From: Patescibacteria group bacterium
Lineage (GTDB): Bacteria > Patescibacteriota > Minisyncoccia > UBA6257 > 2-01-FULL-56-20
Assembly: GCA_018971305.1 (NCBI GenBank)
Contig: JAGXBC010000005.1
Span: 1-48,209, forward strand
Direction of reading: 5' to 3'
Length of the DNA stretch: 48,209 nucleotides
Shown one piece after another: positions 1 through 48,209 of this stretch. The translations under genes were made by a program, and so were the position numbers. The notes below the pieces were generated by a model. The model ran no database searches, was not told the DNA's origin, and saw only the letters and a program-made list of their open reading frames with translations. The number at the start of each line of letters is the position of its first letter. The first letter of the stretch is position 1.

Positions 1-889
1 GTTTTAGCCTTGCGGCCGTACTTCCCAGGCGGCCTGCTTAACGCGTTAGCTCCGCCGCTCCGAGGGTCGATACTCGAAACAGCAAGCAGGCATCGTTTAG
101 GGCGTGGACTACAAGGGTATCTAATCCTTTTTGCTCCCCACGCTTTCGCATCTCAGAGTCAGGAAGGTCCCAGTGCCCTGCCTTCGCCTTTGGTGTTCCG
201 CACGATATCAACGGATTTCACCCCTACACCGTGCGTTCCAGGCACCTCTAACCTCCTCTAGTTTTGTCGTATCTCCTGCACTTCCACCGTTGGGCGGTGG
301 GCTTTAACAAAAGACGCACAAAACCTCCTACATGCTCTTTACGCCCAATAAATCCGGATAACGCTTGAGGTCTACGTATTACCGCTGGTGCTGGCACGTA
401 GTTACCCACCTCTTTCCGTATGGTACGATCATTTGCATTTTTCCCATACTACCGCAGTTTACAACCCGAAGGCCTTCATCCTGCACGCGGCGTCGCTCGA
501 TCAGGCTTTCGCCCATTGTCGAATGTTCTTGACTGCTGCCTCCCGTAGGAGTACGAGCCGTGTCTCAGTCTCGTCGTTGGGGGTCAGGCTCTCACCTCCC
601 CTACCCGTCGTAGCCTTGGTAGGCCGTTACCCTACCAACTAGCTGATGGGACCTAGGCCGCTCTAAGAGTGTCTTGCGACTTTGGATGCGAATGACTTTC
701 GTCCCCGCATCATCATCGGGAATTACCCCGCCTTTCGGCGAGCTGTGCCCGTCTCTAAGGTACGTTACCAAGGTGTTACTAACTCGTTCGCCGCTCATTA
801 TCTTCCTTGCGGAAAATAATGCGCTCGACTTGCATGCCTTATCCACGCCGCCAGCGTTCATCCTGGACCAGGATCAAATCCTCAGTTAA
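1..889 (-). rRNA. rrs: 16S ribosomal RNA, 5' ~890 nt (gene continues beyond window start)
   Basis: The reverse complement carries the universal 16S blocks. These are GGATTAGATACCC (plus 115-127), ACTCCTACGGGAGGCAGCAG (plus 533-552), the 515 region GTGCCAGCACCAGCGGTAA (plus 379-397) and the 5' end GATTTGATCCTGGTCCAGGATGAACGCTGGCGG (plus ~845-885). Spacing between the blocks matches a normal 16S. Confidence 0.95.
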
Positions 890-1371
890 AATCGCGCAGA
901 GTTAACCACGCGAATGTAAGTACCCTTCGACAAACTCAGGACCTTTCGGCCAGAAATTTTATCGAGCGCCACCCACATTCGCGCAGCTCACACGCGTGAG
1001 TTCATACCGCGATTGATTTTATTGTTTGTCGGTTTATTTTAATTCCAAACCGAAAAATGAATCATTATTGGGACAACTAAAAAACTCTCTTTAATATTTT
1101 ATTTAACTGGCTCGCCTTGAAATGCGAGCCCCCCGCCCAAATTTTTGAGCGAGAATCTAATTTTAACTTTTCAATCTGCTGTCGATGCGGTTTACAATCC
1201 CTCGACAATCTCGGGACTGTTTTTAACAGCAAAACATCCCCCGAGCACATAACTTACTAAGAACTTATGGGCTCGGCGGATGTCTTAAGATATATCAACT
1301 GTTTAATGTGTCAATTTTTAATCACCATCCGTGATATTCATCATGTTGCTATTGTAGCAAAGCCAGCCCCC

Positions 1372-1399
1372 TTGTCAAGCATTATAGAATGTGTATAAT
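1372..1399 (+). promoter_or_regulatory. Candidate sigma70-type promoter of rpmE (TTGTCA-16 nt-TATAAT)
   Basis: TTGTCA lies at 1372-1377 and TATAAT at 1394-1399. The ATG is at 1410, only 10 nt downstream, and there is no Shine-Dalgarno sequence. Confidence 0.45.
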
Positions 1400-1409
1400 C
1401 TATACCATT

Positions 1410-1655
1410 ATGGCTAAAAAAGATTTACACCCAACCTACTTTCCGGAAGCTAAAGTTAAATGCGCCTGCGGCAACACATTTACGGTAGGGGCAACCAAGC
1501 CCGATATTTACGTGGAAATCTGCTATAAATGCCACCCCTTCTACACGGGCGAGGAAAAACTGATAGACACCGCCGGAAGATTAGAGAAATTCAAGACACG
1601 CCGTTCTAAAGCGTCCGCACCAAAACCTAAAAAAGTAAGAGCGAAGAAGAACTAA
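1410..1655 (+). CDS. rpmE: 50S ribosomal protein L31
   Basis: [24 protein letters not shown]...CHPFYTG is the typical L31 N-terminus with its Cys motif. I used the internal ATG of ORF 1389..1655. Confidence 0.9.
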
Positions 1656-1660
1656 TAAAA

Positions 1661-1690
1661 ATATCCCCGCCGGCGGCGGGGATATTTTTA
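1661..1690. terminator. Bidirectional rho-independent terminator
   Basis: There is an 11-bp GC-rich stem, ATATCCCCGCC-GGC-GGCGGGGATAT. It is flanked by an A-run upstream and a T-run downstream and sits between convergent rpmE and the response regulator gene. Confidence 0.7.
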
Positions 1691-1698
1691 TTTAGATA

Positions 1699-2097
1699 CT
1701 ATACGATTCCCAAGAACCCCTTAACTTTTTCTACCAACTTTTTCGGATCCTCTGTTTTTTTGATATAGTCCTCCATCCCTAATTCTTTGGCTACGTCCGA
1801 TTTCTCGCCAACGATAGCCGGCCAAGGATTATCCCAACCGGTAAGAAAGGCTATCTTAATGTCGCTTGTTTTTGGATTTTGTTTTATCTTCAGGGCGGCA
1901 TCAACACCGTTCATGACCGGCATTTTTATGTCCATTAAAATCAAGTCCGGCAGTAAAGTTTCCGCCTTGTTTATACCCTCTTCGCCATTCGTCGCAGGCG
2001 CGACGTCAAAACCGGAAGCCATAAGCACTTCGGCCGTGGAATCACGAAAATCACGATCGTCGTCAACTAAAAGTATTAATGGCTTTTCTCTTGTCAT
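1699..2097 (-). CDS. Stand-alone response regulator receiver (CheY-like, no output domain)
   Basis: LILLVDDD...DLILMDIKMP...K are receiver-domain motifs. The protein is 132 aa and lies directly downstream of the kinase gene. Confidence 0.9.
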   Translation of the reverse strand: MTREKPLILLVDDDRDFRDSTAEVLMASGFDVAPATNGEEGINKAETLLPDLILMDIKMPVMNGVDAALKIKQNPKTSDIKIAFLTGWDNPWPAIVGEKSDVAKELGMEDYIKKTEDPKKLVEKVKGFLGIV

Positions 2098-2101
2098 AAA
2101 T

Positions 2102-2830
2102 CTATTTTAACACCGACAGCGAAAAACTGAAAGTTGAGCCCTTGCCGTCACCCGCGCTCTCTGCAAAAATTTTTCCTCCATGAGCTTCAACTATATTCCT
2201 GGCGATATGCAAACCGATTCCGCTACCTTTCATTTTATGGTCAACGCGTTCATCGCGCATGAATTCTTTAAAAAGCAGCGGCTTGACCCCCTTGGGTATT
2301 CCAATGCCAGAATCGGCGACGGAAAACACGGCCTCTCCGCCTATTTCCCGAACGTTCACATTTATAAATCCCTTCTCGGTATATTTGATGGCATTATCAA
2401 CTAAGTTCTGCACGACGTGCTTCATCTCTCTCGGATCAGCGTTAACAAAGATGTCGTGCGCCGATGCGGTAAATGTCATTTTCAAACCTTTTGTTTCCGC
2501 AAGAATCCTGATTCCCTCCACAACGTCTTTAGTCAAACCGACCAAATCGGTTTTAGAAAACTCGTATTCCATCTTACCCTCCTCCACTTTCCGCAAATCT
2601 ATCGTATTAGTAACCAACTCTATGGCGTTGTCCGCGGCAGCTTCTATTTTTAGGATGATCTCCGCCTCCTTATTGCTGATTTTTCCGTAATTGCCGTCAC
2701 GCAAAAGCGTGGCGTAATTCTTAATAACTGCCAAAGGCGACTTTAGTTGATGAGAAACAACCGAAAGCAATTGACTCGTAAAGTCGTTAATAGTTTTTCC
2801 CTTGCGGATATTTTTATTTATGCCTGCCAT
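2102..2830 (-). CDS. Histidine kinase, cytoplasmic, HisKA + HATPase_c only (no TM or sensor domain)
   Basis: The H-box is SHQLKSPLAVI and the N, G1 and G2 boxes are present (NLVDNAIKYT, DSGIGIP, GSGIGL). The protein is 242 aa. Confidence 0.9.
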   Translation of the reverse strand: MAGINKNIRKGKTINDFTSQLLSVVSHQLKSPLAVIKNYATLLRDGNYGKISNKEAEIILKIEAAADNAIELVTNTIDLRKVEEGKMEYEFSKTDLVGLTKDVVEGIRILAETKGLKMTFTASAHDIFVNADPREMKHVVQNLVDNAIKYTEKGFINVNVREIGGEAVFSVADSGIGIPKGVKPLLFKEFMRDERVDHKMKGSGIGLHIARNIVEAHGGKIFAESAGDGKGSTFSFSLSVLK

Positions 2831-2906
2831 TGATATTATTTTATCACGAATCGTGGACTTATTCTCTAAGTTATGCTAAACTCGGAAAAGTTGATTTTGG
2901 AAGGAG

Positions 2907-3530
2907 GTGGCTCCCTTGGTAACCAAAAAAGGGTCCGTCTGTTTTTTGAAGTCATTCGCTATAAACTCCTGGACGATCATCCCCCCGCTTATCGCCATAG
3001 GGCTGGCAAATCGTATAAATGTGAAATACGGATTGGGCATCTCCGCAAGCATATTTAACGCTGAAACGTCTATAATTTACTGGACAGGAATTGTCGGCAC
3101 CCCGTTGATTATAGCTATCTTAATAGCTATAATTTGCGGGAATTACGACCTCTTTATGTGGTTTTGGGCAGCCAATCACTCTGGTTGGGTTGCCAGGTTC
3201 CTTCTAAAAAAATTTAGAGGTTTGGATGAGAGTAGGTTCAAGATTTGGAGATGGCTCGGGAAAATCTTTGACTTTCTTGAAAGAATAATCATTGGCTGGA
3301 TCCATTCTGATTCTTACCAAAAAATCAGAAGTAAAGATGCGACTTATTCTGTTCTACGCGTCCTCGGAGCTATTCCTGGATTGATATGGGTGGGAGTGGC
3401 TATGAGCAAATTTCTTAACCTCGACCAAAAAAGAGCTTATCTCAGTATGGCCCAAGGAAACACTGTAAAGATGATCTTTGTTGGATTTTCCGGCTGGACA
3501 CTCTGGACGCTGTCCAGGGCAATGTTTTAA
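2907..3530 (+). CDS. Hypothetical multi-pass membrane protein
   Basis: The ORF is 207 aa with several hydrophobic helices. The track start is a GTG overlapping an AAGGAGG box at 2901-2907, so a TTG at 2916 (8 nt after the SD) is an alternative start. I do not recognise a family. Confidence 0.55.
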   Translation: MAPLVTKKGSVCFLKSFAINSWTIIPPLIAIGLANRINVKYGLGISASIFNAETSIIYWTGIVGTPLIIAILIAIICGNYDLFMWFWAANHSGWVARFLLKKFRGLDESRFKIWRWLGKIFDFLERIIIGWIHSDSYQKIRSKDATYSVLRVLGAIPGLIWVGVAMSKFLNLDQKRAYLSMAQGNTVKMIFVGFSGWTLWTLSRAMF

Positions 3531-3535
3531 AAACA

Positions 3536-3561
3536 CCCCCAATATTTTAGTGGGGGTTTTT
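3536..3561. terminator. Bidirectional rho-independent terminator
   Basis: The hairpin is CCCCCA-loop-TGGGGG, with an A-run before it and a T-run after it. It lies between convergent genes. Confidence 0.6.
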
Positions 3562-3581
3562 ATTAAATTAGTTAACGTTGG

Positions 3582-3971
3582 CTATTGTAGAAATGCCTGT
3601 ATCTTCTCCATTATGGAATCCAGGTCGTCCGTTTTCTTTATATATCCCTGCGCGCCGAATTCCGAGGAAAACTTTCTGTTGATTTCCTGCATCTCGGCGC
3701 GTGGGTCGCCCAAGCTAGTCAAAAATACGGCCTTAATATCTTTTGTGTCTGGATCGTTGCGCAGGGCAAGCACGGCTTCGGCCCCACCCATTTTTGGCAT
3801 TTTGACATCCATTAAAATTAAATCCGGTTTTAAAACTTTTGCTTTTTTTACGCCCTCTTCTCCGTTTGCTGCTGTCTCTGTTCTGTAACCTAACGAAGAA
3901 AGCTTTGTAGAAAAAATTTCCCGGAAATCCGGTTCGTCATCAACGATTAAAATAAGTTTTGGCTCTGGCAT
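3582..3971 (-). CDS. Stand-alone response regulator receiver
   Basis: Receiver motifs LILIVDDEPDF...DLILMDVKMP are present. I started the gene at the internal ATG (MPEPKLILIV), because the 69-aa N-terminal extension in the track ORF overlaps the prfA start. Confidence 0.85.
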   Translation of the reverse strand: MPEPKLILIVDDEPDFREIFSTKLSSLGYRTETAANGEEGVKKAKVLKPDLILMDVKMPKMGGAEAVLALRNDPDTKDIKAVFLTSLGDPRAEMQEINRKFSSEFGAQGYIKKTDDLDSIMEKIQAFLQ

Positions 3972-4123
3972 TTCTTTAATAATATTATACAATATTCCTA
4001 TGGATCCCGTTAGAGACCAACCCTCTACGCGATCCCTCAATACATGGCACCAAATAAAGATCGTGATATTATGCAAATAAACCAATATTACGGAAACGTA
4101 TTCGTTTCCTATCTCTAAACGGG

Positions 4124-4840
4124 ATGGATAAAGTAATTTTAGAAATACGAGCGGGTACCGGTGGCGACGAGGCTGCAATCTTTGCCGGAGACCTCGCGAG
4201 AATGTATCAGCGTTATGCCGGCCGCAAGAGCTGGGGTTTTAGTATTTTGGATTATAATCAAACATCTTTAAGCGGTTATAAATCTTTTGTTGCCGAGATA
4301 AAAGGCGATGGAGTTTACAACGCCCTAAAGAACGAATCTGGCGTCCATAGGGTACAACGCGTTCCCAAAACTGAAAAATCCGGAAGAGTACACACATCAA
4401 CGGCTTCCGTTGCCGTTTTGCCGATAGTCGAGGCCAAAGAAGTGAATATCAAGCAAGGTGACCTCGAGGTTACCTTCTCCAGAGCGGGTGGTCCGGGCGG
4501 CCAGAACGTAAACAAAGTTGAAACTGCAGTACGCATTCTCCACAAACCTACCGGTATTGTTGTTTCCTGCCGTGAGGAGCGTTCGCAGAATGCTAATCGA
4601 GAAAAAGCTCTGGAAGTTCTGCGTGCCAAGCTTTACGAGATAGAGCAAACTAAAGCTACCGGTTCAGTGGGCGACATCCGCCGCGAACAGATTGGCTCCG
4701 CTGACCGCTCCGAGAAAATCAGAACTTATAATTTCCCAGAAGACAGGATAACCGACCACCGAATCGGAAAAAAATTCCATAATATAGAAAAAATTATGGA
4801 TGGAGATATGGAACCGATCGTGAAAGCTTTTTCCAAATAA
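4124..4840 (+). CDS. prfA: Peptide chain release factor 1 lacking N-terminal domain 1 (238 aa)
   Basis: The RF1 signature [26 protein letters not shown] is present. The codon-recognition tripeptide context is [15 protein letters not shown] (PxT type) and the GGQ motif is [14 protein letters not shown]. An in-frame stop at 4064-4066 precludes an N-terminal extension. Confidence 0.85.
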
Positions 4841-4848
4841 AACAAAAG

Positions 4849-4869
4849 GGCGGATCGAATTCGTCCGCC
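4849..4869. terminator. Candidate terminator hairpin between convergent genes
   Basis: The stem is GGCGGA...TCCGCC and the T-run that follows is weak. Confidence 0.4.
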
Positions 4870-4879
4870 TTAAAACTTT

Positions 4880-5119
4880 TTAGGAATAAACCATCTGGCT
4901 AATCGATTGCCCACAATCCGGGCAATTCATCTTTATCTCTGTTGTTATCTCTTTGTCTTTTGGGTTACTTCCCTGAAAGCTACTAAAGTTATCCAGGTCA
5001 CCTTCTTCAACTATGAGTTCACGGTGACAATTAGTACATAGGACCAATGTGCCAATGACACTCGACGGCGCATTAAGAAATTTCACTCCATCAATTTTGC
5101 CATGTTTCACAACCTTCAT
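4880..5119 (-). CDS. Small zinc-ribbon protein (CxxC...CxxC), function unknown
   Basis: The ORF is 79 aa with CTNC and CPDC pairs. A GGAGG Shine-Dalgarno sequence lies 7 nt upstream of the ATG. Confidence 0.6.
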   Translation of the reverse strand: MKVVKHGKIDGVKFLNAPSSVIGTLVLCTNCHRELIVEEGDLDNFSSFQGSNPKDKEITTEIKMNCPDCGQSISQMVYS

Positions 5120-5228
5120 GGTAGGACCTCCAGATAAATAATCGGGTGCTGAAAATAGAATACTACCAGTATTCTATTTTTGCAAGAAGTATGACCGACT
5201 TGTGGCACGATCACATTCTTGCCTATCG

Positions 5229-5702
5229 CTATGCTATTAAAAGCTTGTTAACCCACTCTATTTCCTCGGTAATGCCTTCTATTAAGTCATATCCTTCCGC
5301 CTCTTTGGCAGTTACCCAGGCATATTCGCTTAAGTCCTTGCATAGCTTAACTTCGCCTGATTTGTATACAGCCCAATAAGACAGGGTAACCACAGGAAAA
5401 CCATCGGGGCGGATAAATAGCAGGTCTGTTAAATATTTTACGTTTTCTATTTCAACGCCGACCTCTTCGCGCACTTCTTTGCGCACAAGCCAGTCCATAA
5501 TATTGTAGTACTGAAAATATTCCGTATCGTGCGGAAGGTTTTCGTATTCATGGCGCACAAGTTTTCCACCCGGAACGGTCCATTTGTTAGGAAAAGCTTT
5601 TTCGTGAGCCGCGCGCTTGGCTATCAAAAACTTGCCGTCTTTGACGATTATCGCTGTTGCCGTTACAAAATGAAGGCGGGGGTCAAGTTTATTCGCTTCC
5701 AT
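5229..5702 (-). CDS. NUDIX hydrolase
   Basis: A Nudix box-like sequence, GGKLVRHE...REVREEVGVEI, is present. Confidence 0.85.
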   Translation of the reverse strand: MEANKLDPRLHFVTATAIIVKDGKFLIAKRAAHEKAFPNKWTVPGGKLVRHEYENLPHDTEYFQYYNIMDWLVRKEVREEVGVEIENVKYLTDLLFIRPDGFPVVTLSYWAVYKSGEVKLCKDLSEYAWVTAKEAEGYDLIEGITEEIEWVNKLLIA

Positions 5703-5704
5703 AA

Positions 5705-6313
5705 CTATTCCAGTATCCCATCCAAATTCACATCATAAAGCATCGCTTCGTTAACAAGGCGGTAATTTATAAGTTCGTGCTGAGTGAACCAAAGAACAAT
5801 TTCTTTTTCGGCATCGTCCGTTGAGCCGGAACAATGCACAAGGTTGCGGACCGCGCGTGAATCTACATCAGAAACTTCGTAGGAATCAATCGTAAAATCT
5901 CCGCGGATGGTTCCCATATCCGAAGTCAGTGGTTCCGTGCCGCCTGTTATCTTTTTTACTATTGCCTGCGCATGAATCCCCTGCCAGACCATCGCTATAA
6001 CCGGACCTTTTGTCATATACTTTTTTAAATTATTCAGAATCACTTCGGTAACTTTGAGCGGGTCCTCGGACGGGGGCTTTTTGCCTTTCTTCTTGTATGA
6101 CTCAATCGTCTTTACGCCCGTCTTCACGCGCCATTCGGGATCAATAAGATAATGTTTCTCAATTAGTTCCATTGTTGGCACTGTCATTTTGAGACCGACC
6201 AGTTTTAAACCGGCCTGCTCATAACGCCTGATAATTTCTCCTATTAAAGTCCGCTGAACGCCGTCTGGTTTGATTATTACTAATGTGCGTTCGTATTTTG
6301 GGTGTTTGTTCAT
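5705..6313 (-). CDS. ndk: Nucleoside diphosphate kinase (long form with internal insertion)
   Basis: ERTLVIIKPDGVQR and the active-site region NLVHCSGS are present. At 202 aa it is longer than the usual ~140-150 aa. Confidence 0.9.
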   Translation of the reverse strand: MNKHPKYERTLVIIKPDGVQRTLIGEIIRRYEQAGLKLVGLKMTVPTMELIEKHYLIDPEWRVKTGVKTIESYKKKGKKPPSEDPLKVTEVILNNLKKYMTKGPVIAMVWQGIHAQAIVKKITGGTEPLTSDMGTIRGDFTIDSYEVSDVDSRAVRNLVHCSGSTDDAEKEIVLWFTQHELINYRLVNEAMLYDVNLDGILE

Positions 6314-7695
6314 TTTTTTGATTTCTTGATTTCTAATCCTAACTCATCCAATTGTTTTTTGCCAACTTCGCTTGGGCTGCCCATCATTGGGTCGTAACCC
6401 TCGCCTGTTTTCGGAAACGCGATAACTTCGCGGATATTCGGCTCGTTCTGTAAAAGAGATACGAACCTGTCCAGCCCCCAAGCAATTCCGCCGTGCGGAG
6501 GAGCTCCGGAACCAAGCGCTTCCAGCATATGGCCGAACTTGCCCACAATTTCTTGGTCTTCGTATCCCATTACTCGGAATACGGATTTTAAAGCTTCCGG
6601 ATTGTGATTGCGAATACTGCCGCCGCCAATTTCCAATCCGTTCAAAGCAACATCGTACTGAGTAGTCAAAATTTCGGCGATATTTTTTTGCGCCAATAGA
6701 TCGTCCATAAATTCCGGCTTGGGCGCGGAAAACGGATTGTGAGTAAATGTCCATTTGTCATCGTCCGTCTTTTCAAAAAATGGAAAATCTATTACCCAGC
6801 AAAACGCCAGAAGGTTCGGGTCGTTCTTATCCGTACGCAAGTCAGGCCTGTCTGTTTTATATTTTTCCATCGCTTCTTTATAACTCAAGCGCGGGAAAGG
6901 AATCTCTTGTATCTTTTTCTCCGGATAAACGCTTTTAACAATATTTATCAGGAGCTCTTCGTTCAATTTCATTACATCTTCCCTCTCAACAAAACTCATC
7001 TCCATGTCCAATTGGGTAAATTCCGGCTGTCTATCGCCTCGCGTATCCTCGTCGCGGAAACAACGTGCTATCTGGAAATATTTTTCCAAACCCGCCACCA
7101 TCAAGAGCTGTTTATACTGCTGTGGGGACTGCGGCAAAGCATAAAACTTTCCCTGCCAGAGGCGTGACGGCACAAGATAATCCCGCGCGCCTTCCGGAGT
7201 TGACTTGGAAAGATTGGGGGTTTCAATCTCCAGAAATCCCCTTTCGTCCATAAAATCGCGTATGTATTTTATTATTTTATGGCGCGAAACGATGTTTTTG
7301 GTTAAGCGTTCGCGGCGCAGATCGAGATATCTGTATTTAAGACGCGTTTCTTCGCTTATTTCGTAACCATCCGTATCTACAGATATAGGCATCGCAACAG
7401 ACGCATTAAGAATTTCCAGCTCCTTAGCAGAAACTTCGTGGCGACCGGTCGGTATTTTGTCGTTAATCATATTTTCGGGCCGTTTTTTAACCTCGCCTTT
7501 TACGCGGATAACGTATTCCAGACGCAACTCCGACGCTTCTTTAACTCCCGGACCGAAGACAACCTGAACTATCCCGCTCCTGTCGCGTAAATCGATAAAA
7601 ACCAGCTTTCCGTGGTCGCGACGGGCATGAACCCAGCCAGCAAGCTCAACTTCCCGGCCTTCGTTTTTTATAATATCGCTTATCTGAATTCGCAT
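6310..7695 (-). CDS. aspS: Aspartyl-tRNA synthetase, bacterial type without the GAD insertion domain
   Basis: It has an OB-fold N-terminus and the class II motifs FRDEDTRGDRQPEFTQLD and GGGSIR. The protein is 461 aa. Confidence 0.95.
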   Translation of the reverse strand: MRIQISDIIKNEGREVELAGWVHARRDHGKLVFIDLRDRSGIVQVVFGPGVKEASELRLEYVIRVKGEVKKRPENMINDKIPTGRHEVSAKELEILNASVAMPISVDTDGYEISEETRLKYRYLDLRRERLTKNIVSRHKIIKYIRDFMDERGFLEIETPNLSKSTPEGARDYLVPSRLWQGKFYALPQSPQQYKQLLMVAGLEKYFQIARCFRDEDTRGDRQPEFTQLDMEMSFVEREDVMKLNEELLINIVKSVYPEKKIQEIPFPRLSYKEAMEKYKTDRPDLRTDKNDPNLLAFCWVIDFPFFEKTDDDKWTFTHNPFSAPKPEFMDDLLAQKNIAEILTTQYDVALNGLEIGGGSIRNHNPEALKSVFRVMGYEDQEIVGKFGHMLEALGSGAPPHGGIAWGLDRFVSLLQNEPNIREVIAFPKTGEGYDPMMGSPSEVGKKQLDELGLEIKKSKK

Positions 7696-7812
7696 TTAAA
7701 TGAAATGTTGTATAATTGAGATTATACCAGGCAGCGAGTAGAAAATAAACAAGCAACACGTGTTTATTTTCTAGGAGCGAACCTGGTTCATGAGTGCGAC
7801 GATTATAATCAA

Positions 7813-8289
7813 ATGTTAACTTTTGAACAAATGGTAATACGCCTTGCCGTAGCTCTTGCGCTGGGGGCACTGATAGGTTTGGAGCGCGAGCTCGTCGGCA
7901 AAGAAGCCGGTATCAGAACGACAATGCTTGTCTCGGCCGGAGCCGCGATCTTCTCCATGATATCCATAGAACTCCCATATATAATATCAGTCTCCCCTGC
8001 GAATCTTCCTGATGTGATAGCAAGAAACAGCGGTTTTCTGGGAGTCATCGCAAATATAGTAGTGGGGATAGGATTCCTCGGTGCCGGAATAATTTTAAAA
8101 ACAGAAGAGCGTGTTCATAGTTTAACGACAGCGGCCGTCGTCTGGGTTGCCGCATCAATAGGAATTCTAGTGGGAATAGGACTTATGGAATTCGCAGTTG
8201 TCTCTACCATAATTATCTCCGGCTTACTTTACTTCTTAAGAAAGATCAGGTTGTACGAACACATCCGTAACGGTAGCTCTGAATCTTAA
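7813..8289 (+). CDS. mgtC: MgtC/SapB family membrane protein
   Basis: The N-terminus IRLAVALALGALIGLERE is the MgtC family signature. Confidence 0.85.
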   Translation: MLTFEQMVIRLAVALALGALIGLERELVGKEAGIRTTMLVSAGAAIFSMISIELPYIISVSPANLPDVIARNSGFLGVIANIVVGIGFLGAGIILKTEERVHSLTTAAVVWVAASIGILVGIGLMEFAVVSTIIISGLLYFLRKIRLYEHIRNGSSES

Positions 8290-8306
8290 TCCTGATGCTG
8301 TCTCTG

Positions 8307-10835
8307 CTATCTTTTCCCGGCTTCTATTAAGTAGCCGTATTTTCGGTAGAAATATTTCTTGGCGACCTGCACGGCAAATAGATATAGAGTCACGATAGAC
8401 GCCAGAGAAATCAATACTTTCGGAGCGGCAATTATAAAATCAAACAAATGCCCGATACTCATATACGGCAGGAGCCAGGCAAAAGCCACTACGCCAACTA
8501 CCGCCGCCACAAGTAATTTACTTGGTTTGGTCTTTAACAGACCCTCCCTATTGCGGATAACGCCGACAACCAAAGCCTGAGTTGCTATTGATTCCAAGAA
8601 CCATCCCGTCTGAAACCCGGAACCGATCAAATCAAAACCATATAAAAGGACCATAAAAGTCAGAAGGTCAAAGCAGGAGCTGAGCGGCCCGAAAATAAAC
8701 ATGAACTTTTTCATAAATTCCAGGTTGAATTTTTTCGGACGCTTTAAAAACGATTCCTCCACGTTATCGAACGGAATGGCGAGCTGGGACCCGTCATATA
8801 AAAAATTATTCAAAAGGATCTGCGATGGCGTCATAGGTAAGAAACTAACAAACAAAGAAGCTATGGGCATGCTGAACATATTGCCGAAATTGGAGCTCAG
8901 CGCCATCATCAGGTATTTAAAGGTATTGGCGAACGTCTTCCGACCCTCAACCACCCCCTCAATAATTTCGCTCAATCCCTTATGAAGCAAAATGATGTCA
9001 GCCGTGTCTTTGGCGATATCAACCGCATTATTAACAGACACGCCCACATCTGCTTCTCTTAAAGGCAAAGCGTCGTTCACGCCATCTCCCAAATATCCGA
9101 CGACGTGGCCATTCTCGCGCAAGGCTTTGATAATTATCTGCTTTTGTTCGGGAACAACTCTGCTGAATAAATTCGTGGTCTCAACTTTTTTACGAAGTTC
9201 CGGGTAATCAAGCGCCTGTAATTCCGGACCGTCCAGAACCCCTTTAATCTCAAACCCGATATCTCTGGCAATTTTTTCACTAACGAGCCTGTTGTCTCCG
9301 GTTATAATTTTTATGTCCACATTATGGGCCAACATTTTCTGAATGGTATCTTTTGCCGTTTTTTTAGCTGGATCAAGAAAAGCCAGAAATCCAAGAAAGG
9401 TCATTCCCGTTTCGTCGGCAACAGAATAAACGGGGCCGCGCTTTGTTACTGTTTTTATGGCAACGCCTAGAACACGAAAGCCGTCCGAACTCAGACTCTT
9501 ATATTCGTCATCTATTCTTTCCAGCAAATCGCCGTTCAAGGCGCTATCTTCTTCACCGTAGAATTGGGATATTTTGAATATTTCTTCCGGCGCCCCCTTG
9601 GCGATCAAAGCAATTTTGCTGCCATCTCTCATCACAACAGAATCACGCTTTCTTTCTGAGTCGAAGGGTATTTCGTCTACTTTTTCCCAATTTTTTATAT
9701 CCGGAATATTTTTAACTTCTTCTACCGCCCTTTCTAAAGTTCCGCGCACGCTCGTTGTGTTGATGCTTGCCAAATATCCCCAAAAAAGAACTTCGGAGCT
9801 GTCGCGGCCCAAGCCATCAACATGCTTTATGAGGGAAATTTTATCTTCGGTAAGAGTTCCTGTTTTGTCCGTACAAAAGACATCAATACTGCCGAAATTA
9901 TGTATAGCCGATAACCTTTTTACTATCACGCCGCCTTCCGACATCCTAAGCGCTCCTTTTGCCAGATTGGCCGTGATTATCATCGGTAACAGTTCCGGCG
10001 TAAGCCCGACGGCGATTGCCACGGCGAACAAAAATATTTCCAGTGGCGGCTTTCTTTCGAAAAATATATTGAGAAAAATAATGACCAAAACCAAAAAAAT
10101 GGCCAGCTTAAAAATAAACAAGCTGAAGTCCTTGATATTTTTTTCAAATTCCGTCGGCGGAGGAGATTTAGTGAGCTTACCTGCGATCTCCCCCATCCTG
10201 GCCTTACTGCCAGTTCTTGCAGCTATTACGGACCCTGTTCCGGAAACCACGCTCGTACCCATATAGACAATCCTGTTCTCCTCCGAAACGATGTCTTTCT
10301 CTTTCGGCAAAGATTCTCCGGTTAGAATGCTTTCGTTTACGAATAAGTCTTTGCCATCAAATAAGACACCATCAGCAGGAACAAGATCTCCGGCAACAAG
10401 AGAAAAAATGTCTCCCGGAACAATGTCTTGGATTCTTCTCTCTTTGATTTCTCCGTTGCGCCAGACTGATGCGGTAATATTTACTCTCTCCTTCAAGGCC
10501 TCCGCCGCTCGTCCAGACTTATAGGTATTCAAAAAATCTATGAACGTGCTGCCGAAAACTATTATTAAAATTATTAAAGCGTTAATTTCCGAACCTAAAA
10601 ATCCCGATACTATGGCAGCTACTATCAGGAGTATCAATAAAGGATTTCTAAATTTGGACAAAAATACCAAGAAGGGAGCTAATTTTTTCTCTCCTAAAAG
10701 TCGGTTCGGTCCAAAAAATTTTAATCTCTTGGAGGCCTCCTGAGAAGACAGCCCTTTGGGAGAAGTCCGTAAATATCTGAAAATCTCTTCCGGTGTTTTC
10801 CCGGATAAATTACTGAGGTTTTGCATATCTTCCAT
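8307..10835 (-). CDS. mgtA: Mg2+-importing P-type ATPase
   Basis: The TGES, DKTGTLT and GDGVNDA motifs are present and the overall layout is MgtA-like. I set the start at the ATG (MEDMQNL), because the extension in the track ORF would run through the rnpB terminator and 3' end. Confidence 0.9.
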   Translation of the reverse strand: MEDMQNLSNLSGKTPEEIFRYLRTSPKGLSSQEASKRLKFFGPNRLLGEKKLAPFLVFLSKFRNPLLILLIVAAIVSGFLGSEINALIILIIVFGSTFIDFLNTYKSGRAAEALKERVNITASVWRNGEIKERRIQDIVPGDIFSLVAGDLVPADGVLFDGKDLFVNESILTGESLPKEKDIVSEENRIVYMGTSVVSGTGSVIAARTGSKARMGEIAGKLTKSPPPTEFEKNIKDFSLFIFKLAIFLVLVIIFLNIFFERKPPLEIFLFAVAIAVGLTPELLPMIITANLAKGALRMSEGGVIVKRLSAIHNFGSIDVFCTDKTGTLTEDKISLIKHVDGLGRDSSEVLFWGYLASINTTSVRGTLERAVEEVKNIPDIKNWEKVDEIPFDSERKRDSVVMRDGSKIALIAKGAPEEIFKISQFYGEEDSALNGDLLERIDDEYKSLSSDGFRVLGVAIKTVTKRGPVYSVADETGMTFLGFLAFLDPAKKTAKDTIQKMLAHNVDIKIITGDNRLVSEKIARDIGFEIKGVLDGPELQALDYPELRKKVETTNLFSRVVPEQKQIIIKALRENGHVVGYLGDGVNDALPLREADVGVSVNNAVDIAKDTADIILLHKGLSEIIEGVVEGRKTFANTFKYLMMALSSNFGNMFSMPIASLFVSFLPMTPSQILLNNFLYDGSQLAIPFDNVEESFLKRPKKFNLEFMKKFMFIFGPLSSCFDLLTFMVLLYGFDLIGSGFQTGWFLESIATQALVVGVIRNREGLLKTKPSKLLVAAVVGVVAFAWLLPYMSIGHLFDFIIAAPKVLISLASIVTLYLFAVQVAKKYFYRKYGYLIEAGKR

Positions 10836-10841
10836 AATGTA

Positions 10842-10870
10842 ATTATCGGCTGTAATTATCCTATTGGCAA
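10842..10870 (-). promoter_or_regulatory. Candidate mgtA promoter (TTGCCA-17 nt-GATAAT), leaderless configuration
   Basis: On the minus strand TTGCCA lies at 10870-10865 and GATAAT at 10847-10842. The ATG follows 6 nt later at 10835 and there is no SD. Confidence 0.5.
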
Positions 10871-10896
10871 AATAGAAAATCCCGCTTGTGGCGGGA
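10869..10896 (-). terminator. rho-independent terminator of rnpB
   Basis: The minus strand reads TCCCGC-CACAA-GCGGGA followed by TTTTCTATTTT. It begins 9 nt after the 3' strand of the P1 helix. Confidence 0.65.
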
Positions 10897-10905
10897 CTTC
10901 CTTTT

Positions 10906-11670
10906 GCTGGTAATTCGTAAGCCGGATTCTGTGCCGATTCGGCCCGAGCTCTGCGAGGTTTCCGAATCGAGCACCCCGCCATCGGCGGGGTCCCGCCTCC
11001 GCTTTCGCTTCTGCGGGATACTCGATTTTGTAACCTCACAAAATTCGGACAAAATCGGTAACGATAATTTATCTGGTCCTTCGGTTGCCCTCAGGATAAA
11101 GTCCTTCGCTTGCGCTAGGGGCTATGCGGCACTTCCCGATTTTACATCGGGACACGGCCTTGCACCCAATAAGGATTTAGCCGTTTCATTTCCGCCTTTC
11201 TATCTCTATAGCGGAAGTGGACCTGCGCCCTCTGCGCAAATGCAACGAGCTATTGGAAGCTCAAAATTCTGGTGATCTCGCGACGCGACGACGAAGACGT
11301 GCTTTATGCACCTCGAGGAGGAGCAACAAAGAGATCGCAGAATTTTGAACTTCTCTTTGAGCCAGAATATTTTTTCTTCTGGCGTTGTTGCTTGTCGCTC
11401 GAGTACACGAAGTACACTTCGCTCCGCGCGCCTAGCCATAAGAAAAAATCTTTCTGGCCAATACTCGCTGGATTTGTGCAGAGGGCGCTTCTACGTTGAG
11501 ATTGGGTCCTCCTTCGGCTTTCGCTTCAGGACGTTTCTGCTCGCACCTCTCGCATTACTGCGGCAGGCTGTTAGCCTGTACTATTTTATCCGCCAGCTGG
11601 CGGATGGTGTCCGGACTTTCCTCCGAAGCACATAAGTTTTATGTGCTCGGTAATCGTCTGAATTACCAGC
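10906..11670 (-). ncRNA. rnpB: RNase P RNA (bacterial type A core) with large expansions, ~765 nt
   Basis: The P4 5' strand GAGGAAAGTCCGGAC is the complement of 11609-11623. The P4 3' strand ACAGAATCCGGCTTAC is the complement of 10917-10932. The terminal helix pairs GCTGGTAATTC (11670-11660) with GAATTACCAGC (10916-10906). The gene has its own promoter and terminator. Confidence 0.9.
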
Positions 11671-11676
11671 TCTTAT

Positions 11677-11698
11677 ATTATAGCACAATATCGCAAAA
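11677..11698 (-). promoter_or_regulatory. rnpB promoter (TTGATT-16 nt-TGcTATAAT)
   Basis: The minus strand carries an extended -10, TGCTATAAT, with TATAAT at 11682-11677. This places +1 at the first G of the P1 helix, 7 nt downstream. Confidence 0.55.
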
Positions 11699-11704
11699 AA
11701 TCAA

Positions 11705-12553
11705 TTATCCTTGCGTTGGCGCTGGGGTTATTTTCAGCGACCCATTATCCAAAGCATCTACGGTAAAAAATGTCTGCTGATTGCCATTGGGGTCTCGGAC
11801 AGAAATAATAACCTCCTTTCTGTCTGCCGTAATCGGAAAAGCAACTCTTTGGGACGTAAGCTCAGAATTGGATGGCGTACAATTGTTGTCCAGAAGCGTG
11901 GGCGTTCCCAGATTGCCGCTCTCATCCAAGATTACCCTTAAGCCATAGCTGCTTAACGCCGACGTGCAAAATCCACCGAAACCGCTCTGAATATTCATCG
12001 TAAGGGTAAGGGCATATGTTGTATTGGTTCCAAGAACTGTTTGCCCCAAAGAGGCGCCGGTGAGTGAAATTGTTGCTCCGTTAATCCCCTGCCAGGAAAC
12101 CGAATAAGGATAAGGCAAAGAAATGGTATAAGCCGGAGACGTTGGTTGGGGTTGTATTGGGGTTGTGTCTTTTTGCTGGCCTCCGTTATCGGTTACAATC
12201 GTCTGTTGATTTTGTCCGACGTTAGTATTCTGAGAAATGTCCGGGGCGCCAACTATTTCTATCCCGGAGGCAGCACTCTGATATTGTACTCCCAAATAAA
12301 AAGCAACGAATGGCAGTATCACGAACAAAGCCATAGCCAATATCTTGGAATACCAAGTTACCTCGTTCCATTTTATGCGACTACCCTTTTCTTCGGAGCG
12401 AAATTTATCTTGCAGAGATTCCGGATACCGCTTTTCAAAGATATGGGCTAGGGGCTCGGTTTCCGTAAAATATTTTCCGCTATCCGGGAAACCGGTACCG
12501 GTTTCGTTCCTTGGGATTGATTTGTTGCGCGGATCTTTATTATTTTTTTTCAT
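11705..12553 (-). CDS. Hypothetical membrane-anchored secreted protein
   Basis: The ORF is 282 aa with a single TM helix (ILAMALFVILPFVAFYLGV) after a charged N-terminus, and a Thr/Gln/Asn-rich ectodomain. Confidence 0.7.
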   Translation of the reverse strand: MKKNNKDPRNKSIPRNETGTGFPDSGKYFTETEPLAHIFEKRYPESLQDKFRSEEKGSRIKWNEVTWYSKILAMALFVILPFVAFYLGVQYQSAASGIEIVGAPDISQNTNVGQNQQTIVTDNGGQQKDTTPIQPQPTSPAYTISLPYPYSVSWQGINGATISLTGASLGQTVLGTNTTYALTLTMNIQSGFGGFCTSALSSYGLRVILDESGNLGTPTLLDNNCTPSNSELTSQRVAFPITADRKEVIISVRDPNGNQQTFFTVDALDNGSLKITPAPTQG

Positions 12554-12602
12554 ATAGTCTAAATTATAACAAAAGGGTCTTTAATTATAAAAAGTGGGCG
12601 TT

Positions 12603-13328
12603 TCAGGCGCCCACGCGTTTCCCGCATTCACCGCAGCAAACATTACGATGGCATTTCTTGCACTGCCACGGATAGTATTGCCACATCAAATCATCTATAT
12701 AGATCTGCTGATGTTCAGGGAGTTCCAAATTGATAAGATTACATACTCCAAAAACCCATGACTGGACATCGGCGATTTCGAACCGCAATTCCTCCGTTTG
12801 TCCAATATCGTATGCTTCGGAAACTTCCGCAACCTCTTCAACAAGACGAGTGGAAATATGCAAAAGTGTATATTCCTCGTGACGCCTGCCATACAATTTC
12901 TTGTGCGACAATTGGTGCTCACGGATTGTCTTCGGCAAATTTTTTTTATCTGCGCGCAACGCTGCCAGTCTTTTTTTCCCGGCTGGTGTATAACCATCGC
13001 CAGATGTTTTTCTAAAAGAACAAATACAGCCGTCGTAGCTTAGACAGTACGAACAAACTCCGGGGAATTTGAAATGTTGGTCGGCTTCGGCGTTAAAATT
13101 AAGGCGATTCTGGATGGCGAACGATCGAGACATTACATTCGGCAACTGCTCAATCAAATCGGCTTTTTTATTCTTTCTGGCATTTTTCATAATCCCCAAA
13201 CATACTGTCTGGCAGAGAATAGAAATAAGCTTTTGAATAGTGGCCTTCTCGTTGGCCGGACCATATATAGATCCGAACATTTCCTGAAATTCAAACATCG
13301 AAACAGGTCTGACAAGGGCTCTTTCCAT
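12603..13328 (-). CDS. MazG-like all-alpha NTP pyrophosphohydrolase-type protein with Cys-rich insert and tail
   Basis: EEVAEVSEA...EIADV resembles the MazG EExxE...D metal-binding motifs. There are additional Cys clusters, CSYCLSYDGCIC and CKKCHRNVCCGECG. A GGGAGG SD precedes the ATG. Confidence 0.6.
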   Translation of the reverse strand: MERALVRPVSMFEFQEMFGSIYGPANEKATIQKLISILCQTVCLGIMKNARKNKKADLIEQLPNVMSRSFAIQNRLNFNAEADQHFKFPGVCSYCLSYDGCICSFRKTSGDGYTPAGKKRLAALRADKKNLPKTIREHQLSHKKLYGRRHEEYTLLHISTRLVEEVAEVSEAYDIGQTEELRFEIADVQSWVFGVCNLINLELPEHQQIYIDDLMWQYYPWQCKKCHRNVCCGECGKRVGA

Positions 13329-13399
13329 ATAGCCTCCCGATTTATAGTTCTGTCAGCACTATATCAAACACGGAATACAACAGTCAACACAAACAACTA

Positions 13400-14005
13400 T
13401 TATTTATGGAACCCTAAATCGGCAGGGTTGTCGTTTCCAGATATACGATGCACTTCACCGCCGCCCTCCTCAAATTTCTCGCGAAGCGAGGCTGTTTCCC
13501 GCGCCAATGCAAAAGTTTCCGGAGCTACGTCTTTTTTAATCCGCCATTTTGTCCAGTAATCGATTATCAAGCTGCTATCACCGAAAATTTTTTTTATTTT
13601 ACTCTTTCGAGCTAATTGGAGGGCGTATTTACAGGCCAAAAGTTCTCCATAATTATTAGTAACCTCAGGGCCAACCAAATGCTTGCCAAAACGATTAAGA
13701 TTTTTTTTGGAGATAATTTTATGGAGCAAACTTTTACCGCGTTCGTTCGTAACACTGATTTCCACGCCTTGGCCCCGGCCAGTACCGGCATCAAAATAAA
13801 TTCCTTTCGTTGGTTTTACGACCGCCTTTACTTCATAGCGAGCGCCCAAGTCCAGCCATTTTTCCGCCTCTTCACGAGTAGTAAATCCGCGATACCTAGC
13901 TCCAATTTGTCCCTTAACCAGTTTTTCGCATTCCGTCCAATTACTCGCAATACCTTTTATTTTCCCCCGGGGAACGATGTAGGCGTAGAACTTATTCTTT
14001 GTCAT
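13400..14005 (-). CDS. rnhA: Ribonuclease H1 with N-terminal hybrid-binding (Cauli_VI-type) domain
   Basis: The N-terminus KFYAYIVPRGKIKGIASNWTECEKLV...FTTREEAEKWL is a hybrid-binding domain. The C-terminal acidic residues sit in the contexts YFDAGTG, YGELLA, GDSSLI and NPADL. Confidence 0.8.
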   Translation of the reverse strand: MTKNKFYAYIVPRGKIKGIASNWTECEKLVKGQIGARYRGFTTREEAEKWLDLGARYEVKAVVKPTKGIYFDAGTGRGQGVEISVTNERGKSLLHKIISKKNLNRFGKHLVGPEVTNNYGELLACKYALQLARKSKIKKIFGDSSLIIDYWTKWRIKKDVAPETFALARETASLREKFEEGGGEVHRISGNDNPADLGFHK

Positions 14006-14853
14006 TTACGAATTAATGACCAGGGTAATTTCCTCCCGACCGGGAAAGAAAACCCTGAAGCATTTTTATGGCCTCCACCGCCGAATCTTTTGGCAATCTT
14101 TGAAACATCTGCTTTTCCATTTGCTCGCAAAGACACGCGCATAAGTCCATTCTCTTCCCGCCATACTATGGCAAATGGCGATAGTTTTCTCGAAAGAACT
14201 TGTCCCAAATCATCGGCAAAATATCGCGGGGCATTCAAGGCATACACAATCTTTCCTGAAAATTTTACCTTATCTGCCGAATTGAGCAGTTTTTGCATCA
14301 GCATTGCGTCGTGTTTAAGTAAGAGCTCTCCTTTCCGCGCGAAATCCAGGTTCACATTTCTATTCTCCAAAGTTTTTGCCAATTTATCCCACACAGAAAA
14401 CTTTCTTTCGAAAAGATCTATAATCGCCAGAATTTTTTTGCTGTTCTTTGTTCTCCATTTCCAAATGTCCCTATCCTCAATGCATCGCAACAGCATCGGC
14501 ACTGATTTTTTAGGGTGGAAATACTTCCAGGAAAGAACCGCGCCTGAATTATGAACGGCATATATCCAGTCTTGGGTCATCTTAGTAACTTTCTCCGCGC
14601 TTACGTGGTGGTCTATGGCGGTTACTCTTTTGTTGTTTCTCATCAGCTGAGCCATGACATTAGCGGAATAAACGAAGTCCAAAAAATATATCTCTTTGTT
14701 TTTTAGGCCGGCAGGCGACGAATCATGATGAGCAACGGGGATATACGCGGCCCTTGCTCCAAATTTTTTCCAGGCCGCCCAGGCCGCACCGAAACCATCG
14801 GGGCAGTCGCCGTGGTAAATAATAACGATTTTTTTACTTAAGTGTTCTTTCAT
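14002..14853 (-). CDS. DHH/DHHA1 family phosphoesterase (NrnA-like)
   Basis: The motifs HGDCPDG, AIDHH and GGGGHKNASGF are present. I set the start at the ATG (MKEHLSKK), which lies immediately after the stop of the upstream gene. Confidence 0.85.
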   Translation of the reverse strand: MKEHLSKKIVIIYHGDCPDGFGAAWAAWKKFGARAAYIPVAHHDSSPAGLKNKEIYFLDFVYSANVMAQLMRNNKRVTAIDHHVSAEKVTKMTQDWIYAVHNSGAVLSWKYFHPKKSVPMLLRCIEDRDIWKWRTKNSKKILAIIDLFERKFSVWDKLAKTLENRNVNLDFARKGELLLKHDAMLMQKLLNSADKVKFSGKIVYALNAPRYFADDLGQVLSRKLSPFAIVWREENGLMRVSLRANGKADVSKIAKRFGGGGHKNASGFSFPVGRKLPWSLIRK

Positions 14854-14854
14854 A

Positions 14855-15400
14855 TTAAATGATGGATACCGAACCAATATCTAATTTTCTATCCTTTATA
14901 TAAAAATTTATCGTAAAAATAAATCCGGGAGAAAAATCTAATGGGTTCCTTCTCATTCTATCAATTATTTCCCCTAATGACATCCTTATGACTTTCCCGA
15001 CTTCCCCCTCTTGAATTTTGATATTGTTAAATTCCTCCAGGGAAATATCGCATATGAAAATCCCAAAATAATGCCTCACCTGCGGATGATTCCTGGACGG
15101 TAAACGTTCGTCGGCATACAGTAAACCAAGTTCTTGGATACGCAACGGAACAATGCCCAATTCCTCTTGTAATTCTCTTCCGGCCGCAATTTCATATGAT
15201 TCTCCGGAAGCCACATGGCCGGCCGCAGAATGATCAAGTAATCCGTTATCTTTTCTCTTTTGAATTATAAGTTCTCTGTCTGGAGTAAAAACATAAACGG
15301 CCGCCACGCGATGGATATATGCTTTCTCGTGGGATTCCCTTACGGTCGTTAAGCCGATAACTTTATCGTTAAGGTCTACCCTATCAATGGTTTCTTCCAT
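14855..15400 (-). CDS. NUDIX hydrolase
   Basis: A Nudix box-like sequence, GHVASGESYEIAAGRELQEELGI, is present. Confidence 0.8.
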   Translation of the reverse strand: MEETIDRVDLNDKVIGLTTVRESHEKAYIHRVAAVYVFTPDRELIIQKRKDNGLLDHSAAGHVASGESYEIAAGRELQEELGIVPLRIQELGLLYADERLPSRNHPQVRHYFGIFICDISLEEFNNIKIQEGEVGKVIRMSLGEIIDRMRRNPLDFSPGFIFTINFYIKDRKLDIGSVSII

Positions 15401-16175
15401 TTTTTCTTAGACTCACTCTCATAAGCTGCAGCAATTTTTCATGCACAGCTCCATTTGATGCTATAAATCCATTGATTCCTCTATCCCACCTTTGTTCCTT
15501 CCCGAAGATATCCGTAACCCTGCCACCCGCTTCTTCAACTATCACTTTAACCGCGGCTCCGTCCCAAGGTTTGTCGTAAGTATAAATTTCTGCAACAAAT
15601 TCTCCACAGGCAACGAGTGATGAGGCGTATGTTGAGCTGTAAATCGTCGCGGCAAAAACATCTCTCTTCATCAACGCATCCCTGAAACCCGGGTCAAAGA
15701 TTTTTCCAAAAGATAGGTCGGCATCAAGATTTATCATTTTATTCTTCAATTTTTCGGCCTTTGACACTCGCGTCCGCTTCCCGTTTAAAAATGCGCCCTT
15801 ACCCTTTTCCGCGTAGAACATTCTATCCATCATAGGATCATACAAAACACCCAAAATGCTTTTGCCGTTCCTCGTAAGCGCAAGTGAGAACATAAATGTC
15901 GGGCACCCGTGAGAAAACGGGATAGTGCCGTCAACCGGGTCGCACACCCAGACATACTCGCTGTTATGCATCATGCTCTCTTCCTCTCCCAAAAGTGAGT
16001 GTTCGGGGAAATTTTTTTTAATCTCTTTGATGACCAATTTATTGATGGATGTATCGGTAATAGTAAGTGGCGTATTGTCCGACTTCCAATCCTTTTTCAT
16101 CCCCAAAGAAAAGTTAGCGCGCATTATCTTCCCCGCCTTCCTTGCCAAACCTATCACGAAACTTTTGTAGATCAT
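15384..16175 (-). CDS. Inositol monophosphatase family protein
   Basis: The EE..., WVCDPVDGT and WD motifs of the IMPase/FBPase fold are present. Confidence 0.85.
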   Translation of the reverse strand: MIYKSFVIGLARKAGKIMRANFSLGMKKDWKSDNTPLTITDTSINKLVIKEIKKNFPEHSLLGEEESMMHNSEYVWVCDPVDGTIPFSHGCPTFMFSLALTRNGKSILGVLYDPMMDRMFYAEKGKGAFLNGKRTRVSKAEKLKNKMINLDADLSFGKIFDPGFRDALMKRDVFAATIYSSTYASSLVACGEFVAEIYTYDKPWDGAAVKVIVEEAGGRVTDIFGKEQRWDRGINGFIASNGAVHEKLLQLMRVSLRKNGRNH

Positions 16176-17275
16176 TTTTTAGAATTTTCCAGGGCGACAA
16201 TTCCTGGTAATTTTTCTCCGGCCAAAAAATCTAGCATCGCTCCACCACCCGTGGAAATAAAGCTGATTTTTTTATCCAAGCTGTGTTTCTTAAGGAACAT
16301 CACGGTTTCCCCGCCGCCGACCAAGGAAAATGCCTTCTTGTTATTGGCGATAGCTCTCGCTACCGCAAGCGTTCCCCTTTCATAAGGTTTTTTTTCTATG
16401 AACCCCATCGGTCCGTTCCAAATGATTGTCCTCGCCTTTTTTAATTTATCGGAAAAATCAGTGGCTGCTCTCGTCCCGATATCCAAAATGGCTCCTCCGT
16501 GCACGACAAAATCCGTCGGTAAACATAAATTCTTGTATTTCAAAATATTTTTCAACTTATGCAGATCGTTCTTATCTCTATCAGCCAATGATCTGCCGAT
16601 ATTGAATCCTTGCAAGGAAAGCATGGTGTTCGCCGGAGCTCCGCCCAAAAGAAAGGCTTCCGCCTTATTTTTGAAATATTTAAGAAGACCAAGCTTATCC
16701 CCCGCCTTACCACCGCCAAGAACCACAATAAGATTATCTTGTTTGCTCTTTAAAGCTATGGATAATGATTTTATTTCTTTTTCCATTTCCAACCCGGCAT
16801 AGCTCGGCAAATATTTTGTTATCGCCACGACCGAGGCGTTAGCCCTGTGGGAAACCGCGAAAGCATCGTTAACATAAAAATCTCCGAGTGAGGCAAGTTT
16901 TTTCGCGAACGCCGCATCGTTCTTTTCCTCACCGCTTAAAAAGCGGAGGTTTTCCAAAACAAAAATAGAACCGCGGCGCGCAGCATCTATCTTTCCTTTC
17001 ATTTCGTGAAAGTCAAAATCTGGCAAAAATTCAACTTTCTTTCTCAGCAGTTTGGCGAGTTTAGTGGCATCGCTTCGCAAGCTTAATGTTTTATCATATC
17101 CTTTGGGCCGTCCACGGTGGCTTAAAATAACTATTCTTTCGGAAGTTTTGAGCAGAAATCTTATTGTCGGCAATGCGGCTACCATCCGCCAATCGTCTTC
17201 CGTATTAAAATCAAGGCGCAGAAGGGCTGTTCCGCGCAGAGATTTTTTATTGGTCTGACTGAGGTATTTGAGCAT
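16172..17275 (-). CDS. pgk: Phosphoglycerate kinase
   Basis: RLDFN, NGPMGFIE and STGGGAMLDFLAG are present. I set the start at the ATG (MLKYLSQ), because the first codon in the track is TTG. Confidence 0.92.
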   Translation of the reverse strand: MLKYLSQTNKKSLRGTALLRLDFNTEDDWRMVAALPTIRFLLKTSERIVILSHRGRPKGYDKTLSLRSDATKLAKLLRKKVEFLPDFDFHEMKGKIDAARRGSIFVLENLRFLSGEEKNDAAFAKKLASLGDFYVNDAFAVSHRANASVVAITKYLPSYAGLEMEKEIKSLSIALKSKQDNLIVVLGGGKAGDKLGLLKYFKNKAEAFLLGGAPANTMLSLQGFNIGRSLADRDKNDLHKLKNILKYKNLCLPTDFVVHGGAILDIGTRAATDFSDKLKKARTIIWNGPMGFIEKKPYERGTLAVARAIANNKKAFSLVGGGETVMFLKKHSLDKKISFISTGGGAMLDFLAGEKLPGIVALENSKK

Positions 17276-17383
17276 ATACAAATATTATAACCTACACCTT
17301 GGATAATGAGAATTTTATTTGACAGCCGACCCACCGTCTGTTTATACTGATTGCAGTTGTACAATTTGTTTCGGAGGTGGAGT

Positions 17384-17818
17384 ATGCAGAGTAAGCAATT
17401 GTCGCTGGGAAATAATGGCAAACCTGTCGTGGGAAGGATTGTGCTGAACAACGAAAGAGAAGAGCAGATTCTCGCGGGCTTGAACGATATTTTCGGCGAG
17501 AGTGAACGCTTTAAAGAAATGACACGGGCCCTCGTAGAAGGTTATATCAAAAGCCATATTCCTGGATTCGCCGGCAATGTGGTTATTGATGGCAATTTGT
17601 ATGGCGTGATGTCAATCGGATCGAATTATGATCGTCTTCCGAAAGAAAAAAATCTGGGACGGCGCGTACTTTCTTTGGGTACTGCTGTTTTATCAGAAAA
17701 ACTATTCACGTCATCAAGACATCTTGATGACAAGCGTTACCAAAAATTCAACTTAGCCATTGATTTACTGATCCAGGCATTCAAAAAGATGGGCTGGACA
17801 GTGAAACGAAGTTTTTAA
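17384..17818 (+). CDS. Hypothetical protein
   Basis: The ATG is preceded by GGAGG (17373-17377) at a 6-nt spacing. The ORF is 144 aa and I recognise no family. Confidence 0.6.
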   Translation: MQSKQLSLGNNGKPVVGRIVLNNEREEQILAGLNDIFGESERFKEMTRALVEGYIKSHIPGFAGNVVIDGNLYGVMSIGSNYDRLPKEKNLGRRVLSLGTAVLSEKLFTSSRHLDDKRYQKFNLAIDLLIQAFKKMGWTVKRSF

Positions 17819-17830
17819 ACGCTAAAACCG

Positions 17831-17858
17831 CCTCGCAGTAATAACTGCGAGGATTTTT
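17831..17858. terminator. Bidirectional rho-independent terminator
   Basis: The hairpin CCTCGCAG-TAATAA-CTGCGAGG is followed by ATTTTT and preceded by AAAA. It lies between convergent genes. Confidence 0.75.
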
Positions 17859-20232
17859 ATCCCCTCAATCTCTTATAAATGTCATCTTCTATCGTCTGCC
17901 GGTCCATACCGTATTTTACTCGCGAATACTGTTTCAATTTTTCGGCTACTTCGCGATTACCCGCGTTGCGGGAGGTTCCCAGCACTTTTATATTAAACGG
18001 CTTAGAAGTTTCACCGTTAATAAGAATTTTTGCGTAAGCGTTGAAGTTGTCTATGTTTAAAAGGTCGTTCTGGCTGAAAACCGGCTCAAATTGCTTGACC
18101 AAAAACTCCGCATCTTGAGCGCCGACACGCATAACAAGCTGAGAACCAACGTTACCAAAAACGGAATCACGAATTTTTTCCGTGAGCTGGCTGATGAACT
18201 GATGAGCCATCGTAAGGTTTAGCTTGTATTTTCTGGCTTCGGATAAGATGGTGGAAATGCTGTCGGTGGTGAAGTTCTGGAACTCATCAACGTAAAGGAA
18301 GAAGTCACGGCGTTGCGCGAGGTCCGGCGTATCCACACGCGAGAGCGCGGCCATCAAAAGCTTGCCCGTAAATATCATTCCGAGCAAACTGGCATTAATG
18401 TCTCCTATTCTGCCCTTGGAAAGATTGATAAGCAGGATTTTCCCTTCGTCCATCACTTTTCTGAAATTGAACGCCGATTTCGGTTGGCCGATTATCGGGC
18501 GCATATAGTCGTTGGCGATAAAATTATTGAACTTGGAAGTGATATAGGGGGTCATATTGGCAAGCGATGCTTCGCCTCCGGCCTTCACGGCTTCTTTTTC
18601 CCAAAAATCCACTACAACAGGATTCTGAATCCTTTCCAGCTTGCGAAGACGATATTCCGTGTCAGTGAAAACTCGCGGAACTTCAATAAGTGTTGCGGGC
18701 TCATTCGGCATATCCTCCATCAGCAAAAGCAAAGCATTGCGCATATATTGCTCGAACATCGGCCCCATGGTTTCTGCTGTAAAAAGTTTGTTAAAGATAC
18801 TCTGCATTTCATTGACGATGAACGTCTTTTCTTCGGGTCTGTCGTAATTGTAATCAAGCATGTTAAGACCGAGGGGGCGCGCCAAATCACCCGGATCAAA
18901 ATAAATCAAATCATCAATTCTTTCTTTAGGGATGAAACTCAGAGCGTTTTCCACAAGGTCGCCGTGCGGGTCAATTACTGCCATGCCTTTCCCCTGTTGT
19001 ATATCCTGAACGAACATATCGGCGAGGAGTGTGGATTTACCGGTTCCAGTTTGGCCTACAACATAAACATGCCTGCGCCTATCGTCGTCAGCGATGTAAA
19101 CCGGCTTATATTGCCCACGGAACGAACTTTGGCCCACAAGCACGCCGGAGTTCGGCAGATTATTGGGCGGCGGAGCTTCTTTGGATTTTAGCCATTTTAT
19201 TTTTGGCGTTTCCATTAAAGCCGTCGGGAAATGCATAAAACTGGATATTTCCTCGCTTGATAGAACCATCGTCTGGTTCTGATCGAACGAACGGAAAACA
19301 AATTGGCGTATCAACTTATTGGGATTTCTTGCTTTTATAATTTTGAATTCGTTCCTTCTTGGACTGGTAAATTGACTAAAACCGGCAGCTAAACCATCTA
19401 AGATATCGTCGGACTGGAATTGGGATCCGGCAGAAGCCAAAAGCCGCACATTAACCTGGAATAACGGCTTGGAGATTTTCGCTTCCAATGCCTTAACGGC
19501 GTCTTCATCTATAACTTTTTCTTTTTTTTCTTCCTCTTCCTTTTTGGGATTCAATACGTGGCCAAGTTCGGAAAAACTTAGCGGTGATCCGTGGCTAAAA
19601 ATCTTCTGCAACGGTTCGCCTTTTTTCAGATAAGTTATGAAACCATGGACCCTCTTTTTAGTGTCTACCGGGGCCGGACGAACTATGACCTGCATCGCCG
19701 CGCCCTCACCTATTTCGTTAACTTTAGTAAAAGCTCCGACTATAGAAGAAAACGAATCGAGTCCCAACTCCATATAAGTTTTTACGGGAAGAGCGTAGTT
19801 CTCTTTTTCCTTGATATAAGCCGCGGAGGTGGCGCCGTTGGGGTTAAAGATATTAAAATCATCGGCGGTTAATTCAACGCTCGCTCCGCTCCAAAGACCT
19901 TGAATTTGTTTGATTGCGATTTCACTCAAGCGCTTAGGAACGGCAATATAAAAATGTATCTCTTCGCCGATATGCGGTACGGCTATTTCAAGAACCACGG
20001 GTTTTTTTAGAGACGTAAGGCTGGCCAAAAGTTCTTCGAAACGATTTATCTCCACCTTGAAATCTTTCTCGGATGATTTTTCCGGAGATGTCTCGCGGGG
20101 AATTTTTACCAAAAACAGAGCGAGGCCGAATGATTCAAAAAGTTTACGGCGAACAAAATAGCGGACAATAAAATAAATCCCCAATCCGAGAACGGCACCC
20201 ACGATTATGGAGATAATTATGTAAATCGTCAT
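17857..20232 (-). CDS. Membrane-anchored P-loop ATPase, TraD/VirD4 (type IV coupling protein)-like
   Basis: It has an N-terminal TM helix, Walker A GQTGTGKST, IDPHGDL, Walker B YVDEFQNF and AHQFISQL. The family assignment comes from the motif pattern only. Confidence 0.75.
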   Translation of the reverse strand: MTIYIIISIIVGAVLGLGIYFIVRYFVRRKLFESFGLALFLVKIPRETSPEKSSEKDFKVEINRFEELLASLTSLKKPVVLEIAVPHIGEEIHFYIAVPKRLSEIAIKQIQGLWSGASVELTADDFNIFNPNGATSAAYIKEKENYALPVKTYMELGLDSFSSIVGAFTKVNEIGEGAAMQVIVRPAPVDTKKRVHGFITYLKKGEPLQKIFSHGSPLSFSELGHVLNPKKEEEEKKEKVIDEDAVKALEAKISKPLFQVNVRLLASAGSQFQSDDILDGLAAGFSQFTSPRRNEFKIIKARNPNKLIRQFVFRSFDQNQTMVLSSEEISSFMHFPTALMETPKIKWLKSKEAPPPNNLPNSGVLVGQSSFRGQYKPVYIADDDRRRHVYVVGQTGTGKSTLLADMFVQDIQQGKGMAVIDPHGDLVENALSFIPKERIDDLIYFDPGDLARPLGLNMLDYNYDRPEEKTFIVNEMQSIFNKLFTAETMGPMFEQYMRNALLLLMEDMPNEPATLIEVPRVFTDTEYRLRKLERIQNPVVVDFWEKEAVKAGGEASLANMTPYITSKFNNFIANDYMRPIIGQPKSAFNFRKVMDEGKILLINLSKGRIGDINASLLGMIFTGKLLMAALSRVDTPDLAQRRDFFLYVDEFQNFTTDSISTILSEARKYKLNLTMAHQFISQLTEKIRDSVFGNVGSQLVMRVGAQDAEFLVKQFEPVFSQNDLLNIDNFNAYAKILINGETSKPFNIKVLGTSRNAGNREVAEKLKQYSRVKYGMDRQTIEDDIYKRLRG

Positions 20233-20254
20233 TTATTAAGATTTGCTATCGATT

Positions 20255-20662
20255 TTATTTCAATATTCCTCTTTTTTGCAATTCGGGATAAAGTTTCCCC
20301 GCCAAAGAATCATGAAAGGCGTCCAGGACGAACGCCGGAGATTTTTTGGCTTCGGTCATCGCCTTCGCTATGCCATGATGGAAAGCTATGTCCAGCAAAT
20401 ATTCTATTTCCAACTTGATTTCTGCTGGCGCGGTTTGAGCATATGCAGGGAGCGGGCTGGTAGCCGCCTGCTGGGGGGATTTCGGCAAGGGCATGGGAAC
20501 GGCGGGAACAGGCATCGCCTTAATGGCCTCTTTCAATAGGTCTTTTTCGCCCAAAGACTTACTTTCCGGGGTCTCACGCTGCTTACGAATCTCCTGAGCC
20601 AGAACTTTCAAATCTGCTTCCAGGGCTTCATGTTCAAATGAGGGGATTATTTGATCCGGCAT
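20255..20662 (-). CDS. Hypothetical protein, co-oriented immediately upstream of the ATPase
   Basis: The ORF is 135 aa with a Pro/Ala-rich centre. It lies 22 nt upstream of the ATPase start. Confidence 0.6.
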   Translation of the reverse strand: MPDQIIPSFEHEALEADLKVLAQEIRKQRETPESKSLGEKDLLKEAIKAMPVPAVPMPLPKSPQQAATSPLPAYAQTAPAEIKLEIEYLLDIAFHHGIAKAMTEAKKSPAFVLDAFHDSLAGKLYPELQKRGILK

Positions 20663-20666
20663 TGAT

Positions 20667-20695
20667 TTGAGAAATTGTAATTTAAAATTTAGAAT
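20667..20695 (+). promoter_or_regulatory. Candidate promoter (TTGAGA-17 nt-TAGAAT), leaderless configuration
   Basis: The -10 element ends 5 nt before the ATG at 20701 and there is no SD. Confidence 0.4.
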
Positions 20696-20700
20696 TAGAT

Positions 20701-22182
20701 ATGCTCAAAAATAAAACTCTCCTGCTACTATTCGGTATTTTAATTATAGCAACCTTCCTGCGCCTATACCACTTTACAACAACTCCACCCGGACTTTATC
20801 CGGACGAAGCGATAGACGGCAACGATGCCGCCATGGTAGCGAACACGGGCCAGTTCCAGGTTTTTTATACGGCAGATAACGGCCGCGAAGGTCTTTTTGT
20901 TAATATCGTCGCCATACTTTTAAAATTTACCGGCATCCATGAACCATGGATCATAAGACTTCCCTCGGCAATAGCAGGGATTTTGACGGTCCTAGGGCTG
21001 TATTTTTTGATAGCAAAACTTTTTGGAACGGAAATTGGCCTTCTCGCCGCATTTTTTCTGGCAACGAGTTTTTGGCATATTAATTTCTCCCGAATCGGTT
21101 TCCGGGCAATTCTCGCTCCCCTTTGCCTCGTTTGGTCTTCTTATTTCTTTCTGAAATCGCTAGAAGTTGAAAAACGCTTTCGCAAACTCGGCCTTTGGGC
21201 TATTTACTCACTGGCGGCCGGAGTAATTTATGCGGCAGGATTTTATACCTACATCGCCTACAGAATCACGCCGCTTCTTTTTCTGCTCTTCGTTCCTTTT
21301 TTCAAAAAATACCCCGGCTTTTGGAAGCGAGCTTCTATATTTATTGCAATTACCTTTATCTTCTGTCTGCCAATAGGATATTACTTTCTGATTCATCCGG
21401 CGGATTTCTTCGGACGCACTTCGCAGATATCAGTTTCCAATTCACCATCCCCCATAAAAGACTTGGGAATAAATGTCTTAAAGACGGCCTTGATGTTTAA
21501 TTTCCGGGGGGATTCCAATTGGCGTCATAACATAAGCGGAGCCCCCGAACTTTTTTGGCCGATAGGCATACTGTTTATTTTAGGAATTTTTTTGGGCGCG
21601 TCATTCCTTTTAAAAAAGCGACGGAGTCATAAAGTTTCCCCGGAAACGACGATTCTCTATTTCTCCTGGCTTTTTACTTTTTTATGGTTTCTCCTCGCCT
21701 GGCTCCCGGTAGTCGTTTCGGATGAGGGCATACCCCATGCCCTGCGTTCAATATTACTTCTGCCTCCGGCAATGACTTTCGCAGCCATAGGAGGAATTAA
21801 ATTGCATGAATTTATAGCGAAGATCCAATTTAAGAAAACATTAAAAATAGCTGTCTGTTTTTTCCTGGCAGCCATAGCCGTCTCAGCCTATATGCAATAC
21901 TTCGTAGTTTGGGCAGATAACCCCAACGTTGCCGGGGCCTTTAATAATGACTATGTTCAGATAGGGCGCAAGATAAATGCATTGCCCACAAGCACCCCTA
22001 AATACGTCGTAGTTGAGGCCAATGGAGTTTTGGTCAACGGAATACCAATGCCGGCGCAAACCGTAATGTTTATAACGGATACTTATTCTTCGGAAAACCA
22101 GAACTTAAAAAATATTAAGTATATCCTACCTAACGAAGAAACCTCGATCCCCGCCGGAGCTTCGGTATTTTATATAAAATAA
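20701..22182 (+). CDS. GT-C fold glycosyltransferase (ArnT / PMT_2, family 39-like)
   Basis: The protein is polytopic with an early LYPDEAIDGNDA loop motif of the kind seen in ArnT-like enzymes. Confidence 0.8.
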   Translation: MLKNKTLLLLFGILIIATFLRLYHFTTTPPGLYPDEAIDGNDAAMVANTGQFQVFYTADNGREGLFVNIVAILLKFTGIHEPWIIRLPSAIAGILTVLGLYFLIAKLFGTEIGLLAAFFLATSFWHINFSRIGFRAILAPLCLVWSSYFFLKSLEVEKRFRKLGLWAIYSLAAGVIYAAGFYTYIAYRITPLLFLLFVPFFKKYPGFWKRASIFIAITFIFCLPIGYYFLIHPADFFGRTSQISVSNSPSPIKDLGINVLKTALMFNFRGDSNWRHNISGAPELFWPIGILFILGIFLGASFLLKKRRSHKVSPETTILYFSWLFTFLWFLLAWLPVVVSDEGIPHALRSILLLPPAMTFAAIGGIKLHEFIAKIQFKKTLKIAVCFFLAAIAVSAYMQYFVVWADNPNVAGAFNNDYVQIGRKINALPTSTPKYVVVEANGVLVNGIPMPAQTVMFITDTYSSENQNLKNIKYILPNEETSIPAGASVFYIK

Positions 22183-22233
22183 AACCACGATGCAGAAATC
22201 GCGGTTTTATTTCTTATTCGTTTTTTATAGTTG

Positions 22234-22761
22234 TTAAAAATCAAATTCTTTTGTCTGCCTTTGCTTCTCTCGCTCATTAATCAATTCTTCTTCGGTCGCT
22301 ACGGACTTATGGATAATATCGATAATTTTTTGGCCCTCCTCAAATCCGGGAATATGAAAACCATTTTGTTCCAGCTCTCTTTGAAGCTCATGGCCGACAT
22401 TTCGAGACGCATACTGCTTAAGCGTAGCAATATTAGATGAATATATATCTACGCGTGCAATATTCCCATCACTATCAATATATAGCATTCTGGTTGCCCC
22501 CTCTCCAAGGTTCTTACTAAAGAAATATAGACCGTGTGGTAAGGATTTAACTTCCGGGCCCAAGTGATTAGCAGGTACCGCGATTTCCTTATGCATGCGA
22601 ATATAACTCGCTACGTTTTCGGCTCGGCCTTCAGATTCAAGGCGTTCTTCAAGTTGCGGCATGTCCTCCTTTTTACCGATTAAGACGGCGGCATTATCCT
22701 CAAAACCCTCTGAGTTTATATCTTTTTTTACATATTCCGGAACTTTGAATTCTTCTGGCAT
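22234..22761 (-). CDS. Hypothetical protein
   Basis: The ORF is 175 aa, acidic, and I recognise no family. Confidence 0.6.
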   Translation of the reverse strand: MPEEFKVPEYVKKDINSEGFEDNAAVLIGKKEDMPQLEERLESEGRAENVASYIRMHKEIAVPANHLGPEVKSLPHGLYFFSKNLGEGATRMLYIDSDGNIARVDIYSSNIATLKQYASRNVGHELQRELEQNGFHIPGFEEGQKIIDIIHKSVATEEELINEREKQRQTKEFDF

Positions 22762-22807
22762 GTTTTATTTGTTATATTTTTCTACCTTCAAATATTCCTT
22801 AGAAAAA

Positions 22808-23119
22808 CTAAATTTTATTTATTTCCACCTCACTAAACGCCTGCCTGTGCCCCTTCTTTTTCTTAAAACGAGTTTTGGAATGATATTTGAAAACTATCTT
22901 CTTGCGATCGCGAGCCTGGCGCAGAACTTTGGCTTCCGCCTTCGCTCCCGAAATATACGGCGTACCGATCCTAACCGATTCGCCGTCAACAGCAAGCAAC
23001 ACCTTATCAAAAGTAAAATTATCACCTTCTTTGGCGTTCAGCTTCTCTACTTTAATTTTTTTCTCGGAAGAAACGATGTATTGTTTTCCGCCGGTTTCTA
23101 TAACTATAAAATTGCTCAT
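22808..23119 (-). CDS. rplU: 50S ribosomal protein L21
   Basis: FIVIETGGKQYIV...FKYHSKTRFKKKKGHRQ is a typical L21 sequence. Confidence 0.92.
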   Translation of the reverse strand: MSNFIVIETGGKQYIVSSEKKIKVEKLNAKEGDNFTFDKVLLAVDGESVRIGTPYISGAKAEAKVLRQARDRKKIVFKYHSKTRFKKKKGHRQAFSEVEINKI

Positions 23120-23154
23120 TTAATTTATAAGTTTTTATTTAACGTCCCTAATGT

Positions 23155-23496
23155 TCAATTAACTGATATAATAGCGGCAAAGTAAATAAAAATCAAGATG
23201 CCGAAAAGCAGAGTGGCCGAAGCCAGTAATTTGCCCCAAAAACCATCCCGTTCTTCAAGTTCCAGGGAGATAAACGAATTGACAAGGACAACGACAGTCC
23301 CCGTAATACCTACATACAATAATTCGGAAATGCCGCCGATCTGGTTTATCCCGGCCAAGTTATTGAAATGAACTACTATGGGCCAACCGACTTGGCGCAG
23401 TGAAATGTAAGCCCAAAAGAAGCCGCTAAGAACCAGAACGAGGCCTGCCGCGCACACCAAACTAACCGCTCTAAATTTTAAAAATTTTTTTATCAT
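23155..23496 (-). CDS. Hypothetical membrane protein
   Basis: It has three or four hydrophobic helices. I set the start at the internal ATG (MIKKFLKF) to avoid overlap with the galT 3' end. Confidence 0.55.
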   Translation of the reverse strand: MIKKFLKFRAVSLVCAAGLVLVLSGFFWAYISLRQVGWPIVVHFNNLAGINQIGGISELLYVGITGTVVVLVNSFISLELEERDGFWGKLLASATLLFGILIFIYFAAIISVN

Positions 23497-23506
23497 AAGA
23501 AGGTTC

Positions 23507-24496
23507 TTATTTGCCGCGCAAGATCCTTGCCGCCGTACTAGGCTCAACAACGTTAATATCAACGCCTGTACTCAATTCAAATCCCCCAAGAACCGATATT
23601 TTAGGAACGATTTCCACGTGCCAATGATAATATTTATAGCTCCGTTTGTGTTTCAGAGGCGCTGTATGAATAAAGAAATTAAGGTCGGGGTCGTCAAGAT
23701 ATTTGGCAATTTTTTTCATTCCCGACTGCAGCATTTCCGCTACGGCACGCAATTCGGAAAAAGGGGCATGCTCAAAATGAGACGAGTGTCTTTTGGGAAA
23801 AACTCTAAGCTCGTATGCTTCGCGGGAAAAGAACGGGGCGAAAAGAAGAGCGGCTTTATTTTGGTCTACAACCCTTTTCTTCTCAGACAGCTCTGCTTTA
23901 ATGGAAACACAATGAGCGCAAGCGTGGTGTTTCTTAAAATAATTTCCAAGTCCTACCAGAGAGTGTTTAAAATCAGATGGTAAAATGGGGAGGGTTATTA
24001 CCTGATAGTGAGGGTGATATAGCGAGGCGCCGGCAGTCGGACCCCAATTAAAAAAAGCCGAGGTGTAAACGAGGCATTTATCTCGGGCCAGCATATTGTA
24101 TCTCTTTTGCAGCATCTGAAAAACCATAGTGGCTTCCTCAAGGGAAAGCTCGGAAAAGTTTTTGTTGTGATTACTGGTAATTAAGAGATCGTGCACGCCT
24201 GTGCCGCTTTTTATGGGGTAAGGCCCTTCATGGTAATTTGAAGCGCAAAGTTTGCCTTTATGAATAAGAGCTGGATATTTGTTGGGCAGCAAAACCATCC
24301 GCCATTTTTTCTCATCGGGCCAGCTGAAAACAGGCGGCCAATTGCCGCTTTTCTCCAGGTCCTCAAACGGGCAGATATTTTTGGGCGAGGGTTTGCGCTT
24401 GGTAACCCTGCTTGCAATATTGTGCGGCCTGCCAGCCCGTTCCGGTGCCATAATAATCCAATCGCCGGAGACCAAATCTTGTCGTAATTCTGACAT
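23507..24496 (-). CDS. galT: Galactose-1-phosphate uridylyltransferase (HIT superfamily)
   Basis: The HPHYQV (HxHxQ) active site is present and the GalT-like N-terminus reads DLVSGDWIIMAPERAGRP. Confidence 0.85.
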   Translation of the reverse strand: MSELRQDLVSGDWIIMAPERAGRPHNIASRVTKRKPSPKNICPFEDLEKSGNWPPVFSWPDEKKWRMVLLPNKYPALIHKGKLCASNYHEGPYPIKSGTGVHDLLITSNHNKNFSELSLEEATMVFQMLQKRYNMLARDKCLVYTSAFFNWGPTAGASLYHPHYQVITLPILPSDFKHSLVGLGNYFKKHHACAHCVSIKAELSEKKRVVDQNKAALLFAPFFSREAYELRVFPKRHSSHFEHAPFSELRAVAEMLQSGMKKIAKYLDDPDLNFFIHTAPLKHKRSYKYYHWHVEIVPKISVLGGFELSTGVDINVVEPSTAARILRGK

Positions 24497-24501
24497 AATT
24501 A

Positions 24502-24723
24502 TTATCCTATATATTTAAATCTTGTAACCTTTTTTCCGCCAAAATCTACCGAATCGGTAAACATTCTTAAGGGGCGGACCCATAGTTCTTTTTCGCCATA
24601 TAATGCTTGATATAATACCAGACTTTCTAAAGACTCACTGTGTCTTACGACTCCCAGAACCTTATACTTGTTTCCTTTAAAATGCTCGTATATTCCAAGT
24701 TTTATAATTGGCGTACCCATCAT
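24502..24723 (-). CDS. DUF1653-like small protein
   Basis: YEHFKGNKYKVLGVVRHSESLE..LVLYQALYG follows the DUF1653 pattern. Confidence 0.7.
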   Translation of the reverse strand: MMGTPIIKLGIYEHFKGNKYKVLGVVRHSESLESLVLYQALYGEKELWVRPLRMFTDSVDFGGKKVTRFKYIG

Positions 24724-24730
24724 AAGATAT

Positions 24731-26644
24731 CTATTTCTTAATTCTATTCAAATAATACCAATTAAGCACGTCCTTCGCTATCGGTACGGCGTTCAAACTT
24801 CCCTCTTTGGAATTTTCGATAAGGATCAAAATTGCTATCTGCGGATTTGCTGTCGGAGTATAGCCGACAAAGAAAGCGTTTTCTTGGGCGTTGTTCTGCA
24901 CCTGAGCACTGCCGGTTTTTGCCGCTACGGGAAAACCAAGGTCGTGCAGGGAATAAGCCGTACCGAGCGGCGCCGTTACCGCTTGGATCATTCCTTTCTG
25001 CGCTTCTTTTATCTCCGGCAACAGGTCGGTCAAATCCGCGAGAACCTGGGGGTGCGGAGCGTTCATATTCACTACCGGCTTATAAATGGTCCCACCGTTA
25101 GCTATGGCGCTTATATAATCCAAAAGCTGAAGCGGCGTAAGAAGCAGGTCTCCCTGGCCGATTGAAACGTTATATGTATCTCCTAAAAGCCACGGCGTTC
25201 CGGTCTTTTGCTCTTTCCAAGAAGCGGATGGCAGAAAACCGGCAGCTTCGCCTGTCAGATCTATACCGGTCTTTTCTCCTAAATGAAATCTGCGCCACCA
25301 ATCGGATAAAGTACTGATTCCCAATCCATCAATATGCCCTGTGTTCTGCGTACTGCCGCTAGCCAGCAAAATTTGCGTATTAGCTCCCCCGCCAACAGTG
25401 TAGAAATAAACGTTGGATGATTGCGCGAGCGCAGCCGCCAAATTAACGTTCCCTTGGTAACGCCAATCCAAATATCTCGTTGGGGTTTGCGGATTGTAAG
25501 GATTAGGAACATCCAAATATCCGGGAGAAAATATCTGCCGCTGCGGGTCAATAATGCCTTCTTTAAGCGCCGCAACGCCCACGAGCGGTTTAATTGTTGA
25601 ACCAGGGTTGTAAAAACCGGAAACTATGCGATTAAAAAGCGGTTTGTCAGAAGAATTGAGTATTGCAAGTTTTGCGGAATTATTTCCGGACCCGCTTAAA
25701 ATATTATTATCAAAAGAAGGGAAATTCACGAGAGCCAGAACTTCTCCGTTCTGAGGGTCTATTGCCAAGCCCGCGCCTTTGGTTCTGCCCAAAGAAGCCA
25801 ACCCGCTTTGCATGCGTGCGTAAAAATATTTCTGTAATTCGCCGTCAATGGTTAGACTAAGCGTCTCCCCTATTTGCGGATCATTTTTCTTCTCCTCGCT
25901 CAAAACCTGGCCCGAGGCGTTTTTGGCCGTGACCATGATTCCGGGAGTCCCACTAAGCTCGCTGTCGTAAAAAGATTCCACCCCGGCCTTACCAACAAAA
26001 TCTTCCGCGCTTAAATCGGGATTATTTTTAAGATTCGCCGGACTGGCCCGGCCGATATATCCGACCACAGAGGAAAAGATCGGGCCGTTGATATACCTCC
26101 TTTCAAAATCATTCTGGATCGATATCGCGGGAGAATTCAGGGCACGAAGCTGAATAAGTTGATTTTGTGTCAGATTATCAGAAAGAGCTATGCCGGTATA
26201 ATTTCCGGTAGCGCCATTTTTATCTATAGAACCAAGGATGTCGTTAGGTGAAATATAAAGTATGTTCTCTATGTCACGAAGGATATCTTCGCGCGAAACA
26301 TCATTCTGCAGAAATGTCTTAATATTCAAAATCGCGCTAAAAACAGGCTCATTCTTGGCAAGAACATCACCCTCGCGATCAACAATTAAACCTCGTGGGG
26401 CGGGAGTCCTTTGCTCATCGTTCACATTAGCCTCAGCTCTCGCGGAATAAAATTTACCATTGCCGAAATTCAAATAAAATATTGTTATCGCGAGCAGTAA
26501 TCCGGCAATAATTATAACGGCGCCCAAGTAAACCAAAGGTTTGTTGCCTATGGAGATCTCAACAATGCCAAGGTCATTTTCCCAATCGTCGCCAAGGGAA
26601 TCTTCAAAAGCCAAATCTTTATTTTTATCGGACTTAAATAGCAT
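24731..26644 (-). CDS. mrdA: Penicillin-binding protein 2 (elongasome transpeptidase)
   Basis: It has an N-terminal TM helix and the STIKP (SxxK) and KTGSA (KTG) motifs. It lies in synteny with mreBCD. Confidence 0.9.
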   Translation of the reverse strand: MLFKSDKNKDLAFEDSLGDDWENDLGIVEISIGNKPLVYLGAVIIIAGLLLAITIFYLNFGNGKFYSARAEANVNDEQRTPAPRGLIVDREGDVLAKNEPVFSAILNIKTFLQNDVSREDILRDIENILYISPNDILGSIDKNGATGNYTGIALSDNLTQNQLIQLRALNSPAISIQNDFERRYINGPIFSSVVGYIGRASPANLKNNPDLSAEDFVGKAGVESFYDSELSGTPGIMVTAKNASGQVLSEEKKNDPQIGETLSLTIDGELQKYFYARMQSGLASLGRTKGAGLAIDPQNGEVLALVNFPSFDNNILSGSGNNSAKLAILNSSDKPLFNRIVSGFYNPGSTIKPLVGVAALKEGIIDPQRQIFSPGYLDVPNPYNPQTPTRYLDWRYQGNVNLAAALAQSSNVYFYTVGGGANTQILLASGSTQNTGHIDGLGISTLSDWWRRFHLGEKTGIDLTGEAAGFLPSASWKEQKTGTPWLLGDTYNVSIGQGDLLLTPLQLLDYISAIANGGTIYKPVVNMNAPHPQVLADLTDLLPEIKEAQKGMIQAVTAPLGTAYSLHDLGFPVAAKTGSAQVQNNAQENAFFVGYTPTANPQIAILILIENSKEGSLNAVPIAKDVLNWYYLNRIKK

Positions 26645-26664
26645 AAAAATGTCTACTCAATAAA

Positions 26665-27111
26665 TTAGATGGACGTAAAGCTATCTTTGTTTAAAACAGC
26701 AAATTCCGAAAATCCAAAGATCAATCCGATAATTACGTCTCTCGCAAAAATAATCGGTGCAGATAAAAGCAACTCCCTTTCGAAAATAAGGTATAAAACT
26801 AATATTCCCAAAAATATCGCCACCGGCACAATAACCCATGATTTCCAGCGGATCAGGCGTTTGCTCCAAAAAACTCCCAAAGGAAAAATTCCGAGAATAA
26901 ATATATCCCAGCTGAAAGCCGGCTGCCAGTTCAAAAAAAACAGAACTGCCAAAGTTAAAAATATAATCTCCAAAAAATCAATGAAAAGCGCGGGGACAAC
27001 GAGCGCGGCCACCAGTAAACCGCCACCGATGCCAAGAAACTGATTCAAGCGAGCTTCCAAAATAACGGCGATGACTGCGAACAATGCGGATAATAAAAAT
27101 CTCTGTCTCAT
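26665..27111 (-). CDS. mreD: MreD-like membrane protein (assigned mainly by position)
   Basis: The protein is 148 aa and polytopic. It sits between mreC and mrdA. Confidence 0.55.
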   Translation of the reverse strand: MRQRFLLSALFAVIAVILEARLNQFLGIGGGLLVAALVVPALFIDFLEIIFLTLAVLFFLNWQPAFSWDIFILGIFPLGVFWSKRLIRWKSWVIVPVAIFLGILVLYLIFERELLLSAPIIFARDVIIGLIFGFSEFAVLNKDSFTSI

Positions 27112-27127
27112 TGCGTTTCGGTCCAGC

Positions 27128-27802
27128 TCACCTTATTTTATTCACAAGCACGGTTTGTACTCCGGAAATGTCATAAACAAATTTAATTGCGGCTTCCTGA
27201 AAAAGCTTATCTGCGGAGATATTAACGCTCTCAACTTCTCCGATCGGCAGATCGTACGGAAAGTCCGGCGATGCCGAATAAATTATGTCTCCCTGGGCTA
27301 TCTCCGATTTAAGCGTTATCAACGTAGCTGTAGGTAGAGACCCCCCTCGGAGCAAAGCCTCGGCTCCGGAAGAACCAATCCGTACCGGCGACTGAAAACC
27401 GCTGTCGAAGACCGTCTGTACAACGGAGGTGTCTCTCTGAACGCTTTTAATCTTTCCGATGAGAATGTTTCCGAAAGTAACCGCCGCCCCCGTAACTACA
27501 CCTTCGTTTTCTCCGGCATCGAGCAATAATTCGTTTTTAAAATTTAGAGGGTAGCGCGAGTACACTATGGCTCTTATATAACTTGATGACTTATCCGGAA
27601 GCTGATCTTTGATGGCGTTAAGTTTAGCAATCTCAGCTCTTAAGGTTGCATTCTGTATGGCCAGGTTATTTTCATCAATCGCCCCGCCGTTAAAATTAGC
27701 ATCCAATTTATTCCTTAATTGCCACCCATACTGTGGTTCAAAAAATATCAAAAAGGCCGCGATGATTACGAGGATTAGGAATAAAAAAGTGTTGCTTTTC
27801 AC
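27128..27802 (-). CDS. mreC: Rod shape-determining protein MreC
   Basis: It has a TM anchor, a coiled-coil segment (ATLRAEIAKLNAIKDQL) and a beta-rich C-terminus. The start codon is GTG. Confidence 0.8.
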   Translation of the reverse strand: MKSNTFLFLILVIIAAFLIFFEPQYGWQLRNKLDANFNGGAIDENNLAIQNATLRAEIAKLNAIKDQLPDKSSSYIRAIVYSRYPLNFKNELLLDAGENEGVVTGAAVTFGNILIGKIKSVQRDTSVVQTVFDSGFQSPVRIGSSGAEALLRGGSLPTATLITLKSEIAQGDIIYSASPDFPYDLPIGEVESVNISADKLFQEAAIKFVYDISGVQTVLVNKIR

Positions 27803-27838
27803 TATTTAGCTGGTTGAAAATCGTTTCCGGCCGCCTCT

Positions 27839-28885
27839 TTAAAGGTTAATTGAGAGTGGTTGCGGTGGGTTCGCCAAAAATAAACGGTGGCCATCAAAAT
27901 CATCAATTATTCTCCCTAATCCTCTCGCCACACAGGCAAGGGGGCTGTCCACTATTTTGACAGAAACTCCGGCTTCTTTGCTTATAAGTTCGTCCAAGCC
28001 GCGGAGCATGGCGCCTCCTCCGCAAACATAAATACCTCCGTTCAGAATGTCACCGACCAATTCCGGCGGCGTAGCCTCCACAACTTCGCGGATAGAATCG
28101 GTTATGTACTTAAGGGATTTGGCGAGGGCTGCGCGCACGTGATTGGTTTTAAGGATGACTTCCCGCGGCAGGCCCGTAGTAATGTCACGACCCCGGATGG
28201 CTATTTCCAGACGATCGTCTATGGGAATTGCCGAACCAACTTCTATTTTGGCCAACTCGGCAGTAGATTCTCCGATGGCAAGACGGAATTCGTCACGGAC
28301 AAATCTTATAATATCTTCGTTGAATTTATCGCCCGCAATCTTGAGCGTTTTGGAAACAACTGTTCCGCCCAGAGAAATTATGGCAATATCCGTTGTCCCG
28401 CCTCCGATATCAACTATCAAACTCGCCGAAGGTTCGGTAACGGGCAGATCGGCTCCTAAAGCTGCGGCGGTTGGAGATTCAACTAAGTAAACCTTGGAAC
28501 AACCGGAGCTTAAGGCGGCATCTTCCACGGATTTTCTTTCAACTTCCGTCAGATTATTTGGTATGGCTATTACTGCCCGCCTGTAACTTAATAAAGGGTT
28601 AGTCCTCTGTTTTTTTAAAAGTTCACGCAAATATTCCTGCGTCATTTCAAAATCGGAAATAACGCCGTTTACGAGCGGCCGGATGACGTTAATGTGTCCC
28701 GGAGTACGGCCCAGCATCTTCTTGGCCTCTAATCCTATCGCCAAAATTTTGTTGGTTTTATTGTTAATAGCAGCCACAGTTGGCTCATCAATAACAATGC
28801 CGCGGTTCTTTAAATAGACCAATGAATTCGCGGTTCCAAGGTCAATTCCTATGTCGCTAAAAAATTTATCTAAAATACCAGCCAT
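27839..28885 (-). CDS. mreB: Rod shape-determining protein MreB
   Basis: IGIDLGTANSLVY and DIGGGTTDIA are actin-fold motifs. I set the start at the ATG (MAGILDKF). Confidence 0.93.
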   Translation of the reverse strand: MAGILDKFFSDIGIDLGTANSLVYLKNRGIVIDEPTVAAINNKTNKILAIGLEAKKMLGRTPGHINVIRPLVNGVISDFEMTQEYLRELLKKQRTNPLLSYRRAVIAIPNNLTEVERKSVEDAALSSGCSKVYLVESPTAAALGADLPVTEPSASLIVDIGGGTTDIAIISLGGTVVSKTLKIAGDKFNEDIIRFVRDEFRLAIGESTAELAKIEVGSAIPIDDRLEIAIRGRDITTGLPREVILKTNHVRAALAKSLKYITDSIREVVEATPPELVGDILNGGIYVCGGGAMLRGLDELISKEAGVSVKIVDSPLACVARGLGRIIDDFDGHRLFLANPPQPLSINL

Positions 28886-28974
28886 TGGAGATTGATAAGA
28901 AAATACCACAAAAAAACAGCGGGGGCAAGATAGCATGCGGTTTGATTTCCCACCAACCGTCAAGCTATCCGGCG

Positions 28975-30195
28975 TTATGATAAAATCTTCAGTGCCTCGG
29001 AGAGAGAAACGATCTGCGCATCTTCTTCATTCCTTTTTTTAACTTCTATCTTGTCGCCAGTTTTTGGACTGACTACCAGCCGCCAAGGAATTCCCAAGAG
29101 GTCGGCTTCGGCAAATTTCTCTCCGGCGTTCGTATCGCGATCGTCATAGAGAATCTCCACGCCCGCCTTTTGCAATTCTTGATAAATCTTTCCGCCATCA
29201 ACGCTTCCTAGAGCCAGGAGGTGTGCCTTAAAAGGCGCAACCGTCTCCGGCCAGATTATCCCGTTCTTATCGTTATAAACTTCTACTATGGTTGCCATCA
29301 ATCGCCCGATACCTATGCCATATGAACCCATCACGACCAATTTTTCTTTTCCGTCTTCGTCACGGAACTTAAAGTTGAAAGCTTCTGAATATTTGGTTCC
29401 CAAAGGGAAAATATTACCCACCTCAATCGATTTTTTCTCCTCCACCCCGCCGTCGCATTGGGAGCACTTTCCGCCGGATTTCAGCTTGGAAATCTCTTTG
29501 TTTTCCGCATAACCGCATTTTCCGCAGACGAATATCGTGTCTTCGCCGATATCGGCTACAACCTGGAATTCATGCGTATTTTCGGCTGTAAAATCTCCTC
29601 CGGCGGCAAGAGTGTAAATCGCCTTCAGGCCACAGCGTTCGAATATCTTGCGGTATGCTAAAGCAACTTTTCCGTAATATTCCAACAAATCTTTTTCCGA
29701 AGCGTGGAAACTATAGAGATCTTTCATTAAAAATTCTTTTCCACGCAAAAGTCCTGACTTGGCCCGCGGCTCGTTTCTGAACTTCGTCTGGATCTGATAA
29801 ACTGCAGCAGGCAAATCTCTATACGAACTTATATTTCTGGCGGCGATGGGGGTCAACAAGTCCTCGTGCGACCAGCCGAGAACAAAATTCGGCTTGTCTT
29901 CTTCTTTGCCGAAAACTTCGTAACCGATATCAACGCTCCAACGACCGGTACTTTCCCAATATTTTTTCTCCACGAGCGCCGGCATCTGCAATTCCTCGCC
30001 GCCGATAGCGTTCATTTCTTCGCGGATTATATCGGCGATCTTCTGGATAACCCTCCAGCCAAGCGGTAAATAAGTGTAAACACCGGCAGATGTTTTATAA
30101 ACAAATCCCCCGCGCGTTAAAAGCTTTGCGTTTGTAGCCTCTTCGTCCTTCGGCGCTTCGCGGAGAATTTTTGTGAAAAGTTTGGATTGGAGCAT
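28975..30195 (-). CDS. proS: Prolyl-tRNA synthetase, bacterial type with INS editing domain replaced by a short CxxC...CxxC element
   Basis: The N-terminus SKLFTKILREAPKDEEATNAKLLTRGGFVYKTSAGVYTYLPLG, motif 2 FRNEPRAKSGLLRGKEF and motif 3 GSYGIGIGR are present. The protein is 406 aa. Confidence 0.9.
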   Translation of the reverse strand: MLQSKLFTKILREAPKDEEATNAKLLTRGGFVYKTSAGVYTYLPLGWRVIQKIADIIREEMNAIGGEELQMPALVEKKYWESTGRWSVDIGYEVFGKEEDKPNFVLGWSHEDLLTPIAARNISSYRDLPAAVYQIQTKFRNEPRAKSGLLRGKEFLMKDLYSFHASEKDLLEYYGKVALAYRKIFERCGLKAIYTLAAGGDFTAENTHEFQVVADIGEDTIFVCGKCGYAENKEISKLKSGGKCSQCDGGVEEKKSIEVGNIFPLGTKYSEAFNFKFRDEDGKEKLVVMGSYGIGIGRLMATIVEVYNDKNGIIWPETVAPFKAHLLALGSVDGGKIYQELQKAGVEILYDDRDTNAGEKFAEADLLGIPWRLVVSPKTGDKIEVKKRNEEDAQIVSLSEALKILS

Positions 30196-30236
30196 AAATT
30201 AAGAGTATCACTAAAATATACCTGCGACAAAATATA

Positions 30237-31283
30237 CTATAGAAACCTTGAAAGGAAAAATATCACGAGCCCGAAGACGGCGCTCAAGGCCGAGATTATC
30301 CAAAAACGCATCGTTACCTGCGATTCAGGCCAGCCCTTGGCTTCAAAGTGATGATGCAAGGGCGTGGAAAGGAAAATCTTTTTACCGCGTATTTTTTTGC
30401 TCGCAAGTTGGACGATAACGGAAAGCGATTCTACTACCAAGATAATCGCGAAGAATGGCAGGAGAAGTGTTGTGTTGGTAAGCATGGCGATAACGCCGAT
30501 TGTGATACCGAGCGACATAGAACCGGTATCCCCCATAAAAAATCTTGCCGGATAGATGTTATACCAAAGAAAGGCGAGAAGTGCTCCGACTATTGCCGCA
30601 CCGAAAGCGGCAAGGTCATAACGATGCAAGATAAAAGCTACCGTAATCAATGCTACGAAAGCGAACAATGCCACGCCGCCGAAAAGACCATCTAAACCAT
30701 CTGTTTCGTTAGCAGAAAAAGCGCTCGCGAAAATTATGAAAATAAAGATAGGGATATACCAGGCCCCTATTTGAAAATTTCCTATAAGCGGCACGTTGAT
30801 AACATCCCAGCCGAGCTTGAAGTAGAACCACCAGGCGCCGATGGCGGCAATAATGATATAGATGATAGATTTCTGACGGATTTTGAGGCCGCCACCGGAT
30901 GCACCGCCAATGCCCCGCGTTCCCAGCCAATCGTCAACAAGCCCCAAGAGCGCCGCGATAAAAAGCGCGATGAGCGGCAAATAGGTTTCGGCACGATTGA
31001 TAAAATTCAAATATCCCCAAGAACCGGGAAAAAGCCGGGAAGCTATCCAAAAAATTATCGCCAGACCGATAACAGTGGCCCAAATTATAACTCCGCCGGC
31101 GGTCGGCGTTCCGGCTTTCTTCTCGTGGAATTTATGGAAAACGGGGGTTTCTTTGTCGCCCCTGATTTGCTTCCTGAAATTTCTTTTATCCAGGAAACTA
31201 GACCAGAAAGGAGTTACTATTAGTGCGACAAAAAATGCTATAACGGCAACGATAATAATTCTGACTGTTTCAAATAAAAGCAT
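30237..31283 (-). CDS. mraY: Phospho-N-acetylmuramoyl-pentapeptide transferase
   Basis: The protein is polytopic with the NETDGLDGL, MGDTGS and HHHFE motifs. Confidence 0.93.
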   Translation of the reverse strand: MLLFETVRIIIVAVIAFFVALIVTPFWSSFLDKRNFRKQIRGDKETPVFHKFHEKKAGTPTAGGVIIWATVIGLAIIFWIASRLFPGSWGYLNFINRAETYLPLIALFIAALLGLVDDWLGTRGIGGASGGGLKIRQKSIIYIIIAAIGAWWFYFKLGWDVINVPLIGNFQIGAWYIPIFIFIIFASAFSANETDGLDGLFGGVALFAFVALITVAFILHRYDLAAFGAAIVGALLAFLWYNIYPARFFMGDTGSMSLGITIGVIAMLTNTTLLLPFFAIILVVESLSVIVQLASKKIRGKKIFLSTPLHHHFEAKGWPESQVTMRFWIISALSAVFGLVIFFLSRFL

Positions 31284-31286
31284 GGC

Positions 31287-32399
31287 TTATTTGTAATTAT
31301 TTTCAAACCAATTTATCAAATTGTGGGTGTCATTGAATCTATCGTCTGACCCTAATACTATAACCAAAATCGGACGTTTTTCGTAGGAAAAGAGCGAGAG
31401 CAGATTGCCGCTCGCTTCGTCCGTGAATCCGGTTTTGCCTCCCAAAAAATCGTACTCGCCCGCGAAAATATTGATATTCTTCACGGAAATTTTTCTGCCG
31501 GAGTTAAGCTCGGTAATGTATACGGACTTATTCGTTGTGATCTTAAATATTTCCGGATATTGATTATATATCTTCTGAGCTAAACTCAAGAGGTTAAAGG
31601 CGGTGGACTGATTGGCCGAAGATAGCCCGACAGAACCGTCATAATTAGTATCGGCTAACCCCCAATTTTTTGCCTGCGCGTTCATTGCTGCCACAAAATC
31701 GGTATAACCATAAAAATTTGCGATAGCTGTTGCGGCTTCATTGTTGGATTCCACAAACATCGCCAAGCGCAAATCACCAATAGTAAATCTATCACCAATA
31801 CCCATATCAGGAGAATAATCCGTTGGGAAATCAGCCTCAGTCAAAGTGGTTGACTGATTTACAGAGATGCCCCGTGAAACGATAACTCCTGTCATTAGCT
31901 TCGTGAGGGAGGCTAACGGCCAGCGCATGTTTGGCTTCAGCTCAAAATAAACCTGGCCGCTCAGAAGATCGGCAACCAAAACAGCATGCGCGCTTGTCTG
32001 TGGCACGCTACCATTGCCATAGCGATAAAATAACTGCTTAGTCGGATCATTGGATGACTCTACTGCTCCCAGTGATTCGGAAACATTGGCGGAGTTCAAA
32101 GCCGGATTAGTATCGTTCTGAAGTGATGATGTCGTTTCGTTCGCAGATATAGAGTCTCCCAATATTTTTTCAAGGATAGACGCGTTATTTGTTTCGGACG
32201 GAGTCGCCGATTTCAATCCGCTTTCCGGGATTTTTGAGGGAGATTCTAGAACAAAAATCGGAGGAGCGGATTTTGCGTCCGTCATAAAATTGGCATCGGC
32301 CACAGCCGGCGGCTTAGAGAATACCGCACTACGATTGCTGAAAACCACAAGAAGCAATATTATCCCTAAAAATGAAAACTTATGCCAATTTTCGTCCAT
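31287..32399 (-). CDS. D-alanyl-D-alanine carboxypeptidase (S11/PBP5-like)
   Basis: It has a signal anchor, a low-complexity linker, the SLTKLMT (SxxK) motif and KTGFT. Confidence 0.8.
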   Translation of the reverse strand: MDENWHKFSFLGIILLLVVFSNRSAVFSKPPAVADANFMTDAKSAPPIFVLESPSKIPESGLKSATPSETNNASILEKILGDSISANETTSSLQNDTNPALNSANVSESLGAVESSNDPTKQLFYRYGNGSVPQTSAHAVLVADLLSGQVYFELKPNMRWPLASLTKLMTGVIVSRGISVNQSTTLTEADFPTDYSPDMGIGDRFTIGDLRLAMFVESNNEAATAIANFYGYTDFVAAMNAQAKNWGLADTNYDGSVGLSSANQSTAFNLLSLAQKIYNQYPEIFKITTNKSVYITELNSGRKISVKNINIFAGEYDFLGGKTGFTDEASGNLLSLFSYEKRPILVIVLGSDDRFNDTHNLINWFENNYK

Positions 32400-32405
32400 A
32401 ATTAA

Positions 32406-33518
32406 TCACGATTCGTACACTGTTCTTAATTTTTTCTCCCTATCAAATCTTTGGATAGCCAGGGTAATCAATTTGTCTATCAATTTTTTATAAGGCAGGC
32501 CGCTCGCCTCCCAAAGCTTGGGGTACATGCTGATCTTAGTGAACCCCGGAATAGTATTTATCTCGTTCACTAAAAGTTTGCCATCTTCTTTCAGAAATAA
32601 ATCAACGCGGGCCATTCCTTCGCAGCATAATGTCTGAAAAGTTTTAACGGCCAGATTACGAACGTTTTCCATTGTTTCCGGAGGCAGGTCGGCCGGGATT
32701 TTTAGAATTGCCCCGTTCTCATCCAGATACTTGGCTTCGTAAGAATAAAATTCGTGACCATGCGGAATAACTTCTCCGGCTACCGAAGCCATGGGGCTTT
32801 CGTTTCCTAAAACGGAACACTCCAATTCCCTGCCCTGAATATATTCCTCAACGAGGACTTTTGTGTCATAAAGGAATGCGTCGTGAATTGATTCTTTGAA
32901 TTGGTCGTCATTCCTTACTTTATGCACGCCGACAGACGAACCAAGATTGGCCGGCTTAATGAAAAATGGAGTTCCTAATTGCGCAGCCAGATCTTCGTAA
33001 CTTAAATGCCTTAAATCGTTTTTTGTAAGGACGGCGAAACGCGCGTGGGGAATACCCGCATCGCGTAAAAGACGCTTCTGCACGTCTTTGTCCATGCCAA
33101 CAGCGGAACCCAAAACGCTCGCTCCTACAAATGGCACATCGGCTAATTTGAGCATCCCCTGGACAGTCCCATCTTCACCGAAAGTTCCGTGCAGAACCGG
33201 GAAAACAACGTCAACGGCCCCAGGAGACACCCTTCCTAAAGAATCAATCCACGTCCGGCCCCCATCTCCGGGAACTAGAGCCAAGCCGCTCTTTACCGGT
33301 CCTATCTTAGCTGTTTTGGGGTTTTCCACGTAAGACAAAAATTGCGCCGGAGCGCTAAGATGCCATTTTCCTGTTTTATCTATCCCGGCGAGGGTAACTT
33401 CGTACTTATCCTTATCTATAGACTCGTAAACGTTTTTAGCCGACTGCAAAGATACTTCGTGTTCCGTCGACTTGCCGCCGAAAACGATTGCTACTCTGAT
33501 TTTTCTATTTCTGCGCAT
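32406..33518 (-). CDS. ddl: D-alanine--D-alanine ligase
   Basis: IRVAIVFGGKSTEHEVSLQSA, HGTFGEDGTVQG and NEINTIPGFT are present. Confidence 0.93.
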   Translation of the reverse strand: MRRNRKIRVAIVFGGKSTEHEVSLQSAKNVYESIDKDKYEVTLAGIDKTGKWHLSAPAQFLSYVENPKTAKIGPVKSGLALVPGDGGRTWIDSLGRVSPGAVDVVFPVLHGTFGEDGTVQGMLKLADVPFVGASVLGSAVGMDKDVQKRLLRDAGIPHARFAVLTKNDLRHLSYEDLAAQLGTPFFIKPANLGSSVGVHKVRNDDQFKESIHDAFLYDTKVLVEEYIQGRELECSVLGNESPMASVAGEVIPHGHEFYSYEAKYLDENGAILKIPADLPPETMENVRNLAVKTFQTLCCEGMARVDLFLKEDGKLLVNEINTIPGFTKISMYPKLWEASGLPYKKLIDKLITLAIQRFDREKKLRTVYES

Positions 33519-33623
33519 TACTCCTATTTATAACGTATAAAGGATATTTAGAAAAGGTATCTCGACGATAAAAAAACCGAATTTAAATACCCGATATATG
33601 AAATTTTAAATCCTTATAACTTA

Positions 33624-34295
33624 TTAATTTTCTTTATTAGGGTTCGCGACGTCTGATTCTTTTAACTCAACGGCTTGAACACTCGGGGCCAACCCCTCAC
33701 CAAGCGGCTGTTCGACGGTGGTCGGAGCAGTCTCCAGGGCGATATTCGTTTCAAAATTTTTCAGAAGTTCCTGGAATTTAGCGTAATCTGGTAACTCCTC
33801 CCGTGTTTTCATGCCGAGATGTTTCAGTAAATCAAAAGTAGGCTTATAGAGATATACATTCTGGCGATTGGGATCGGGGAGCCGCTCCACAAGTCCACGC
33901 AGAAGCAAGCTGCGCAAAATAAAACTGGAGTTCACGCCGCGCAAGTATTCCAGGCGGCTGCGGGAGATCGGAGCAAAATAGGCAACCAACGCCAAAGCCT
34001 CCAAGCTCGCGGGCGACAGATCCTCAGATAATTCTTCTTTGATAAAATCCTCGGCAACTTTATTAAATTCCGATTTGGTCACTAACTGAACTTTGTCCTC
34101 ATCAACGACAAGCGCAAGTCCCCTCTCCGGACCGTCCAGACGATTTTTAAATTCGCCGACAAGCGACCCGGTTTCTTCTGATTTCAAGTCCAGGATAGCG
34201 GAAATTTTTTTGAAAGTTAAGGGCTCGCCGTGAATAAAAAGCAGGGCTTCCAGCTCTCCAAGTTTTTTTTCTAAGTTCTCCATTTTAATTGCCAC
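33624..34295 (-). CDS. scpB: Segregation and condensation protein B
   Basis: LEALLFIHGEPLTFKKI and the winged-helix repeats are present. The gene overlaps the scpA stop. The start is either the GTG in the track or the ATG four codons downstream. Confidence 0.85.
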   Translation of the reverse strand: MAIKMENLEKKLGELEALLFIHGEPLTFKKISAILDLKSEETGSLVGEFKNRLDGPERGLALVVDEDKVQLVTKSEFNKVAEDFIKEELSEDLSPASLEALALVAYFAPISRSRLEYLRGVNSSFILRSLLLRGLVERLPDPNRQNVYLYKPTFDLLKHLGMKTREELPDYAKFQELLKNFETNIALETAPTTVEQPLGEGLAPSVQAVELKESDVANPNKEN

Positions 34296-35043
34296 TTACG
34301 GTTTGTTTCTTATTTCTAATTATAATATCAGAAAATCCTTCGTTCTGCTCCAAAAAGATTAATTGCTCTCTGGCGAGGTGAAGGATAGCGAGAAAAGCTA
34401 TGACGATTTCCGCACGGGATTTCGAGCCCGAGAGCGCCGTAAAACTTGACTCAACAACGGTTTGCAGACGGCCGATAATTTCCTGCATCTTTTCTTCAAT
34501 ACTTACTATTTTTTCCTTGATGGTTTTCGTTTCCTCAACTAAGTCGCCGAAGCTGGAAAAAAGTTTATTGATGGATCCCATAAGGATATCCAGTTCCAGG
34601 CCGTCGCCGGGATAGAAAAAACCCGAGCCTGAACCAATTCCCAGCCCTTTAATGGCGAGAAACGGCCTGCCGAACTCGGTATTTTTGGCTCGCCACAGTT
34701 TTTCAAGCATCTTTAAAGTCGGGCGTAATTCCTGATAAATTTTCAAACGCCGTTCCAGATCTTTCATTCCAAACTCTTCTTCCTCCGTCAAACTCAGATC
34801 GGGCAAAAGGTATTTGGATTTTATAAGAACCAAGCGGCTCGCCACGGAGATAAAATCGGCTATAGTGCGAAGCTTATCAGCCGACTCCCTGCTCCCTTCC
34901 ATAAGAGTTCGCAGATAATTCAGGAAGTCATCAGTTACCTGAGCCATGCTTATCTGAGTAATTTCCAGCTGCCGCGCTTCAATAAGCTCTAAAAGTTTCT
35001 CTAAAGGACCGCTGAATTTCTCTAGTTTAAGTTCGTAGGGCAT
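34285..35043 (-). CDS. scpA: Segregation and condensation protein A (kleisin)
   Basis: FSGPLEKLLELIEARQLEITQISMAQVTDDFL is the ScpA N-terminal signature. Confidence 0.85.
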   Translation of the reverse strand: MPYELKLEKFSGPLEKLLELIEARQLEITQISMAQVTDDFLNYLRTLMEGSRESADKLRTIADFISVASRLVLIKSKYLLPDLSLTEEEEFGMKDLERRLKIYQELRPTLKMLEKLWRAKNTEFGRPFLAIKGLGIGSGSGFFYPGDGLELDILMGSINKLFSSFGDLVEETKTIKEKIVSIEEKMQEIIGRLQTVVESSFTALSGSKSRAEIVIAFLAILHLAREQLIFLEQNEGFSDIIIRNKKQTVSGN

Positions 35044-35058
35044 TAAAATAATCCTTCT

Positions 35059-36426
35059 CTAATTAGTATTCTTCAGAGCACCCGCCGTATATACGTTTGA
35101 GGGATCCCAAAGAAGCCAGCCGCCGTAATAGGCCTCAGAAGAATTAGGTGCCTCTATAAGCGTTGAGGTTGAAGTTATCATTGAGGGCGGCGTGGATATA
35201 AAGTTAAGCAAAGAATCATACGTTGCCTGCATTTCTTTTTTGACCATAGCGGCGTCATAAGTTGCCCCCAAATCAAAATCCTGTAACCACGGCCTAAGCT
35301 TAGCCCGATAAGGAACGCTCGTTGTAATTGTTCCTGTGGAAGTCGCCGATGTTGAAGAGACGTTTTCTTCAACTTTTTCTCCCGCCTCCAAACGCTGGAC
35401 GGCATGGTCCATGGAATATTTTATAACTTCATAAGGGTATTTTGCCGGGTTTTGATAACCCAAAAATCCTGTGGCGTAATGCGATGGATAAACCATCGGC
35501 GCAACCGCGTCAAAATATTTATAGGCGTCTTCGATCACCTGCCCTATTCCCAAATCGTCGTGATTCACGGTAGTAAGCCCAAAGAGGTCTGCGGACAATT
35601 TTGCGTCCGGCATGCTGTCCCTCAGGTATTTAAAAAATCTTCCTATGATAACATGCTTCGGAGTTTTTTGGTCCCAAAAAGGATATTGTATCAGACTTAA
35701 ATCCCCATCGGAGGCAAAACGAACGTAGTCAAAATTTATTTCGTCGAAACCGCGTGAGAGCGCATCTTTCGCTATCGCAACGTCGTAATCCCAAACTGGT
35801 TTCGCCGCCGGGTCCATCCAAGCCAAACCGTGGTTATCCGACCAAACCTTACTCGTGGAAGCATTGTGGAGGGCCCACTCCGGATGTGCTTTGGCCAAAA
35901 CTGGATCCTGGAAAACGGTAATGCGTCCGATAACGTAAATTCCGGCGTCGTGCAGTTTTTTTATCAAAGCATTAGGCTGCGTAATTTTTACCTGATTATC
36001 GGCGCCGCTCCCCTTAACGAGCGGGTCGTCAATAACATAGGAAACATAACCGGAATAATCTTTGATATCTATTACCACTGCGTTTACTTCGGTTTTTTGG
36101 GCCAGGTTAATCAGATAATTAACTTTTGGGGCATAGCCTCCGGACCAACCGGTAAGATAAACCCCCTTAATGACATTCGGCGGGTTGACGAGTTGTCGCT
36201 GCGGGCCGATATCGTTATTGGAAGATACGCCGTCTAAGACCGTTGATGACGAAGAAGCAGGTCTGTCTGCTTCCGGAATTGGAGGCAGAACGATAATGGA
36301 ACTAGTAGCTGAGAGGGAAATATTCGCACCATCACTGCCAGGCATAACAGTTACAGTTTCCGGAACTAAGAATAAAAAAGCGGCGGCGAATACCGCACAA
36401 ATTGCCACTATTACCAATATCTTCAT
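35059..36426 (-). CDS. Putative extracytoplasmic glycoside hydrolase-like TIM-barrel protein
   Basis: It has a signal anchor. The stretches VVIDIKDYSGYVSY, INFDYVRF and YPSHY resemble the 'putative glycoside hydrolase' (GHL) families. I made this assignment by eye only. Confidence 0.65.
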   Translation of the reverse strand: MKILVIVAICAVFAAAFLFLVPETVTVMPGSDGANISLSATSSIIVLPPIPEADRPASSSSTVLDGVSSNNDIGPQRQLVNPPNVIKGVYLTGWSGGYAPKVNYLINLAQKTEVNAVVIDIKDYSGYVSYVIDDPLVKGSGADNQVKITQPNALIKKLHDAGIYVIGRITVFQDPVLAKAHPEWALHNASTSKVWSDNHGLAWMDPAAKPVWDYDVAIAKDALSRGFDEINFDYVRFASDGDLSLIQYPFWDQKTPKHVIIGRFFKYLRDSMPDAKLSADLFGLTTVNHDDLGIGQVIEDAYKYFDAVAPMVYPSHYATGFLGYQNPAKYPYEVIKYSMDHAVQRLEAGEKVEENVSSTSATSTGTITTSVPYRAKLRPWLQDFDLGATYDAAMVKKEMQATYDSLLNFISTPPSMITSTSTLIEAPNSSEAYYGGWLLWDPSNVYTAGALKNTN

Positions 36427-36525
36427 TTATTAAATATAACGGAAAAAAATGCCCGCGGCAAAGATTTCTTGCATAATTATTGCACCAGTGAACTTGGGTT
36501 CGTTCGGCAAAAACAAACCTTTTGT

Positions 36526-36553
36526 TTGTTTTTCCCTCTCTGCCGGGTATAAT
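36526..36553 (+). promoter_or_regulatory. Candidate dnaX promoter (TTGTTT-16 nt-TATAAT), leaderless configuration
   Basis: TATAAT lies at 36548-36553. The ATG at 36562 follows 8 nt later and there is no SD. Confidence 0.4.
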
Positions 36554-36561
36554 TGTCATAA

Positions 36562-37665
36562 ATGGCATTAGCACTCTATCGCAAATATCGCCCAAAAAAA
36601 CTGGAGAATCTTCTCGGACAGGAAACTAACGTCCAAATATTAAAAAATGCCGCCAAAAGCGGTAAGTTGGGACACGCTTATTTGTTTTACGGCCCCCGCG
36701 GTACAGGTAAAACCTCCACCGCACGGCTTATAGCTAAACTTTTAAATTGTGAAAAAAGGCGCGACGATGAGAACTTCCGCAAAGTTGGCGAACCATGCAA
36801 TGAATGCCGCAGCTGCCGGGAAATTGACACCCAAACTTCTTTTGATGTTGTTGAAATCGATGCGGCCTCCAACCGCGGAATAGACGAGATCCGCAATTTG
36901 AAAGATGGCATTAGAACCTCTCCCGCCGTAGGCAGTTATAAAGTGTATATCATTGATGAAGTACACATGTTGACCACCGCGGCCTTCAACGCTCTCCTTA
37001 AAACCCTGGAAGAACCTCCGGCTCACGCCGTTCTGATCCTCGCTACTACCGAATACGAGAAGCTTCCGGCAACTATAACTTCCCGCGTGCAAAGATTCCT
37101 TTTTAAGAAGCAACCAAAGGCGAAAATAATGGAAAAATTGGCGGCGGTAGCCGAGGGAGAGAAGATACAAATAGAAGAGCCTGCCCTGGAACTCATAGCC
37201 GCTGTCGCAGAAGGAAGTTTCCGCGACGCCGAATCTCTTCTGGAACAGATAAGTTCTCTGCAAAGTAAAATAGACCTCGCGGCCGTGGAAAGAATCACGG
37301 GCCGAACGGGATTGAAAAAGGTGCGGGAACTTGCCGCACTTATCGCAAAACGGGACTTAGGCAATTCCATAAAATATCTCACAGCTCTTAACGAAGAGGG
37401 GCATAACTTGACCCAGTTTACCAAAGACCTGATCCATTACTGGCGCAGAGTCCTTGCGCTGAAGATGAGTCCCGGCGTGGAACAGGCTCTCCGAGGAGAA
37501 CTTATATCCGAAGAGCTTGAGGAGGTTAAAAAATTAGGCGCAACAGTGGATACCCCCTTTATGGTTAAACTTATAAAATCGCTGATAATCGCCTACTCCG
37601 AGATGCGCTATTCGCCGTTCGCCGCCGTGCCGCTGGAGGTGGTGTTGATTGAAAACCTGTCCTAA
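36562..37665 (+). CDS. dnaX: DNA polymerase III subunit gamma/tau (short form)
   Basis: LYRKYRPKKLENLLGQE, Walker A GPRGTGKTS, a CxxCxxC zinc module and the sensor SRVQRF are present. Confidence 0.92.
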   Translation: MALALYRKYRPKKLENLLGQETNVQILKNAAKSGKLGHAYLFYGPRGTGKTSTARLIAKLLNCEKRRDDENFRKVGEPCNECRSCREIDTQTSFDVVEIDAASNRGIDEIRNLKDGIRTSPAVGSYKVYIIDEVHMLTTAAFNALLKTLEEPPAHAVLILATTEYEKLPATITSRVQRFLFKKQPKAKIMEKLAAVAEGEKIQIEEPALELIAAVAEGSFRDAESLLEQISSLQSKIDLAAVERITGRTGLKKVRELAALIAKRDLGNSIKYLTALNEEGHNLTQFTKDLIHYWRRVLALKMSPGVEQALRGELISEELEEVKKLGATVDTPFMVKLIKSLIIAYSEMRYSPFAAVPLEVVLIENLS

Positions 37666-37705
37666 ACGCGCGGCACGAATCATTGCGGTATCGCGAGAAA
37701 CCAAG

Positions 37706-38329
37706 ATGGATAAAAATAAACAATACGAAAATCCCGTTGAACAAGTGATGTTTATCCTTGGATTTAAGCATGATCCGAAATTCAAGACCAGTCTAGAAGC
37801 TATGGCTTTCGGTGAAAATCCGGGCGCAAGAAATGCCGCAGAGGAGGCCATGATCTCTAGTGCCATTTCCGCCAATTTTATCGCTCTTTCACATATGATT
37901 AAAAATTTGCAAGAAGCAGATTTGACTAGGCAAATGAAGGAGGGGGTTTACAAAATAATCCTAGAAGGGCTTAATGAGAAACATTATGGAGGAAAGTGGT
38001 TTGATGCGCGGAAAATAATACCCGAGAATTGGATAAATATGGAAAAATATTCTAATATCTTTGCCCGCGACAATAATGTTTTTTGTTTACCAGAGCCTTA
38101 TTACAAAATATTATATTGCAACCTACCCTATATGTCGTCAGATTTTGAACGTGAATTAAAAATAGGGCGACTCAAGCGAGAACTTAAAATGGTTACTAAT
38201 CGATTAGATGACTGCAAAAGGCAGAAACCTATCAAATCTGTCCAAAAGTTGAGATGGCGTAATCAACTCAAAAGACTAAAATCGTGGCGAACTAGACTTC
38301 TTGATAATATTAACGATTTAAACGATTGA
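37706..38329 (+). CDS. Hypothetical protein with basic C-terminus
   Basis: The ATG-initiated ORF is 207 aa (the track start at 37649 is a TTG overlapping dnaX). I recognise no family. Confidence 0.55.
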   Translation: MDKNKQYENPVEQVMFILGFKHDPKFKTSLEAMAFGENPGARNAAEEAMISSAISANFIALSHMIKNLQEADLTRQMKEGVYKIILEGLNEKHYGGKWFDARKIIPENWINMEKYSNIFARDNNVFCLPEPYYKILYCNLPYMSSDFERELKIGRLKRELKMVTNRLDDCKRQKPIKSVQKLRWRNQLKRLKSWRTRLLDNINDLND

Positions 38330-38342
38330 TTAGGGGAAAAAT

Positions 38343-38840
38343 TCACCTCGTCGCCGATATGCTGGTTCCGAGTTCCGCCGCGGGAGCGCTTATGGTTATT
38401 CTTCCCGTAGTTGAGGACTGTGATATCGTGTAACCGGTGTCATAGTCCGTAACGCTCGTGTAGTGCGCGCTTGTGGTCGCCGGATCGTATGGAAGTTTCT
38501 CCAGGTATACAGAAACAAGGCAGGGCGCAATGTTGTAACTTCCCGCTCCGCTCACCGCCATACGCGACGTAGAAGTTGGCAACGTTCCGGATGAACAGGA
38601 AAACTTTCCTTCATTATCCGAGGAATTTTGCCCAACCGCTCCCAAGATGACATTTATATCGGAGATACGCTTGGCATTCCTGCTTTTGGCAATTTGATCC
38701 GTGGGATTGATGGCGACTATCGCGAACACTCCGATCATTATTAAAATAGTCATAGTTACCACAAGTTCCAAAAGCGTAAATCCTTCCCGTGAAACGGCAT
38801 GATTTTTGCTTATTTGCTTAAGGTGAATTTTATATCCCAT
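38343..38840 (-). CDS. Type IV pilin-like protein (prepilin N-terminus)
   Basis: It has the class III signal ...REG|FTLLELVVTMTILIMIG with Glu at +5. Confidence 0.8.
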   Translation of the reverse strand: MGYKIHLKQISKNHAVSREGFTLLELVVTMTILIMIGVFAIVAINPTDQIAKSRNAKRISDINVILGAVGQNSSDNEGKFSCSSGTLPTSTSRMAVSGAGSYNIAPCLVSVYLEKLPYDPATTSAHYTSVTDYDTGYTISQSSTTGRITISAPAAELGTSISATR

Positions 38841-38857
38841 GTTCTAAGTGTAAAAAC

Positions 38858-39271
38858 CTAAAAGTTTTGGACTTCCTCCCATCCTAAAATAGAAACGGTG
38901 GATGTGGCAACCGTGACCTTATAGTTAGTATACGAATTTTGGAAAATTCCTTGTGCCGAGATAACTCTTCCCGTTCCTCCGCTCACAACGGAAACGATCC
39001 GGCACGTATCGCTTGCCACGTTAATCGTTTCGTTGCCGGAATAATTAGGATTGGAAGTTAAATCCAAAAGCCCGGTCTCCACACAGGCCCCGGCAAGCGC
39101 ACGGCTTCTTTCTTTAAAATAGGAGTTCGCGATATTTATGCGATGCAGATATGTTCCCTGCCCCAGCGTTAAAATAATCACCACAACAACGGCAGAGATG
39201 ATCAAAGCCGAAAGCAGGGCGATATAACCGCCCCTTTGCCGAAGAATTTTGTTTTTAATGTCATTAATCAT
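38858..39271 (-). CDS. Putative minor pseudopilin-like protein
   Basis: The N-terminus has a basic leader followed by the hydrophobic helix RGGYIALLSALIISAVVVVIIL, with no Glu at +5. Its start overlaps the upstream gene's stop in an ATGA junction. Confidence 0.55.
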   Translation of the reverse strand: MINDIKNKILRQRGGYIALLSALIISAVVVVIILTLGQGTYLHRINIANSYFKERSRALAGACVETGLLDLTSNPNYSGNETINVASDTCRIVSVVSGGTGRVISAQGIFQNSYTNYKVTVATSTVSILGWEEVQNF

Positions 39272-39792
39272 CTCAAATAAATAGTGTCCGTAATCGTAGT
39301 GGAGGCCGACGGGCGGGTTATGTCCGCCGAGAAAACTCCAAGCGTAACTTTTATCGCCTCCGGAGCACTTTGCACGGCAGGCAGGTGTTCAAAAATAAGC
39401 TGACTAACATATACCCTGCTTGAGCCCAAGATAATCGCTTGTCCCCCGCCCTCGGAAATAGTGAGGTTCCTGGAGCCTAGGTCAAAAACAATGGGATTGC
39501 TTGCGTAATTGTATTTATTTACCGAAAGGACAGTAGAAGTAGTGTTTATCGCGGGCTGATTTATGGTTTGAGCCCCGGTCAACGCCCAAATGATTTTCTG
39601 CATCATAAAATTGGATTCGGCATCAACTTCCACGCGATTCACCTGTTGGCTGTTACCGCTCAATATCTGAAAGAATATTACAAGCACCAAGCTGGAAACC
39701 AAAGAAAACAGCCCGATATAAATCACTGTTTCAAAAAGCGTAAATCCTGTTTTACTATGGCGTGCTGTTATTTTTTTTATTATTGGTTCCAT
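39268..39792 (-). CDS. Type IV pilin-like protein (prepilin N-terminus)
   Basis: The prepilin signal is KTG|FTLFETVIYIGLFSLV. Confidence 0.75.
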   Translation of the reverse strand: MEPIIKKITARHSKTGFTLFETVIYIGLFSLVSSLVLVIFFQILSGNSQQVNRVEVDAESNFMMQKIIWALTGAQTINQPAINTTSTVLSVNKYNYASNPIVFDLGSRNLTISEGGGQAIILGSSRVYVSQLIFEHLPAVQSAPEAIKVTLGVFSADITRPSASTTITDTIYLR

Positions 39793-39817
39793 TATCTATA
39801 TTTCTTACTCATTATAT

Positions 39818-41287
39818 TTACTTAGAAGTGATTATCCTCAAGGCATCGTTACTGCGGACAGAAACGTAAACAAGGTTGCTTTCGTAATCTATGGCAGTAG
39901 CTATGTTGGGGAAATTAAAAGAACTTATCTTGACGATTGCGGCGGGATTCGCAATATTATAAACCTGAAACTCGCTATTCGTATCGGAGGTACCGACAAA
40001 TCCCAGGTAGTCCCTGACGCGGATTCCAGTTACGTCCGAACCGACATTAATGGAACCAAGGCTGGTAACCGCCGCTGGATTCGTTACATCCAAAATATCA
40101 AATCCGTCGTTCGCGCCGTTTGCCCTGCCCAAATAATATTTGGTTCCGACCAAATATCCGCTCAAACCATCGTAAGATCCTGGCGCGTCAAATCCCCCGA
40201 TTTCAGTTATAGAAGCCGGATTCGTAACATCCAATATCGTAAGCTCACCATTATCCGCTGAGGTCGCGAGGTATGCCGTATTACCACTTACGTAAATGGA
40301 ATTGACGTCCGCGCCCAGCTCAAAACTTCCAATCTCTGACGGAGCGATAGGATTGCTTACATCAATCACATGGAATTCCGGTCCTGTGGCCGTCTTCGTA
40401 CCTATATATATCTTATTGTTGCTATAAAATATGGTATTGCCTACGCCACCGCTTCCAGAAACTCCGGGCAATGTATATGAAGCTACGAGAAAAGGAGCTG
40501 ATCCGTTTGATATATCAATTACCTGCAACTGAGAAGTTGTTTTATTATTCGCCACGTAAGCATAATTGCCAGCAGCATCTATTGCGTTTAAACCGGGACC
40601 GGTATCAAGATTAGAAACGATATATGGCGCCTGGCCATTCGTGGCATTCACCACGAAAAAGTCTGGCTTGGTCTGGGCCGAAGCCACCGCTGTCATATAA
40701 ATAATGCCGTTGATAACGTCCAGTCCGGTAGCCGATTCTCCCGGGCCCAAGTCTATTGACCCAAGAGTCTGAGGATTGGTCCAATCACCGCCCACTCCTC
40801 CTCCGCCGCTATCGCCACCGGAAGACTGTATTCCGTACCAATTCGTTACCAGGGTTGCCAATTCGACGTTCTGAACGCGCTGCGGGTCAGTTTGCCAGCT
40901 GACCTTACTGGTAACTTGTTTTGTGCTCGTGCTGATGTTTGTTACGGTTATTTCTTCAAGGAATTCGCTCTCGGTGCTGGAAGAAGATGCTAAACCGTTA
41001 AAATTGTAACGCGCACTCGCCACCACTGATTCCAAATTTTTCTGAGCCAAACGCAGGGCCTGATTACTTTCGGCGCTGTCCAAAGAAAGCGATTGCCCGC
41101 CGAATATCACAAGCACCGCGCTCATAAGCGCGACAGTAAGAACAACTAAAGCAATTAATATCTCCAGTGTTGACTGGCCCTTTTGATCATAGAACGGCAA
41201 CCATAGAGCATGGAATAATTTAAAGCGCTCCACCCCATGTTCCATGTTCTGTGTCCTATGTTCTATGTTCTGTGTTTTATGTTCCAT
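39818..41287 (-). CDS. Pilin-like N-terminus fused to LVIVD-repeat beta-propeller domain
   Basis: The prepilin-type helix is KG|QSTLEILIALVVLTVAL. Behind it are repeated ~45-aa units ending in motifs such as LQVIDISN, FHVIDVSN, LTILDVTN, FDILDVTN and FQVYNIAN. The start may be M1 (41287) or M15 (41245). Confidence 0.75.
   Translation of the reverse strand: MEHKTQNIEHRTQNMEHGVERFKLFHALWLPFYDQKGQSTLEILIALVVLTVALMSAVLVIFGGQSLSLDSAESNQALRLAQKNLESVVASARYNFNGLASSSSTESEFLEEITVTNISTSTKQVTSKVSWQTDPQRVQNVELATLVTNWYGIQSSGGDSGGGGVGGDWTNPQTLGSIDLGPGESATGLDVINGIIYMTAVASAQTKPDFFVVNATNGQAPYIVSNLDTGPGLNAIDAAGNYAYVANNKTTSQLQVIDISNGSAPFLVASYTLPGVSGSGGVGNTIFYSNNKIYIGTKTATGPEFHVIDVSNPIAPSEIGSFELGADVNSIYVSGNTAYLATSADNGELTILDVTNPASITEIGGFDAPGSYDGLSGYLVGTKYYLGRANGANDGFDILDVTNPAAVTSLGSINVGSDVTGIRVRDYLGFVGTSDTNSEFQVYNIANPAAIVKISSFNFPNIATAIDYESNLVYVSVRSNDALRIITSK
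41237..41287 (-). repeat. 21-bp tandem repeat (2.4 copies) at the 5' end of the LVIVD-pilin ORF
   Basis: The minus strand reads ATGGAACATAAAACACAGAAC / ATAGAACATAGGACACAGAAC / ATGGAACAT.... The first two units match at 18 of 21 positions and are in frame (MEHKTQN IEHRTQN MEH). Confidence 0.7.
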
Positions 41288-41300
41288 ATTATATATTCGT

Positions 41301-41735
41301 TCACCAGTTTATCCTTCCTTCTCCATTCACACTCACGCTAAACCCTCCCGTGTTGTTATAAAAAGCCATGGTTCCGGAAACATTGGAGCTGCCGTTAATG
41401 GCGCTGAAAACTATCTCTGACGGCCCGCTCAGGGAAATTCCGCCAGCCCTATTGAAGACCTCGTCAAAATCCGCGTTGCGCGCGGCATAAGAGTTCCCCT
41501 GGAAAACAGTATAGCTGGCGTCCGTAATATAAAGTCCGTGGTTAGCCTGATTATAATTATCAAGCGCCAAGCTTCTTGCCCGATGAAGCAGATTAACAAT
41601 GGAATCACGCTCGGAAACCAAAACCTGGCTGGCATAGAACTGATAGCCTATTTGCAAAACGTAACCGAATATTATTGCAAGCAAAGCTATCACAACCACC
41701 AATTCAATAAGCGTAAATCCCCTTTCGTTGGTCAT
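41301..41735 (-). CDS. Type IV pilin-like protein (prepilin N-terminus)
   Basis: The sequence begins MTNERG|FTLIELVVVIALLAII. The first codon in the track is TTG, so I used the following ATG. Confidence 0.8.
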   Translation of the reverse strand: MTNERGFTLIELVVVIALLAIIFGYVLQIGYQFYASQVLVSERDSIVNLLHRARSLALDNYNQANHGLYITDASYTVFQGNSYAARNADFDEVFNRAGGISLSGPSEIVFSAINGSSNVSGTMAFYNNTGGFSVSVNGEGRINW

Positions 41736-41747
41736 CAATAAATAGTT

Positions 41748-42824
41748 TTAGCTGACTCCCTGGGTAATAGTATAGATAGGCGTGATGATGGAAACAGCTA
41801 CAAAACCAACAATAAGACCCATAAGCAGAAGCAAGAGCGGCTCTATAAGTGCAGTCAGATTTTGGATTTTGAGTTCGGCTTCCTCGCGGTAATAGTCGGC
41901 GAGATAAGACAAGTTGTCCTCCAAATTTCCGGTATTCTCTCCTATCTCAATAAGTCCGGACAAGAGCATGGGAAAAATCGCTTTATGCACGGAAAGATAT
42001 TGGGCCAGCTGCTCGCCCTTTTTTATCTCGCTGGCGGCTTTATTCAGCGAGCTCTGGTAGACAAGATTACCGAAAGTGTCGGCGGTGATATTCACCGCTT
42101 CAACTATTTTAATCCCACCCCGCAAGAGCACAGCAAGAATCCTTGTGAAATTGGCCATATTAACATCCACGATAAGCGGAGAAAATACAGGCAGAAAGAG
42201 CAACAGTCTGTCAAAGAGATAATGGACCGGACGCACGAGAAAAAGAAGTTTAATGCCGATAAAAAATATTATAATGCCTACAATTAGGTACACACCGTTA
42301 GCTATCAAAAATTCCGATGTGGCTATCAGTATGCGCGTGGTAATCGGCAGTTGTACGTGCAAACCCGTAAATATCGGCAAAATTTTGGGGAATGCGAAAA
42401 ACACGAGAAATGAAGTAAGGGCCACGGTGGCCATCATAACTATTATCGGATAGATCATGGCTGAACGTATTTTATTCTTCAAATCGTTGGACTTCTTAAG
42501 TTCGTCCGAAAGATAAGAAAGGTTGGTGGCCAAAGTTCCGCTTGTCTCGCCAACGCGGACGATGTTGACAAAAAATTTATCAAAGACATCGGAAAAATTC
42601 GCCAAACTGTTCGCCAAAAATTGCCCGTTAGATACGTCCGTGCTTATCTTATCTATTATGGAAGCCAGGTATCTTGAGGATGTTTGCTTGCGTATCATTT
42701 TCAATCCTTCCAAAATCGGCAGGCCTGCTTTAATAACTATAGAAAGATGCCGGGCAAAATTAATCTTGTCCTGGATGGAGACGGTGTGAAACAGCCTTCG
42801 GAATAAGATCGGACTATTACTCAT
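41748..42824 (-). CDS. pilC: Type II secretion system F family platform protein (PilC-like)
   Basis: It has two T2SSF repeats and three TM segments. Its position after the ATPase fits this role. Confidence 0.88.
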   Translation of the reverse strand: MSNSPILFRRLFHTVSIQDKINFARHLSIVIKAGLPILEGLKMIRKQTSSRYLASIIDKISTDVSNGQFLANSLANFSDVFDKFFVNIVRVGETSGTLATNLSYLSDELKKSNDLKNKIRSAMIYPIIVMMATVALTSFLVFFAFPKILPIFTGLHVQLPITTRILIATSEFLIANGVYLIVGIIIFFIGIKLLFLVRPVHYLFDRLLLFLPVFSPLIVDVNMANFTRILAVLLRGGIKIVEAVNITADTFGNLVYQSSLNKAASEIKKGEQLAQYLSVHKAIFPMLLSGLIEIGENTGNLEDNLSYLADYYREEAELKIQNLTALIEPLLLLLMGLIVGFVAVSIITPIYTITQGVS

Positions 42825-44052
42825 GGATTATCCTTAAAATTTCTTCTATGGACGTCTGACCCTTCAGGGCTTTCTCCACTCCGTCCTTAATCATAGTCGT
42901 CATGCCATTCTTAACGGCAGCTTCTTTTATTTGACCGGCGTTACCCCTCGTCATAATAAGCTGCCTCACTTCATCGTTAACCTCCAATACCTCGCGGATG
43001 CCCATTCTGCCCCTATAGCCAGTGTTGCCGCATTCATCGCAGCCCTTCGGGGCGTAGAAAACGCGGTCACTTTCCCCTATCTCGGGAATAAGCTCGGCAA
43101 CGCTTTTCGCTTCGCTTACCGAGAGAACCTTTTTTATTTTGCATTTTTGGCAAAGCGTTCGCACCAAGCGCTGGCCGATAGCGATGTTTACGGTTGAAGC
43201 AACAAGGAACGGTGGCACACCCATGTCCATCAGACGCGGGAATGTTGTCGCCGCATCGTTCGTGTGTAAAGTGGAAAGCACGAGATGGCCCGTTAGCGCC
43301 GCCTGCACCGAGATACCCGCAGTCTCCGTGTCTCTAATTTCTCCGACCATAATAACGTTCGGGTCTTGGCGGAGGATGGAACGCAGGCCGTTCGCGAACG
43401 TAAGCCCCGCAGTTTCGTTTATCTGTATCTGCGTTGTTCCCTCCAAGGAATATTCTATCGGGTCTTCAATTGTGATAATTGAAGCTGTGGAGCTATTTAA
43501 TCGTTTTAAAATCGTATAAAGCGTAGTGGTTTTCCCGGAACCGGTCGGACCGTTAGCAAGAATCATGCCGTAGGGCTTATCTATGGCCGCTTCTATCTTT
43601 TTAAGATCCACGTCTTGAAAACCAAGGTCTTCAAGTCCGAAATTTTGCGTCTCGGCAAGCACGCGCATAATGGCGTTCTCGCCGTAATATGTGGGCATAA
43701 CGGAAACACGCACGTCTACGTCTCCGAAATCCTCGATCTTCACTTTCAGGCGTCCGTCCTGTGGCAGAAAATGTTCGTCGGTGCGCAGACCGGAGAGAAC
43801 CTTGATGCGAGATATGACCTCCTGGTTCAATTCTTCACTGATAACTAATTTTTGGAATACATCTTGAAGAAGTCCGTCAATTCTGAAGCGCAAACGCGTC
43901 CCCTTTTTGGTAGGTTCTATGTGAATGTCCGATGCCTTGGTGCTGTAGGCATATTCCACGAGCAAGTCCACAAGATTAATAACGGAAATCTTCTCAAACG
44001 GCTGAACAAGCTGGGTTTCAATAAAAGATCTCAACGATTTGATATCGCGCAT
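42817..44052 (-). CDS. pilB: GspE/PilB family secretion ATPase (short, no N-terminal GSPII domain)
   Basis: Walker A GPTGSGKTT, the Asp box, Walker B IMVGEIRD, the His box and the tetracysteine CQKC...CDEC are present. Confidence 0.9.
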   Translation of the reverse strand: MRDIKSLRSFIETQLVQPFEKISVINLVDLLVEYAYSTKASDIHIEPTKKGTRLRFRIDGLLQDVFQKLVISEELNQEVISRIKVLSGLRTDEHFLPQDGRLKVKIEDFGDVDVRVSVMPTYYGENAIMRVLAETQNFGLEDLGFQDVDLKKIEAAIDKPYGMILANGPTGSGKTTTLYTILKRLNSSTASIITIEDPIEYSLEGTTQIQINETAGLTFANGLRSILRQDPNVIMVGEIRDTETAGISVQAALTGHLVLSTLHTNDAATTFPRLMDMGVPPFLVASTVNIAIGQRLVRTLCQKCKIKKVLSVSEAKSVAELIPEIGESDRVFYAPKGCDECGNTGYRGRMGIREVLEVNDEVRQLIMTRGNAGQIKEAAVKNGMTTMIKDGVEKALKGQTSIEEILRIIHE

Positions 44053-44058
44053 AATTTT

Positions 44059-44067
44059 ATTATATCA
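44059..44067 (-). promoter_or_regulatory. Candidate extended -10 promoter (TGaTATAAT) of the pilus operon, leaderless configuration
   Basis: On the minus strand TGATATAAT is followed by 6 nt and then the pilB ATG at 44052. There is no SD. Confidence 0.45.
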
Positions 44068-44098
44068 TACTAAAGCAGTTTTATTGGATAAAATCTCT

Positions 44099-44169
44099 TG
44101 CCGGATCATCTAATGGTAGGATAATGGACTCTGAATCCATTCATCTTGGTTCGAATCCAAGTCCGGCAG
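44099..44169 (+). tRNA. tRNA-Gln (anticodon CTG), no encoded CCA
   Basis: I folded the cloverleaf by hand. The acceptor stem is TGCCGGA/TCCGGCA and the D arm is ATCT-AATGGTA-GGAT. The anticodon arm is ATGGA-CTCTGAA-TCCAT and the T arm is CTTGG-TTCGAAT-CCAAG. The discriminator base is G. Confidence 0.9.
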
Positions 44170-44286
44170 CTACGAGAGGCGCAGTATCGAGGGTGATGCG
44201 AGAGCATCAAATCCTCGCCGAACTGCACTCGTTATCTCCGCACCGTAAATAGCATAACTGCTGAGCGCAGCATTCAGAACAAAAAC

Positions 44287-44308
44287 CGCCGATTACTCGG
44301 CGATTTTT
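44287..44308. terminator. Bidirectional rho-independent terminator
   Basis: The hairpin CGCCGA-TTAC-TCGGCG is flanked by AAAAA and TTTTT. It lies downstream of both the tRNA and the 574-aa ORF. Confidence 0.6.
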
Positions 44309-44337
44309 GTTTTCGATAGTGTCCCTAAAATTGGTGG

Positions 44338-46062
44338 TTAAATATTGAATGCGAGATTTTCCGGGTTGACGCCGTATTCCTTCGCCCTCTTTTTTATCTC
44401 CTCGTTCACATATGGCATCAACGATTCCGACTTAATATTCGGAAGCACATCCGCCATAAACCGCTGTATCGCGCTTTCAAATATCCGTTTTCCACGATCG
44501 TCAAGTTTTGATTCATCGAAACCAGCTTGCTGGAATTGTGTCGCATATTGTTTGTCGGCAGCAGGAATCAAATCGCTAAATATCTCGCGCATCGTCCTTC
44601 CACCTCTTGGTTGTATATCGGGATTGCGGCTCAAAACATCCATCGCGGTACCTTGCCAAACATCACGAAGGAATTTCGCCCGCACCGCATTGAAAGAGGT
44701 ATTCTTATCGCCCGCACGGCTGAACTTTTGGTTTTGATATTCGGAAGGCTCCTCGGCTGCTCCCACGCCGCTAGCGGCTTCAGCGACGAGTGGCGGTAAC
44801 GGCCTGCCCTTGAGCCACTCCGGATTTTCATCTGAGATCTTTTGAAGCAATTCTGCTATTTTCGATCCGTTCTCTTTATCCGAGTAAAAAACCATTCTAT
44901 CCAAGCGCCGAGCATCGGACTTGGTTGGTTTCTGTAGCGAGAAATCGATCATCTTGAAGTAGTAGGGAACTTTCTCGCTCTGAGCGAGTTCGGCAAATTT
45001 CTTCGCGAGTTGCGGCAATATTTCCTTCGGCGGATTCAAATAAAGCCGAACTTCGATTTTTGCCGCCTCATAGGTATAACCATCCTTGCGGTGGCTATGA
45101 AAATGCAGAAACGGATTGTTGCGCATTCCCTCTTCGCCAAGGCCATCTTGATATGAAACTGCGGATATTTCGTTGAGGTCAGGATATTTTCTATAGAGAT
45201 CTCTCAACTCCTTGCTGCTTTTCGGTCTCGGTAAAGTTTCTATAAGATCGAATGTCTTTTTAAGTGCCGGACGCTTCGCCAAAACGCGCTCCTTGTTCGC
45301 ACTCATGTTTTCCCGCCATGATCCGTAAAAACCGAGCAGTAATTCCTCGTAATCCTTAGGGTCAGCATCTTTCTCTGCCTCCATCGCCTTGGCAGTCGGT
45401 GATTCAATATCGTCGGATAGTTCTCTCGACGTGAGAAATTGATAGAACTGATTTTCGCCAACAACAAACTGCGCTTTCTCTTTTTTTCGATATTCCTCAA
45501 ATGCGGTGAATGCTGACTGCATCGATTTCACGTCAGCGACACCGTACTCTCGCTTGAGGCGGTCAAAAAGATTTTCTGGTTTCTTTTCGGTTTCAATCCC
45601 AAGGTCTTTTTTAATCGCCTGCAATTTTTCTGTAGCCGCAGCATCTGATTGTTTTCTTTTCTCTTCCTGCTGTCGGGTTCGTGCTTCAGCAACCAATTTT
45701 TTACTCTCATCCTCACCCAACGTGCCAACCGCCCGATTGCGCAAGCGTTGCAGTTTTTCTTTGATCTGAAAACCTCCCCAATATTGATCAACGCCCTGCT
45801 TTTTATACCACTCACGCTGCGATGCCACGTACGCTTCAATGTTTCCTTTATACCCCTCGGCAAGATCGAAAAACTCAGGAGATTGTTTCATCTCTTCGGG
45901 AATATTGCTCCATAACGCCCCGATTTCTTCGGTGTCGGCGGCGATCATTTTTTCTACGGGCTCTCTTTGCGGAGCTTCAAACTCTTCGGAAGCTTTCCCT
46001 TTCATGGCATCCTCGTTTTCGACGCCCGCCATCTTTTGATTTTGAGGGTTTTCGAAGCTCAT
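44338..46062 (-). CDS. Hypothetical 574-aa protein (charged coiled-coil-like N-terminal half, globular C-terminal half)
   Basis: It is a long uninterrupted ORF with an ATG start. I recognise no family. Confidence 0.7.
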   Translation of the reverse strand: MSFENPQNQKMAGVENEDAMKGKASEEFEAPQREPVEKMIAADTEEIGALWSNIPEEMKQSPEFFDLAEGYKGNIEAYVASQREWYKKQGVDQYWGGFQIKEKLQRLRNRAVGTLGEDESKKLVAEARTRQQEEKRKQSDAAATEKLQAIKKDLGIETEKKPENLFDRLKREYGVADVKSMQSAFTAFEEYRKKEKAQFVVGENQFYQFLTSRELSDDIESPTAKAMEAEKDADPKDYEELLLGFYGSWRENMSANKERVLAKRPALKKTFDLIETLPRPKSSKELRDLYRKYPDLNEISAVSYQDGLGEEGMRNNPFLHFHSHRKDGYTYEAAKIEVRLYLNPPKEILPQLAKKFAELAQSEKVPYYFKMIDFSLQKPTKSDARRLDRMVFYSDKENGSKIAELLQKISDENPEWLKGRPLPPLVAEAASGVGAAEEPSEYQNQKFSRAGDKNTSFNAVRAKFLRDVWQGTAMDVLSRNPDIQPRGGRTMREIFSDLIPAADKQYATQFQQAGFDESKLDDRGKRIFESAIQRFMADVLPNIKSESLMPYVNEEIKKRAKEYGVNPENLAFNI

Positions 46063-46106
46063 ATTATTGAAATCATTTTATCAATTTTGAGACATTTAGT
46101 AAAGCT

Positions 46107-47444
46107 CTACCGGACAATTTTTATAACCTTATTTGCGATTACAAGTTTGTCCTTCAACATCCCCAGTAACTCGCGCTTCTCCGTCGGTGTCCCTTCGTTG
46201 AGGACATACGTTGCGTAACTTCTCGCATTAAATTCAATTTCTTGCTGCACCGCTTTTTTCTGCCCGAGGAAAACTTTAGTGAATTTGCCGATCCGATGCA
46301 TTTCTTCGTCGAACCGTTTTCTGATATCGGTCTCGTTGATATCCATCTGACCAATAATTTCGATGAGTTGTTTGATCAGTTCTTCCTCGCGCAGATACTG
46401 ATTTTTGCAATGGAGGTTTTTTGAGCGACTGCACCCGTAGTAAACGTAGCGCACGGTCTGTCCGGTAGTTTTCAGTGTTTTGAATTTTTCCTCGGCGGTG
46501 ATGCCGGAACCGCAGAGGCCGCACGTCATCAATTTCGTGAAGGCGAATTCCTTACTCTCACCGCGGACGATTTTGTCGCGCTTGATCCATTCCTGCGCTT
46601 TTTCATAAACCTCTCGTGTGATAAGCGGCTGGTGTTTTCCCGTGTACCAGTTCCCGCTTCCGGCGGGATATTCATATACGCCGTAATAAAATGTCGTTTC
46701 AAGTAACCGATAAATATTCCCAAGCGTGAGCGGCTTGTTACTCGTTACGCTCCGGAAATTCATGTCGAACTTGAGCCAGTGATAAAGTTTACGGCCAGAC
46801 CAATGTTCGTAGGCGACTTTTTCAAACATCTGCTTTACGATGGGCGCACGCTCAGGGTCGACAAGCACGTGGCCCTTTCTATCCATACGTTTCTCGTTCA
46901 GATATCCGGTCGGCGCAGGTGCGGGCCAGAGGCCCATCTCGCAGCGCATCCGAAGGCCGCGCTTCACGTTCACGCTTTTCTGGTCGTTTTCCAGTTTCCC
47001 TTGAGCGCCAAGAATCATAAGCAAGAACTTCTCGCTTGGCGAATTTGTAAATCGTTGGCCGAAGGTTCGTACCTCGATCAATAATTTCTGATCCATGAGA
47101 TCAACGAGCGACCCTAAGTCCCCCGCGTTGCGACTCAACCTGTCCGGTGCCCAAGTAAGTATTCCCGTATATCTGCCACTGCGGAGGTCCTTAATAATTT
47201 CATTGAAGACGGGCCGCTGGCCGGAATCCTTCGCGGAGTGTGACTCGCGCCGGATGTCGACAATCTCCAGCCCGTCGCGCTCGGCGATCTGCAGCATCTC
47301 CTTCACTTGGCTGTCTATGCTCAAGGCTTGCTTCTCGTCCTGCTCGGTGCTTTTCCTTGCATACAGCACGTATTTGACCTTTATCTCTGCCGGGATTGCT
47401 GCGGGGGCTCCCGGTCCCTTGGCCCCCATGGTTTGGATAGTCAT
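46107..47444 (-). CDS. Large serine recombinase (resolvase catalytic domain + recombinase domain + zinc ribbon)
   Basis: The catalytic region is YVLYARKSTEQDEKQALSIDSQ. The DRLSRN motif and the zinc ribbon CGLCGS...YYGCSRSKNLHC are present. The start is uncertain: the ATG at 47444 or 47429 is preferred over the TTG at 47534. Confidence 0.88.
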   Translation of the reverse strand: MTIQTMGAKGPGAPAAIPAEIKVKYVLYARKSTEQDEKQALSIDSQVKEMLQIAERDGLEIVDIRRESHSAKDSGQRPVFNEIIKDLRSGRYTGILTWAPDRLSRNAGDLGSLVDLMDQKLLIEVRTFGQRFTNSPSEKFLLMILGAQGKLENDQKSVNVKRGLRMRCEMGLWPAPAPTGYLNEKRMDRKGHVLVDPERAPIVKQMFEKVAYEHWSGRKLYHWLKFDMNFRSVTSNKPLTLGNIYRLLETTFYYGVYEYPAGSGNWYTGKHQPLITREVYEKAQEWIKRDKIVRGESKEFAFTKLMTCGLCGSGITAEEKFKTLKTTGQTVRYVYYGCSRSKNLHCKNQYLREEELIKQLIEIIGQMDINETDIRKRFDEEMHRIGKFTKVFLGQKKAVQQEIEFNARSYATYVLNEGTPTEKRELLGMLKDKLVIANKVIKIVR

Positions 47445-47513
47445 ACCCAAAGGGAGCCGCCGATCCCCGAGGAAGTCCAGACCCTCGCTACAAGGCCACG
47501 AAGCTCCCGATAA

Positions 47514-48057
47514 GGCAAATGAGACACGGCGCAATACCCCTTAAAAGTGTCTCATTTATCTCATTTGCCCAAAAACCCCTTATTTTATAGGCATCGATTT
47601 TTCCAAATGAGACACCGATCTGTCCCACCGAGACACTCGTTTTTGTGTCTCAAGTTTTCCATTTCGGACACGTCCGAAATGGCCTTCCAGTGTCCGATTT
47701 ATCCGAAATGGCCCTCGTGGAACACCCGAAATGGAACACGAAAACACGCCCCATTGAGTCCCATTTGTTCTATTTGGCACGGCGGAATGGCGCACGAAAA
47801 AGTGCCTATGCCGTGTGCCATTTGTGCCATTTTCCCTCAAAATGTTACACGTCAAAGCTGTGTAACATTTGTAACATTTTGGAGCGTTGCATTAGAGATG
47901 TTGCATTTCGGATCCCCTAAAAATCCTTATTTTTCAAGCCCTAGTCAGTTACCCCGTCCCGAAAGCGTCGTTTCCCAAATGTTACACATCGCGCTGCATT
48001 TGTTGCATGTTGCATTTTGGACAGCGTCCGAAATCCCCTTTTTATAGTGTCTAAAAT
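47514..48057. repeat. Dense array of related inverted and tandem short-repeat modules sharing the scaffold AAAT[G/C]-NNN-CAC
   Basis: At least six modules have distinct cores. Examples are AAATGAGACAC/GTGTCTCATTT, the 24-bp perfect palindrome CCATTTCGGACACGTCCGAAATGG (47659-47682), GTGTGCCATTTGTGCCATTTT (47813-47833) and AAATGTTACAC-9 nt-GTGTAACATTTGTAACATTTT (47840-47880). The findings section lists all of them. Confidence 0.8.
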
Positions 48058-48095
48058 GTCGGGTAATGTAAGTCAGATGGTACAGCTTCGCTATC

Positions 48096-48209
48096 ATGAA
48101 AAGCATGTACCACATCAATCAAATACCGTCGGAGCGGCAAATCAAGAAATTCATTCGCCGTACTGTGTTCGGGAAGAACGTGTTCTGTCCCGTGTGCCGG
48201 TCTCGAAAG
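48096..48209 (+). CDS. IS1595-like transposase, N-terminal fragment (runs off window end)
   Basis: The ATG at 48096 opens MKSMYHINQIPSERQIKKFIRRTVFGKNVFCPVCRSRK. This resembles the N-terminal zinc-ribbon region of IS1595-family transposases, and only 38 codons are visible. Confidence 0.4.
   Translation, partial: MKSMYHINQIPSERQIKKFIRRTVFGKNVFCPVCRSRK

Follow-up and report, generated by a model that had tools for sequence, protein, structure and literature searches.

We identified a gene for bacterial type A RNase P RNA (rnpB) of about 765 nt on the minus strand of the window, by which we mean the whole 48,209-nt stretch of Patescibacteria DNA that was analyzed. It is a genuine, single rnpB gene of a CPR (Paceibacteria) bacterium. 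The Rfam covariance model (CM) RF00010 gives one match, at 10903-11669(-), covering model positions 1-367 (32.9 bits, E = 2.3e-8). Helices P1-P5, P7-P12, P15 and P18 occur in canonical order, as judged from the CM alignment, the annotation of the ortholog L004 and an alignment with relatives (alignment A1). The mgtA-rnpB synteny is common to the window and its relatives, and core identity between the window and these relatives (67-74%) is the range seen among the relatives themselves.

The initial annotation had recognized a single CPR rnpB of this length from its two universal P4 strands, the P1 pairing of its ends, a promoter with its transcript start and a GC hairpin followed by a T-run. 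All of these elements were read directly (Table 1), and the RF00010 match covers the whole gene and spans both P4 strands as one molecule. The promoter has 10 of 12 matches and the TG of an extended -10 element, which places +1 near 11670. ORFs called across the region had been described as non-protein-like, and those spanning rnpB have no Pfam match. We predict that the locus, read from 48 kb of genome, is a working RNase P RNA gene capable of pre-tRNA catalysis.

Table 1. Features of the window rnpB gene and its flanking signals, listed 5' to 3' on the minus strand after the gene itself.
Feature	Position	Strand	Basis
rnpB, bacterial type A	10906..11670	-	RF00010 match, synteny, core identity
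Sigma-70-type promoter, TTGATT-16-tgcTATAAT	11677..11704	-	promoter scan and direct reading
P1 5' strand GCTGGTAATTC, partner 10906-10916 (GAATTACCAGC)	11660..11670	-	direct reading
P4 5' strand GAGGAAAGTCCGGAC	11609..11623	-	CM alignment and direct reading
Extra hairpin ATCCGCC-AGCT-GGCGGAT, between P5 and P7 (P5.1-like position)	11588..11605	-	CM alignment, alignment A1
P12, short, intact	11506..11532	-	CM annotation of insert-free L004 transferred via alignment A1
P13 5' strand GGACC, partner GGTCC 11219-11223	11505..11509	-	covariation
L13 loop, 5' part CAATCTCAACGTAGAA	11489..11504	-	conserved in relatives, undisturbed by insertion
Inserted RNA module, 264 nt	11225..11488	-	no counterpart in relatives, homologs elsewhere, structure
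P13 3' strand GGTCC	11219..11223	-	pairs with 11505-11509
P14-position hairpin TTCCGC...GCGGAA	11190..11216	-	alignment A1
Extra hairpin before P18, window-specific	11102..11120	-	alignment A1
P18, GCAA loop	11077..11096	-	CM alignment
Branched ~125-nt element closed by CCGATT/GAATCGG, P19 slot	10934..11058	-	CM insertion, alignment A1
P4 3' strand ACAGAATCCGGCTTAC	10917..10932	-	CM alignment and direct reading
Intrinsic-terminator-like GC hairpin, then T-run (GTCCCGCCACAAGCGGGATTTTCTATTTT)	10869..10897	-	direct reading

The RF00010 score of the window rnpB lies far below the gathering score of 100 bits. The gene is therefore overlooked at the Rfam default threshold, and our search at that threshold left it undetected. 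Standard pipelines would miss it as well, so that such genomes would be scored as having no RNase P RNA. Syntenic rnpB genes of relatives score 105.9 (L004), 80.6 (L003) and 64.7 bits (L001). Insertions account for the shortfall in the window, since the L004 ortholog, which is free of them, reaches the highest of these scores.

The length of the window rnpB is extreme, not unique. The distance from P4 to P4 has a median of 309 nt among 101 rnpB genes that were recovered with a clade motif, mostly from Patescibacteria MAGs; it is 704 nt in the window and 771 nt in one other gene. Syntenic relatives have a near-identical core at total lengths of 359, 464 and 614 nt, and the extra length of the window gene thus reflects lineage-specific insertions.

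The largest of these had been noticed initially as a 17-bp helix with one A.C mismatch (11472-11488 pairing with 11225-11241) that encloses 230 nt, and direct reading bears this out. Its location had been given as roughly P12. The P12 hairpin is intact, however, which rules it out as the insertion site; the insert is located in the P13 loop, at its 3' edge. P13, named for its position as the hairpin that directly follows P12, is a covarying 5-bp stem that reads GGACC/GGTCC in the window, L003 and L004, GAGCC/GGCTT in L001 and AAGCC/GGCTT in L097. The 264-nt block is missing at the same site in L001, L003 and L004, and these relatives run CTCAACGTAGTYGGTCCAG uninterrupted across it (alignment A1).

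Other additions are smaller. The CM alignment shows the hairpin between P5 and P7 as 14 inserted nucleotides, and relatives differ in the size of this hairpin. Extra hairpins had also been claimed in the 3' half, where we find the helix-closed element in the P19 slot and the hairpin before P18. The P19-slot element sits between the 3' strands of P2 and P4 and is also present in L001 and L003, with only a short hairpin in L004. The hairpin before P18 is similar to P18 in sequence, and about 25 nt here are missing from relatives in alignment A1. Together, four lineage-specific additions at peripheral sites would roughly double the length of rnpB.

The 264-nt block has an elaborate fold. It comprises a closing stem (S1, 17 bp, and S2, 13 bp; 30 bp in all, with one mismatch and one bulge), an arm S3 of about 22 bp with hairpin Hc, and an arm S4/S5 (S4, 15 bp) with hairpin Hd. 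Folded alone, it reaches -121.3 kcal/mol (z = -8.5). This Y-shaped structure is common to eight distinct copies; it covaries strongly, and its internal loops are near-invariant. In the module alignment, the share of paired cells is 84.4%, against 40-45% with slid partners, and 46 pairs are changed on both sides, against 13-27 with slid partners, although the covariation counts are inflated by relatedness because the eight copies form two sequence groups. None of 500 shuffles attains the observed pairing and covariation values. In L126 and L134, the closing stem and S3 are wholly different in sequence and keep their pairing. A covariance model of the module (R1) scores its sense strand at 272 bits and its antisense strand at 102. 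The block is a discrete, self-contained module and not an outgrown helix.

Internal loops such as GATCTCTTTGTTGCTCCTCCT and TTCGTCGTCGCG are near-invariant across copies whose stems have fully diverged, which suggests a function beyond that of a tolerated parasite. Candidate loop-loop pairings would link two invariant internal loops (GAGGAG/CUCCUC, GCGACGA/UCGUCGC and CAAC/GUUG); these segments are complementary yet invariant and so lie beyond the reach of a covariation test.

Homologs of the module, with 70-82% identity and the same fold, occur within rnpB and 23S rRNA, downstream of a tRNA and between genes. The rnpB gene of a Brennerbacteria MAG (JAZDNP01; L097) carries a copy that is 74% identical over 265 nt (E = 2e-38) and sits in the P19 slot, past RF00010 model position 320 and directly before the P4 3' strand. 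The L136 copy lies inside 23S rRNA. Local alignment to E. coli rrlH places it at about 1111-1119 (helix 42 bulge), which excludes helix 45; that helix holds another, AT-rich insert. The L128 family copy abuts or lies within the 23S 5' end. A first reading put it in the 23S leader and was revised when the 5' strand of helix 1 was placed, most probably, upstream of the module (-4.3 versus -3.6 kcal/mol, a small margin), so that the module probably lies inside 23S at E. coli position ~8/9. L128 also has a solo-stem remnant, an internally deleted derivative of the module. The L137 copy follows a tRNA of the same strand at a distance of about 100 nt. Copies in L126, L134 and L135 are intergenic and free-standing between protein genes, and a position antisense to the 5' region of a gene is also occupied. 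In all five stable-RNA contexts, the module has the orientation of the host RNA.

The module is rare: among about 100 rnpB genes surveyed, 2 carry it. Other short rnpB inserts likewise recur at differing sites. A metagenome scan with an exact 20-mer returned 4 module loci; a further candidate from that scan, L127, was rejected as a chance 21-mer within a coding region. Searches with nhmmer and model R1 over ~1 Mb of CPR DNA found no copies beyond the known ones, and a viral contig scan found none. Each locus holds one copy (the sequence covered was 48 kb for the window genome and 1-14 kb for the remaining genomes); neither the window nor any 8-kb locus contains a second. The helix-closed insertion that initially stood out is real, but the rnpB expansion inferred from it did not grow in place, since a homologous module exists at other loci.

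We rejected a protein gene within the insert, as its ORFs (77 aa sense; 75 and 109 aa antisense) have no Pfam match. The single semi-conserved frame on the antisense strand, SRRDDE...EEEQQRDR, is disrupted by frameshifts in both the window and L126; we used it as a protein-database handle to find further module copies. Rfam 15 families give only chance-level matches inside 11225-11488 at E <= 10 and no match on the L126, L128 and L134-L137 copies. A small self-cleaving ribozyme, 6S RNA and SRP RNA were rejected as identities of the module on these grounds.

We consider it likely that the block is an IVS-like (intervening sequence-like), movable, non-coding structured RNA module that is co-transcribed with a working rnpB host. 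The addition in the P13 loop would be one copy of a self-contained element that moves between genomic sites, settling mostly within stable-RNA genes and always in host orientation. It would be transcribed inside the host RNA and fold independently. The 30-bp closing stem would join the module ends, so that the interrupted host helix could still form and RNase P could remain active. No transposition machinery, target-site duplication or multi-copy genome was seen at the examined loci, so the case for mobility is drawn from the distribution of the copies.

RNase III could also plausibly act on the closing stem, and the rnc gene is retained in CPR bacteria (PMC12641178). Because the closing stem resembles the terminal stem of 23S IVSs that RNase III cuts, a mature RNase P RNA in two pieces, with the module released, seems about as probable as an intact RNA of ~765 nt that carries the module as a side-arm. 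Excision as an intervening sequence is now more plausible than it first appeared.

A bolder reading, which we hold only tentatively, is that the module represents an undescribed class of structured, autonomous RNA. It could be a mobile element of ribozyme-like character that inserts itself into exposed loops of stable RNAs, or an RNase III-released non-coding RNA (ncRNA) gene nested in its host. If so, carriers, this organism included, would have an RNase P whose RNA functions in two pieces, and decay of the module to solo stems could be a general source of helix extensions in CPR rRNA and RNase P RNA.

A cellular ncRNA gene with a function of its own, sometimes nested in highly transcribed stable-RNA genes, expressed with them and then released at the closing stem, is an unlikely alternative; the module would then be a gene within another gene and not a selfish insertion. 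The near-invariance of GATCTCTTTGTTGCTCCTCCT and TTCGTCGTCGCG despite complete stem divergence, the co-orientation with host RNAs without exception, and the several free-standing intergenic copies, which keep the closing stem as well, are all consistent with such a gene. A housekeeping RNA would not be expected to be so rare and patchy even in close relatives, however, and the genes next to the module are inconsistent between copies. At L126, which is free-standing, neither a convincing promoter nor a convincing terminator was found, and the solo-stem remnant of L128 has the appearance of a dispensable element in decay.

A new self-splicing or protein-assisted intron, whose removal would leave the flanks ligated and the host RNA continuous, is improbable. 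Such an intron could explain the location in essential RNAs and, within 23S, at positions where a nick could be damaging, the complex conserved core with its invariant unpaired nucleotides and the strict co-orientation with hosts; removal of CPR rRNA insertions from transcripts has been reported (PMC11270868). Yet group I and group II intron models have no match in window positions 10700-11900 at E <= 10 or on the other module copies at E <= 0.001-0.01. The module ends pair flush with each other and not with exons, some copies are intergenic or antisense to the 5' region of a gene, and the flanks show no conservation across sites.

We assign an equally small likelihood to a MITE that is moved by a transposase encoded elsewhere and owes its RNA fold to terminal inverted repeats. 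The module ends resemble such repeats (17-30 bp), the copies are scattered, the solo-stem derivative has lost internal sequence and other short rnpB inserts recur at various sites. Against this, none of the 8 copies has a target-site duplication, and the terminal repeats preserve pairing through compensatory changes and not sequence, the stems of L126 and L134 being unrelated. Covariation extends to the internal helices and hairpins, host-RNA orientation is without exception, and the window and each 8-kb locus hold a single copy.

Growth in place by slippage or duplication, unrelated to other loci, is scarcely credible for the extra length, even though extended helices are known in CPR RNase P RNAs (PMC8172020) and the hairpin before P18 resembles a local duplication, because sequences homologous to the full 264-nt block are present at another rnpB site, in 23S rRNA and in intergenic DNA of other organisms, and the block is missing in relatives with a near-identical core. 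In-place growth is contradicted for the block and possible for the small hairpins.

Under the favored reading of an IVS-like movable module, at least one large CPR "expansion" would represent the arrival of a ready-folded module and not slow helix growth. Its presence at a second rnpB site, in 23S rRNA and in intergenic DNA suggests that CPR stable RNAs appear to be colonized by movable structured RNA, and the 23S copies tie rRNA and RNase P insertions into a single process. Several questions follow. Is there a naturally split bacterial RNase P RNA, do the invariant loops bind ligands or catalyze reactions, and how does a 265-nt non-coding element move?

Peripheral RNase P RNA helices also carry insertions in cyanobacteria, where Vioque reportedly described short tandemly repeated repetitive (STRR) sequences within rnpB helix P12 in 1997. 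STRRs are short heptamer repeats that occur genome-wide; they lengthen P12, are retained and are tolerated by RNase P. Unlike these repeats, the module is a 264-nt structured element of unique sequence in L13 with homologs in 23S rRNA.

Like the IVSs of 23S rRNA, the module is a helix-closed insertion in a stable-RNA gene, absent from relatives and sporadic. IVSs occur in the 23S rRNA of Salmonella and Leptospira, among others, with helices 25 and 45 as the classical sites, and RNase III excises them without religation to leave a fragmented host RNA. We know of no IVS in rnpB. The 30-bp closing stem, with one mismatch and one bulge, is similar to that of the Coxiella burnetii IVS in 23S helix 45, whose 28-bp terminal stem likewise includes a single mismatch and a single bulge; RNase III cleaves that stem in its middle (PMC4990558). 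In contrast to classical IVSs, the 23S sites of the module are at E. coli ~8/9 and ~1111 and not in helices 25 and 45. The module also differs from 23S IVSs in lacking an ORF and in having a conserved multi-helix interior with invariant loops in place of a simple hairpin.

Insertions in CPR rRNA genes have been described by Tsurumaki et al. (2024; PMC11270868) and by Brown et al. (2015), as cited in PMC11270868. The module resembles them in occurring in the same organism group and at the tops or bases of stable-RNA stem-loops. Among these insertions are "uncharacterized ISs" that have neither an intron signature nor an ORF and are suspected to be RNase III-dependent IVSs (PMC11270868). The L136 and L128 copies belong to this class. 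That survey covered rRNA genes only, makes no mention of RNase P and defines no sequence families among ORF-less insertions.

For RNase P RNA itself, Lui, Nielsen & Arkin (2021; PMC8172020) reported CPR examples that score below RF00010 thresholds and have large helix extensions, which required manual refolding; extended or missing helices, such as an extended P15, were described in 35 genomes. The window rnpB is similarly a CPR type A RNA with a sub-threshold RF00010 score and large extensions. Unlike in that study, which identified no inserted sequence families, the extension in the ~765-nt window RNA is a module shared with 23S genes. Lui et al. (2021) had already reported, in general form, that CPR RNase P RNAs can be oversized; the shared module appears to be new.

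We identified a bacterial type-A RNase P RNA gene (rnpB) of about 765 nt on the minus strand of the window (10906-11670). The initial annotation had delimited this gene from the sequence, and direct reading bears out its two P4 strands, the P1 pairing (GCTGGTAATTC/GAATTACCAGC) and a 17-bp helix with one A.C mismatch that encloses 230 nt. Its promoter (TTGATT-16-tgcTATAAT, ending at 11677 and placing +1 near 11670) and its terminator (a GC hairpin and T-run) are likewise present. When the region was searched alone with permissive filters, RF00010 (bacterial RNase P class A) gave a single match (model positions 1-367, E = 2.3e-8) that spans both P4 strands as one molecule, an outcome that upholds the initial annotation. 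The match reaches 32.9 bits, below the 100-bit gathering score. At the gathering threshold, a 16S fragment and a tRNA were the sole Rfam hits in the whole window, and standard annotation would thus score this genome as having no RNase P RNA. The 16S part contains no large insertion.

The downstream neighbour of the window rnpB is a Mg2+-type P-type ATPase gene, whose closest homologs (65-68% identity) have source names including Paceibacterota and Minisyncoccia (CPR). In the homologs' contigs rnpB adjoins the ATPase gene as in the window, and its length varies: 359 nt in L004 (RF00010, 105.9 bits), 464 nt in L003 (80.6 bits) and 614 nt in L001 and L002 (64.7 bits). Alignment of these relatives with the window gene reveals near-identical cores, with each RNA bearing its own helix-closed peripheral additions. 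Core identity between the window and its relatives (67-74%) equals that among the relatives themselves (68-77%), and the window rnpB thus shows no sign of pseudogene decay. The L001 gene, whose orientation with respect to the ATPase gene is the reverse of that in the window, has an enlarged P5.1-like hairpin and, in the region of the P16/P17 loops, a ~170-nt AT-rich insert with many repeats resembling GAAATTCGAAA.

Positions of features in the window and at compared loci from other genomes
Feature	Position	Strand	Context
Window: RF00010 match	10903-11669	minus	rnpB
Window: P4 strands	11609-11623; 10917-10932	minus	
Window: 17-bp helix	11472-11488 with 11225-11241	minus	
Window: extra hairpin, 18 nt	11588-11605	minus	after P5
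Window: P12, short hairpin, intact	11506-11532	minus	
Window: P13, 5-bp stem GGACC/GGTCC	11505-11509 / 11219-11223	minus	named by position
Window: inserted block (module copy), 264 nt	11225-11488	minus	rnpB, loop of P13
Window: extra hairpin, ~19 nt	11102-11120	minus	before P18
Window: P18	11077-11096		
Window: branched element, ~125 nt, closed by CCGATT/GAATCGG	10934-11058	minus	P19 slot; common to L001, L003
Window: terminator	10869-10897		3' of gene
Window: 16S rRNA gene, 5' 900 positions	1-889	minus	cut by window start
Window: tRNA	44099-44169	plus	
L001 rnpB, 614 nt	3291-3904	minus	
L097 module copy			rnpB, P19 slot
L128 module copy (near-identical L129-L133)			against 23S rRNA body
L136 module copy			within 23S rRNA, E. 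coli ~1111-1119, bulge between GTPase-centre stem and helix 42 3' strand
L137 module copy		same as tRNA	~100 nt downstream of tRNA
L126 module copy (= L125)			intergenic spacer
L134 module copy			intergenic spacer
L135 module copy			intergenic spacer
L136 AT-rich insert	~470-640	minus	LSU model position ~1218
L128 hairpin, 18 bp	11246-11296		immediately after 23S 3' end
L134 module and tmRNA match	1563-1838(-) and 1780-2123(+)		overlapping
L137 direct repeat	~2096-2155	minus	just upstream of module
L126 ORF, 611 aa	5975-7810	minus	divergent; module junction at 7808-7813

Helices were named by transferring the covariance model structure of the insert-free L004 RNA through this alignment. The additional length of the window gene thereby resolves into four parts: the two extra hairpins, the 264-nt block and the branched element. 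The P13 stem covaries (GAGCC/GGCTT in L001, AAGCC/GGCTT in the Candidatus Brennerbacteria MAG L097). The 264-nt block sits at the 3' edge of the P13 loop, one element beyond P12, and leaves the conserved loop sequence AUCUCAACGUAG intact. It is absent from the related CPR genes, which read continuously through the insertion point (CTCAACGTAGTYGGTCCAG). The initial annotation was right that the insert is helix-closed but not that it lies roughly at P12, since P12 is intact and the insert is in the P13 loop. The extra hairpins it had noted in the 3' half correspond to the ~19-nt hairpin and the ~125-nt element. The former (CCCTAGCGCAAGCGAAGGA) is specific to the window and resembles both the adjacent P18 (TCCTGAGGGCAACCGAAGGA) and P12 (CCTGAAGCGAAAGCCGAAGGA); from this similarity, it may have arisen when a GNRA-capped hairpin was duplicated locally.

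A scan of species-representative genomes with the clade-typical motif AGGTGCGAGCAGARACG returned at least 120 stretches, mostly Patescibacteria MAGs. Both P4 strands could be anchored in 101 rnpB genes among the matches listed and other loci; their median P4-to-P4 distance is 309 nt (upper quartile 387). The long tail among the matches listed includes L017 (771 nt), the window (704 nt), L096 (629 nt) and L097, L001 and L040 (~550-560 nt). Rfam searches bore out the rnpB assignment of those long outliers that were tested, with matches in L017, L097 and L118 covering only part of the anchored span. Insertions of at least 40 nt concentrate in P5.1/P7-P9, the P15-P17 loops and the P19 slot, and a P13-loop insertion maps in the window alone, again among the matches listed; L118 has a 42-nt insert ~11 reference positions upstream of the window's. 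Oversized CPR RNase P RNAs, falling below Rfam cut-offs and showing 'large extensions of helices', are already known as a general phenomenon (Lui et al., 2021, PMC8172020), and the window rnpB is an extreme member of this reported class.

Beyond the 264-nt block, short inserts recur at differing rnpB sites across genomes. These include inserts at L017 site ~86 and L050 site ~281 (88% over 49 nt), L022 ~291 and L122 ~90 (89% over 36 nt, opposite orientation) and L072 ~358 and L090 ~143 (90% over 39 nt). L017, whose rnpB is the longest among the matches listed, carries several related inserts.

A BLAST search of the DNA collected for comparison identified a full-length homolog of the 264-nt block in L097 (E = 2e-38; 74% identity across 265 nt). 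This homolog is flanked by the 3' strands of P2 and P4 (...GTCGCTG-G[module]TT-ACAGAATCCGGCTTAC), and the P13 loop of the L097 rnpB is empty. Growth of a helix in place is excluded as the origin of the block. When metagenomes were scanned with an invariant 20-nt stretch of this module, three more loci emerged, none with rnpB nearby, and spurious antisense ORFs across the module, used as a protein-database handle, led to further copies. Eight copies are distinct. The helix 1 5' strand AAAAGUU most probably precedes the L128 copy, which would thus interrupt the 23S rRNA itself, at position 8/9 in E. coli numbering. Module orientation matches that of the host in all five stable-RNA contexts. None of the eight copies has a target-site duplication or conserved flanking sequence, none lies at a classical IVS (intervening sequence) helix, and nhmmer and covariance model searches of ~1 Mb of CPR DNA detected no further copies.

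Several copies have distinctive surroundings. L136 also contains an unrelated AT-rich insert of ~100 nt at the hairpin equivalent to E. coli helix 45, a classical IVS site; helix 45 as the site of the L136 module itself was ruled out by alignment to E. coli rrlH. In L128, and in L129, a hairpin (-26.5 kcal/mol) contains in its loop and 3' strand AATATATCGCTGTATTT, identical to the 3' end (S2/S1) of the L136 module. This identity makes the hairpin look like a 'solo stem' left behind by internal deletion of the module, a hint that ordinary helix extensions could be seeded by modules in decay. In L134 an opposite-strand tmRNA match (53 bits) shares ~58 nt with the 5' end of the module, reflecting either a mis-aligned tmRNA 5' end or a genuine gene overlap. 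In L137 a direct repeat (TTAAAGCCCTGCATAGACC, two copies 12 nt apart) extends with its second copy into the module closing stem. The free-standing L126 module begins at a distance of 3 nt from an ORF start codon, which means that the 5' region of this gene has to extend in antisense across the module or past it.

We drew an explicit structure from the alignment of all eight copies. S1 (17 bp) and S2 (13 bp with a single bulge) make up the closing stem. S3, a long-range helix of ~22 bp, encloses a conserved internal loop and hairpin Hc, and helices S4 (15 bp) and S5 enclose a second conserved loop and hairpin Hd. Standard pairs fill 84.4% of cells (40-45% with partners slid by 1-3 columns), and both-sided changes occur at 46 pairs (13-27 when slid). 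The covariation score, at 0.314, likewise exceeds its comparison range (0.07-0.16), and the observed values were not reached in any of 500 shuffles. L126 and L134 keep S1/S2 and S3 pairing despite unrelated sequences, and the A.C mismatch of the window S1 is an A-U pair in L097. The window module folded alone reaches -121.3 kcal/mol (z = -8.5), and the module covariance model scores 272 bits on the sense strand versus 102 bits on the antisense. The two internal loops are near-invariant (GATCTCTTTGTTGCTCCTCCT, TTCGTCGTCGCG, GAGCGACGA..CAAC) and mutually complementary, a candidate pairing that, the loops being invariant, shows no covariation.

A discrete, non-coding, self-folding module is therefore found at differing positions of stable-RNA genes across genomes and is absent from those positions in close relatives. 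As a protein gene it fails: the ORFs, described as non-protein-like in the initial annotation, have no Pfam match, and a semi-conserved frame on the antisense strand is interrupted in two copies. The strongest rival makes the module a cellular non-coding RNA that resides within host genes; it explains why the loops are invariant and why some copies are free-standing, but leaves the rarity and patchiness of the module unexplained. A new class of intron is possible, although the module matches no Rfam family and group I and II introns, specifically, were rejected on this ground. It is also possible that the module is a MITE, against which stands the lack of target-site duplications. Pairing-preserving changes in the terminal stem, together with the orientation bias and this lack of duplications, favour selection acting on the RNA over a DNA transposon of the classical kind.

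The main 'expansion' of the window rnpB belongs to a sequence-and-structure family with members at two sites of rnpB, at two of 23S rRNA and at other loci. In the open-access literature we found neither a description of this family nor a link between RNase P RNA and rRNA insertions. Our reading of how the module is processed and works is inference throughout: it would be co-transcribed with its host RNA. The 30-bp closing stem would join the module ends such that the interrupted host element, here P13, still closes, and this closure would keep the RNase P ribozyme functional.

The closing stem closely resembles its counterpart in the 23S IVS of Coxiella, a stem of 28 bp with a single mismatch and a single bulge. 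[quoted passage not shown] CPR bacteria retain RNase III (PMC12641178), and short insertions in CPR 23S genes that lack an ORF have already been suspected of being IVSs (PMC11270868). Given these parallels, the chances appear about evenly balanced between a window RNase P RNA that is naturally in two pieces, like the Coxiella rRNA, and one that keeps the module as a side-arm.

Follow-up and report, generated by a model that had tools for sequence, protein, structure and literature searches.

The DNA analysed here (the window) is a stretch of 48,209 nucleotides from a Patescibacteria group bacterium (contig JAGXBC010000005.1). Near its right end, positions 47514-48040 hold an array of short repeated words, which is followed by the start of an IS1595-like element and preceded by an island with a large serine recombinase gene. 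The island lies between tRNA-Gln and the array, and the same layout was found in two relatives (L274 and L298). The features are as follows.

44099-44170: tRNA-Gln(ctg)
44171-47500, minus strand: island of ~3.3 kb, given for context only, with a HopA1-like gene of 574 aa (44338-46062) and the large serine recombinase gene (46107-47444)
47517-47566, plus strand: module A, first hairpin, also aligned across eight arrays; 5' word AAATGAGACAC (47517-47527), 19-nt loop ending in CCCCTTAAAA, 3' word GTGTCTCATTT (47547-47557) and its tandem copy ATCTCATTT (47558-47566)
47568-47596, plus strand: conserved box CCCAAAAACCCCTTATTTTATAGGCATCG, near-invariant columns in the eight-array alignment
47605-47651, plus strand: A' block, with AAATGAGACAC (47605-47615), GTCCCAC, GAGACAC (47630-47636), an 8-nt loop and GTGTCTC (47645-47651)
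47659-47711, plus strand: module B, palindrome CCATTTCGGAC-AC-GTCCGAAATGG (47659-47682), then GTGTCCGATTTATCCGAAATGG (47690-47711)
47717-47775, plus strand: module C (2+2), GTGGAACAC, AAATGGAACAC ... GAGTCCCATTT, GTTCTATTT
47775-47833, plus strand: module D (2+2), TGGCAC (47775-47780), 5 nt, AATGGCGCAC, 17-nt loop, GTGTGCCATTT-GTGCCATTTT; helix columns 494-504/522-532
47838-47880, plus strand: module E, CAAAATGTTACAC, 9-nt loop, GTGTAACATTT-GTAACATTTT
47886-47908, plus strand: module F words GTTGCATT ... GTTGCATTT, also in the eight-array alignment
47915-47940, plus strand: second conserved box CCCTAAAAATCCTTATTTTTCAAGCC, in the eight-array alignment
47977-48018, plus strand: E'/F' block, AAATGTTACAC and CTGCATTTGTTGCATGTTGCATTTT; helix columns 610-616/767-773
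48014-48040, plus strand: terminal B'-type palindrome ATTTTGGACAGCGTCCGAAAT, truncated; the aligned relatives L116, L161 and L221 go on with GGAGTGTCCGATTTGTCCGATTT
48041-48209, plus strand: start of the IS1595-like element, ORF from 48096; an insertion into the array, not a part of it

The array is built of 9-11-nt words that share the frame AAATG-NNN-CAC / GTG-NNN-CATTT. The frame is common to every module type, and a variable 3-nt core lies inside it. The words combine into hairpin-like modules with a period of ~47-57 bp, oriented -> <- <- and frequently arranged as 2+2. An earlier note on this DNA had described the modules as paralogous, with one constant frame and a core specific to each, and both this description and its word positions were confirmed. 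Its module plan, an inverted copy followed by two tandem direct copies, holds for the -> <- <- form, but many modules are 2+2. In module D, for example, GTGTGCCATTT in the right half is followed by GTGCCA, which matches TGGCAC on the left (47775-47780). Besides 2+2, a further possible arrangement is -> <- <- ->, where the second 3' word finds its match in the 5' word that comes next downstream. In module A, the second 3' word pairs with the 5' word of A' (47605-47615) in all eight arrays, and AAATGTTACAC in the E'/F' block is the partner of the second E word. The box CCCAAAAACCCCTTATTTTATAGGCATCG is of the same type as AAAAAGCCTTAYAAT, the promoter box of a small-RNA unit that lies downstream at other loci, where the box has a promoter-like consensus.

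The right end of the array, which had been placed at 48057, is not natural. Comparison with relatives showed that the array is cut within its terminal B-type module at ~48036-48042, and the divergence from all relatives starts at ~48040. The ORF of the inserted element matched Zn_ribbon_IS1595 with an E value of 0.0012, which is below the Pfam cut-off because only 38 aa lie within the window. The IS1595-like element thus interrupts the array rather than supplying it. Since the insertion truncates the whole element, the small-RNA unit is not visible in the window. An exact-protein look-up aimed at extending the sequence gave only 2-kb contigs.

Non-coding status and spread of the array

The motif enrichment against shuffled sequences, a check named in the earlier note, gave counts far above expectation for both motifs. 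GTGTNNCATTTGTNNCATTT, with up to 3 mismatches, had 7 matches against 0.64 expected; none of 100 shuffles reached 7, and 6 of the 7 matches fell in the region. AAATGNNNCAC had 8 exact matches against 1.49 expected, all within 47517-47987. Within the 48-kb window, the array words are confined to this array. A chance origin of the repeats is hard to square with these counts. In favor of a protein gene, long ORFs are present in the window and in L218. However, the 166-aa ORF at 47547-48047 had no Pfam match and is not kept in L116, L161, L115 or L221, the longest ORFs of relatives in this region (82-101 aa) lie in other frames or on the opposite strand, and the alignment of the window array to its closest relatives contains single-base indels. 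The array is real and non-coding, as had been proposed, and we regard a protein gene or a chance pattern as extremely unlikely.

Conservation of the array block extends to at least 14 further genomes or contigs of Patescibacteria. A few identical cores (GAGAC, GTTAC, GGCAC, GGGAC, GGAAC, CGGAC and TTGC) recurred across distant genomes, while module order and the copy number of the 9-nt unit varied even between close relatives. The order of D and E was swapped in L274 and L298, and these near-identical contigs differed in the number of tandem units (3 in L274 and 2 in L298). Module B stood in the middle of the array in L218, L254 and L274 and at the array end in L116, L161, L221, L276 and L294. 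A homologous C/G module was found in L274, L298 and L253. The arrays of L116, L161, L218 and L254 lie in ordinary chromosomal contexts. Module A is still more widely spread, as its 20-mer GTGTCTCATTTRTCTCATTT was found in more than 120 species-level genomes with flanks diverged beyond alignment. Two Dehalococcoidia genomes carried a ~500-bp multi-copy element containing an A module.

The most conserved array-specific word, CTGCATTTGTTGCATGTTGCATTTT of the E'/F' block, served as the search pattern for further arrays. In metagenomes it gave 37 matches, of which 7 were true arrays. A search with the B-palindrome pattern returned mostly unrelated terminators.

An Rfam search (cmscan) of the whole window and 45 loci gave nothing relevant for either the array or the small RNA downstream of it, even at a relaxed threshold; the only matches seen were tRNA, 16S rRNA and two unlinked LOOT RNAs. 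The LOOT RNA matches (L130 and L251) lie ~7-8 kb from the modules. A literature search with the words as strings and with keywords found no paper matching the array. These results agree with the earlier note, whose author knew of no described element with this organisation, and the array is part of an undescribed DNA element in many Patescibacteria.

The adjacent serine recombinase

The recombinase gene starts ~100 nt from module A and is divergent from it, and at 16 of 118 A loci a recombinase homologue lies on the left, on the same relative strand. The modules could accordingly be att, res-like or shufflon sites of the adjacent large serine recombinase or of another site-specific recombinase, with the B palindrome as the crossover site. 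The differences in module order between relatives, such as the D/E swap, would fit recombination sites, as would a single GTTGGTAAC word that abuts the A module in L182. Module B itself resembles the att sites of large serine recombinases in being a perfect 24-bp palindrome with a non-palindromic central dinucleotide, next to a recombinase gene.

However, when 80 recombinase-homologue loci were scanned in three ways, modules were found within ~4 kb in only 2, and most arrays have no recombinase nearby. The homologues have a conserved upstream element of their own (~70 nt), which is followed at 17 of the 80 loci by a different tandem word pair, GTTGGCAAC-nT-GTTGGCAAC. Their own att-like site is the near-palindromic GTTGGCAAC-GT-GTTGGCAAC with inverted repeats on its flanks, and it occurs without the array. 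By analogy with these homologues, the island edge in the window is probably at ~47500, which would place the array outside the island. No A half-site was found at the other end of the island. The crossover geometry suggested for module B was also not conserved, since relatives have AC, AT, AGGT or an 18-nt loop at the centre. The association between recombinase and array is explained by the linkage of both to tRNA-Gln. The array is therefore independent of the recombinase, contrary to the tie considered in the earlier note, and we rejected it as an accessory or att site because it is absent from the homologue loci. Recombination sites of any kind are an improbable account of the modules. Two further candidates were rejected: ATAGTGTC..TAAAAT at 44316 and 48044 matched too weakly to be direct repeats of the island, and tRNAs were not consistently adjacent to the modules, as att sites adjoining tRNA genes would have needed.

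The small-RNA unit and the reading of the words

At other loci, the unit to the right of module A consists of a GACC box, a sigma-70-like promoter, a T-arm-like hairpin followed by 7 nt, G and CCA, and a terminator. The small RNA has exactly the layout found in a tRNA, with T-arm, the 3' strand of the acceptor, discriminator and CCA. A comparison with tRNA 3' ends gave no match. The small RNA linked to the array appears to be undescribed. The unit is the constant right-hand neighbour of A modules, with at least 44 distinct instances, and all modules share its polarity. The left-hand genes vary: among the 118 A loci, they include the recombinase homologues noted above, ParB_N-methylase genes (9 loci) and terS-like HTH genes (5 loci), and the neighbouring ParB_N proteins are methylase fusions. 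At ~11 loci, genes for a Zn-ribbon protein that is weakly HTH_17-like lie directly beside A modules. In L251, an E word pair replaces A upstream of the small-RNA unit.

Our favored, though tentative, reading is that the array flanks the small-RNA unit as a bank of words that proteins bind sequence-specifically, at the level of DNA. The bank would consist of short cis-acting recognition words, operator- or iteron-like, lying upstream of this small-RNA transcription unit, which is conserved in Patescibacteria. Each module shows its one word type in three or four copies, both inverted and tandem, and the modules act as autonomous cassettes subject to reordering, loss and expansion by 9-nt units. 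The words would be read on duplex DNA, most plausibly by small HTH proteins that the host or mobile elements encode, and binding may control promoters in and next to the array. The earlier suggestion of binding sites with diversified specificity is in line with this reading: discrete cores recur across distant genomes and do not drift freely.

Several findings favor the DNA-word reading. The exact 20-mer of module A was kept in spite of its diverged flanks, the core set is limited, and one frame is common to all modules. The loops are unconstrained in sequence and in length (7-20 nt and more), and the tandem unit count is variable, as in L274 and L298. In phage intergenic regions, E-type words are also seen without hairpin potential, either as three copies that are all direct or in clusters of mixed orientation. 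Furthermore, the loop of many A modules ends in a T-rich TATA right before GTGTCTC, and the 5' word of many contains a -35-like hexamer, GAGACA, ~17 nt upstream; this amounts to an operator-over-promoter layout. The context also fits, with the constant small-RNA neighbour and the adjacent genes for the Zn-ribbon, weakly HTH_17-like protein.

At lower odds, transcription may run rightwards through the array, starting at the A module and the AAAAGCCTTATTTT boxes, and may yield either a non-coding RNA with many hairpins or a 5' leader for the small-RNA unit. The modules would then be RNA hairpins, and the extra 3' word would provide an alternative pairing (attenuator or decoy) or a partner for the next 5' word. 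The polarity shared with the downstream small RNA is consistent with transcription, as is the U-run at the end of 3' words. Both strands folded better than shuffles (z of about -5.3), and RNAalifold gave 66 consensus pairs, of which 7 had compensatory changes. In module E, compensatory changes were found at columns 577/604 and 578/603 (L221, L253 and L115); the joint change of its arms in L221 and L115 counts against DNA words and fits a plus-strand RNA or an extruded hairpin. The same holds for the pairs in the core helices of the eight arrays, where G.U outnumbered A.C by 30 to 6, although these cell counts overstate the independent events because the eight arrays are closely related. In the window, G.U pairs of modules C and D fit the plus strand.

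On the other hand, the fold z-scores were equal on both strands. Among 121 independent A modules, substitutions in the 5' word showed no excess of changes compatible with plus-strand wobble, and A.C-type changes were if anything commoner per site. Single mismatches in the stems of the eight arrays were mostly transversions (21 other, 3 G.T and 0 A.C), and a small conserved core set is not required by a purely structural constraint. These results argue against an RNA, as does the lack of an Rfam match for the array. No canonical sigma-70 promoter was matched inside the window's array, which counts against both the RNA and the DNA words. The DNA-word reading faces three other difficulties: the 48-kb window encodes no homologue of the candidate binder HTH families from other loci, the arm-to-arm spacing does not track the helical repeat, and six to eight specificities would be costly in one ~1-Mb genome.

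A more specific proposal, which we consider doubtful, is that the array is a cassette-like site bank beside a gene for a small RNA like a tRNA 3' half, in which every module would have its own reader, drawn from one family of DNA- or RNA-binding proteins (e.g., regulators, packaging proteins or initiators of different mobile elements). Such a bank may serve for control, for docking or as a decoy, with several specificities at one locus. We know of no described counterpart to a multi-specificity site bank of this kind. The variable triplets were also considered as codons or anticodons, and this idea was dropped for want of a supporting pattern.

Mobile elements, known site arrays and significance

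The words may instead be cis sites of mobile elements, namely replication iterons, packaging (pac/cos) sites of a small terminase or ParB-type centromere half-sites, with the array as a composite, a remnant or a titrating or exploiting bank. The recombinase, ParB_N-methylase and terS-like genes to the left of A modules point in this direction, as does the E word pair in the place of A in the L251 unit. Viral contigs in IMG/VR carry A and E words, several near contig ends, and their E words adjoin terS-like genes, as judged by eye. In begomoviruses, the Rep iterons around the TATA box are one inverted copy and two in tandem, and lambda cosB has the layout R3-I1-R2-R1; we take the array's arrangement of one inverted and two tandem words around a TATA to match both. 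The frame TG-NNN-CAC / GTG-NNN-CA presumably matches parS (TGTTTCAC/GTGAAACA), and the core TGGGAC that of F sopC. However, no Rep, ParB-HTH or terminase gene was consistently adjacent, left neighbours vary, and four arrays lie in the ordinary chromosomal contexts noted above. Canonical parS is absent from the window, and the half-sites are parted by variable spacers. L236, an apparent 9.1-kb repeat or circle with an A unit, also holds housekeeping-type genes. We consider mobile-element sites unlikely.

Comparison with known systems gave partial likenesses. The array may be likened to the iteron and operator arrays in control regions of plasmids and viruses, such as those of P1 oriR/incA and begomovirus Rep, in its tandem and inverted short words beside or over a promoter-like TATA, its lineage-specific cores in a family-wide frame, and its variable unit copy number. 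Unlike them, it has several word types side by side as shuffled cassettes and is chromosomal, upstream of a small RNA gene, with no adjacent initiator gene and apparently no nick-site stem-loop; no Rep family was found among the recurrent neighbours of the modules.

ParB-type sites include chromosomal parS (TGTTTCAC|GTGAAACA), F sopC (TGGGACC..GGTCCCA) and P1 boxA (ATTTCAC). Arrays of sites and a common frame are shared with these centromeres, and the half-sites of parS and sopC are one or two positions away from the E and G words. In contrast to ParB centromeres, with their contiguous 16-bp palindrome, the half-sites here are tandemly duplicated and separated by 2-20 nt of free sequence, and no HTH-bearing ParB gene is adjacent.

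The modules also resemble hairpin elements of conserved structure (integron attC, REP/BIME and CIRCE) in their units of 45-60 bp with two boxed stems, an unpaired spacer, a variable loop and co-varying arms, and module E, an 11-bp inverted repeat with a 9-nt spacer, resembles CIRCE. Tandem word copies and a small conserved core set set the array apart from these elements, and it lies outside any context of gene cassettes, IntI, RAYT or HrcA. No cassettes were found between modules and no tyrosine integrase among their recurrent neighbours, and the frame is AAATG/CATTT, not the AAC/GTT of integron attC.

Patescibacteria are ultra-small "CPR" bacteria with tiny genomes and little non-coding DNA. 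In such genomes, a conserved non-coding block of ~550 bp must have some role, and so must a 20-mer that has stayed intact across more than 120 species-level genomes. As protein-binding words with swapped cores, the modules would provide a natural series on how the specificity of one DNA-binding fold diversifies, and they may also bring to light a so far unknown network of regulatory or mobile-element interactions in a phylum without cultured members. As an RNA, the array would represent a new class of multi-hairpin RNA. Under either reading, the linked small RNA, which resembles a tRNA end, appears to be undescribed.

Word enrichment and module anatomy

All the words that the earlier note had listed for the array (about 47514-48040 of the window) were found in place. 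The word GTGTNNCATTTGTNNCATTT, with up to three mismatches, had seven matches in the 48-kb window, whereas dinucleotide shuffles predict 0.64 and none of them reached seven; six of the seven matches lay inside 47547-48010. Likewise, AAATGNNNCAC occurred eight times in the window against 1.49 expected, each time within 47517-47987. The direct-repeat families D1, D4 and D7 had a unit of about 47-57 bp, and some inverted-repeat pairs of the array had perfect arms of 11-13 bp.

The array had also been proposed to be non-coding. We found that the 166-aa open reading frame was not kept in the arrays of relatives and that single-base indels separated the window from its closest relatives in an alignment of eight sequences. 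The search for a conserved protein therefore did not overturn the proposal. Homologous arrays were present in 14 additional genomes or contigs (L218, L254, L253, L116, L161, L221, L115, L274, L298, L282, L297, L276, L287 and L294). In the eight-sequence alignment, the words and two AAAAGCCTTATTTT boxes were near-invariant, while the loops and spacers varied. The array is real, conserved and undescribed: such an element is described neither in Rfam nor in Pfam context nor in the searchable literature.

The structural description was essentially right, with one refinement. The proposed layout of one inverted and two direct copies gave way in many modules to two words on each side, as in module D (TGGCAC-n5-AATGGCGCAC ... 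GTGTGCCATTT-GTGCCA), module C and the G/C module of L253 (G being a module type of relatives). Where a second upstream word was missing, the second 3' word complemented the 5' word that comes next downstream, and RNAalifold drew modules A and E as -> <- <- -> in all eight arrays. The cores came from a small recurring set (GAGAC, GTTAC, GGCAC, GGGAC, GGAAC, CGGAC and TTGC), with CAGAC, GCGAC and GTGAC being rarer. The order of modules varied among genomes.

Order of modules in the arrays
Window: A-B-C-D-E-F-E'F'-B'
L274 and L298 (81.5% identical to the window across the recombinase gene): A-B-C-E-D-F
L218 and L254: A-B-D-E-F
L116, L161, L221, L294 and L276: A-G-D-E-F...B

Tandem 9-nt units of GTCTCATTT numbered three in L274 (about 4800-4830) and two in the near-identical L298. 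In the A loop, one of the two arrays also has a 9-nt duplication that the other lacks. Their length differences indicate slippage-type variation in the modules. Since both module order and unit number differ, each module behaves as an autonomous cassette that is shuffled and whose tandem units are prone to slippage.

The recombinase island beside the array

Features of the window
1-889, minus strand: 16S rRNA fragment, the 5' 900 nt of the gene
44099-44170: tRNA-Gln(ctg), left of the array
44171-47500: island of about 3.3 kb
Between tRNA-Gln(ctg) and the recombinase: HopA1-domain gene, 574 aa
46107-47444, minus strand: large serine recombinase (domains Resolvase, Recombinase and Zn_ribbon_recom), left of the array
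From 48096: open reading frame matching the IS1595 zinc ribbon, right of the array

The window belongs to a Patescibacteria (CPR) genome, and the closest relatives of its genes were all CPR MAGs. A canonical promoter, TTGACA-17-TACAAT, lies upstream of the 16S rRNA gene at 1330-1400, which shows that the organism uses standard sigma-70 promoters. Comparison with relatives shows that the array of the window is cut within its final B-type module; the cut is at about 48040, and the IS1595-like element starts there. The string ATAGTGTC(CC)TAAAAT occurs twice: at 44316-44331, right beside the HopA1-like gene on its 3' side, and at 48044-48059, where the array is interrupted. The pair may be what is left of an IS1595-type inverted repeat or may have arisen by chance, since so short a match is not significant.

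The tie that had been drawn between the array and the adjacent recombinase was not borne out. Among 80 loci of recombinase homologues (54-72% identity), modules were present in L056 and L078 only, and in neither was the module directly upstream of the recombinase. Nor is the module B palindrome, whose geometry had been likened to a crossover site, a conserved site of this kind, because its centre varies (AC, AT, AGGT or an 18-nt loop). What the homologues L001-L080 had in common was an element of about 70 nt (..TTGATGACGCAA..GGAGTCCAGAGCGTCC), about 40-130 nt before the recombinase start (L010:3907-3925; L001:3912-3930). The corresponding stretch of the window, 47445-47500, holds a degenerate copy, GAAGTCCAGACCCTCGC, at about 47474-47490. 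At 17 of the 80 loci a near-palindromic tandem, GTTGGCAAC-nT-GTTGGCAAC, comes after the element, with inverted repeats of 6-11 bp on either side; this tandem, absent upstream of the recombinase in the window, is likely the att site of the recombinase family.

A recombinase homologue stood to the left of module A, on the minus strand and 150-6500 nt away, at 16 of 118 A loci. Where a tRNA was on the left, it was always on the plus strand and often tRNA-Gln, and at several recombinase loci tRNA-Gln(ctg) lay 2-4 kb beyond the recombinase gene; loci with tRNA-Gln near the recombinase include L004, L020, L025 and L031. L274 and L298 share the window layout of tRNA-Gln, cargo, recombinase and array; at L120 an A unit follows tRNA-Gln after 552 nt with no island. 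The string CAGTATCGAGG..GATGCGAGAGCATC is conserved after tRNA-Gln in the window and L274. The simplest reading is that the recombinase island entered between tRNA-Gln and an array that was already in place, and that the association of array and recombinase is positional, not functional.

Module A and its small-RNA partner

The exact 20-mer GTGTCTCATTTRTCTCATTT of module A was found in at least 120 stretches of species-representative genomes. Among the matches listed, most genomes were named as candidate-phylum (CPR) or generic 'bacterium'; many others bear what look like wrong labels, 'uncultured Gammaproteobacteria' for example, and a few were Dehalococcoidia or Terriglobia. Its flanks were too diverged for alignment, which places the 20-mer itself under strong constraint. 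The 5' word AAATGAGACAC (up to two mismatches) occurred in about half of the A loci, mostly 18-20 nt upstream, and the A loop commonly ended in a T-rich TATA right before GTGTCTC. Outside Patescibacteria, in five Dehalococcoidia loci (L108, L112 and L114 of CBDFIZ01; L128 and L129 of OZ253586.1), the A module belongs to a dispersed repeat, a multi-copy element of about 500 bp that also carries GTATCTG/CCAGATAC repeats and lies upstream of paralogous genes beginning MRTNKTKAKLQQGEMVF.

On the right of A modules there was nearly always a small-RNA unit (for example in L132, L153, L174, L190, L167 and L236). From A it consists of a spacer of about 10 nt, the box CCCCGACC(C/G)AG...CCTCAAA, a sigma-70-like promoter (TGGAAA/TTGACA-17-TAYAAT), a small hairpin and an intrinsic terminator. 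At least 44 distinct hairpins had a 5-bp stem and a 7-nt loop (TTCYAGA, TACTTAA or CACTGAA); after the stem come exactly 7 nt, then a G, then CCA. Apart from the non-canonical T-loop, the parts are arranged as in a tRNA, with T-arm, acceptor 3' strand, discriminator and CCA; the unit matched no Rfam family. The upstream GACC box resembles a second copy of the unit's 3' part. The long arrays L218, L254, L253 and L274 also terminate in the unit, and in the viral contig L251 an E word pair replaces A before it. In the window the unit is absent, cut off by the IS1595-like element. LOOT RNA (RF03000) matches at L130:7500-7621(-) and L251:4386-4511(+), 7-8 kb from modules, are possibly a coincidence.

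Genes abutting A modules on the left, in either orientation (L087, L104, L110, L132, L139, L147, L171, L172 and others), encode a family of proteins of 150-230 aa that have a zinc ribbon (CxxC...CxxC) and weakly match HTH_17 (excisionase-like). These proteins are candidate readers of the words.

How the words may be read

Several features of the array speak for base pairing. Both arms change together (E is GTGACA/TGTCAC in L221 and AAAGTTAAC/GTTAACTTT in L115), compensatory change occurred in 7 of 66 consensus pairs, and in the core helices of eight arrays G.U cells numbered about 30 and A.C cells 6; module polarity was also constant relative to the small RNA. However, the eight arrays behind these counts are close relatives, and across 121 independent A modules wobble-compatible plus-strand substitutions were not enriched (7 changes at four core sites, against 18 of the A.C type at three). 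Isolated stem mismatches were mainly transversions, fold z-scores were equal for both strands, and loops were free in length and sequence. The cores, moreover, form a discrete conserved repertoire in a frame common to all module types, and phage intergenic regions have E words in direct triplets and in mixed clusters, without a hairpin. We consider a multi-hairpin RNA rather doubtful. The evidence against a purely structural RNA favors words recognized by their sequence, and our tentative preference, short of an even chance, is that they are read as such, the simplest case being proteins that bind duplex DNA. In module A, a GAGACA -35-like hexamer stands about 17 nt from TATAGT/TAGTGT, and the module looks like what would be an operator laid over a promoter.

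Alternatively, the array could be a bank of origin, packaging or centromere sites of a mobile element. Many A modules have mobile-element genes on their left, words were found in viral contigs, and the words may resemble begomovirus iterons, lambda cosB and parS/sopC half-sites. We regard this as quite improbable. The contig L236 (IMGVR_UViG_3300020195_001307) consists of head-to-tail copies of a 9117-bp unit, 100% identical in the 500 bp around the two A units, which indicates a circular element or a tandem duplication. Besides terL-like and terS-like genes, it carries genes for two methylases, of which one is a ParB_N fusion, and for a ribonucleotide reductase, a PfkB kinase and a NUDIX protein.

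Compared with known elements, the array failed the defining tests of a serine-recombinase att site (given the 2 of 80 homologue loci and the variable B centre), an integron attC array, a parS centromere, an iteron origin and, with its reading frame not preserved, a coding gene. It works like known control regions built of cis-acting repeat words. That it is a shuffled, multi-specificity site bank coupled to an RNA resembling a tRNA 3' half is a bolder proposal, which we think unlikely.
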